Numbered from the stretch's first letter, positions 1 to 37,980 are shown. The stretch: 37,980 nt of DNA from a virus (IMGVR_UViG_3300020045_010481:1-37980); one strand, 5' to 3'. Made by a program: numbers and translations. The notes: generated by a model from the sequence alone, not told the origin.

Positions 1-1
1 A

Positions 2-1306
2 AGTTTCAATGGAGATTTCTCTGATTGTGAACATGATAGTGATATTTCTATTGATGAATTAGCTTATCAAAAAGAAAATTGCTATAAAACTATCTCACAA
101 AAAAATACACTGAATGAAGAATTATCAGCTTTTCTTGATGGAAGAGAATTTACGATTGGTTTTAATATAGAAATAATTAATTTAAAAGATTCAAATTTAG
201 CAACTCAAAAGGTTTTAAAAAATCTAAAAAAGAATCCTCTATATTATACTGATTTTTTACAAAAGAAATCTGAAAAGGTTAGTAAATATTCGTATGAAAT
301 TAATGATGAAAATTTAGTTGACACTAAGAATCCTATGAAAAAAGTATCTTTCAAATTACATGAAGATATTTTAAAAAACTTAGGAGAAGTTGAAGTTGGT
401 AGTGGCGAAAGTGGAACTGATGAGTTTGATTTACAAAGGGGTAAGAAAACCGAAAATCCTAATATCAAATTAGTAAAGATAATTAAAGATTTATTTATCA
501 AAGTTCAAAAAGATGCTTATGATAATGGTTGGGAAAGAGAAAAGTATGATATGGATGCAAGAAATCAAGTTTATTACTTAGTATTCAAAAAAGGAAAATC
601 AAAAATAGTTTACGACATTCTCAGACATGGTAATGATAAGTATAATATTGTGTATGATGGAAGACACTTTACTTATAATAACATAAAAGATTCTTATAAA
701 CAATTCATAAATTTAGTATCATCTAAAAAATCAATTGAAAGTGATAAATATTCTAATCTTATAGAGAAACAAAAGGAGTATATTGAAAAACTTATTGAAG
801 ATAAAGATTATAGAGTCGAAGTAACAAAAGGAAGAAGAGATGGAAAGGAAGTAGGTCAAAATTTTGATTATAGAATTGATGTAGTAGATAACAATGACAA
901 AAATATAATCTCATATTCATTATTTCTAACAAGTGGAAAGGAAAAATATTCTCTAACATATATTGAAAATGATAAGACTAATTATAAAGATTTCACCTCG
1001 ATGAAACAGGCATTCAGTAAAGTTATATCACTTCTATCTTCTGCTCCTATTAAGAAATCTAAAGATGTAAGCGATGAAGTAAAAAATGATGTTGAAGGTG
1101 CGGTCAATAAAGACAAGAAAATCGAAAACTTATTATATGTAATCTCTCAATATAAAGATAATAATGATAAAGGGTATTTAAAACTACTTAATTTCTTAGT
1201 TAAAGAATTGTATAAAAATCAAGAAATAAAAGATATGATTGATTCGGAATACAATGGAGATACTGATGAAATTAAAAAATCACTATTAACTATTCTCAAA
1301 AAATGA
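2..1306 (+). CDS. Head-associated hypothetical protein, 5'-truncated (frame open from base 2, longer than the 335 start in the ORF track)
   Basis: No stop from 2 to 1306 in the frame of 335. Upstream part reads EFTIGFNIEII...LKNLKKNPLYYT, resembling small phage head-cluster domains. Overlaps the protease start (ATGA). Confidence 0.6.
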   Translation, partial: SFNGDFSDCEHDSDISIDELAYQKENCYKTISQKNTLNEELSAFLDGREFTIGFNIEIINLKDSNLATQKVLKNLKKNPLYYTDFLQKKSEKVSKYSYEINDENLVDTKNPMKKVSFKLHEDILKNLGEVEVGSGESGTDEFDLQRGKKTENPNIKLVKIIKDLFIKVQKDAYDNGWEREKYDMDARNQVYYLVFKKGKSKIVYDILRHGNDKYNIVYDGRHFTYNNIKDSYKQFINLVSSKKSIESDKYSNLIEKQKEYIEKLIEDKDYRVEVTKGRRDGKEVGQNFDYRIDVVDNNDKNIISYSLFLTSGKEKYSLTYIENDKTNYKDFTSMKQAFSKVISLLSSAPIKKSKDVSDEVKNDVEGAVNKDKKIENLLYVISQYKDNNDKGYLKLLNFLVKELYKNQEIKDMIDSEYNGDTDEIKKSLLTILKK

Positions 1307-1890
1307 TACAACTAAATGAAAACTTAGGGTTTCTTCAATTAACTGAAACTCAAATAAATGAAAGTCTAAAAGTAAATAATGGATTATTAATTGTTCCAAA
1401 TGTTTTACTCTCAACTGCCGATGAAGAAAATGGAAATGGTAGAATTTATCCAAAAATGATTCTTGAAAGTGCTATTGATAAGTATATGGAAAGAGTTAGA
1501 TTCGGAAATGCTTATGGAGAATGTGACCATGATGAAGATGCAGAAGTAAAACTTAAAACTACATCTCATAGAATCAAAGATATTCGTTGGGTAGGTAATA
1601 AAGTATATGGAGATTTTCAAATCTTAGATACCGATGACTTTCCATGTGGAAAAATTGTGGGAGGTTTTATTAGACATAGATTACCAATCGGTGTTTCTTC
1701 AAGAAGTTTAGGAACTGTTAAAAATGAAAATGGTAAGACAATTGTAGAATCTCTTGAAATTTCTTGTTATGATTTTGTTTCGAATCCTTCAAACCACAAT
1801 TCATTTGCTATGTTAAAAGAGTCAAAAAATTACGATTTTGATAAATTTAAGAAGGTAAATGATTTAATGAATCAAATTTTATTAAGATAA
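1303..1890 (+). CDS. gp21: Prohead core protease, T4 gp21-like
   Basis: Motifs NGNGRIYP, GECDH, SHRI, GVSSRSLG, YDFVSNPS; directly upstream of scaffold and capsid genes. Confidence 0.93.
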   Translation: MIQLNENLGFLQLTETQINESLKVNNGLLIVPNVLLSTADEENGNGRIYPKMILESAIDKYMERVRFGNAYGECDHDEDAEVKLKTTSHRIKDIRWVGNKVYGDFQILDTDDFPCGKIVGGFIRHRLPIGVSSRSLGTVKNENGKTIVESLEISCYDFVSNPSNHNSFAMLKESKNYDFDKFKKVNDLMNQILLR

Positions 1891-1903
1891 TTTGTGAAAA
1901 ATG

Positions 1904-1966
1904 AAAAGTTCTTTAAAAAATTATATAGATTCTTTAAAAATTTATATGTTTTTTTAAAGAACTTTT
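1904..1966 (+). terminator. Long hairpin, probable terminator or RNA structure after the protease gene
   Basis: AAAAGTTCTTTAAAAAA (1904-1920) / TTTTTTAAAGAACTTTT (1950-1966) with further internal pairing, followed by a T-run. Confidence 0.6.
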
Positions 1967-1976
1967 TTTATTGTAT

Positions 1977-1984
1977 ATATTTAT
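1977..1984 (+). promoter_or_regulatory. Putative late promoter motif ATATTTAT
   Basis: Same octamer recurs before several late genes (4654, 8463, 10217, 11854). Confidence 0.55.
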
Positions 1985-2067
1985 TGATATAAACTACATA
2001 AACAATTAAATATTGTTTCAATCATATCAAATTGTACTTCATAAATAAGTATATAAAAACAAATCGA

Positions 2068-2994
2068 ATGTCAAAAAATAATCTTTTTAAAGAAGTTATT
2101 GAAAATGGCTCAAAAACAAAAAAAGTTCTCGAAAAAGAAGTTCAACGAGGATTGCTTGAAATGTTGAGTCCACAAATTACTTCTCTCGTTCAGAAGCGTC
2201 TCTCGGAAACAGAGGATGAATATGAATCGGATGAAGTTGATGAAGCAAATATTGCTGATTTAATGCAAAACGTTGAAGAAAACTCTGATGAAACTGACGA
2301 CTTAGGTGTTGATGCAGGAATGGATGCAACAGAAGGCGATGCAACAGATGATATTGCAAGTATGTCTAAAGACGAATTGAAAGATTTTATTACAAATGCA
2401 GTTAAAGAAGCATTAGGTGGTGAAGCAGAAGAAGTAGATTCAACAGGTATCGAAGGAGACGATGAAATCCCTTCTGAACTTGAAGGAGAAGAAGGTCAAG
2501 AAGGGGAAGAGGAAGAAGATGAACTTGATGAAATTGATGCTTTAATTGCAGAGATGAGTTCAATGGATGCTAAAGAAGATGAATCTGAAACTGAAAAAAC
2601 TCTTAATGAAGAAATTAAATCTCTTAAAAAAGAAATTTCTACTTTGAGAAAAGATAATCTTGATAAGCAAAAGAAATTGAATGAAAGTACATTGTTAATT
2701 GCACAAGTTGTTTACGCTAATAAATTGATTGCAGAACACAAACTTAATCAAACTCAGATTGTAAAATTCGCAACTATCTTGGAAGGAACTAAATCTGAAT
2801 CTGAATTGAAACGTGTTTACGAAGCAATTTGTGAATCAATTCAAACAATCGGTGTAAAAACTGAAATCAAAAATCCAAAAGTAGTAAAAGAATCTTGGAA
2901 AATTAATCAATCAATCGAAAAACCAAAACAATCATTAAACGAATCAGTTGACCCATCATTTGCAAGAATGAAATATAACGCAGGTTTATTATAA
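2068..2994 (+). CDS. Prohead core scaffold protein, gp22-like (ATG 2068 preferred over TTG 2032)
   Basis: Very acidic and coiled-coil; lies between protease and capsid genes; many L/V-x-E motifs; C-terminal RMKYNAGL. Confidence 0.8.
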   Translation: MSKNNLFKEVIENGSKTKKVLEKEVQRGLLEMLSPQITSLVQKRLSETEDEYESDEVDEANIADLMQNVEENSDETDDLGVDAGMDATEGDATDDIASMSKDELKDFITNAVKEALGGEAEEVDSTGIEGDDEIPSELEGEEGQEGEEEEDELDEIDALIAEMSSMDAKEDESETEKTLNEEIKSLKKEISTLRKDNLDKQKKLNESTLLIAQVVYANKLIAEHKLNQTQIVKFATILEGTKSESELKRVYEAICESIQTIGVKTEIKNPKVVKESWKINQSIEKPKQSLNESVDPSFARMKYNAGLL

Positions 2995-3007
2995 TAATTA
3001 AAAAATA

Positions 3008-4588
3008 ATGACATTAGAACAATTAGCAAAATCGGTGAGCGAAGATTATAATTCGCAATACGAAAGAAATAACAAAAAAGTACAACTTTATGAATCAACA
3101 GGTTTATTACAAGGGATGCAAGGAAATGAAAAAATTGCAATGGCAGTTTTACTTGACAACCAATTCCGAAGACTCTTAAAAGAAAGTACAACTCAAACAA
3201 ACTTAGGTGGAGCAACCTTCGTAACAGGTCAAGGTGAACAACACGCTTCGATTGTATTACCAATGGTTCGTAAAGTATTTGTTGATACCATCTCTGCAAA
3301 AGAAATGGTAAGTATTCAACCGATTTCAGTACCATCAGGTATCGTTTTCTACTTGGATATGAAGTATGGTTCTACGAAATCACCATTTACACAAGGAGAT
3401 TCAGTATATGGAACTCTTGATACATTTGACAAAGTTCCTTCGGGAGGTATGTATGGAGCAGGTCGTTACGGATATTCTGTAAATCAAATCTCAGGAACGG
3501 GAACTGCATCAGTATCTAATGCAACATTTGCAGATGTAATGTTTGATAGTTCATTAGAAGCAAGTGTTACTGCAAATGAAATCAAGAAAGTAACGATTCC
3601 ATTAACTGCGATTCCTAACTATGATATTTATGCAGTTACTTCATTCTATGCAACAGGAGGTGGAGTTACCCCTGCAAATACATTCCCACAATTCACAAGT
3701 GCTGACTTAACAAATATTTATTTCTTTGTTACAGGTTCAACCGCAGGAATTACAGGAGGTGCAACAACTATCTCTTATACCAAACAAAATAAGGATAACG
3801 ATAGAGGAGATTATGAAGACAGAACAGGTTCATTGACAATCGCTGATTTCGAACCTTCATTCAAATCAGTGCCAATCACCGCAAAAAGTAGAAAATTGAA
3901 AGGTAGTTTCACACCTGAGGCTTCTAAGGATATTTTCGAATATCAAGGAATTAACCTTGAAGCAGAATTAACATCAATGATGTCTGAATCAATTGGAAAA
4001 GATATTGACTTAGAAACTTTTGCGATGTTATTAAAAGGTGTTAATTCACGTGAATATTGGTCAGCACAAAACAATACTGCAATCAATGCAGGAAAAACAG
4101 GATTCGCTCCATTGGCTTCTGCTTATTACAATGACCAAAAAGGATGGTTTAATACACTTGGTACGAAAATCAACCAATTATCTAATAAGATTTTACAAAA
4201 AACAGTAAGAGGTGCAATGAACTTCGCAGTTATCTCGCCTACTGTTGCTAACGTTGTAGAGTCTATGAGTGGTTATAATTCTGATGCTGACGTTGATAAA
4301 ACAACTTCTACATTCGGTGCTAACAGAGCAGGTTCATTTAATGGACAAGTTAAAGTATTCAAAAACCCATTGTATTTAGAAAATCGTATCTTGGGTGGTT
4401 TCAAAGGAAACAATTATTTAGAAACAGGTGCGGTTCTTGCTCCATACGTAGGTTTGGAAACTACTCCGTTAATGTATAATCCGAATACAGGAACACCAAC
4501 TAAAATCGTCTCAACACGATATGGTAAACTATTGTTGAGAGGTGAATTCTATGGAGATGTTGTTGTAACAGGATTGAATACTTTGTAA
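3008..4588 (+). CDS. gp23: Major capsid protein, T4 gp23-like
   Basis: AVLLDNQ, LPMVRKVF, VSIQP..PSGIVFYLD, AKSRKLK..FTPE, LEAELTSM, GAVLAPYV, STRYG. Confidence 0.96.
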   Translation: MTLEQLAKSVSEDYNSQYERNNKKVQLYESTGLLQGMQGNEKIAMAVLLDNQFRRLLKESTTQTNLGGATFVTGQGEQHASIVLPMVRKVFVDTISAKEMVSIQPISVPSGIVFYLDMKYGSTKSPFTQGDSVYGTLDTFDKVPSGGMYGAGRYGYSVNQISGTGTASVSNATFADVMFDSSLEASVTANEIKKVTIPLTAIPNYDIYAVTSFYATGGGVTPANTFPQFTSADLTNIYFFVTGSTAGITGGATTISYTKQNKDNDRGDYEDRTGSLTIADFEPSFKSVPITAKSRKLKGSFTPEASKDIFEYQGINLEAELTSMMSESIGKDIDLETFAMLLKGVNSREYWSAQNNTAINAGKTGFAPLASAYYNDQKGWFNTLGTKINQLSNKILQKTVRGAMNFAVISPTVANVVESMSGYNSDADVDKTTSTFGANRAGSFNGQVKVFKNPLYLENRILGGFKGNNYLETGAVLAPYVGLETTPLMYNPNTGTPTKIVSTRYGKLLLRGEFYGDVVVTGLNTL

Positions 4589-4611
4589 TTTATTTTTCAT
4601 TTTTATTTTTT

Positions 4612-4650
4612 AAAATTAAAGGCTTCATTTTTGAAGCCTTTAATTTTTTT
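4612..4650 (+). terminator. Rho-independent terminator after the capsid gene
   Basis: AAAATTAAAGGCTTCA-TTTT-TGAAGCCTTTAATTTT followed by T-run. Confidence 0.85.
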
Positions 4651-4653
4651 ATG

Positions 4654-4661
4654 ATATTTAT
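4654..4661 (+). promoter_or_regulatory. Putative late promoter motif ATATTTAT (overlaps a TATAAATA)
   Basis: GATATTTATAAATA; motif ends 16 nt upstream of ATG 4678. Confidence 0.6.
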
Positions 4662-4677
4662 AAATAAAAAGAGATAA

Positions 4678-5856
4678 ATGTCCGATATTGTTATTTATAA
4701 TGGAACTTCAACATTCACAAATGGTATGACCTCATTTGGTTATTACGATAATGATGTTGAATTTAGAGATGATGCTGACAAGGTAATCAAATGGTGTGCG
4801 AGACAAATGGGATTTCCTGTTATTGATGTTGAATTAACTAATGAACAAATGTATGATTCTTTTGAATCTGCAACATCTCGTTATGCTTCTGAAATTTATG
4901 ATTATAAACTAAGAGATAATTATTTCTCACTCGAAGGAAGCCAATTACCAAGTGACCCTAACTTTAACTCAGCAAATGTACTAATAACTCCATCTTTAGG
5001 CAGTTTAATAAGACTTTCTCAGAAATATGGAGCAGAGGTTCAAGCAGGTGGAGATATTCCCTTATATAGCGATTATATTGATGTTATAGGTGGAACTCAA
5101 AACTACGACTTAAATGCTTGGGCTACTTCAAAATCAATTGTAACAGGTAATGATAAGATAGAAATAAAAAAGGTCTATTATGAATCAATCCCTGCTATGT
5201 CAAGACTAATAAGTTCATATTTAGGAAGTTCAATAAATCTTGATGGTCAAAGTTTATCAATGGGATTAGGTTCTTATTCAAATTATTTGATGTTACCAAC
5301 AAATTTCGATTTATTGAAAGCACAAGCAATTGAATTTAATGAACAAATGAGACGTAGTTCTTATACATTTGCTTTAACTAATAATGTTTTAAAAATATTT
5401 CCAATTCCTACACAGGATGGAAGAATGTTTTTAGATTATATAAAAGTTAGTGAAAGAGATACATCATTTGATATAAATTATTTAGGGAATAATCCTCCAA
5501 CAAATTCTGTTATAACTAATATCAGCAATGTTCCATTTTCAAACATCACCTATTCTTCAATAAATGATAATGGTAAGACTTGGATACGAAATATGACATT
5601 AGTTGAATGTTATAGAAGATTGGCATTAGTTAGAGGTAAATATACAAATATACCATTACAGAATGAAGATTCTCTACAATTAAGTGGTGCGGAATTATAT
5701 AATCTCGCAAATGAACTTGAAAGAGATTTATTATCAAGATTGAGAGAGTTATTGGATTTCACTTCAAGACAGAAACAATTAGAAAAAAAATCTCTCGAAA
5801 CTGAATCTGTAAAATCTACACTAACAGGAATACCTATGCCTGTATATATATTTTGA
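4678..5856 (+). CDS. Neck/adaptor protein, gp13-like
   Basis: RQMGFPVIDVELT, WIRNMTL...LALVRGKY, LSGAELY, C-terminal PMPVYIF; position after capsid gene. Confidence 0.8.
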   Translation: MSDIVIYNGTSTFTNGMTSFGYYDNDVEFRDDADKVIKWCARQMGFPVIDVELTNEQMYDSFESATSRYASEIYDYKLRDNYFSLEGSQLPSDPNFNSANVLITPSLGSLIRLSQKYGAEVQAGGDIPLYSDYIDVIGGTQNYDLNAWATSKSIVTGNDKIEIKKVYYESIPAMSRLISSYLGSSINLDGQSLSMGLGSYSNYLMLPTNFDLLKAQAIEFNEQMRRSSYTFALTNNVLKIFPIPTQDGRMFLDYIKVSERDTSFDINYLGNNPPTNSVITNISNVPFSNITYSSINDNGKTWIRNMTLVECYRRLALVRGKYTNIPLQNEDSLQLSGAELYNLANELERDLLSRLRELLDFTSRQKQLEKKSLETESVKSTLTGIPMPVYIF

Positions 5857-5861
5857 TATAA

Positions 5862-6200
5862 ATGAAATTAACAAATCTATTATTAGAATCATTAAACTTA
5901 CATCAAGTATTTGCTTTAATCACTGTTGAAAAACAAATTGATAGAGCAAGTATCTTCAACGCATTAAGAGCAATACCTAATGTCGTGATTGTTAAACCAA
6001 AGGATAGTGAATATCTTAACTCTAAAGAAACCGAAGATGTTGGATACTCTTATGTAAATATTAAATATATCGCAGATGTTAGTCCCATAGCAGATTTTTC
6101 TAAGATTAAAAGAATAGCACTAAAAGGTGGAAATGGTGTAAAAAAAGTTGATGGATTAAAAAAATTAATATTCAAACCATCTAAAATTCAAAAAATATAA
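5862..6200 (+). CDS. Hypothetical virion-cluster protein
   Basis: 112-aa ORF; N-terminal LLLES could be a prohead-protease site. Confidence 0.6.
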   Translation: MKLTNLLLESLNLHQVFALITVEKQIDRASIFNALRAIPNVVIVKPKDSEYLNSKETEDVGYSYVNIKYIADVSPIADFSKIKRIALKGGNGVKKVDGLKKLIFKPSKIQKI

Positions 6201-6694
6201 TGGCATTATTTGGTGGAAGTAGAGATATAAACTTATTCAAACATTTCAATAAAGAATTAACTGAAAAAATAATAGAACAATATGTTGGTTATTATAAATT
6301 GACATTGAATGAGACTGATAGTAATATTTATGGAGAAAGTTTGAATAAAAAATTCAATGACCCTATCTTAATTCCTTGTTTGTTGAAACATGATACACAA
6401 GAAAATAAAAATGAATCAACTGTTCTAAACATAAACAGAAATATAATTGTATCATTTTTAAAGGATAAACTAAGAGAAATAGAAGTATATCCCGAAATTG
6501 GAGATGTTGTTTTTTGGAATAATGATTATTTCGAAGTTGAAACAAGAGGAGAAAATCAATTTATATTTGGAAAGGATAATGATTATAATTATTCAGATGA
6601 TTATTTAGATAATTTTGGAGAAAGTTTTTCAATACAATTGCGATGCAGATATATCTCTTCTGATAAATTAAATTTAGAAAATTCGAGATTATGA
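6200..6694 (+). CDS. Head closure/neck protein, gp14-like
   Basis: SNIYGES, YPEIGDVVFWNNDYFEV; synteny with gp13- and gp15-like genes. Confidence 0.75.
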   Translation: MALFGGSRDINLFKHFNKELTEKIIEQYVGYYKLTLNETDSNIYGESLNKKFNDPILIPCLLKHDTQENKNESTVLNINRNIIVSFLKDKLREIEVYPEIGDVVFWNNDYFEVETRGENQFIFGKDNDYNYSDDYLDNFGESFSIQLRCRYISSDKLNLENSRL

Positions 6695-6740
6695 ACTAAT
6701 TCATAAAGATAAGTGTTTATTTATTATAAAACAAATAATA

Positions 6741-7340
6741 ATGAATATTTATTACTATATACAAGCAAGACAAACAGGTAAGACTGAAAAACTTCTTAAA
6801 TTATTATCGGAAAATGAAAACTCAATATTAATAGTTCACAATTTGCAAATCAAAAATCTATTAAGAAATAGGTTACTACATTCAGATATTTGTAAAAGAA
6901 TTTATGCAGTCCATGAACTATTAAATATGAATGATTATAGAGGAAAAAAATCTAAAGAATTTATTTATATAGATGATTATGATTTATTTTCTTGTGAACA
7001 AAAGAAAAATATAATAGAATATTTTAGATATAACTATTATAATATAAAATTAGTTAAGATAGTCACTACATTAAAAGAAAAAATAAATTTAGAATATCTA
7101 AAGATTTGTAAATTAATAAATAAATCAAATTTCGAATCATTAAATAGAGTCTTCTTTGATAATTTGAACACTGTGGATAAATTACTCTTTGATGGGTATA
7201 TAAGTGGTTACAATTACGATTTATTATATGATTGTAAAACAAACATTGAGATATTAAATTTTAAAAGTTTTACTAAATTGACAAAGAACGATTTACCCGA
7301 TTGGAAATATAGAATCGAAATATTGAACGAAGTTTTTTAA
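6741..7340 (+). CDS. Small P-loop NTPase-like protein
   Basis: N-terminal Walker A-like QARQTGKT and Walker B-like FIYIDD. Confidence 0.55.
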   Translation: MNIYYYIQARQTGKTEKLLKLLSENENSILIVHNLQIKNLLRNRLLHSDICKRIYAVHELLNMNDYRGKKSKEFIYIDDYDLFSCEQKKNIIEYFRYNYYNIKLVKIVTTLKEKINLEYLKICKLINKSNFESLNRVFFDNLNTVDKLLFDGYISGYNYDLLYDCKTNIEILNFKSFTKLTKNDLPDWKYRIEILNEVF

Positions 7341-8107
7341 TGGCAAAAAAATTAAATAGTATTGAACAAAATTTCTCACAAAAAGATGAAAATTCAACTC
7401 CGAGAGCAATGGATATTTCAAGGAGTGGTGATAATTTTGAAAGGTTAAAGTTAGGTTTGATGGATATAGATGAAGCAATTCTAACATTCATTAAAAATAA
7501 TATAAAACCTACAATATATCAAAATAATCAATTAATAGAAGTTGATACAATTTTTGCTAATGATGAATTATTTAATTCAATTCAATCTAATGGATATTTT
7601 AGAGATAAGAATGGAAAGATATTATTTCCTCTTATTGTTATAAAAAGAAGTAGTGTCACAAAGAATCTAACATATCTAAATAAAATTGATGGAAATAATC
7701 CAACTAATTTCTTTTATTTAAAGAAAGCTAATAATCCAAGAGATATTAATCAAAGTAATAGAAATGGAATAAAGTCGGAAACGTATATAAAAATACCTGT
7801 TCCTGATTTTGTTGATATAGTTTATGATGTAATAACATTGACAAATTATATAGAACATCAGAATGAATTAGTTGAACAATTCATATATTTCTCAAATAGT
7901 TATTGGGGGGATTATTCTAAAAAGAGTTTCAAATTCTTGTCAAAAGTTGAAAATTTTTCGGATGATTCTGAAACAAGTGTCGAAGGAGAAAGAATCATAA
8001 AATCATCTTTTAATATAAATACTGTTGGTAAATTAATATCAGCAACAAATATTGAAATAGAACATAATTTAACGCATATCAATACAAAAACAAAAATAAA
8101 TACATAA
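7340..8107 (+). CDS. Tail terminator/sheath stabiliser, gp15-like
   Basis: DIDEAI, RDKNGKILFPLIVIKR, PDFVDIVYD, QNELVEQF; upstream of the sheath gene. Confidence 0.72.
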   Translation: MAKKLNSIEQNFSQKDENSTPRAMDISRSGDNFERLKLGLMDIDEAILTFIKNNIKPTIYQNNQLIEVDTIFANDELFNSIQSNGYFRDKNGKILFPLIVIKRSSVTKNLTYLNKIDGNNPTNFFYLKKANNPRDINQSNRNGIKSETYIKIPVPDFVDIVYDVITLTNYIEHQNELVEQFIYFSNSYWGDYSKKSFKFLSKVENFSDDSETSVEGERIIKSSFNINTVGKLISATNIEIEHNLTHINTKTKINT

Positions 8108-8398
8108 ATGGCAATCTACAAATTAAGTACAGAAGAATTAGAAGTTCTAAAAGAACTTGAACTACAACGTCAAAATATTCAATTTGAATTAGGAGGATTA
8201 TCACTATACGAAATTGATTTAAGACAACAATTAGAGCAAGTTGAAGTTAAAAAATCATCTCTCACTGAGAAATTTAAAGAAACTATCACACCAAATGACA
8301 TCACTGTTAAAAAATTAACAACTAAGTATGGAAAAGGGGTAGTAAATCTCGAAAAAGGAGAATATGAGTATGATGAAAATGCTCAACAAGTCGTATAA
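8108..8398 (+). CDS. Small coiled-coil hypothetical protein
   Basis: 96-aa helical ORF ending KYGKGVVNLEKGEY. Confidence 0.65.
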   Translation: MAIYKLSTEELEVLKELELQRQNIQFELGGLSLYEIDLRQQLEQVEVKKSSLTEKFKETITPNDITVKKLTTKYGKGVVNLEKGEYEYDENAQQVV

Positions 8399-8406
8399 TA
8401 TAATTT

Positions 8407-8458
8407 AATAAAGAATTTATTGCATTTATCTATATTTTAGTGTAATAAATTCTTTATT
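8407..8458 (+). terminator. 20-bp hairpin with G-U pairs before the sheath gene
   Basis: AATAAAGAATTTATTGCATT / AGTGTAATAAATTCTTTATT then T-run. Confidence 0.7.
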
Positions 8459-8462
8459 TTTT

Positions 8463-8470
8463 ATATTTAT
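8463..8470 (+). promoter_or_regulatory. Putative late promoter motif ATATTTAT
   Basis: 25 nt upstream of the sheath ATG; recurring motif. Confidence 0.6.
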
Positions 8471-8495
8471 TATATATAACTTTTAAATTCATTTA

Positions 8496-10193
8496 ATGAT
8501 AGATTATAGTCAAAAAAGAGCAGGTGTTTATTTTGAAACACAAGATAATTCACAATATGAAACAGGAACAATAGTTGCAAGTACCGCATTGATTACACCA
8601 ACTGTAAAAGGTAAGGCTTTCTCACCAAGAGTAGTATCAACTATGTCAGAATATTCAAATTATTTTGGAACTGCATTCAAATCAGGTTCTCAATATTACG
8701 AATATCAAGGTTCTTTGCTCGCACAACTACACTTTGAAAACGGAGGTCAACCATTGTTAGTTGTACCAATTAAATCAGGAAGTTATTCAAGTGCAACTTC
8801 CAATATCCCAAACCCAACATCAGGTTCTTTCTCATTTACACTTGAAACACTATCTGAGGGTTCTATTATGAACAATATCGGTGGTGAAATTGCAAACTCT
8901 AATGGGACATTAGTTTCGGGAAGTTCAAATAATATTCGTTGGGAAGTATCTAATTCGAATAGTGCTAAAGGTACATTTGATTTGTTGATTCGCAGAGGAG
9001 ATGATAGCAATAAAAACAAAATTGTATTAGAATCTTATAGTGGATTATCTTTAGACCCAACAAATCCAAATTATATTTCTAATGTTATAGGAGATGTTAC
9101 TTATAATTATGATGCAACAAATAAAGTGCTACAAAAGGTTGGTAGTTATATAAATAAATCAAAATTAGTTAGAGTATCTACTATAAATGCTACTCCCGAC
9201 TATTTCGATAATGCAGGAGTAGCAAAATCGGCATTTACAGGAAGTTTTCCTTCTAATGGCTCAGGAAGTTTCTCAGGTGGAACAGATGGTACAATAACTC
9301 ATCCACAATTGTTCGGAGAATTAATTAGTGGTGCAAATGCACAAGGATTCACTGCTTCAACTGATGCTTATGATAAAGCAATTGACTTGTTAAGTAACAA
9401 AGATGAATATAAATTCTCTGTTCTTTATACAAGTGGTATAACCGCAAATACACATCCAACAATTGTTCAAAAGGCATTGGATATGGTTATTGAAAGAGAT
9501 GATTGTTTCTATGTTATTGACCCTTCTGAATACGGTAAGCAACCAAGCGAAGTTATCACAGTTGCAAGTGGTTATGATACTGATAAAGGTGCAATGTATT
9601 ATCCACATTCTCAAATCAGGTCTTCTAATTTGAATAAAGATGTTTGGGTTTTACCTTCAACCGTTGTTGCAGGTGCTATTGCTTATTCTGACAGTATTAC
9701 ATCTCCTTCTTTTGCACCTGCTGGTTATAATCGTGCTTCACTTAGTCGAGTTAGAAATGTTCAACAAAAGGTTGGTTCTTCATTAAAGAATGATTTATTC
9801 AACGGTAATGTTAATTTAATTGAACCTATGAGTGGTATATATGTGATTTTATCACAAAATACTTTGAAACAAAAATCAACCGCATTAGATAGAGTGAATG
9901 TTGTTCGAATGTTAATTGAAGTTAAAAATTATATTTCAGAAGCAGGAAGAAAAATATTATTTGAAGCTAACATTGATAAGGTTAGAACTTTATTCGTTCA
10001 AGAAATAAATAATCATTTAGGAAAGTTGATTGAAAGAGGTGAAATAGCATTTGGTAAAATTTCAACAGTTGAAGATAATGTAAGTTTTGACAGGTCTGAA
10101 TTTCCATTGACACTTGAAATAACACCTGCTAAATCAATTGAAAAAATAATTGTTAGAATTGTAATCAATGAAACAGGTGTTACATTTCAATAA
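8496..10193 (+). CDS. gp18: Contractile tail sheath protein, gp18-like
   Basis: AGVYFETQD, PTVKGKAF, RDDCFYVIDP, AMYYP, FAPAGYNRA, STALDRVNVVRML, FEAN, ITPAKSIEKI. Confidence 0.93.
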   Translation: MIDYSQKRAGVYFETQDNSQYETGTIVASTALITPTVKGKAFSPRVVSTMSEYSNYFGTAFKSGSQYYEYQGSLLAQLHFENGGQPLLVVPIKSGSYSSATSNIPNPTSGSFSFTLETLSEGSIMNNIGGEIANSNGTLVSGSSNNIRWEVSNSNSAKGTFDLLIRRGDDSNKNKIVLESYSGLSLDPTNPNYISNVIGDVTYNYDATNKVLQKVGSYINKSKLVRVSTINATPDYFDNAGVAKSAFTGSFPSNGSGSFSGGTDGTITHPQLFGELISGANAQGFTASTDAYDKAIDLLSNKDEYKFSVLYTSGITANTHPTIVQKALDMVIERDDCFYVIDPSEYGKQPSEVITVASGYDTDKGAMYYPHSQIRSSNLNKDVWVLPSTVVAGAIAYSDSITSPSFAPAGYNRASLSRVRNVQQKVGSSLKNDLFNGNVNLIEPMSGIYVILSQNTLKQKSTALDRVNVVRMLIEVKNYISEAGRKILFEANIDKVRTLFVQEINNHLGKLIERGEIAFGKISTVEDNVSFDRSEFPLTLEITPAKSIEKIIVRIVINETGVTFQ

Positions 10194-10216
10194 TTAATTA
10201 AAAATATTTTTTCAAC

Positions 10217-10224
10217 ATATTTAT
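10217..10224 (+). promoter_or_regulatory. Putative late promoter motif ATATTTAT
   Basis: Upstream of the tube ATG 10246; a TATAAATA also lies at 10235-10242. Confidence 0.6.
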
Positions 10225-10245
10225 AATAAATACATATAAATAGAA

Positions 10246-10728
10246 ATGGCAGTATTATCACCAAACGAAATGTTTTATACAGGTTTCGAACCTGTACAGA
10301 AAAATAGATTTAGAGTAACAATTGATGGATTCGAAAGTTTTTTAATTAAATCTTTCAAAATCCCTCGACCTAAATCATCAACAGTTGTAATTGACCACAT
10401 CAACATTCAACGAAAAGTGAAAGGAAAAACTACTATTGGTGGTTGGTCGATGATGGTTTATAATTCAATTGAACCTTCTTCTTCACAAATTATTGCAGAG
10501 TGGCAAAGACTACACCACGAATATGGTGGAAGAGATGGTTATAGCGACTTTTACAAAAAAGATATTATCATTGAAATTCTTGACCCTGTTGGGTTCGTAA
10601 TTAGTAGATACATTGTCAAAGGAGCATTCTTAACTGATGAGGGAGACTTAGATTTCGATTATGCAGGAGAAGGATTAGTTGACCTTCCATTATCAGGTGA
10701 GTGTGACTATTGTGAATTAGATTTCTAA
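10246..10728 (+). CDS. gp19: Tail tube protein, gp19-like
   Basis: FEPVQKNRF, EWQRLHHE..GRDGYSDFYKKD, ILDPVG, KGAF; follows the sheath gene. Confidence 0.9.
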   Translation: MAVLSPNEMFYTGFEPVQKNRFRVTIDGFESFLIKSFKIPRPKSSTVVIDHINIQRKVKGKTTIGGWSMMVYNSIEPSSSQIIAEWQRLHHEYGGRDGYSDFYKKDIIIEILDPVGFVISRYIVKGAFLTDEGDLDFDYAGEGLVDLPLSGECDYCELDF

Positions 10729-10749
10729 AATAAAATTAAAAATAAAAAT

Positions 10750-10810
10750 TCTTCTTGGGAATTATAAAGTCTATTGTTTTTAATGATAGATTTTATTGTT
10801 TCTGAGAAGA
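10750..10810 (+). other. 29-bp RNA hairpin rich in G-U pairs
   Basis: Arms 10750-10778 and 10782-10810 pair with 7 G-U wobbles and 1 mismatch. Confidence 0.7.
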
Positions 10811-10825
10811 TTGAAGAATAAAAAA

Positions 10826-11566
10826 ATGAATAATTTCGAAACAGTTAGAATTGATTTACCTTCTAAGGGTAAAGTATATTCTGTTGAAAGTCCTCTTTCA
10901 TTAGGATATGTAGAAATGCGTTACATGACGGCAAAACATGAAGACATCTTAACAAATCCAAATAATATTAATAAAGGTTGGAATTATGCAGTTAATGAAT
11001 TTGCTAAATCATTGATTGTTACAGAAGGATTCGAATATGGTGAGTTAATTGAAGGAGATTCTTTTCAAATATTGATTGCATCAAGAATATTATCGTATGG
11101 AGAAAAGTATCATTTTGAATATGATGAAACTCCTTACACAATTGATTTATCACAATTACCTGATAAAGAATTAAATTGGAAACTTTTTAAAAATAAAAAC
11201 GAATTTCCATTACATCTTACTATCTCCGATGCAACAGTTTGTATAAAACTATTAACAGTTAAAGATTTAAGTGATATTGATATTGAACTCAAAGAATTGA
11301 ATAAAAAATTTCCTGATGAAAATTTTAATAGATATGTCAAATTAAAGAAAATGCTTGTATCAGTTGATGGAGATTATTCAGAAGAGTCAATAATCAATTT
11401 CATAGACAATAAACTTATTGGTTGGGATATTAGAGATATATTTGATTTCTATAAAAAGATAAGTCCTGATGTAGATTTCACATTCAAAACTGATACGAAG
11501 GAGGGTACAGTTAAAAATATTCCCTTTTCACCCATTGAAATGTTTTTCCCTGACACCAAATTATAA
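10826..11566 (+). CDS. Baseplate hub assembly/tail assembly chaperone, gp26-like (ATG 10826 preferred)
   Basis: IDLPSKG..Y, EMRYMTAKHEDIL, GD..QILIASRILSYG..Y, ISPDVD; between tube and tape measure genes. Confidence 0.75.
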   Translation: MNNFETVRIDLPSKGKVYSVESPLSLGYVEMRYMTAKHEDILTNPNNINKGWNYAVNEFAKSLIVTEGFEYGELIEGDSFQILIASRILSYGEKYHFEYDETPYTIDLSQLPDKELNWKLFKNKNEFPLHLTISDATVCIKLLTVKDLSDIDIELKELNKKFPDENFNRYVKLKKMLVSVDGDYSEESIINFIDNKLIGWDIRDIFDFYKKISPDVDFTFKTDTKEGTVKNIPFSPIEMFFPDTKL

Positions 11567-11834
11567 AAAGATTGTCAGAGAAGAGATAGCATATCTTTGT
11601 GAATATGGAATTGGGTTTAATTTTGATATTTGTTATAATTTACCTGTATCTGAAAGAAAACTTCAAATATTATTATTGAACAACAAACTTAAACTGAAAC
11701 ATGAAAACGATGATTCAGAAGTCGATGATGGATTCACTTTCAATGAAAATACACCAATAAATAAAATACAAAAATTCAATAAAGGATTTAATAAAAAATC
11801 TGAGAAATTCACTTATAGACCTAAGAAAAAATGA
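11541..11834 (+). CDS. Downstream chaperone ORF (gp51-like position), probably expressed as a +1 frameshift extension
   Basis: No ATG in the ORF; overlaps the upstream gene end in +1 frame at ATG TTT TTC CCT GAC; motif YNLPVSERK. Confidence 0.6.
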   Translation, partial: CFSLTPNYKKIVREEIAYLCEYGIGFNFDICYNLPVSERKLQILLLNNKLKLKHENDDSEVDDGFTFNENTPINKIQKFNKGFNKKSEKFTYRPKKK

Positions 11835-11861
11835 CAAAATTTATCTTAGGTCTATATTTAT
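11814..11861 (+). promoter_or_regulatory. 13-bp inverted repeat fused to an ATATTTAT motif upstream of the tape measure gene
   Basis: TATAGACCTAAGA (11814-11826) / TCTTAGGTCTATA (11844-11856); ATATTTAT at 11854-11861. Confidence 0.6.
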
Positions 11862-11872
11862 AATAAAGGTTA

Positions 11873-14392
11873 ATGGCTAAAGTTGATACAAATAGTGAAT
11901 CGTTCAAAATATTGCAGGAAAATGTTAGTTCTGCGAGAGGAAAAATAATATCTGATGCTGACTTAACAAAAGAATTAAGTTCTAATAAAAAATTATTAGA
12001 AATTTATAAAGAAATTGAAAAAACATTAAAAAGTTCTAATCAATTATATTCAAAAAATAGAGAAACTGTTGAATTTATTTATAAATTAAGTAATAAACAT
12101 CTATTAAATCAAAGACTTGACAAAGTTACCCGACAAAATATCAATGAAATAAATAGAAGTAATCTAAAATATTTAGAAGATTCTCAAAATATAACAAGAG
12201 AGTCTTTAATGAATGATTTGGATTCAGAGAAAATAAAAAGAAAAATATTAGACCTAAATCATAAAATTTCTCAAAATGAAAGAGAAAAAAATAATGAAAG
12301 TGATAAATATATTTCTAAATTAAGTGAATTTTATGAATTTGTTGATAGAAGAGGTTCTGAATTTGGATTAGATTCAGATGATATGGATAATTTTGTTAAT
12401 GAAATAAGTAGAACTAATAAAGAATATGTTGAAGCATTAAAATTATTAGCATCAACTGATGATGCAGTTAAAAAAACTGAGTATCAAGATGCTATAAATA
12501 AGATTATGACTCAGCAATATAGAGCAACAGGTGATTTTTATGATTCAATAGTTGTGGCTGATGATGATAAGAAAGGACAAAAGTTAAAGGATAAATTCAT
12601 AAATAAACTTGATAATTTCTTAGGAGATTTAACACAAAGTACAGCGATATTATCACATCTTGAACTTAGTGAAAATGTAACAAAAGGACATATTGATAGA
12701 TTAGAAAATGAAAAAGAGAGAGCAGAAAAACTCGAAAAATCAACAGGTAAAATTCTAAGACTTTTTGAATCTCTTTCTTATACACCATTAAATTCAATAT
12801 TCAATTTTAGAGGTGCAAGGGATAAAATAAAAGATGCAGGAGGAGTTGGTGATTCATTGAGTGGAACTGCTTTAAAACACGTCTTAGAAGAGTCTGCATT
12901 AGGAAAAATGGGACTTGTTGGAGCAGGTGCTTTAATTGGTAAGGAGATAATTTCTTTAATGGCTAAAGCAGATGATAGAGTTACTAAGTTAGCAAGGTCA
13001 TTTGGTGTAGCAAAGAGTGAAGCAGGAGGTTTGTATGATAATATGGAAGGTGTCAACACTGAACTCGGAAGAATCGGTGTTAATATTGATGATTTAATAG
13101 ATGCTCAAATAAAATTTAATGATGATTTTGCTTATTCTGTTAATTTAACAGGTCAAATGTTGAAAGACATTGTTCAATCAACAAAACAAATAGGTTTAAG
13201 TCAAGAAGCGACAAATCAATCAATTAAATATGGATTAGTAAACAATAGAGAAGTTGGAGATGTCCAAAGTGAAATATTAGGAACTATCATCATGCAATCC
13301 GATGGTTTGTTGAACAATAAAGTTGCATTAGAGAAAGTTTTAAATGTTAGTGGAGAAGTAAGAGCAAACTTAAAAGGTAATATTGGAGAAATTGCTAAGG
13401 CAGTTGCTAAGTCACAAGAGTTGGGAATTAGTTTAGAAAAGGTTAATTCAATTGGTGAAGGATTATTAGACTTTGAATCAAGTATAAATAATGAGTTAGA
13501 AGCTGAATTGTTGACGAGTAGAGAGCTTAATTTAGAGAAGGCGAGGTATTATGCCCTAACAGGTCAAACAAACGAACTGATGGGAGAAATCAATAAGAAT
13601 GTTGGTACATTTGATGATTTTGTTGCAATGAATGTTCTTCAACAACAAGCATTTGCAAAAGCAACAGGAATGAGTCGTGAAGAAATGTCTAATATGTTAT
13701 TTGAACAACAAGTTAATCAGAAAATAAAAAGTTTAGGCGACCAAAAATTCTTAGAAGAAGAAAGAACTATACTCTCTCAAAGTGAGAAATTCAAGACACA
13801 GTATAACAAAATTATGAACAATACTGCATTAACTCAGAAGGAGAAAATGTTAGAATTGGGAACTATTGCAAGAGAAAATATTAGTGCAATGACCGCACAA
13901 CAAAAGTTTGAAGAAACTTTGAATAAAGTAAAAGAAAAGGTCGCTCAACTATTTGGTGATGGTGCGATTCTTGATAAACTTGCTAATGGTTTAATTCATT
14001 TTCTTGGGATGTTTAACATAATAAGTGAGAATGATGTTAGACAATTTGATGCTGATGAACTTATTAGAAAAACTAATCCAAATCTAAAAGTAGATGATGT
14101 AAAATATAAAGAAAAGATGTCTGCTTATATGGGTATGGATAATTATGACTTCAAAAGGATAAAAGGAATTGAAGACAATCAACAAGATTATCTAAGAGGT
14201 GGTGGAAAATCTCAATATTATATAAAAGAGTTAGATAAAAAACGAAAAGAAGCATATTCAGAAGCAATGGATGGAAAGAATATGAAAATATTCATTGATG
14301 AAATAACAAATGCAATAAAAAATATTAAAATAGATAATCACATGGACTCAACAAGATTAAATACGGCACTAAAGAAAAACCAACAACACTAA
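11873..14392 (+). CDS. Tape measure protein
   Basis: 839 aa, helical; LLDFESSINNELEAELLTSRELNLEKAR, QQAFAKATGMSREEM; after tube and chaperone genes. Confidence 0.85.
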   Translation: MAKVDTNSESFKILQENVSSARGKIISDADLTKELSSNKKLLEIYKEIEKTLKSSNQLYSKNRETVEFIYKLSNKHLLNQRLDKVTRQNINEINRSNLKYLEDSQNITRESLMNDLDSEKIKRKILDLNHKISQNEREKNNESDKYISKLSEFYEFVDRRGSEFGLDSDDMDNFVNEISRTNKEYVEALKLLASTDDAVKKTEYQDAINKIMTQQYRATGDFYDSIVVADDDKKGQKLKDKFINKLDNFLGDLTQSTAILSHLELSENVTKGHIDRLENEKERAEKLEKSTGKILRLFESLSYTPLNSIFNFRGARDKIKDAGGVGDSLSGTALKHVLEESALGKMGLVGAGALIGKEIISLMAKADDRVTKLARSFGVAKSEAGGLYDNMEGVNTELGRIGVNIDDLIDAQIKFNDDFAYSVNLTGQMLKDIVQSTKQIGLSQEATNQSIKYGLVNNREVGDVQSEILGTIIMQSDGLLNNKVALEKVLNVSGEVRANLKGNIGEIAKAVAKSQELGISLEKVNSIGEGLLDFESSINNELEAELLTSRELNLEKARYYALTGQTNELMGEINKNVGTFDDFVAMNVLQQQAFAKATGMSREEMSNMLFEQQVNQKIKSLGDQKFLEEERTILSQSEKFKTQYNKIMNNTALTQKEKMLELGTIARENISAMTAQQKFEETLNKVKEKVAQLFGDGAILDKLANGLIHFLGMFNIISENDVRQFDADELIRKTNPNLKVDDVKYKEKMSAYMGMDNYDFKRIKGIEDNQQDYLRGGGKSQYYIKELDKKRKEAYSEAMDGKNMKIFIDEITNAIKNIKIDNHMDSTRLNTALKKNQQH

Positions 14393-14405
14393 AACAAATA
14401 ATAAA

Positions 14406-14621
14406 ATGGCAATAATTGATTTATTCAATGCAGGTAAAACTCAATTTTCAAAAATTGACAAACCATCACGATTAGGAAAAGATGATTTGACTTCAAAAGT
14501 TCATTATCAATATTCATTAAATGGAAATCCTAATATAAAAAACTTACCTAAACCTACAAGATTGAAAAGAGATTTTGGAGGTAAAGAACCTATTCTATAC
14601 ACAAGTTTAGAGAGACGATAA
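14406..14621 (+). CDS. Small tail-associated hypothetical protein
   Basis: 71-aa ORF coupled to the next gene (TAATG); both begin MAIIDL. Confidence 0.6.
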   Translation: MAIIDLFNAGKTQFSKIDKPSRLGKDDLTSKVHYQYSLNGNPNIKNLPKPTRLKRDFGGKEPILYTSLERR

Positions 14622-16420
14622 TGGCAATAATTGATTTGAAATCAAGATATAGAGAAAAAAATAATTTCAAGAAACCTTATGTGTACCATGAAATACCATC
14701 GAAGGATGAGCAAGGGAATACATATAATGGAGTATTGGGGTTAATAAATTCCAAAAAGGATGATGTTATTAGAATTAGTAAATATTTAGCTGATGTTAAA
14801 AACAGTGCTAATTTTATAGCAAAACAAGTATCTTTACACAGATTAAACCCTCTCACTGAATTAGGAGAGGGTTTAAGAACTTGGACTCCTCTTAATTTGA
14901 TGTCACAAATCGTTGCAAATGTAACAGGAGGTTCTGTTCGTGGTTCGGGTTTGAATCCGTTATCAAATCCAAGTTATATTCAATTCAAAAAAGATGAAAT
15001 ATTAAGAGATGATTATAATCAAAATAGATTGGTTAAATTATCTAAGAAGTTATTCATTGGTGGAGATAGTATAATAGATACATATAATGGAGGAAGTGGG
15101 AGTATTTTAGGAATAGGTAGAACCTTTATAACGAGAAGTGAATATACAGGTAAGAAAATGGATGTTTTGATGACAAATGTATTGAAAAGTAATGTGTCAA
15201 GAACTCCTTTTGATATTGAAACTGATATGTTGTTATCAACAAAAATGGTTGATAATAGAGAGAAACTTGTTATAGGTAAACTTGATGAATTAGAAGGTTA
15301 TTATGGAATAAAAACTAAAATATATGAACCATATTTAAAAAACACTGTTGTAAGAAATACAAATTATAGAACTTTAAATATGAAGGAGAGGGAAACTCAT
15401 GAACTTGGAACTGATTTTCGTGCGAGTCTCCCAAATTTAATAAATGAAGAGACAGGAAATCCATTTGTTGAAACATTTAAAAAATTTAATATAACAAAAA
15501 GAGTTGGATTAGGGTATTCTGATGAAACAATTGGTAAACTTCCTATTTATTATTCAGATTCACCCACAGGAAAATCACCAAAATCTAAAATTCTCGATAA
15601 AAGAATAAGTCAAGATGTAGTTAGACCAAATTCAGACTATTTGAGTGACCAAATAAGAGATTTAGTTAGATTTAGAGTTGAATTGATAGATGTAGATAAT
15701 CCAAATTTCGGTGATTACATAATTTTGCGTTCAACAATACAAGGATTAACTGAGAATTTCTCATCAACTTGGAATAATGTTAATTATACCGGAAGAGGAG
15801 AAACATTTAAGAGATATTCTTCAACAAATTCTTCAATTTCATTTAATTTTACTATATATGCAACTTCAAGAGGTGAAATGAAGATTATGTATCAAAAATT
15901 AAATGCTCTTATTACAGGTGCAATGTACCCATCTTACAATAAACAACATAAGATGAGAGGAAGTATGATTAGATTGACCATAGGAGACTTCATGGAGAAT
16001 CAACCATGTGTTGTAGATTCATTTAATTTAGTAGTGCCTGATGATAATAGTTGGGAAATTGCGTATGATGGTCAACAAAATCAAGTTGATGGAATTACTG
16101 AGGATTATGTTCTCCCAAAAATAATAAATGGGAGTATGACCATATCTCCAATATATAATTTCTTACCACAAAAGTCATTATCAAAAACATTCTTTGTTCT
16201 ACCTAATGAAAATATAAAAGGATTGAGAAATTTGCATTGGATTGGTGGAGAAGAAGGTGAAATGAGAAAGTATGAAAATAGTAAAGCGAGTAATAAAGAA
16301 TTAAAATCATTCGATTTTGTAAGTCAATTTAAAAAGGAACAAGAAATTGATGATGTTAAGTCTAATCTATCACAACAGTCAATCATTAATTCTAAAACAT
16401 ATAAAGATTTTAAAAAATGA
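14621..16420 (+). CDS. Baseplate/tail tube initiator-like protein
   Basis: C-terminal tube-like region: WNNVNYTGRGETF..Y, ISFNF, MYQKLN.L, RLTIGDF, SWEI. Confidence 0.65.
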   Translation: MAIIDLKSRYREKNNFKKPYVYHEIPSKDEQGNTYNGVLGLINSKKDDVIRISKYLADVKNSANFIAKQVSLHRLNPLTELGEGLRTWTPLNLMSQIVANVTGGSVRGSGLNPLSNPSYIQFKKDEILRDDYNQNRLVKLSKKLFIGGDSIIDTYNGGSGSILGIGRTFITRSEYTGKKMDVLMTNVLKSNVSRTPFDIETDMLLSTKMVDNREKLVIGKLDELEGYYGIKTKIYEPYLKNTVVRNTNYRTLNMKERETHELGTDFRASLPNLINEETGNPFVETFKKFNITKRVGLGYSDETIGKLPIYYSDSPTGKSPKSKILDKRISQDVVRPNSDYLSDQIRDLVRFRVELIDVDNPNFGDYIILRSTIQGLTENFSSTWNNVNYTGRGETFKRYSSTNSSISFNFTIYATSRGEMKIMYQKLNALITGAMYPSYNKQHKMRGSMIRLTIGDFMENQPCVVDSFNLVVPDDNSWEIAYDGQQNQVDGITEDYVLPKIINGSMTISPIYNFLPQKSLSKTFFVLPNENIKGLRNLHWIGGEEGEMRKYENSKASNKELKSFDFVSQFKKEQEIDDVKSNLSQQSIINSKTYKDFKK

Positions 16421-16716
16421 TAAAATATACAGAATTTGCTGAAATTGTTGCTGACTTATATAAAAAAAAACATTATAAAACAATATTTTTCCCAATTATT
16501 CCTCTTTCAAATAATGATACTTACATCTTAACTGATGCAGGTGATACATTAACTGAAATATCTTATAAATTTTGGGGTAAAGAATCTCTTTGGTGGATTA
16601 TTCCGTGTGTTAATCCACATATATCACCCGACTCATTCAGATTAAAGGCAGATATACAATTAAGAATACCCGATTTAGAAGAATTCACTGAGAAAATGTT
16701 AGAAATAAATTCTTAA
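16417..16716 (+). CDS. LysM-like baseplate wedge protein (gp53-like)
   Basis: GDTLTEISYKFWGKESLWWIIPCVNP...QLRIP. Confidence 0.8.
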   Translation: MIKYTEFAEIVADLYKKKHYKTIFFPIIPLSNNDTYILTDAGDTLTEISYKFWGKESLWWIIPCVNPHISPDSFRLKADIQLRIPDLEEFTEKMLEINS

Positions 16717-16720
16717 AACT

Positions 16721-16750
16721 TTTGAATTATAAATATTTCTATTAAATTTG
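16721..16750 (+). promoter_or_regulatory. Bacteroidota sigma-A-type promoter (TTTG ... TAnnTTTG)
   Basis: TTTG 16721-16724 and TAAATTTG 16743-16750, intergenic, upstream of ATG 16773. Confidence 0.6.
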
Positions 16751-16772
16751 TAGGGATTAAAAAATAAAATTT

Positions 16773-17168
16773 ATGAATATAAGAATAACCAATAAGAAAG
16801 AATTTCAGAATAGAGAAAAACTTCCATTATGTGTAAAACAAAAATGGATTAATGAAATTATTTCTTACGATAAAAAAATAAATAACTTCTATCTAAATAG
16901 AGGTGAAGAATATTCGATATTAGGATTATTCCTAAAATCTCAAAATGAAAGATTTGAACAATTAGTTGATTCAAATCTTTTTTCATGTGATTCATTCACA
17001 ACATCAATAAGTAGTAATAATAGATATTACAAAATGATAGGTGGTAGTGGAGAATTCATTGGATTTAGAATCATAATAAATCGTTATGAATTTGAAAATA
17101 TTTGGGAACTCAATTATTTTATCCAAGATAAAAACATTTTTATAAGCATCATCAATGAGCATTTTTAA
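16773..17168 (+). CDS. Hypothetical accessory protein inside the baseplate cluster
   Basis: 131-aa ORF with its own promoter; VKQKWINEI motif. Confidence 0.6.
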   Translation: MNIRITNKKEFQNREKLPLCVKQKWINEIISYDKKINNFYLNRGEEYSILGLFLKSQNERFEQLVDSNLFSCDSFTTSISSNNRYYKMIGGSGEFIGFRIIINRYEFENIWELNYFIQDKNIFISIINEHF

Positions 17169-19470
17169 GGGAAATCCCTCAACATTCGTAACTGAACAAA
17201 TAAAAGTTAGACAAAATAAAATCTTCGAAAGGAATTCTCCTGAGATAATTTCGTGGATAAATTCAAGAACTTGTAATGTCAGACTTACTTCCGCAGTTAA
17301 TGTTGAAGATGAAGCATTAGCAAAATATCTTGGAGTTAAGATTGGAAATAGTTTTGCTAAATCTATGGTTTTAGAAAATGGAGAATTGTTTTATAATCCC
17401 GATACTAATAAGTTCTCACAGAGATTTGGATTTGGTAAGGGAGGAAGTTATGGTGATTCTTCAAATGGTAGTCACACAAGTCAAGGAATTGTTCCTATGA
17501 GTGGTATAACAAGTGTTTCTATAAATTCATTGAATGCTTATGGAACATTAAGCACTGCTTCAATTACAATAAGATGTAACTCACAAAAAGAACTTGAAAG
17601 AATTTGGTTACTCTATGGGACATTAGGTTATTGTTTACTATTAGAGTTATCAAATTCTATATATTTTGATAACAATGGTAAGTACCAAACAGAATTAAGA
17701 AAATATAATATTTTGGATGAAACAAATGTCTCCAAAGAACAAATATTTAGAGATTTATATTCAACATCAGATAATCCGATAAATAAAAATAATAAAACGA
17801 AGTTGATTGAATCGGGTTGTGGAAATTATTATGGTTCACTATTAATTGTTAAAAATTTCCATGTTAGGAATGTAGAAGGAAGTGACCATGTTTTTGATTT
17901 AGTAGTTGATGCAGTTTCAGTTAATGAAGTTCAAGATAGTTTAAGAATAAATTATGTAGGAACTACTAATATTGAACAATTCTCAAAATTAAATTATGAT
18001 GAGAAACAAAATTTATCAAAAGATTTCTCAAAATCTAAATTAAACGGTCTATTATCAGCTATAAGTTCAACTGTTAGAAATAATATGAACTTTGAATATA
18101 ATGGAAGTAATATTTTAAAATATGTGAATGTTGATGTTGAAGGAATAGGAGCATTAAGTATTTTAACAGGATATGTTTCAGAAAATGGTTCTAAAGACCC
18201 TTTCAATTGTTATATGAAATTTGATGATTTTGTAAATTTATTTAATGAAAAAATACTTCCTCATACATCAAAAAATAAACCATTAGTCAGAGTCTCTTTA
18301 TTAGATGAAAGTGGTGGAGATTTAACTATCTTTTCTCATTATCTACAAATACCTACAAGACTCGATGTATGTTATATTGAATCTGTCAGAAATTTAGATT
18401 TGTTGAGATATAGATTAAAATTAACAGATGAATCGGATTTTCTTGGCTATGATTTTCATGTTGATGATAAATGTAATAGAGGGTATTTGAAAAATATATT
18501 CATAAATGTCAATTTCTTAAAATATGCAATTGATGAAACATTAGTTGAAAATTCGGTTAATCTCCAAAAATATTTTGATTTTATTTTGAAACATATATCA
18601 AATTCTTTAGGTGGTATAAATGATTTAAAATTGATTGGTGACATGGAAGACACTGCTTTGAGAATTGTTGATTCAAATTATGTAGAACCTTATCCTGATA
18701 AGAAAAAAGAACTAACTCTTGAACTATCAGGTCTAAAAAGTGTGGTCAAAAATTATCATTTCGAATCAAGTATATTTCCTGCATTGATGTCAACTATTGC
18801 CATCTCAGCAGGAGGTGGTGGAAAAAATGGTGCAACAGGTATAAACACGAATTGTTTCGATATTTTACATGAAGGATTATCTGATAGAATATTGAAAAAT
18901 ATGCACAATGCAGAAGAAGAAATCACCAAAGGAAATACTGATAGTATCATTGACAGATGTAAGCAATTAGCACCTGTTTTGGAAAAAACTATTGCAGAAT
19001 ATGTCACTAAGATTAATGAAAATGATTCTTCAACGGCAGAAAGTCCCGAAAATATTTCTCAAAGTTTGTTTGAATTTATAAATTTAGAAGTATCTTTGCA
19101 ACAGAATATAAATAAAAACTCATTACATAGTTCAACTGCTATACTTCCATTAAAATTATCAATAACTATGGATGGAATAGCAGGATTTAAAATTGGTGAT
19201 ATTTTTAAAGTAAATCCAAATTCATTACCAATACATTTTAGAGGTTATACAAAAAGTAATCAAACAAAAATAGGATTTGTTATAACAAGGATAAATCATG
19301 AAGTATCAGATAATGAATGGACTATTAATTTAGAAACTCAAACTGTTATATTAGATAGTGGTAAAAAATATAACACTGTAATTAAAACTGCAATTTATGA
19401 ATATAGTCCACTCTTATTATTGTACAATAAAAAATATAATGAAATAGATTTTCTCAAAATTTTAAAATAA
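17155..19470 (+). CDS. Baseplate hub-like protein
   Basis: EQIKVRQ, VRLTSAV, GIVPMSGITSVSI, NIFINV, LPLKLSITMDGIAGFKIGDIF, INHEVSDNEWT; follows the LysM protein. Confidence 0.65.
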   Translation: MSIFKGNPSTFVTEQIKVRQNKIFERNSPEIISWINSRTCNVRLTSAVNVEDEALAKYLGVKIGNSFAKSMVLENGELFYNPDTNKFSQRFGFGKGGSYGDSSNGSHTSQGIVPMSGITSVSINSLNAYGTLSTASITIRCNSQKELERIWLLYGTLGYCLLLELSNSIYFDNNGKYQTELRKYNILDETNVSKEQIFRDLYSTSDNPINKNNKTKLIESGCGNYYGSLLIVKNFHVRNVEGSDHVFDLVVDAVSVNEVQDSLRINYVGTTNIEQFSKLNYDEKQNLSKDFSKSKLNGLLSAISSTVRNNMNFEYNGSNILKYVNVDVEGIGALSILTGYVSENGSKDPFNCYMKFDDFVNLFNEKILPHTSKNKPLVRVSLLDESGGDLTIFSHYLQIPTRLDVCYIESVRNLDLLRYRLKLTDESDFLGYDFHVDDKCNRGYLKNIFINVNFLKYAIDETLVENSVNLQKYFDFILKHISNSLGGINDLKLIGDMEDTALRIVDSNYVEPYPDKKKELTLELSGLKSVVKNYHFESSIFPALMSTIAISAGGGGKNGATGINTNCFDILHEGLSDRILKNMHNAEEEITKGNTDSIIDRCKQLAPVLEKTIAEYVTKINENDSSTAESPENISQSLFEFINLEVSLQQNINKNSLHSSTAILPLKLSITMDGIAGFKIGDIFKVNPNSLPIHFRGYTKSNQTKIGFVITRINHEVSDNEWTINLETQTVILDSGKKYNTVIKTAIYEYSPLLLLYNKKYNEIDFLKILK

Positions 19471-19486
19471 ATTAAACAAAAAAGTT

Positions 19487-19945
19487 ATGGAATTACAAGA
19501 AATTTTAGAAAGATTAAAAAAGACAATTGATTTGTCTAAAACATTGAAAGATGAAGAATTTGATTATTCTCAATTAGTTTCGAAGTTTAATGAGAATAAT
19601 TGTGGTACTGTTTGTTGTATTGCAGGACACTATCCTAATTGGGGTATTGGAGAATTTTATTATCATTTTTATGATGAATATACTGAATATGCTGAATTAA
19701 TATTAAGACATGAAGGATTAGGAGCAGATATACAATCAGCATTAATTGAGTATCATGGTTTGAGTGGAGAATTAATTAGTGCTTTATTCTATGGAAGAAA
19801 TTTTGATGGAACATTTACTGATGAATTAGTAAACTACGAGGATTTATCATTATATTCTTTACAAGAAGTGATTGAACGTTTTGAAACAGTTTATGAATTA
19901 TTAGAAAACAAAACTATAACTCCTGATTGGAATCATAATGAATAA
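19487..19945 (+). CDS. Hypothetical protein, paralog of 36970..37356
   Basis: CGTVCCIAGH motif; shares MEL.EIL, GRN..GTFTD and RFETV..LL.N..I.PDW with 36970. Confidence 0.7.
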   Translation: MELQEILERLKKTIDLSKTLKDEEFDYSQLVSKFNENNCGTVCCIAGHYPNWGIGEFYYHFYDEYTEYAELILRHEGLGADIQSALIEYHGLSGELISALFYGRNFDGTFTDELVNYEDLSLYSLQEVIERFETVYELLENKTITPDWNHNE

Positions 19946-21089
19946 AATAGAAATACTCCCAAAAAGTTACAAAACTCATGGAGTAGTTTCAGAAATTTAT
20001 TATTATGTTTTAGAAATAGATGGTGATATTAATTTCATAAAACCTAAAGATTTTTATATAGGAGAATTTAAAAATCATGTATTTTTTACAAGTAATAGAA
20101 AATTTTTATTACAATGTGATGAAGCATTAAAATCATTAGAAATATTTGATATAAATTTCTTTACAAAGGAGAAATTAAAGAAATTTGATAATTTTCCTAT
20201 ATATAAATTTCATTATTCAAAAAGTTATTCCGATGTTTGTAATATTAATTCAATTATCTCAATTCTGAAACATAAAGAATATTTTAAAGAATTATTCAAC
20301 AGTTATCCAAAAATAAATCTTGATGATTATTTGGAAGAGTATAAAGAATTTTATAACTTTAAATTCACAAACATATTCTCTGATTTAGAAAAATATCCTT
20401 TATTAATCAATAATGAATTTGTATTTAGTAATTATAATTTATACAATACATTTTCAAGACCAACAAACGTTTCAAATGGTATAAATTTCAACTCAATTTC
20501 GAAAGATTCTAAGATAAGAGAAAATATAACTCCTATAAATGATTACTTCATTGAGTTTGATTATTCTAATTATCAAATGAAATTGTTAGGTGATTTTATG
20601 GGTTACGAAATAAACCAAAATTTTTATGAAGAAATGTCTCATCTTTATGGTGTTGAAGAAAGAAAAGAAGCTAAAGACAAAACACTGTACTACTGTTATG
20701 GAGAAATAAAAGAGAACCCATATCCAAAAAACAAATTCTTCAAAAAGTTATTCGAATTAAAAGATTATTTAAGTGAAGAAGGTAATATATTTCAATCAGA
20801 AATTGGTGCTAAGAAAATAGAACTAAAAGGAAACTCAGGAGATTTAGCAAGAATAATGCAAATTATAGAAACTGAGAAAAATGCGTTAGTAATCGAAAAA
20901 ATTAATTCATTTCTTGAAACTAAAAGAAGTAAGATGTCGTTATACTCATACGATGCCTTCCTAATTGATTTTTCAGAAGATGATGGATATGATGTTTTTT
21001 TAAAATTAAAACAAATTATTGAATGTAATGGAGAAACAAAAGTAAAATGGGGGTACAACTATAAAAATTTAACCAAAATTGTATTATGA
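19938..21089 (+). CDS. Minimal family-A DNA polymerase-like protein (palm and fingers, reduced thumb, no recognisable exonuclease site)
   Basis: FSRPTN...INFNSI, motif A EFDYSNYQMKLL, motif B RKEAKDKTLYYCYG, IMQ, motif C LYSYDAFLIDF, C-terminal KWGYNY. Confidence 0.8.
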   Translation: MNKIEILPKSYKTHGVVSEIYYYVLEIDGDINFIKPKDFYIGEFKNHVFFTSNRKFLLQCDEALKSLEIFDINFFTKEKLKKFDNFPIYKFHYSKSYSDVCNINSIISILKHKEYFKELFNSYPKINLDDYLEEYKEFYNFKFTNIFSDLEKYPLLINNEFVFSNYNLYNTFSRPTNVSNGINFNSISKDSKIRENITPINDYFIEFDYSNYQMKLLGDFMGYEINQNFYEEMSHLYGVEERKEAKDKTLYYCYGEIKENPYPKNKFFKKLFELKDYLSEEGNIFQSEIGAKKIELKGNSGDLARIMQIIETEKNALVIEKINSFLETKRSKMSLYSYDAFLIDFSEDDGYDVFLKLKQIIECNGETKVKWGYNYKNLTKIVL

Positions 21090-21502
21090 TTCCTCCATCT
21101 ACATTTGAAAAAACAAAATTATTCATTACCTTTGTAAAAAAAGAAGATTACAATCAAACTATCGAAGAAATAATTTCTAAATATGATGTACATTTCAAAA
21201 ATATATTTGTATTTGAAAACTCTGAAAATCAAAATGAATATATTCTATCTTATTCAATTAATTGTGATAACATTTCAAGTTTACCTCCTTACACTATGGC
21301 AGTTCATAGAAAAGGAAAAAATGAGAATGGTGAAAACGTAAATGTTATGTACACATTAAATGGATTAAACTTTCTAAAGAATCTAATAGGTAAAGAACAA
21401 GTTGATTGGAGCGATTATAAAAACTCTATAATTTTGGTATCTCCCGAAAAATCTTTGAGAGTAATTGAAACAAAAATATTCAAAATAATTAAAACACAAT
21501 AA
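21086..21502 (+). CDS. Hypothetical protein translationally coupled to the PolA-like gene
   Basis: ATGA overlap; KLFITF, AVHRK, MYTLNGLN, VDWSDYKNSIIL. Confidence 0.7.
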   Translation: MIPPSTFEKTKLFITFVKKEDYNQTIEEIISKYDVHFKNIFVFENSENQNEYILSYSINCDNISSLPPYTMAVHRKGKNENGENVNVMYTLNGLNFLKNLIGKEQVDWSDYKNSIILVSPEKSLRVIETKIFKIIKTQ

Positions 21503-21514
21503 ACAAAAAGTAAT

Positions 21515-22642
21515 ATGTCGTCAAAATGGGGTGCTTTAAAAGCAAAATTAAACAGTAAAGGTGGTGAAAAAAATGCTACCAAGAATATTTGGAAACCAAA
21601 ACTCGGAAAGAATAGAATTCGTGTTGTAGATTTTCCAAAAAATGAAGATGGTGAATATATTTTTGATTGGGTAGGAGAATTTGCTCCTTTCTTTGAATTA
21701 ATTCTTCATAAAAATCAAACAGTATTTCCTTATAAACAATTCAATGGGAAAAGAGTTGTTAATAATCTTACATTTGGTAATAATGACTTTATTGATGGAG
21801 AAAGAAATGAATGTTTCAATTCATCTGATAAACAATTAAAAGAATTCTCTAAAAAACTAATGTCTGATACAAGATGGGTTATTCCTATGATTGACAGAAA
21901 AGCAGATGAAAATAAAGTTGAATTCTTATTATTAAATCAAGAACAATTCAATCAGTTTCTTTCTGCAATTGAAGATGAAGATAATTCAGATGATGAAAAT
22001 ACGGAATATTATGATATTGCTAATTTGAAAAAAGGTTGGGATATTAATTTTTCAACAGAAGAAAAAGAATTTCCAACATCTAATGGAGGAAAAGGAAAAT
22101 TCAATGATATTGTTGGATTCAAGATGGCAAAAGAATCTTCTCCTTTGGGAAGTAAAGAAGAAATTGAAGAAATTTATGAAAATTTCCCTGATTTATTCGA
22201 AGACTTTGTTGTAATGAAAAATTCTGAAATGAAAAAAGCGTATGAAAAATATGTGAGTGGAATTGATGAAGACGATGATGATGAAGATGAAGATTATTCT
22301 TATAATAAAAAATCTTCTAAGAAAAAACCTACAAAGTATGAAGAAGATGATGACGATGATGCTCCAAAAAAATCTTCTAAGAAAAACCCATTAAAAGATG
22401 AGGAAGAAGAGGAAGAGGAAGAAGACGATGCTCCTAAGAAATCTTTTAAGAAAAAAGTGGTAGTTGAAAAGGATGAAGATGATGATGAAGAATTATCTCC
22501 AAAGAAATCTTCTAAGAAAAAACCATTAAAAGATGAGGAAGAAGAGGAAGAGGAAGAAGACGATGCTCCTAAGGCTAAGAAAAAAACACAAGCAGACTTC
22601 AAAAATCTTGTGAAAACTTCAAAAAGAAAAATTGAAGAGTAA
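21515..22642 (+). CDS. gp32: Single-stranded DNA-binding protein, gp32-like, with long charged tail
   Basis: IWKPKLGKNRIRVV, YYDIANLKKGWDI, ESSPLG; directly upstream of uvsX. Confidence 0.75.
   Translation: MSSKWGALKAKLNSKGGEKNATKNIWKPKLGKNRIRVVDFPKNEDGEYIFDWVGEFAPFFELILHKNQTVFPYKQFNGKRVVNNLTFGNNDFIDGERNECFNSSDKQLKEFSKKLMSDTRWVIPMIDRKADENKVEFLLLNQEQFNQFLSAIEDEDNSDDENTEYYDIANLKKGWDINFSTEEKEFPTSNGGKGKFNDIVGFKMAKESSPLGSKEEIEEIYENFPDLFEDFVVMKNSEMKKAYEKYVSGIDEDDDDEDEDYSYNKKSSKKKPTKYEEDDDDDAPKKSSKKNPLKDEEEEEEEEDDAPKKSFKKKVVVEKDEDDDEELSPKKSSKKKPLKDEEEEEEEEDDAPKAKKKTQADFKNLVKTSKRKIEE
22370..22573 (+). repeat. Two 69-bp near-identical direct repeats in the SSB tail
   Basis: 22370-22438 and 22505-22573 differ at one base; both encode KSSKK(N/K)PLKDEEEEEEEEDDAPK. 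Confidence 0.9.
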
Positions 22643-22650
22643 TAAAATAA

Positions 22651-22680
22651 ATAATTAGGGAATTAAACCTCCCTAATTAT
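22651..22680 (+). terminator. Hairpin after the SSB gene
   Basis: ATAATTAGGGA-ATTAAACC-TCCCTAATTAT; weak T tail. Confidence 0.6.
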
Positions 22681-22715
22681 CTCCTACACAATATTATAAA
22701 TTTCTACACATTTTA

Positions 22716-23807
22716 ATGGCAAAAAAGAAAATTACAGTTGGTGAATTAGTTAATGAACCAATATCAAAAAAACTTTCTAAAAATTTAAAATATTCATTAG
22801 AGGATATTGATGAATTATTAGGATTTAAAGGTGAAGCAGATTCTATCAAGTGGAAACCTAATAGATATTTAATTGTAGATGAAGCAATTGAAAAGGCAGT
22901 AAACAGAAAGGGTTTTATTCAATTAGGTCACTCCCACATGGTTTTAGGAATGTCTGATACAGGAAAGTCTCAATTTTTAAATAAATGTGCAATTGCTTGT
23001 CAAAAGGAAAATATTCTTCCAATCTTCATTATCACTGAATTTAAGTTCTCATTCAATCACTTGATTAATATGGGGTTTGAAGCACAAGAAGAAGTTGATG
23101 AAGAAACAGGAGAAGTTTCTTATGGAGGAGATTATATTTTCAGAGATGCTTCAACATTATTAAGCATCGAAGATATTGCTAAATTCATGATGAACTGTAT
23201 AGATTTACAAAGAAAAGGAAAAATCAAAAGAGATATTTGTTTTCTTGTAGATACTTTTGGAAATTCACAATGTATCAAATCAATTGAAAGTAAGCAATCA
23301 AATGCTATGTGGGATGCACAAGCAATGAATCAACAATTTCATAAAGGAGTGACAAGAGAAATTTCTTTAACAAGAAAATCGACTCACCCTTTTACTACGA
23401 CATTGGTTGCTTTAAATCATGCGTGGACTAATAATAGAATTGGTGAATATATGTCTCCACCAACATTAGAACCTGCTTATGGTATGGGACTTTATAAAGG
23501 ATGTACTGCTGTTCTTCAAATGGGAGATGTCACCAAACAAGGCATTAGTATTGTGAAGGCTACCAAATCAGGAAAAGACTATGATTTTGGAAAAAGAATC
23601 AAAGTACAACTTAGAAAATGGCATGGTGATGAAACAACAGTTCGTGCAAAAGTTATTATTGTAGATGAAGGATTCATTGAAGATACAAAAGAAGCAGTTG
23701 CAGAATATGTCAAAGAACATTCTAAGAAATGGGTTAAAAACATGGGATTAGATTCTAATACCGAAATAACCATGAAAGATGTTGCGTATGACGAAGATGA
23801 TGATTAA
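22716..23807 (+). CDS. uvsX: RecA/UvsX-like recombinase
   Basis: Walker A GMSDTGKS, FIITE, FLVDTFG, LVALNHAW, PAYGMGLY; adjacent to the SSB gene. Confidence 0.85.
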   Translation: MAKKKITVGELVNEPISKKLSKNLKYSLEDIDELLGFKGEADSIKWKPNRYLIVDEAIEKAVNRKGFIQLGHSHMVLGMSDTGKSQFLNKCAIACQKENILPIFIITEFKFSFNHLINMGFEAQEEVDEETGEVSYGGDYIFRDASTLLSIEDIAKFMMNCIDLQRKGKIKRDICFLVDTFGNSQCIKSIESKQSNAMWDAQAMNQQFHKGVTREISLTRKSTHPFTTTLVALNHAWTNNRIGEYMSPPTLEPAYGMGLYKGCTAVLQMGDVTKQGISIVKATKSGKDYDFGKRIKVQLRKWHGDETTVRAKVIIVDEGFIEDTKEAVAEYVKEHSKKWVKNMGLDSNTEITMKDVAYDEDDD

Positions 23808-23809
23808 TT

Positions 23810-23842
23810 AATTGGGGGAAATAATTCTCCCAATTTTTATTT
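23810..23842 (+). terminator. Terminator after the recombinase gene
   Basis: AATTGGGGGAA-ATAA-TTCTCCCAATT then T-rich tail. Confidence 0.7.
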
Positions 23843-23851
23843 AAAACAATT

Positions 23852-24883
23852 ATGTCGAACTTAAAAGAATTATTACTAAAAAAACTTCATTCGAAGGAAT
23901 CAAATCCAACAGAACCATCCGAAAACATCGTAATTATAGATGCTATGAATCTATTTCATAGGAATATTTCAACAAATCTTTCATTAGATTTGAATGGAAA
24001 TCATATTGGAGGTATAGTTGGGACATTAAACAGTTTGTATTCTATTATTAGAAAATTCAAACCTTCAAAAATAATAATTTGTTTTGAAGGAGATAATTCG
24101 ACAGATAGAAGAAAATCAATTTTCAAATATTATAAAGGAAATAGAGAAGGAAAAGGAGTTTGTAATAGAAAAGTATTCTTTTCAGAGGAAGAATCTGATG
24201 AAAGTTTTAATTATCAACTCTTAACTCTTATAACAATTCTCCAAAATTTCCCTGTTCTTTTGATTTCTCAGGAGTTTTTAGAAGCAGATGATACAATCGG
24301 TTACATAGCTTCAAAATCGTCTCTTAAATCGAAGAATTTGATGATTATTTCTAATGATGGGGATTATCTGCAACTTGTCAATGATAATGTGAAAGTTTAT
24401 AATCCAATGTCTAAGATTTTGTTTAATCCTGTTGAAATATTTAATAAATATGAGTTAAATCATAAGAATTTTCTTCTTTATAAAACATTAATAGGTGACA
24501 TAAGTGATAATATTCCAAATGTTAAAGGAATTCAATTGAAAACATTATTAAAGATGTGTCCTCAAATATCAACTAATGAAATAAGTCATGAAGAATTTTA
24601 TAAATTTTGTGAAGAAAAGTCAAAAGAGAAGAAATCATTAAAAGTTTATAAAGAAGTTTCTGAAAATATTGAATTGATTGAACTTAATAAAAAACTAATG
24701 AATTTAAGTGATTTCAAATTATCAAATATTGAAGCTATGGAAATTGAGGAAAAATTAAATCAAGAAATTTCAATGGATTTTAAAAAATGTGTAACAAAAT
24801 GTTCAAAATTTCAGAATCATTTATTTGTAAGTCCTATGAATTTCATTTCTGAATTCTCTTATCTTTGTAATGATGGAAAGTAA
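23852..24883 (+). CDS. 5'-3' exonuclease/flap endonuclease (T4 RNase H-like)
   Basis: IIDAMNLFHR, YKGNR, EADDTIGY, ISNDGDYLQL, GDISDNIPNVKGI. Confidence 0.92.
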   Translation: MSNLKELLLKKLHSKESNPTEPSENIVIIDAMNLFHRNISTNLSLDLNGNHIGGIVGTLNSLYSIIRKFKPSKIIICFEGDNSTDRRKSIFKYYKGNREGKGVCNRKVFFSEEESDESFNYQLLTLITILQNFPVLLISQEFLEADDTIGYIASKSSLKSKNLMIISNDGDYLQLVNDNVKVYNPMSKILFNPVEIFNKYELNHKNFLLYKTLIGDISDNIPNVKGIQLKTLLKMCPQISTNEISHEEFYKFCEEKSKEKKSLKVYKEVSENIELIELNKKLMNLSDFKLSNIEAMEIEEKLNQEISMDFKKCVTKCSKFQNHLFVSPMNFISEFSYLCNDGK

Positions 24884-25289
24884 TGTTAAATTCAATGATA
24901 AAAATAAGTTCTTTTTGTTAATTGTAGATAAAAAATACAATTTTGTTGAAAAGAAAATAATATATGGTTATAATCTTGAACAATTGAAAGATAATATTGT
25001 TGGAATTTCTTATATAGTGAGTGCTTATTACTCAAATTTGAATGGTATGATTTATTATGAAGATTATCATCTTGAAAGAGATTCAAATATCAAAAAAGTT
25101 CTAAAAAACAGAATATTTGATGATGAAACTAAGTGCAACATGAAATTAAAACAGTATCAATATGAATTTTCAGAAGAAAGAAAACAGATTTTGAGTGATT
25201 CTAAGAGTTTCATAAAAAGAAACGGAGGAAATTTAATAAATGAAGAATTGTTGTTCCAAGCAAATTCAGAACATTGGAGATTTAATTAA
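24870..25289 (+). CDS. Hypothetical protein
   Basis: 139-aa ORF in operon context; no motif recognised. Confidence 0.55.
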   Translation: MMESNVKFNDKNKFFLLIVDKKYNFVEKKIIYGYNLEQLKDNIVGISYIVSAYYSNLNGMIYYEDYHLERDSNIKKVLKNRIFDDETKCNMKLKQYQYEFSEERKQILSDSKSFIKRNGGNLINEELLFQANSEHWRFN

Positions 25290-25310
25290 AATTTTAAAAA
25301 ATAATATAAA

Positions 25311-25994
25311 ATGATTAATAAAATAATACATGGAGATTGCCTAATTGAAATGAAAAAAATTGGTAATCAATCAATTGATTTAATTTTAACAGACCCACCA
25401 TACAATATTGCAAGAAAAAATAATTTTCATACAATGGGGAGAGCAGGTATAGATTTTGGTGAATGGGATAAGGGATTTGACCTATTCTCATATATAGATG
25501 AAATACCACGAATACTTTCTAAAAATGGTAGTGTAATTATATTCAATGATTGGAAGAATATTGGAGAAATTGCGAGATATTGTGAATCTGTTGGATTAGA
25601 GATAAAAGATATGTTGAGATGGGTCAAGTCAAATCCTATGCCAAGAAATAGAGATAGGAGATATATAACTGATTATGAAACTGCAATATGGTGTGTCAAT
25701 AAAAAATCAAAGTGGACTTTTAACAGACAAGATTCTACTTATCAAAGACCAGAATTCAAGGGTTCATTGACACCACAAAGTGAAAAAACTGAACATATGA
25801 CTCAAAAACCACTTTGGTTAATGAGAGATATTTTAAAAATACACTCAAACGAGAATGATTTGGTATTGGATATGTTTGCAGGAAGTGGGACAACAGGTGT
25901 TGCTTGCAAAGAAATGAATAGACAATTTATAATGATTGAGAAAGAGTTAAATTATTTTGATATGATGAAAAATAGATTGAATGATTCATTATAA
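25311..25994 (+). CDS. DNA N6-adenine/N4-cytosine methyltransferase (beta class), apparently orphan
   Basis: GDCL, DLILTDPPY, H.TQKP, VLDMFAGSGTTGVA. Confidence 0.93.
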   Translation: MINKIIHGDCLIEMKKIGNQSIDLILTDPPYNIARKNNFHTMGRAGIDFGEWDKGFDLFSYIDEIPRILSKNGSVIIFNDWKNIGEIARYCESVGLEIKDMLRWVKSNPMPRNRDRRYITDYETAIWCVNKKSKWTFNRQDSTYQRPEFKGSLTPQSEKTEHMTQKPLWLMRDILKIHSNENDLVLDMFAGSGTTGVACKEMNRQFIMIEKELNYFDMMKNRLNDSL

Positions 25995-26023
25995 CTTAAT
26001 TAAAATTTAAAAAATAATACAAG

Positions 26024-27355
26024 ATGAGTTTTGAAAAATTAGAAGAATACGATGATGAATTCATTGTAAAGTTACTTTATTGTTTAATCACTGATAAAGA
26101 TTATCTATATTTGATGTATGATTCAATTGATGTCAAATATTTTGATGAATCTGCTCAACAATGGATTGTAAATGAAGTTTTAAAATATTATAAAACATAT
26201 AATTCAAATCCTTCGAGTGATTATTTCTCAACAGAAGTCAAGAAATTCAAAAATCTTGATGAAAAAAACAAACCAATAGTTAGAGAGATTAATGAAATCC
26301 TTAAAAGAGTATTTGAGGAAGAATTCGAAGAAGTTGATTATGTTAAAGAAGAATTTAAGAATTTCATCAGAGAAAAGGCTGTAATTAATTCTATTTTAGA
26401 ATCTGTTGATTTAGCAAAAGCAGGAATGTTCGATGAATTACTAATTAAAATTGAAAGTGCTTCAAGAATTGGTGAGAAAAATGAAATTGATTTTAATTAT
26501 AAAGGTGATTTAGAGAGTAGATATAGTGAAGCAGATAAGAAAATTCTTCCATTTCCATTTGAAGAGTGGAATGAAATAACAAATGGAGGAATGAGAGTTG
26601 GAGACTTAATATTATTCTTTGCACCACAAGGAATTGGTAAATCTTGGCTTAGTGTAATTTGTGCGGATTATTTATTGAAAAATGGATATAATGTCGTATA
26701 TTTCACCCTTGAACTTGATTCTGAATATGTTGCAAGAAGATTTGATGCTACTGCTTCGGGAATTGCTTTGAATAAATTGAGTCAGAATTTGAATAAGGTT
26801 GAAGAAGCTATTGAAGATTATACAGGTGAATTGACAATCAAACGTCTTAAAGGTAAATCTCGTAGATGGAGCGTTGTTAAGAAAATTTTGAATAGATACA
26901 AGAAAGAAGGTAAGAAAATAGACTTGTTAATCATTGATTATATTGACTTATTAAAATATGATGAAGGTGGTAATAAAGATGTTGACTCTTCTGAGGAATT
27001 ATTTAATGAAGTAAGAGATTTTGGTTCTGAAAGTGGTTATCCAATTATATCTCCTGCTCAAATTAATCGAGCAGGTTCAAAAGATAGAGTTATTGAGAAT
27101 GATAAAATGTCAGGAAGTTTTAAAAAAGGTATGATTGCTGATATTTCAATCTCACTAAGTAGAACAAATGAAGATAAATTGGATAATTTAGGAGTTACAC
27201 ATTGGCAGAAAAATAGATATGGATATGATGGAATGTCTCAACAAATTTATTTAGATACTTCTTGTGGAAAAATGGAAATCTTAGGAGATTTCGTTGAAAA
27301 AAAATCTGACAACAGTTCATTAAAACAAAAATTAAAAAATAATTATAATAGTTGA
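26024..27355 (+). CDS. dnaB: Replicative DnaB/gp41-like helicase
   Basis: APQGIGKS, YFTLEL, LIIDYIDLL, SPAQINR, KNRYG. Confidence 0.92.
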   Translation: MSFEKLEEYDDEFIVKLLYCLITDKDYLYLMYDSIDVKYFDESAQQWIVNEVLKYYKTYNSNPSSDYFSTEVKKFKNLDEKNKPIVREINEILKRVFEEEFEEVDYVKEEFKNFIREKAVINSILESVDLAKAGMFDELLIKIESASRIGEKNEIDFNYKGDLESRYSEADKKILPFPFEEWNEITNGGMRVGDLILFFAPQGIGKSWLSVICADYLLKNGYNVVYFTLELDSEYVARRFDATASGIALNKLSQNLNKVEEAIEDYTGELTIKRLKGKSRRWSVVKKILNRYKKEGKKIDLLIIDYIDLLKYDEGGNKDVDSSEELFNEVRDFGSESGYPIISPAQINRAGSKDRVIENDKMSGSFKKGMIADISISLSRTNEDKLDNLGVTHWQKNRYGYDGMSQQIYLDTSCGKMEILGDFVEKKSDNSSLKQKLKNNYNS

Positions 27356-27356
27356 T

Positions 27357-28073
27357 ATGGAAAATTCACAAATACTCTTAGATGATAATATATTGAATCT
27401 ATATATGTTCGGAAGTCGAGTTTATGGAACAAATAATGAAAATTCTGATTATGATATGATTGGAATTGTAGAAAATCCTGTTATATCAGATGACATTAAT
27501 GTAAAATATTTCACTGTAACAGAATTCCAAAATTTAGTTGATAACCATGATATACAAGCATTGGAATGTTTATTCTTACATGATAAGTTTAAGTTAAAAG
27601 AAACTTTAAAAGAACACTTTGTTTTCAATCTTAATAAAAATGTTTTAAGAAAATCAATTTCAACGGTATCTAATGGTAGTTGGGTTAAGGGTAAAAAGAA
27701 ACTAACTGTTATGGCAGATTATGATAAAGAATTAGCCTTAAAAAGTTTATTTCATTCAATCAGAATTTTAAATTTTGGAATCCAAATTGCAGTTGCAGGA
27801 CATATATTTGACTATTCGAAAGTAAATTGGTTATTATCAGACCTAAAGAAAATGGGTACTCAATTTGAATATGAACAATTATGGAATAAAATTGATGAAA
27901 AGTATAGGGAATTTAGAAATAATATGAGTACAAATTTTAAGTCAAGTTGTCCTAAATTTACTTCAAATAATGTTCCTATTCAAACTAAATTAGGAAATTT
28001 ATTAATTGAAAATGGAATTTTTGATTCATTATTGGTACATAAAATAATAAAATTGTTTGATGAATATGAATAA
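27357..28073 (+). CDS. Pol-beta superfamily nucleotidyltransferase
   Basis: YMFGSRVYGTNNENSDYD; helical C-terminus KSLFHSIR. Confidence 0.85.
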   Translation: MENSQILLDDNILNLYMFGSRVYGTNNENSDYDMIGIVENPVISDDINVKYFTVTEFQNLVDNHDIQALECLFLHDKFKLKETLKEHFVFNLNKNVLRKSISTVSNGSWVKGKKKLTVMADYDKELALKSLFHSIRILNFGIQIAVAGHIFDYSKVNWLLSDLKKMGTQFEYEQLWNKIDEKYREFRNNMSTNFKSSCPKFTSNNVPIQTKLGNLLIENGIFDSLLVHKIIKLFDEYE

Positions 28074-28758
28074 TCCATTAGCAAGTTTCGTTTGTTTGAC
28101 ATATAAACGTCCGACATTATTAAATGAACTATTGTATTGTTTTTTAAATCAAACATACGAAAATAAAGAACTAATAATTGTTAATGATGAATATAATGTC
28201 GAATATGTATTTGATGATGAAAGAGTTAAGATATACAATATAAAAGAAAGATTCTCATCTCTTAGTGAAAAGAGAAATTTTTCGAGAAGTATTGTTAATG
28301 GTGATTATATTTTTATTACAGATGATGATGATATATTTTACACAAATCACGTATCAAAATTATTAAAATATCATTCATATAATAACCATTATGACATTGT
28401 ATTCAATAAAATAGCACATTATTCAGTTCATAATGAGAATATTTCAGACATTATTCAACAAGTCGCATTTAATGGTTCTTCAATAAAGAGAGAATATTAT
28501 TTGAACAATTCTTTTCCAATAGAAGTTAGTTGTGGCGAAGACCAAGAATTCATAAAAAATGCTAAAATTCTTGGAATTGAATATGAAGAACCAACATTTC
28601 ATTATAGATGGGGATTAAACATTCATCATATATCGGGAATGGGAGGAGATGGAAAAGAATCATATCAAATCTATGGAAAATTGAATGAAAATGTCGAACA
28701 AAAAACAATTATATTAGAACCAAAATTGTTAAAATTAACACAATTATACTATAAATAA
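28063..28758 (+). CDS. Glycosyltransferase family 2 (GT-A); ATG 28063 likely
   Basis: VCLTYKR, NQTY..KELIIVND, KRN, YIFITDDDD, GED. Confidence 0.88.
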   Translation, partial: NMNNPLASFVCLTYKRPTLLNELLYCFLNQTYENKELIIVNDEYNVEYVFDDERVKIYNIKERFSSLSEKRNFSRSIVNGDYIFITDDDDIFYTNHVSKLLKYHSYNNHYDIVFNKIAHYSVHNENISDIIQQVAFNGSSIKREYYLNNSFPIEVSCGEDQEFIKNAKILGIEYEEPTFHYRWGLNIHHISGMGGDGKESYQIYGKLNENVEQKTIILEPKLLKLTQLYYK

Positions 28759-28760
28759 TT

Positions 28761-29435
28761 ATGAACATTCACATAACAAAGTCCCAACACGAATATTTAC
28801 AAAAATTTGTAATACAAACATTCAAAATTGGAAGCCATCTTTATGGAACTAATAATGAAAATTCGGACTTAGATTTATTGTGCATATATGAACCAAATAA
28901 GTCTGATTTGTATCGGATTAATGAATTCATTATTACACATCAATTGCAATACAAAGACGTTGACAATAACATTGATTATATTTATTCAACAATTAATCAA
29001 TATCATTGGAATCAAAGAAGTGGTGAATCAACAATTAATAGTGATGTGATGTTATTTTCTAATTATTTACTCACGGATGCTTGTTTTACGTATAAAGTGA
29101 TTAAAGGATATTTAGGAATGGCTAAACGGGATTTGAAGCAATATAAGGAGGGAACACATAAACTGATTCATACTAAACGTGGACTCTATTGTGCTGAAAT
29201 GTTAATGATGAGACAATTACCATCATTGGATGTAATTAGAACTTTTTATAACATTGACCATGATGTTAATGAATTAATTGAATTGGAGAAAAAATTGAGA
29301 AGTAAATTAACAGATATGTTCAATAAAGATGAAATAAAAATGTATTATATTCCTGAGATTTATGATGAAGATAATGACGAGGGAGTATTTCAATTATTGT
29401 TAAATTCAAAGAATACAAAAGAATTCAGATATTAA
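28761..29435 (+). CDS. Second Pol-beta superfamily nucleotidyltransferase (RlaP/T4 NrdC.11-like)
   Basis: IGSHLYGTNNENSDLDLLCIY; KGYLGMA; KLIHTKR. Confidence 0.85.
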   Translation: MNIHITKSQHEYLQKFVIQTFKIGSHLYGTNNENSDLDLLCIYEPNKSDLYRINEFIITHQLQYKDVDNNIDYIYSTINQYHWNQRSGESTINSDVMLFSNYLLTDACFTYKVIKGYLGMAKRDLKQYKEGTHKLIHTKRGLYCAEMLMMRQLPSLDVIRTFYNIDHDVNELIELEKKLRSKLTDMFNKDEIKMYYIPEIYDEDNDEGVFQLLLNSKNTKEFRY

Positions 29436-29450
29436 TAATTAAAAAAATTG

Positions 29451-29458
29451 ATATTTAT
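29451..29458 (+). promoter_or_regulatory. ATATTTAT motif upstream of nrdB
   Basis: Same octamer as before structural genes; intergenic if nrdB starts at 29493. Confidence 0.45.
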
Positions 29459-29492
29459 AAAAGCACTAAAACAAAAAATAATAACAATAAAG

Positions 29493-30452
29493 ATGGGATT
29501 AAGAGATTATAGATTGGCGTTTAAGCCATTCGAAGTAGAATGGGCATATCAAACTTGGGAATTGTCCGAACAAAGTCATTGGCTTCATACGGAAGTATTG
29601 ATGCAAAATGATATAAAAAATTGGAATAATGATTTAACTGAATATGAAAAGGATGTTGTTGGTAAAATCTTAAAAGGATTTACTATAACAGAAACATTTG
29701 TTGGAGATTATTGGACTACATTTGTGGCAAAAGTTTTTCCAAAACACGAAATTGTAGCTATGTGTAATTCATTCGGAGCAAGAGAATCAATTCATGCAAT
29801 TTCTTATAATCACTTAAATGATTGTTTAGACTTAAATGACTTTGATGCTTTTTTAACAGATGAAACTACTATGACAAAATTAGAAGTTTTGATGCAAGCT
29901 GATAAAGACGATAGTGATGAAAATATTGCAAGAAGTTTAGCATTATTTTCCGCTTGTGCTGAGGGAATTCAATTATTTTCATCATTCGCTATATTAATGT
30001 CATTCAGTCAAGCAAATTTGTTAAAATCCGTTGTAAATATCATGAATTGGTCATCAAAGGATGAAAATTTACATTCAACCGCAGGAACAAAATTATTCCG
30101 AGAATTTATTAATGAAAACACAAACATTTGGACAGATTCCTTGAAACAAGAAATTTATGAAGGTGTTGATTTAGCTATTAGAAATGAATTTAATTTCATT
30201 GATAACGTATTTGATGGTGGTAGTTTGAGAAACTTAACAAAGGAACAATTAAAAAATTATATGTATTCACGTGCTAATTTAAAATTATCTGAATTGATGT
30301 TAGAACCTAAATATGAAGTTAATCAAACTCTATTAAATGAAATGTCTTGGTTTAGAACTATGATTCAAGGTGAAGGAGATGTAGATTTCTTTGATTCTAA
30401 AAGTGTAAATTATTCAAAAGCCAATTCTGATTGGGATGATGATATTTTTTAA
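29493..30452 (+). CDS. nrdB: Ribonucleotide reductase class I beta subunit (ATG 29493 preferred over TTG 29448)
   Basis: HWLHTEV, RESIHAISY, EGIQLFSSFA, KDENLH, DFFD..SVNYSK. Confidence 0.95.
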   Translation: MGLRDYRLAFKPFEVEWAYQTWELSEQSHWLHTEVLMQNDIKNWNNDLTEYEKDVVGKILKGFTITETFVGDYWTTFVAKVFPKHEIVAMCNSFGARESIHAISYNHLNDCLDLNDFDAFLTDETTMTKLEVLMQADKDDSDENIARSLALFSACAEGIQLFSSFAILMSFSQANLLKSVVNIMNWSSKDENLHSTAGTKLFREFINENTNIWTDSLKQEIYEGVDLAIRNEFNFIDNVFDGGSLRNLTKEQLKNYMYSRANLKLSELMLEPKYEVNQTLLNEMSWFRTMIQGEGDVDFFDSKSVNYSKANSDWDDDIF

Positions 30453-30482
30453 TAAAACAATTAAACAAACATATAAATAAAA

Positions 30483-32210
30483 ATGACTGAGACTCATAAA
30501 TTAGCAAAAGAAAAAGGTTGGGTTATTGGAATCGACTATCCCGAATGGGGAAATAATTCTGCTTACTTAACAACAATTAATGGTGGATATTTACAAGAAG
30601 ATGAAACTCCGAAAAATGCTTATAATCGACTTGCAAAAAGAGCAAGTGAATTAATTGGAATTCCCGAATACGAAGAAAAATTTTTAGAAATATTTTGGAA
30701 TGGTTGGTTAATTCCATCAACTCCTGTCATGGCAAACTTTGGATATGAGTATAATTTACCTATTTCATGTTTTGGTTCTGTTATTGGAGATTCTATGTAT
30801 GAAATTGGTAGAAAGAATTTAGAGATGTTAATTCTTTCTAAACATGGTGGTGGAACATCTTATTCATTTGATGAAATAAGAGATATTGGTAGTCCAATTA
30901 AAGGAGGAAAACTCGGAAAAAGTGATGGGGTTTTACCATTTTTGAAAATGTTTGATTCTTCAATCATAGCAAGTCGTCAAAATACTACTCGAAGAGGTGC
31001 TATGAGTTCATATTTATCAACTAAGAGTAAACAATTTAAAGAATTTTTGAAAATACGTCAACCAAAAGGAGATGTGAATACTCAATGTCTTAATTTACAT
31101 CAAGGAGCAATTATTGATGATGAATTCATGAATAAACTCGCTTCAAGAGATTCTAAAACAATTGAAATTTGGAAAGATGTCTTGAAGGCAAGATTAGAAA
31201 CAGGAGAACCTTATTTATTTTTCAAAGATAATGCTAATAAGAATCTTGGACAAAATTGGAAACAACATAGTCTATCGGTTAAGCATAGTAATTTATGTTC
31301 GGAGATAATGCTTCCAAATGATGAAAATCATACATTTGTGTGTTGTCTGTCAAGTTTAAATTTATTGAAATTTGAAGAATTCAAGAACACTGATACAGTT
31401 TTTTTAGCGACAATATTTTTAGATGCGGTCATTGAAGAATTCATTCAAAAGGCTAAGAGTATTCAAGGTATTGAAGATGCAGTTAGATTTGCAGAAAAAA
31501 GTAGAGCATTAGGATTGGGAGTCATGGGTTGGCATAGCTTCTTACAATCAAAGGATTTACCATTTATAGGTATCGCTTCTAATTCTTGGACAAATATAAT
31601 TTTTAGCCACATTAAAAATGAAGCAGAAAGAGCATCTGAATGGTTAGCAAATAAATTTGGAGAACCTGAGTGGATGAAAGGTACAGGAAAAAGAAATTTA
31701 ACACTCACAACTATTCCTCCAACGAGAAGTTCAAGTAAATTAGCATTCAACGCTTCACAGTCAATAGAACCATTGAATTCAAACATTTACTCGGATGCAA
31801 GTGCAAAGGGGACAATGATTGTTAGAAATCAATTTTTAGAAAAATTGTTGATTGAAAAGAATATGAATACTATTGAAATATGGGATTCAATTTCAGATTG
31901 TGATGGTTCTGTTCAACATTTAGATTTCTTAACAAAAGATGAAAAAGATGTATTCTTGACATTCAGAGAAATTAATCAATTAGAACTTGTTAAACAAGCA
32001 TCGTTACGTCAGAAATATATCTGTCAAGGACAATCTCTAAATTTGGCATTTTTCCAAGATGCTACTGCAAAGTGGATTAATAAAGTTCACATCACTGCTT
32101 GGGAGTTGGGACTAAAGAGTCTTTATTATCTAAAATCACAATCGAAAGTAAGAGCATCAAATGTAAATCAGAGAGATTTATATACGGAATGTTTAAATTG
32201 TGAAGGTTAA
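30483..32210 (+). CDS. nrdA: Ribonucleotide reductase class I alpha subunit, short form without ATP cone
   Basis: PSTPVMAN, PISCF, GGG, RRGA, GEPY, SNLCSEI, LKSLYY, C-terminal CLNCEG. Confidence 0.96.
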   Translation: MTETHKLAKEKGWVIGIDYPEWGNNSAYLTTINGGYLQEDETPKNAYNRLAKRASELIGIPEYEEKFLEIFWNGWLIPSTPVMANFGYEYNLPISCFGSVIGDSMYEIGRKNLEMLILSKHGGGTSYSFDEIRDIGSPIKGGKLGKSDGVLPFLKMFDSSIIASRQNTTRRGAMSSYLSTKSKQFKEFLKIRQPKGDVNTQCLNLHQGAIIDDEFMNKLASRDSKTIEIWKDVLKARLETGEPYLFFKDNANKNLGQNWKQHSLSVKHSNLCSEIMLPNDENHTFVCCLSSLNLLKFEEFKNTDTVFLATIFLDAVIEEFIQKAKSIQGIEDAVRFAEKSRALGLGVMGWHSFLQSKDLPFIGIASNSWTNIIFSHIKNEAERASEWLANKFGEPEWMKGTGKRNLTLTTIPPTRSSSKLAFNASQSIEPLNSNIYSDASAKGTMIVRNQFLEKLLIEKNMNTIEIWDSISDCDGSVQHLDFLTKDEKDVFLTFREINQLELVKQASLRQKYICQGQSLNLAFFQDATAKWINKVHITAWELGLKSLYYLKSQSKVRASNVNQRDLYTECLNCEG

Positions 32211-32598
32211 TATGGAACTAAAAGAACAAATTATTGAATATTTCAAGAATAGTAACTTGAAATATTCATTTTCATTCGACAGAGAAGATTATTTCTATGT
32301 TGAATTTGAATATAAGAAACAAGAACTCTTATGTGATTTTGAAATATATGATGATAAATCTATGAATGGTTCATTTTCTATAATAAAAAATGATGAAATA
32401 TCTGAAATATATAATCAAAATTATATTGACATCAAAGATTTAGATGATTTTATCGCAAATGTTGAACAAATGATGTTGTTTGTTGATGATTATGTTAAAA
32501 TATATCCTAAGATGGAGAAGAAAATGAAAGAAATTGAAGATATGTGTGAAACATTAGAAATAGATTTCGAAAATTTTCTTAAAGAATATATTGATTAA
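32200..32598 (+). CDS. Hypothetical acidic protein
   Basis: ORF track; start may be ATG 32212. Confidence 0.55.
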   Translation: MKVNMELKEQIIEYFKNSNLKYSFSFDREDYFYVEFEYKKQELLCDFEIYDDKSMNGSFSIIKNDEISEIYNQNYIDIKDLDDFIANVEQMMLFVDDYVKIYPKMEKKMKEIEDMCETLEIDFENFLKEYID

Positions 32599-32612
32599 TT
32601 GAAAATAAATTA

Positions 32613-32620
32613 TAAATTTG
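32613..32620 (+). promoter_or_regulatory. Bacteroidota-type -7 box TAnnTTTG
   Basis: TAAATTTG intergenic, 15 nt before ATG 32636; same TAAATTTGTA as at 16743. Confidence 0.55.
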
Positions 32621-32635
32621 TAAAAAAATAAGGAT

Positions 32636-32863
32636 ATGAATACAAATGAAATAGTAATTACATATTGTCGATTAAATGTCAGCAAGGATTATGTAAATGA
32701 TATGATAAAATATGATGAAGATTTAATTACTGCTATAAAGGATTTTTCTGAAAATTTATCTAATGATGATATTGAAATATTTTCATATACAGGAAATTCA
32801 ATAGTCACCGAAAATGGTTATTATTTTGCATTTTTTGAAGATGATTTAATATCAGTTGAATAA
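32636..32863 (+). CDS. Hypothetical protein
   Basis: 75-aa ORF after a promoter-like motif. Confidence 0.55.
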   Translation: MNTNEIVITYCRLNVSKDYVNDMIKYDEDLITAIKDFSENLSNDDIEIFSYTGNSIVTENGYYFAFFEDDLISVE

Positions 32864-32871
32864 ATAAAGAT

Positions 32872-33045
32872 ATGGAAGGACAATATATCATCATGAATTT
32901 AACAACAATGGAATATTTCAAAACTGTTGATGGAAAACTAAAATATTTTGATACAATTGAGGATGCGAATGACCATTGTTGGATTTATGAACTTGAAAAT
33001 GCTTGGATTCTTGAATTAAAAAAAATATGTAATTATGGAATATAA
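32872..33045 (+). CDS. Small hypothetical protein, 57 aa (not in ORF track)
   Basis: MEGQYIIMNLTTMEYFKTVDG...CWIYELENAWILELKKICNYGI fills the gap between neighbours. Confidence 0.6.
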   Translation: MEGQYIIMNLTTMEYFKTVDGKLKYFDTIEDANDHCWIYELENAWILELKKICNYGI

Positions 33046-33331
33046 TTTTCAGTTCATTATTAATGAACTATCAACGTGTTCAAACTATATTGATAAAATT
33101 GGATATAATCTACTCCTTTTGAGTGAGAAATATATAAAGGATAGAATAAATTCTTTTGAAACTATGGAAGATTTCTCAGAATTTCATAAACATCTAAGAC
33201 AAATTGATATAACAAATGATGGATATTTAGATTTATGTCTATATAATTATATGAATGAGTCTGATTATTTTTGGATGATTGTAGAAGATTTAATTAAAAT
33301 AATAAAAACTGATAAAGAAAAATGGAAGTAG
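33035..33331 (+). CDS. Hypothetical protein
   Basis: 98-aa ORF overlapping both neighbours. Confidence 0.55.
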   Translation: MEYNFQFIINELSTCSNYIDKIGYNLLLLSEKYIKDRINSFETMEDFSEFHKHLRQIDITNDGYLDLCLYNYMNESDYFWMIVEDLIKIIKTDKEKWK

Positions 33332-33645
33332 TATTTATAGACAATAAATTTCCACAAGAAATTTTGGATTTTTACAAAATACATGGTGTAGTAATCCCAA
33401 CCATGAATCAAATTTATTCAATTAGAGAAGTTCGATATGACTTGGGAAAGCAAGGACTCCTTTTAGAAGGTTTAAACAATCCTGATGTTCCAATTACTGT
33501 TGGATATAAGGTTATAAATATTGAACCATCATGGAATATTAGACGTTTCGCAACATTATTAGGTGATAAAATCGAACAATTGGAAATAGAGGAATTTAAA
33601 GAGTTACAAAAAAATGAAACAAAAAAATATGGAAATCAAAATTGA
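33322..33645 (+). CDS. Hypothetical phage protein
   Basis: 107 aa; YSIREV..GLLLEGLNNP...EPSWNIRRF. Confidence 0.6.
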   Translation: MEVVFIDNKFPQEILDFYKIHGVVIPTMNQIYSIREVRYDLGKQGLLLEGLNNPDVPITVGYKVINIEPSWNIRRFATLLGDKIEQLEIEEFKELQKNETKKYGNQN

Positions 33646-34213
33646 ACATTTAGGGGAACATTTTACAATTAATAAGGATGAAGTTGGTGATTCTAATCAA
33701 CTATACGAAATGTTTGATAAAATTGCAACTCTTATGGGTTATGAAACATCTCAAAAAAATACATTAAATTTTGAGAAGGTCATTAAATTTCAAGATATAT
33801 TTAGTGTGAATGCAGATTCATTGAATATGGAAGAAAGTGATTTAAGAATCAGTTTAATCAATGAAGAACTTGAAGAATTAAAGGAAGCATTTGCAAATAA
33901 AGATAAAGTAGGAGTTTTAGATGCTTATATGGATATTCTTTTCTTGGCTTTAGGAGGATTAATTAGACATGGGTATAGGAATGTTATCAACGATGCTTTT
34001 AACGAGGTTTGTGACTCAAATTTGAGTAAATATGATGAAACATTGAAAGATGCAAGACTCACCGAATCTCAATATGAGAGTAAAGGAATAGAAACATATA
34101 CAGAATATTCTGATAAATACAATGTTCTTCTAACAAAAAGATATTCAGATGGTAAAGTTTTGAAATCTCATAATTTTAAAGAACCAAATCTTTCACAATT
34201 TATAGAAAATTAG
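33614..34213 (+). CDS. MazG-like all-alpha NTP pyrophosphatase (PRA-PH/dUTPase-like)
   Basis: LINEELEEL, DAYMDILF, EVCDSNLSK, DGKVLKS..FKEPNL. Confidence 0.85.
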   Translation: MKQKNMEIKIEHLGEHFTINKDEVGDSNQLYEMFDKIATLMGYETSQKNTLNFEKVIKFQDIFSVNADSLNMEESDLRISLINEELEELKEAFANKDKVGVLDAYMDILFLALGGLIRHGYRNVINDAFNEVCDSNLSKYDETLKDARLTESQYESKGIETYTEYSDKYNVLLTKRYSDGKVLKSHNFKEPNLSQFIEN

Positions 34214-34227
34214 ATATTTATATATGA

Positions 34228-34377
34228 ATGATAAAAGAATTAGAAAAAATTGAAGAAGATTCTAAAAAGATTTTAGAAAATTTAGAATTAACAAAAGATT
34301 CACCAAACTACATTGATTTCTTGGAGTCTTTTAATAGTTATGTTAGCAAACTAAAAAAATTAAACAACGATGATTAG
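34228..34377 (+). CDS. Small hypothetical protein, 49 aa (not in ORF track)
   Basis: MIKELEKIEEDSKK...; preceded by ATATTTAT at 34214-34221. Confidence 0.45.
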   Translation: MIKELEKIEEDSKKILENLELTKDSPNYIDFLESFNSYVSKLKKLNNDD

Positions 34378-34519
34378 TGAAATAAAAACCGTCAGAGATT
34401 TATTAGATATTCTTGGTGATGACTTGGATAAAGAAATTTTTATATATGATTATAGTATAGAAGATTCGGTTCAAATAGATAGTGTTGAAATAAGAGCAGG
34501 TGAAATCATAATCAAATGA
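34370..34519 (+). CDS. Small hypothetical protein, 49 aa (not in ORF track)
   Basis: MISEIKTVRDLLDILGDDLDKEIF...; ATGA overlap with the next gene. Confidence 0.5.
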   Translation: MISEIKTVRDLLDILGDDLDKEIFIYDYSIEDSVQIDSVEIRAGEIIIK

Positions 34520-34926
34520 AAACATTGATAGATAAAATAAAGAATTATATATCTTCTCTCTCATTAAAAGAGAAGATAGCTTTTTCTTTAGTGATATTAT
34601 TTTTTTTTATTATTATATTCTCTACAAGTAAAATAATAAATTTGAATAATGATTTAAAACCTTATCAAAATTTCAATGATAGTTTAAAAAGTGAGAACTT
34701 CATTCTGAATCAAAAAAATATTTTATTAAAAAATGACTTAGATAGTTTGAAAATTAAAATAAACTCTTTAAATTTACAGAATAAACTTCTTGAATCTAAA
34801 AGAAAACTTGTAAATGAAAATCAGAAAAAACTTATATATTTTGATGATACTAACTCTGATGTTAGTTCCGTACTTGACACAATCTCAAACATCATCAGAC
34901 GAAACCCGATTAAATTACGGGATTGA
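34516..34926 (+). CDS. Membrane-anchored coiled-coil protein, inner-spanin-like
   Basis: One N-terminal TM (IAFSLVILFFFIIIFS) followed by a heptad coiled coil; overlaps the next gene. Confidence 0.55.
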   Translation: MKTLIDKIKNYISSLSLKEKIAFSLVILFFFIIIFSTSKIINLNNDLKPYQNFNDSLKSENFILNQKNILLKNDLDSLKIKINSLNLQNKLLESKRKLVNENQKKLIYFDDTNSDVSSVLDTISNIIRRNPIKLRD

Positions 34927-35350
34927 TAATAAGAATAAGAGAGTTAGTTTAGATTTTCAAACGATTTATAAGTTTGGAAACTATTTCATTCAATATGAAT
35001 ATTTCAAAAGGTCGAATGTAGAACTTAATTCAATATTGAGTCAGAAATATTTCAACGACAGTCTTTCAAATGTATATTACAACTCATCATTCAGTAAATT
35101 CAATAATATTTATAAAAATGATAGTATAGAAAAATCAAATCTGAAACAAATTGTTAAAAGAAATGAAGATTCTTTGAACTCTAAGGAAAGAAAAATAGTT
35201 ATATTAGAGAACACTGCTTCCAATACTAAACAGTTTATAATTCCATTTGAAAAAAAGAAATCAAAAATTGGTGGAATAGTTTTAGGTGGTTCTCTTGGTT
35301 TATCAATTGGAACTTTAATTGGAATGGCAATAATAAAACTATCAAAATGA
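34814..35350 (+). CDS. Secreted coiled-coil protein with C-terminal TM, spanin-partner-like
   Basis: Signal peptide-like N-terminus, C-terminal IGGIVLGGSLGLSIGTLIGMAII; 113-nt overlap with the upstream gene. Confidence 0.5.
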   Translation: MKIRKNLYILMILTLMLVPYLTQSQTSSDETRLNYGIDNKNKRVSLDFQTIYKFGNYFIQYEYFKRSNVELNSILSQKYFNDSLSNVYYNSSFSKFNNIYKNDSIEKSNLKQIVKRNEDSLNSKERKIVILENTASNTKQFIIPFEKKKSKIGGIVLGGSLGLSIGTLIGMAIIKLSK

Positions 35351-35898
35351 TGAAATTTGACAAAAAAAAGTTTGAATTTGTTCCTAACTTGGACAAAAAT
35401 GATGATATTAAAGTATCTTATGGTACAATAATTAGTACAGAAACATTTGAAACATCTTTATTTGATAAAGAATTTATATTTATTAAAGATTGTGTAACAA
35501 AAGATTTAATTGATAATTTTGTATGGATGAAAGAAACCTTTCTTTTATTGAAAGCATATAAAAATCAGGAAAAAATAGGTGAAGAAGGTCAAGAAAACCT
35601 CCAAAAATTGAGAACATATTATTCTGATAGACTATATGAACTATTCAGAATGTTGGATGCAATAATGGAACTTTTAGGATGGGATGGTGAGAGTAAAGAA
35701 GATGAATTTGATGTAGATAAATATCTTGAATTCATGATGACTGAAACTGAAAAATATAGAGAGGAAGATGCTAAATATGAAAAATGGACTAATTTATCAA
35801 GCAATCAGAAATTTGAAGAATCTCTGAGAAAACATATAGAGGAAGATGTTGATACAAAAAAATTTATATTTCAATATTTTAATCCATTAAATCCTTAG
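35347..35898 (+). CDS. Hypothetical protein
   Basis: 183-aa ORF; no motif recognised. Confidence 0.55.
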   Translation: MMKFDKKKFEFVPNLDKNDDIKVSYGTIISTETFETSLFDKEFIFIKDCVTKDLIDNFVWMKETFLLLKAYKNQEKIGEEGQENLQKLRTYYSDRLYELFRMLDAIMELLGWDGESKEDEFDVDKYLEFMMTETEKYREEDAKYEKWTNLSSNQKFEESLRKHIEEDVDTKKFIFQYFNPLNP

Positions 35899-35934
35899 AA
35901 CAATAATAATTTAAACAAATAAACAAACAAAGTT

Positions 35935-36141
35935 ATGGCATTTTACAAAGCTAAAGTGAAAGAAGAAGTAGGAGAAAATCCTAAAGGTGGTACAAAATAT
36001 GCTACCAAAAATTACATTGTTGAAGGACTATCTGTCGAAGAAGCAACAGGTAAAATTCATAATCATTTCAAAGATTTCACTTATGATTGGGAGTTGGTTG
36101 GAGTCGATGCAATCAAAATTGAAGAAGTTATTTTAAATTAA
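35935..36141 (+). CDS. DUF4494-like small protein (Bacteroidota-associated family)
   Basis: FYKAKVK...K..TKNYIVEGLSVEEA..KI pattern. Confidence 0.65.
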   Translation: MAFYKAKVKEEVGENPKGGTKYATKNYIVEGLSVEEATGKIHNHFKDFTYDWELVGVDAIKIEEVILN

Positions 36142-36147
36142 AGTGTT

Positions 36148-36186
36148 ATGCAAGCTATTAAATTATTTTGATAGCTTGTATTTTTT
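36148..36186 (+). terminator. Rho-independent terminator
   Basis: ATGCAAGCTATTAAA / TTTGATAGCTTGTAT stem followed by T-run. Confidence 0.75.
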
Positions 36187-36198
36187 AAAAATTATTGA

Positions 36199-36453
36199 AT
36201 GGCAAGAAAGAAAAAAACAATTGAAGAACCAAAAGGGTTTGGCGATACTTTAAAAAACATTTTTGATGCAACAGGTGTAACAAAAGTAGTAGAAACTGTC
36301 ACTGATGCTTTAGGTATAGAAGATTGTGGATGTGGTAAAAGACAAGAATTACTAAACAACCTATTACCTTATTCTAATGATGTTGTGTTAAAACAAAATG
36401 ATGATATAAAAATTGTTATTGTTGATAATAATCAGATAGCAGTGTTTGACTAA
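36199..36453 (+). CDS. Small phage protein with GFGD...DCGC..R motif
   Basis: KGFGDTLKNIFDATGV...EDCGCGKRQELLNNLLPY. Confidence 0.65.
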   Translation: MARKKKTIEEPKGFGDTLKNIFDATGVTKVVETVTDALGIEDCGCGKRQELLNNLLPYSNDVVLKQNDDIKIVIVDNNQIAVFD

Positions 36454-36713
36454 TGACTAAAGAAAAATATTTAGAAATAATAAATAAAATAGAAGTTGAA
36501 AAATTGTTTGATTTGGATTTAGTTAGAAGCTATCTATCGGATATTGGAAATACAACATTTGATTTAGATTATTTCATACATTGCTCAGAACAAATAAAAA
36601 ATCCAATGATTATAAATCAGTTTCCTAACTTGATTCAATGGTTTGGTGTTGATTTTATAAACATAATGTACAAAAAATGTAAAGAATATTACGACAAAAA
36701 ATTCGAATTATGA
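36453..36713 (+). CDS. Hypothetical protein
   Basis: 86-aa ORF coupled to neighbours. Confidence 0.55.
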   Translation: MTKEKYLEIINKIEVEKLFDLDLVRSYLSDIGNTTFDLDYFIHCSEQIKNPMIINQFPNLIQWFGVDFINIMYKKCKEYYDKKFEL

Positions 36714-36967
36714 ATAAATTTAAAGAAATTACAGAATTTTGTAAACCTCATTGTTATAAAGAAGGATATTGGGATGGATTGACGAGTGACCAAATATTAG
36801 TTCGAGACAAAGAAGGTAATAATCATGTAGCAATTGCTTATGAAGGACATTTAGACGGAAATCAATTCTTAAATTTTTATGATTTAAGAGACTTTGAAAT
36901 CGAAAATGTTGTCGAATTCATGGAAATTCCTGAGTCAACAACATTATATGGTAGAATCTTAATGTAA
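36710..36967 (+). CDS. Hypothetical protein, weakly DUF551-like
   Basis: SDQILV...NVVEFMEIPE pattern. Confidence 0.5.
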   Translation: MNKFKEITEFCKPHCYKEGYWDGLTSDQILVRDKEGNNHVAIAYEGHLDGNQFLNFYDLRDFEIENVVEFMEIPESTTLYGRILM

Positions 36968-36969
36968 AT

Positions 36970-37356
36970 ATGGAATTATATGAAATATTGGATGATTTAG
37001 AGAGTGCAATAAACTACTTAAAATCATTAGACCAAGATTATGATTTGAAATTCCAAAGTGAACTCATAAACAATTATATAAAGGATAGAAGTGATGATGA
37101 TTATCGAAAAATTATTACTGAAAAATCTAATATAACAAAAATGAGTGATGAATTGGTCTTTATATTATATCTTGGAAGAAATTATGAAGGAACATTTACT
37201 GATGATTTCTTTAAATTCAAAGATTATGGATTTTGTGAAAGAAATAATATCGAATTTGTTCAATATGAAATGAAAGATATTGCTTTCAGATTTGAAACAG
37301 TTCATAAACTCTTGAAAAATGGTCAAATAAACCCTGATTGGACTCCTAATTATTAA
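36970..37356 (+). CDS. Hypothetical protein, paralog of 19487..19945
   Basis: Shared motifs GRNYEGTFTD and RFETVHKLLKNGQINPDW. Confidence 0.7.
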   Translation: MELYEILDDLESAINYLKSLDQDYDLKFQSELINNYIKDRSDDDYRKIITEKSNITKMSDELVFILYLGRNYEGTFTDDFFKFKDYGFCERNNIEFVQYEMKDIAFRFETVHKLLKNGQINPDWTPNY

Positions 37357-37382
37357 TGTAAAATTAAAAAACAAAAAAATTT

Positions 37383-37980
37383 ATGAAAACTCACTTCACA
37401 TTACAAAACTTAATCAAAGTTGTAATCCTCTTCGCTTTAATTTCGCAAGTTATTCATGCACAATATGTTTATAAACTATTGTCACATGATGAAGGTGGGT
37501 TATTTAATGAAATTTCTTACTACGTTTTCGCAATTTCTCTTGAATGTTCAATTTTCATTTTTACATTGAAGGGAATGGTTAATAAGGCTCGTTTTTTCTG
37601 CGTTATTTCGATTCTAATCAACTTAGTTTACTATTGGTATGAATTAGGTGGCACACAACAATTCATTGGTTCTATCATAATCTCTGTAATTATTCCTGTT
37701 ACCATCTACTTTTATTCAGATTTATTTCAAAATGATGAACTAATCGAAGAAGAAATTCCTTATTCAATTGAAGAAGAAATTCCTTACATTGAAGATTTCT
37801 ACACAGAAAGTAAAGTAATTGAAGAGGTATCTCCTGTAAAAAGGTCTGTCGGAAGACCAAAAGGTGGTACAAAATATGCTACCAAAAATTACATTGTTGA
37901 AGGACTATCTGTCGAAGAAGCAACAGGTAAAATTCATAATCATTTCAAAGATTTCACTTATGATTGGGAGTTGGTTGGAG
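37383..37980 (+). CDS. Multi-pass membrane protein with acidic linker and AT-hook-like motif, open to the window end (not in ORF track)
   Basis: MKTHFTLQNLIKVVILFALISQV...; about 4 hydrophobic segments, IEEEIPY twice, KRSVGRPKG, then in-frame into the repeated DUF4494-like sequence. Confidence 0.65.
   Translation, partial: MKTHFTLQNLIKVVILFALISQVIHAQYVYKLLSHDEGGLFNEISYYVFAISLECSIFIFTLKGMVNKARFFCVISILINLVYYWYELGGTQQFIGSIIISVIIPVTIYFYSDLFQNDELIEEEIPYSIEEEIPYIEDFYTESKVIEEVSPVKRSVGRPKGGTKYATKNYIVEGLSVEEATGKIHNHFKDFTYDWELVG
37860..37980 (+). repeat. Exact 121-bp direct repeat of 35983-36103
   Basis: AAAGGTGGTACAAAATATGCTACC...GGGAGTTGGTTGGAG is identical at both sites. Confidence 0.95.

What the first reader, a model, noticed from the sequence alone, without database searches (positions are those of the whole stretch)
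19938..21502. Minimal PolA-like enzyme with altered sugar gate and RNAP-like motif C, coupled to an uncharacterised partner
Seen: a 383-aa protein keeps the catalytic residues of family-A polymerases (R174, motif A D208, motif B R242/K246/Y254, motif C D339). It has almost no room for a thumb and no recognisable exonuclease motif. By manual alignment, the ribonucleotide-excluding steric gate (Klenow E710 in DYSQIE) is Q213 (DYSNYQ), F762 is Leu, and HDE is YDAF. Established: E710 discriminates against rNTPs, and T7-type RNA polymerases lack this Glu and have HDSF in motif C. The gene overlaps (ATGA) a 138-aa gene and heads the SSB-UvsX-flap nuclease-DnaB cluster; no primase or PolB lies in this window. 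Inference: a two-component non-canonical polymerase, such as a primase-like RNA-primer synthesiser, a small single-subunit RNAP or a recombination/gap-filling polymerase, with the partner replacing the thumb or processivity function.
Basis: partly seen in the sequence, partly recalled or inferred. Interest (0 to 1): 0.8.

Follow-up and report, generated by a model that had tools for sequence, protein, structure and literature searches.

The report
Thumbless phage polymerase, glutamine sugar gate
This phage gene encodes a shrunken relative of DNA polymerase I with no thumb, no proofreading motifs and glutamine where a glutamate normally keeps RNA building blocks out; it is a divergent member of a family (divPolA1) described by computer analysis in 2024, and it likely makes short starter strands with a small neighbouring protein rather than copying the genome or making mRNA.

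Summary
The 383-aa ORF folds as a family-A polymerase with a vestigial exonuclease and a 15-residue thumb remnant (118 in Pol I). It belongs to divPolA1 (Yutin 2024; Immutovirus gp001), which this scan has already found on many other phage contigs. Across 237 homologues both catalytic Asps are invariant and the gate is His (227) or Gln (10), never Glu. The window protein sits in a long-branch subclade (Gln gate, Leu762, Arg754). The 138-aa partner is linked in 75 of 80 loci, and the polymerase in 78 of 80 partner loci.

The window is a fragment. All 8 near-complete relatives also encode a main replicase, DnaG and a sigma-like protein, so this enzyme replaces neither primase nor transcriptase. 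It lacks the specificity loop, gate Gly and His784 of single-subunit RNA polymerases. In most relatives the partner carries its own putative late-promoter motif (55 of 56 adjacent loci), but not here.

Best guess: a distributive maker of short, possibly ribonucleotide-containing primers (0.4). Close rival: dNTP gap or D-loop filling (0.33). No assay was found in print.

The parts
19938..21089 (+). divPolA1-family polymerase, 383 aa, Gln/Leu/Arg subclade
19938..20330 (+). vestigial 3'-5' exonuclease fold (aa 1-131), no recognisable Exo motifs; conserved H14, K55, D71, N104, K111, E114
   Evidence: fold matches to exonuclease domains over model residues 1-131; conservation
20388..20435 (+). thumb remnant E151-Y166 (15 aa; 33 aa in most of the family; 118 in E. 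coli Pol I)
   Evidence: DSSP
20559..20576 (+). motif A DYSNYQ: catalytic D208, gate Q213 (= Pol I E710)
20661..20699 (+). motif B R242-K246-L250-Y254 (= R754, K758, F762, Y766)
20859..20870 (+). Q308 (= Q849) and invariant E311 (Ala/Gly in DNA PolAs, Asp787 in T7 RNAP by manual alignment)
20949..20960 (+). motif C YDAF, catalytic D339 (= D882)
21086..21502 (+). 138-aa partner; predicted ferredoxin-like N-half plus HRK / YTxNxLN hairpin and C-terminal alpha/beta part; no family assignment
21515..22642 (+). gp32-like SSB with long acidic repeat tail
   Evidence: clusters with Immuto gp004, which hits PHROG SSB families; repeat D1
22716..23807 (+). RecA/UvsX-like recombinase
23852..24883 (+). 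5'-3' exonuclease / flap nuclease
   Evidence: Pfam PF02739 E 4.6e-27
26024..27355 (+). DnaB-like helicase

Best explanation
This is a thumbless, proofreading-dead family-A polymerase of the divPolA1 family that keeps its catalytic residues, and it likely works with the 138-aa neighbour as a distributive maker of short starter strands (primers, probably tolerant of ribonucleotides) beside the main replicase and DnaG that its relatives encode. Shown: the fold, the residues, the family-wide gate change, the gene linkage, and the co-occurring replicase, primase and sigma-like gene in relatives. Inferred: template-directed catalysis, because R174, N183, Q308 and Y254 are kept; short products, because there is no thumb to hold a duplex; room for an initiating triphosphate, because the helix before motif A is shortened; the partner as the DNA grip; and use at origin firing or fork restart rather than at Okazaki priming.
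For: D208, D339, R174, E311 are 237/237, Q308 236/237, K246 235/237. The gate is H 227 / Q 10 / E 0, whereas the canonical PolAs of the same phages keep DYxSLE. The thumb is 14-35 aa against 118. The N678-R690 stretch is 8 aa in 221 of 235 against 12 in Pol I, 13 in T7 DNAP and 5 in T7 RNAP; Bebel 2020 links this shortening to room for the first triphosphate in CCPol and RNAPs. The enzyme is kept whether the main replicase is PolA, PolB or PolC, including phages whose full PolA could fill gaps itself, which argues for a non-redundant job (inference). The partner is linked in 75/80 and 78/80 loci and is more conserved than the polymerase (median 55% vs 40%). Precedents: PolA plus small protein as a primase (PMC7581432, PMC10061031); His at a sugar gate admits NTPs in PrimPol Y100H (abstract; a different fold). 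In this subclade both sugar-pocket residues are changed (Q213, L250).
Against: A DnaG-family gene is present in 8 of 8 near-complete relatives (TOPRIM motifs read intact in the 3 inspected), so no priming gap is obvious. His and Gln are bulky, while RNAPs use Gly there. Klenow E710Q closes no better on rUTP (K2 0.056) than wild type (0.083) and still prefers dTTP (0.52). Leu762 occurs in ordinary phage DNA PolAs. CCPol keeps E710/F762 and uses dNTPs. The partner carries TATTTAT upstream in 55/56 adjacent loci against 1/67 for the polymerase, which suggests separate regulation rather than a 1:1 subunit. It lies more than 500 nt away in 9 of 75 loci and in L320. The neighbours RecA and flap nuclease fit repair equally well.
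Confidence: 0.4

Rival explanations
1. A distributive dNTP polymerase for short patches: it fills gaps after the flap nuclease (a split Pol I) or extends RecA-made D-loops. His/Gln with the new E311 rebuilds a pocket that still excludes ribose.
For: Fold and sequence are closest to DNA PolAs (Z 20-23 vs 8-12 for RNAPs; hhalign hit to Pol I only). N-x-x-x-Q849 spacing and Gln are DNA-PolA-like. The gene order runs into SSB, RecA, flap nuclease and DnaB. DnaG is present in relatives. E710Q data. Yutin 2024 assumes DNAP activity.
Against: Without a thumb, holding a primer duplex is hard. The function would be redundant with host Pol I and with the phage's full PolA where present. It does not explain why Glu never appears (0/237) although Gln is one base change away, nor the shortened helix.
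Confidence: 0.33
2. A specialised nucleotidyltransferase that adds one or a few nucleotides (modified bases, end tailing, or short signalling or anti-defence oligonucleotides), with the partner as regulator or acceptor.
For: Rewired pocket (H/Q gate, Y for H881, S/A for E883, R754 to Tyr in 156/235). No thumb. Several relatives carry base-modification genes. The partner has invariant Tyr/Thr residues.
Against: Template- and minor-groove-reading residues are conserved. The position at the head of the replication cluster is fixed, while modification genes vary among relatives.
Confidence: 0.13
3. A minimal single-subunit RNA polymerase for late genes (N4 RNAPII-like), with the partner as activator, reading the TATTTAT motif.
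For: Motif C YD[S/A]F resembles HDSF/HDCF, E311 sits at D787, and this subclade has R-K-L/M-Y in motif B. A strand-biased TATTTAT motif precedes structural genes. No multi-subunit RNAP beta subunit in 0 of 5 genomes tested.
Against: No specificity loop (Y254 to Q308 is 54 aa vs 145 in T7 RNAP and 83 in Pol I), no thumb, no gate Gly, no His784. A conserved sigma-like gene in relatives can account for the late motif. PolBs also have Ser after the catalytic Asp (DTDS).
Confidence: 0.06
4. The polymerase and the small gene are neighbours in a conserved block but work apart; the partner is a late recombination, loading or transcription cofactor. This is compatible with any catalytic reading above.
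For: Own putative late motif in 55/56 adjacent loci; insertions between the genes in some loci; no credible fusion.
Against: After rearrangement it stays nearer the polymerase (about 2 kb) than the SSB (5-9 kb) in G003 and G005. It overlaps the polymerase at ATGA in the window.
Confidence: 0.3

Closest known systems
divPolA1 (Yutin et al. 2024, Virol J 21:200, PMC11348598); prototype Flavobacterium phage immuto gp001
   Same: Homologous (31% over 318 aa); intact palm, truncated thumb, dead exonuclease; heads a conserved replication gene array; second polymerase beside a regular one.
   Different: The window protein has Gln/Leu/Arg where the prototype has His/Phe/Tyr, a shorter thumb remnant (15 vs 33 aa), and an overlapping partner gene without the upstream TATTTAT. 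The paper's text does not discuss the gate ('steric gate' 0 occurrences) or, in the sections read, the partner.
CCPol-MP / PolA-SSB primases (PMC7581432, PMC10061031)
   Same: Exonuclease-less PolA next to a small protein in a helicase-containing cluster; shortened helix before motif A.
   Different: CCPol keeps E710/F762, uses dNTPs, pairs with an OB-fold SSB and a D5/Cch helicase on integrative elements. Here the partner model matches ferredoxin-like folds, the helicase is DnaB and relatives encode DnaG.
T7/N4-type single-subunit RNA polymerases, especially N4 RNAPII
   Same: No Glu at the gate; small residue after the motif C Asp; acidic residue at the D787 position.
   Different: No gate Gly, no His784, no specificity loop, no thumb; much lower fold scores (Z 7-12 vs 20-23).
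TV-Pol (Iyer 2008, PMC2579912) and divPolA2 (Yutin 2024)
   Same: Minimal PolA cores proposed as primases or RNAPs.
   Different: TV-Pols keep a thumb module and go with D5 helicases; divPolA2 has an unrelated N-domain and variable context. Neither was aligned here.

Membership tests
divPolA1 | Homology to Immutovirus divPolA1 (gp001) | tested here: met
   31% over 318 aa, pairwise E 3e-36; same cluster and tree
divPolA1 | Palm catalytic residues conserved | tested here: met
   D208 and D339 237/237, aligned to D705/D882
divPolA1 | Truncated thumb | tested here: met
   15 aa vs 118
divPolA1 | Exonuclease domain present but inactivated | tested here: met
   Fold over residues 1-131; no Exo I/II/III motif by manual comparison with Pol I; no residue-level structural alignment was available
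divPolA1 | Upstream of the gp32-RecA-exonuclease-DnaB array | tested here: met
divPolA1 | Genome also encodes a regular DNA polymerase | tested here: inconclusive
   The window is the whole held record and a fragment; met in 8 of 8 near-complete relatives, none from the Gln subclade
PolA-SSB (CCPol-MP) primases | Partner is an OB-fold SSB | tested here: inconclusive
   Model residues 4-75 match ferredoxin-like/ACT folds at Z 5-7; the C-half was barely tested
PolA-SSB (CCPol-MP) primases | E710 and F762 retained (CCPol) | tested here: not met
   Q213, L250
PolA-SSB (CCPol-MP) primases | Pol-SSB-D5/Cch helicase operon on an integrative element | tested here: not met
   DnaB helicase in a T4-like myophage block
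PolA-SSB (CCPol-MP) primases | Primer-independent synthesis needing the partner | not testable with these tools
   needs an assay
T7/N4-type single-subunit RNAP | Gly at the gate (G542) and His784 | tested here: not met
   Gln213 and Gln308
T7/N4-type single-subunit RNAP | Promoter specificity loop | tested here: not met
   Y254 to Q308 is 54 aa (family mostly 52-63) vs 145 in T7 RNAP
T7/N4-type single-subunit RNAP | Motif C H-D-S/C-F | tested here: inconclusive
   YDAF / YDSF: +1 and +2 positions match, His is Tyr in 234/237
canonical PolA replicase | Glu steric gate, full thumb, HDE motif | tested here: not met

The most novel reading that the evidence does not exclude
divPolA1 plus its ferredoxin-fold partner is a new kind of primase: a thumbless Pol I derivative that starts RNA or mixed primers de novo at phage origins or stalled forks, using His/Gln to accept the ribose 2'-OH. 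It would be a natural DNA-PolA-to-RNA-synthesis switch independent of T7-type RNAPs, carried by one of the most widespread groups of aquatic myophages.
Probability: 0.25. Interest if true: 0.8.

Novelty: new variant of a known kind. Interest (0 to 1): 0.42.

Why it matters
The family is very large: 1,254 representative proteins (50% clusters) at E<=1e-10, and at least 7,998 partner clusters at 90%. No assay was found in the searches run. If it makes RNA or starts strands de novo, it is a natural exception to the Glu steric-gate rule of family-A polymerases and a new priming system, of use to enzyme engineers. A cultured phage (Immutovirus on Flavobacterium) makes this directly testable. The Gln/Leu/Arg subclade is the most stripped-down form and a good contrast to the His prototype. 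If it is a dNTP gap-filler, it is a modest addition to a described family.

Tried and rejected
Complex prediction of polymerase plus partner: no verdict, score 0.00; it counts neither for nor against binding. Sequencing runs: no RNA holder listed, best share 0.15, none laid; no statement on expression or habitat. Pfam, PHROGs, NCBIfam and single-sequence PDB searches gave no meaningful hit for either window protein. hhalign to T7 RNAP and N4 RNAPII gave no match (single-sequence templates, weak test). Partner fold searches found only generic ferredoxin/ACT matches (Z<=7), weak HUH Rep / origin-binding-domain rows (E>=0.09; no HUH motif visible) and weak AEP-primase rows (TM 0.43); no OB-fold, RegA, UvsY or little-finger entry appeared among the listed rows, which does not exclude them. 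I first favoured a late-gene RNAP (45%) after seeing TATTTAT, and dropped it when a conserved sigma-like gene turned up in relatives. That gene's assignment rests on sub-cutoff NCBIfam and Pfam hits and Atlas features; PHROGs and PDB searches were blank. Longer proteins containing the partner (9 hits): three include divPolA1 pieces but are truncated or lack the junction; treated as probable assembly or gene-call artefacts. Searches for the rest of a Gln-subclade genome found only L320 (18 of 42 kb; record not held for more). GTDB scan: 13 partner loci, all in MAG contigs of mixed taxa, so no host assignment. The generic sigma-70 scan was at chance level (98 vs 87.7 +/- 7.4).

Full report
Observation. 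The window is the whole held record. It is a fragment of a T4-like myophage: gp23 capsid, prohead protease, sheath and tube, then the finding, then SSB, RecA, 5'-3' exonuclease, methylase, DnaB and ribonucleotide reductase. Neither protein hits Pfam, PHROGs or NCBIfam meaningfully on its own. Of 18 database homologues, 5 carry PF00476. A family profile aligns to E. coli Pol I with probability 96%, placing Q213 on E710 and YDA on HDE. The AlphaFold model (pLDDT 95.9) matches family-A DNA polymerases at Z 20-23 and single-subunit RNAPs at Z 8-12; residues 1-131 match exonuclease domains.

Identity. A homologue search of GenBank phages gave 6 records: four Immutovirus entries, Microcystis phage Mel-JY01 and LR756508; the partner hit the same 6. 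Yutin et al. 2024 named this family divPolA1: palm intact, thumb truncated, exonuclease dead, beside a regular PolA, B or C, probably involved in replication (passages, two sections and a supplement search seen; figures not seen and their alignments may show the gate residue). A full-text search for 'divPolA1' found only that paper and its preprint; searches found no assay or description of the gate or partner. This scan has met the family on many other contigs.

Active site. In 237 unique sequences (242 before de-duplication; short ones filtered out) R174, D208, E311 and D339 are invariant, Q308 is 236, K246 235 and Y254 227. The gate is His 227, Gln 10, Glu 0; position 762 is Phe 222, Leu 12; motif C is Y-D-S (158) or Y-D-A (78). 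Position 754 is Tyr in 156 and Arg in 20 of 235. The window protein groups with 7 others on a long branch with Gln/Leu(Met)/Arg and a 14-15-residue thumb remnant; two further Gln sequences lie outside it (FastTree on 64 sequences). Against tool-fetched Pol I, T7 DNAP, T7 RNAP and N4 RNAPII (manual alignment) the picture is mixed. DNA-PolA-like: a bulky gate residue, N-x-x-x-Q849, no specificity loop. RNAP-like: a small residue after the motif C Asp, an acidic residue at D787, and a shortened helix before motif A (8 aa in 221 of 235; Pol I 12, T7 RNAP 5). PolBs also have Ser after the Asp, so motif C is weak evidence. Published data cut against reading Gln and Leu as proof of RNA synthesis: E710Q K2 for rUTP is 0.056 against 0.083 for wild type (PMC3715850, Table 1 and passages), and Leu762 is common in viral DNA PolAs, though its rNTP use is called untested (bioRxiv 10.64898/2026.05.20.726624, passages). 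For His, PrimPol Y100H is a precedent in another fold (PMC6362072, abstract). T7 RNAP uses G542 and H784 (PMC11617373, passages).

Partner. It is found downstream in 75 of 80 polymerase loci, 66 of them within 30 nt; the 5 misses have 7-2,224 nt of downstream DNA. Conversely the polymerase lies upstream in 78 of 80 partner loci, and the 2 misses are cut short (the two sets share some contigs). It is more conserved than the polymerase (median 55% vs 40%, 60 pairs from 30 loci), with invariant H74, R75, Y89, T90, N92, N95 and W108 in 46 sequences. The model (pLDDT 91.3) has a ferredoxin-like N-half with generic matches only. A TATTTAT motif lies upstream of 55 of 56 adjacent partner genes, 1 of 8 distant ones, 1 of 67 polymerase genes, 6 of 53 SSB, 2 of 50 RecA, 0 of 44 flap nuclease and 0 of 37 DnaB genes; background is 3.7% per 100 nt. 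The same motif precedes structural genes in the window (1978, 4655, 6718, 8464, 10218, 11855) and in relatives (32 of 196 genes in Immuto, 40 of 204 in G001, 6 of 46 here), at least once straight after a hairpin and T-run. I read it as a late promoter (inference). The window's partner lacks it. In L320, the one syntenic Gln-subclade locus, a gene is inserted between the two.

Genome context. Eight near-complete relatives were checked: Immuto 2-6A, Mel-JY01, G001 and G006-G010. All 8 have divPolA1, the partner, a main replicase (PolA in 1, PolB in 7) and DnaG. All 8 have a conserved ORF of about 250 aa (G009 and G010 were reached through that gene) with sub-cutoff hits to sigma families in 3 of 3 tested and an Atlas feature score of 0.97 to a viral sigma cluster; an earlier scan note prompted this check. 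No RNAP beta subunit was found in 5 genomes tested. So divPolA1 is a core gene that is not the replicase, not the only primase and probably not the late transcriptase. No complete Gln-subclade genome was available, so this is extrapolated to the window.

Mechanism. Shown: intact catalytic and template-reading residues, no thumb, no proofreading motifs, a rewired sugar pocket and a fixed partner. Inferred: distributive synthesis of short products. I favour de novo or restart priming with relaxed sugar choice (0.4). It is retained whatever the replicase, including a full PolA; the thumb is dispensable when no duplex lies upstream; the helix shortening matches CCPol and RNAPs (PMC7581432, passages and first part of the Discussion); and PolA plus small-protein primases exist (PMC10061031, parts 1-2 of 5). 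Phages and organelles that prime origins with one enzyme and Okazaki fragments with another (T7, T4, mitochondria) are recalled, not checked. The dNTP gap or D-loop filler is nearly as likely (0.33), and most earlier scan notes prefer it. A specialised transferase (0.13) and an mRNA polymerase (0.06) are weaker. Separately, there is about a 0.3 chance that the two proteins do not act as a complex.

Other papers seen: PMC10201439 (abstract and one section), PMC2579912 (parts 1-2 of 3), PMC9723584 (passages; nothing relevant).

Verdict. A real feature and a divergent variant of a published, apparently unassayed family. Beyond the text of the 2024 paper, this work adds the universal non-Glu gate, the Gln/Leu/Arg subclade, reciprocal partner linkage, and the partner's putative late promoter with a sigma-like gene to read it. 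Interest 0.42.

Noticed in passing
window 1978, 4655, 6718, 8464, 10218, 11855; Immuto gp118 (L082:28174-28872); G001 78440-79213: TATTTAT motif upstream of structural genes (reverse complement of the recalled T4 late promoter TATAAATA) and an unannotated sigma-like gene conserved in 8 of 8 near-complete relatives: a likely late transcription system of this phage group.
   Followed up: partly
window 27357-29435: Two Pol-beta-type nucleotidyltransferase genes flank a GT2 glycosyltransferase; possible nucleotide or DNA modification or counter-defence module (one weak hit to HalB, E 0.029).
   Followed up: no
window 22273-22573: The SSB tail is four imperfect 60-69-nt repeats encoding alternating Lys-rich and Glu/Asp-rich runs, making it about 100 aa longer than in relatives.
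   Followed up: no
window 35980-36103 and 37857-37980: 124-nt direct repeat at 99% identity, the second copy at the contig end; probably the cause of the assembly break.
   Followed up: no
window 19487-19945 and 36970-37356: The ORF just upstream of the polymerase shares an 84-nt stretch (71%) with an ORF near the contig end: probable paralogues.
   Followed up: no
upstream of divPolA1 in L002-L079: AAAGGTT or AAGGTT just before the start codon in most relatives, Shine-Dalgarno-like, often preceded by TTG-N-TATATT; absent in the window. Seen by eye, not counted.
   Followed up: no
L320:11620-11740; window upstream of 16773 and 32636: TAnnTTTG elements typical of Bacteroidota promoters (recalled consensus) hint at a Bacteroidota host; not tested against chance.
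   Followed up: no
window 19938-20330: The dead exonuclease domain keeps conserved H14 (232/237), K55, D71, N104, K111 and E114, perhaps a repurposed binding site.
   Followed up: partly
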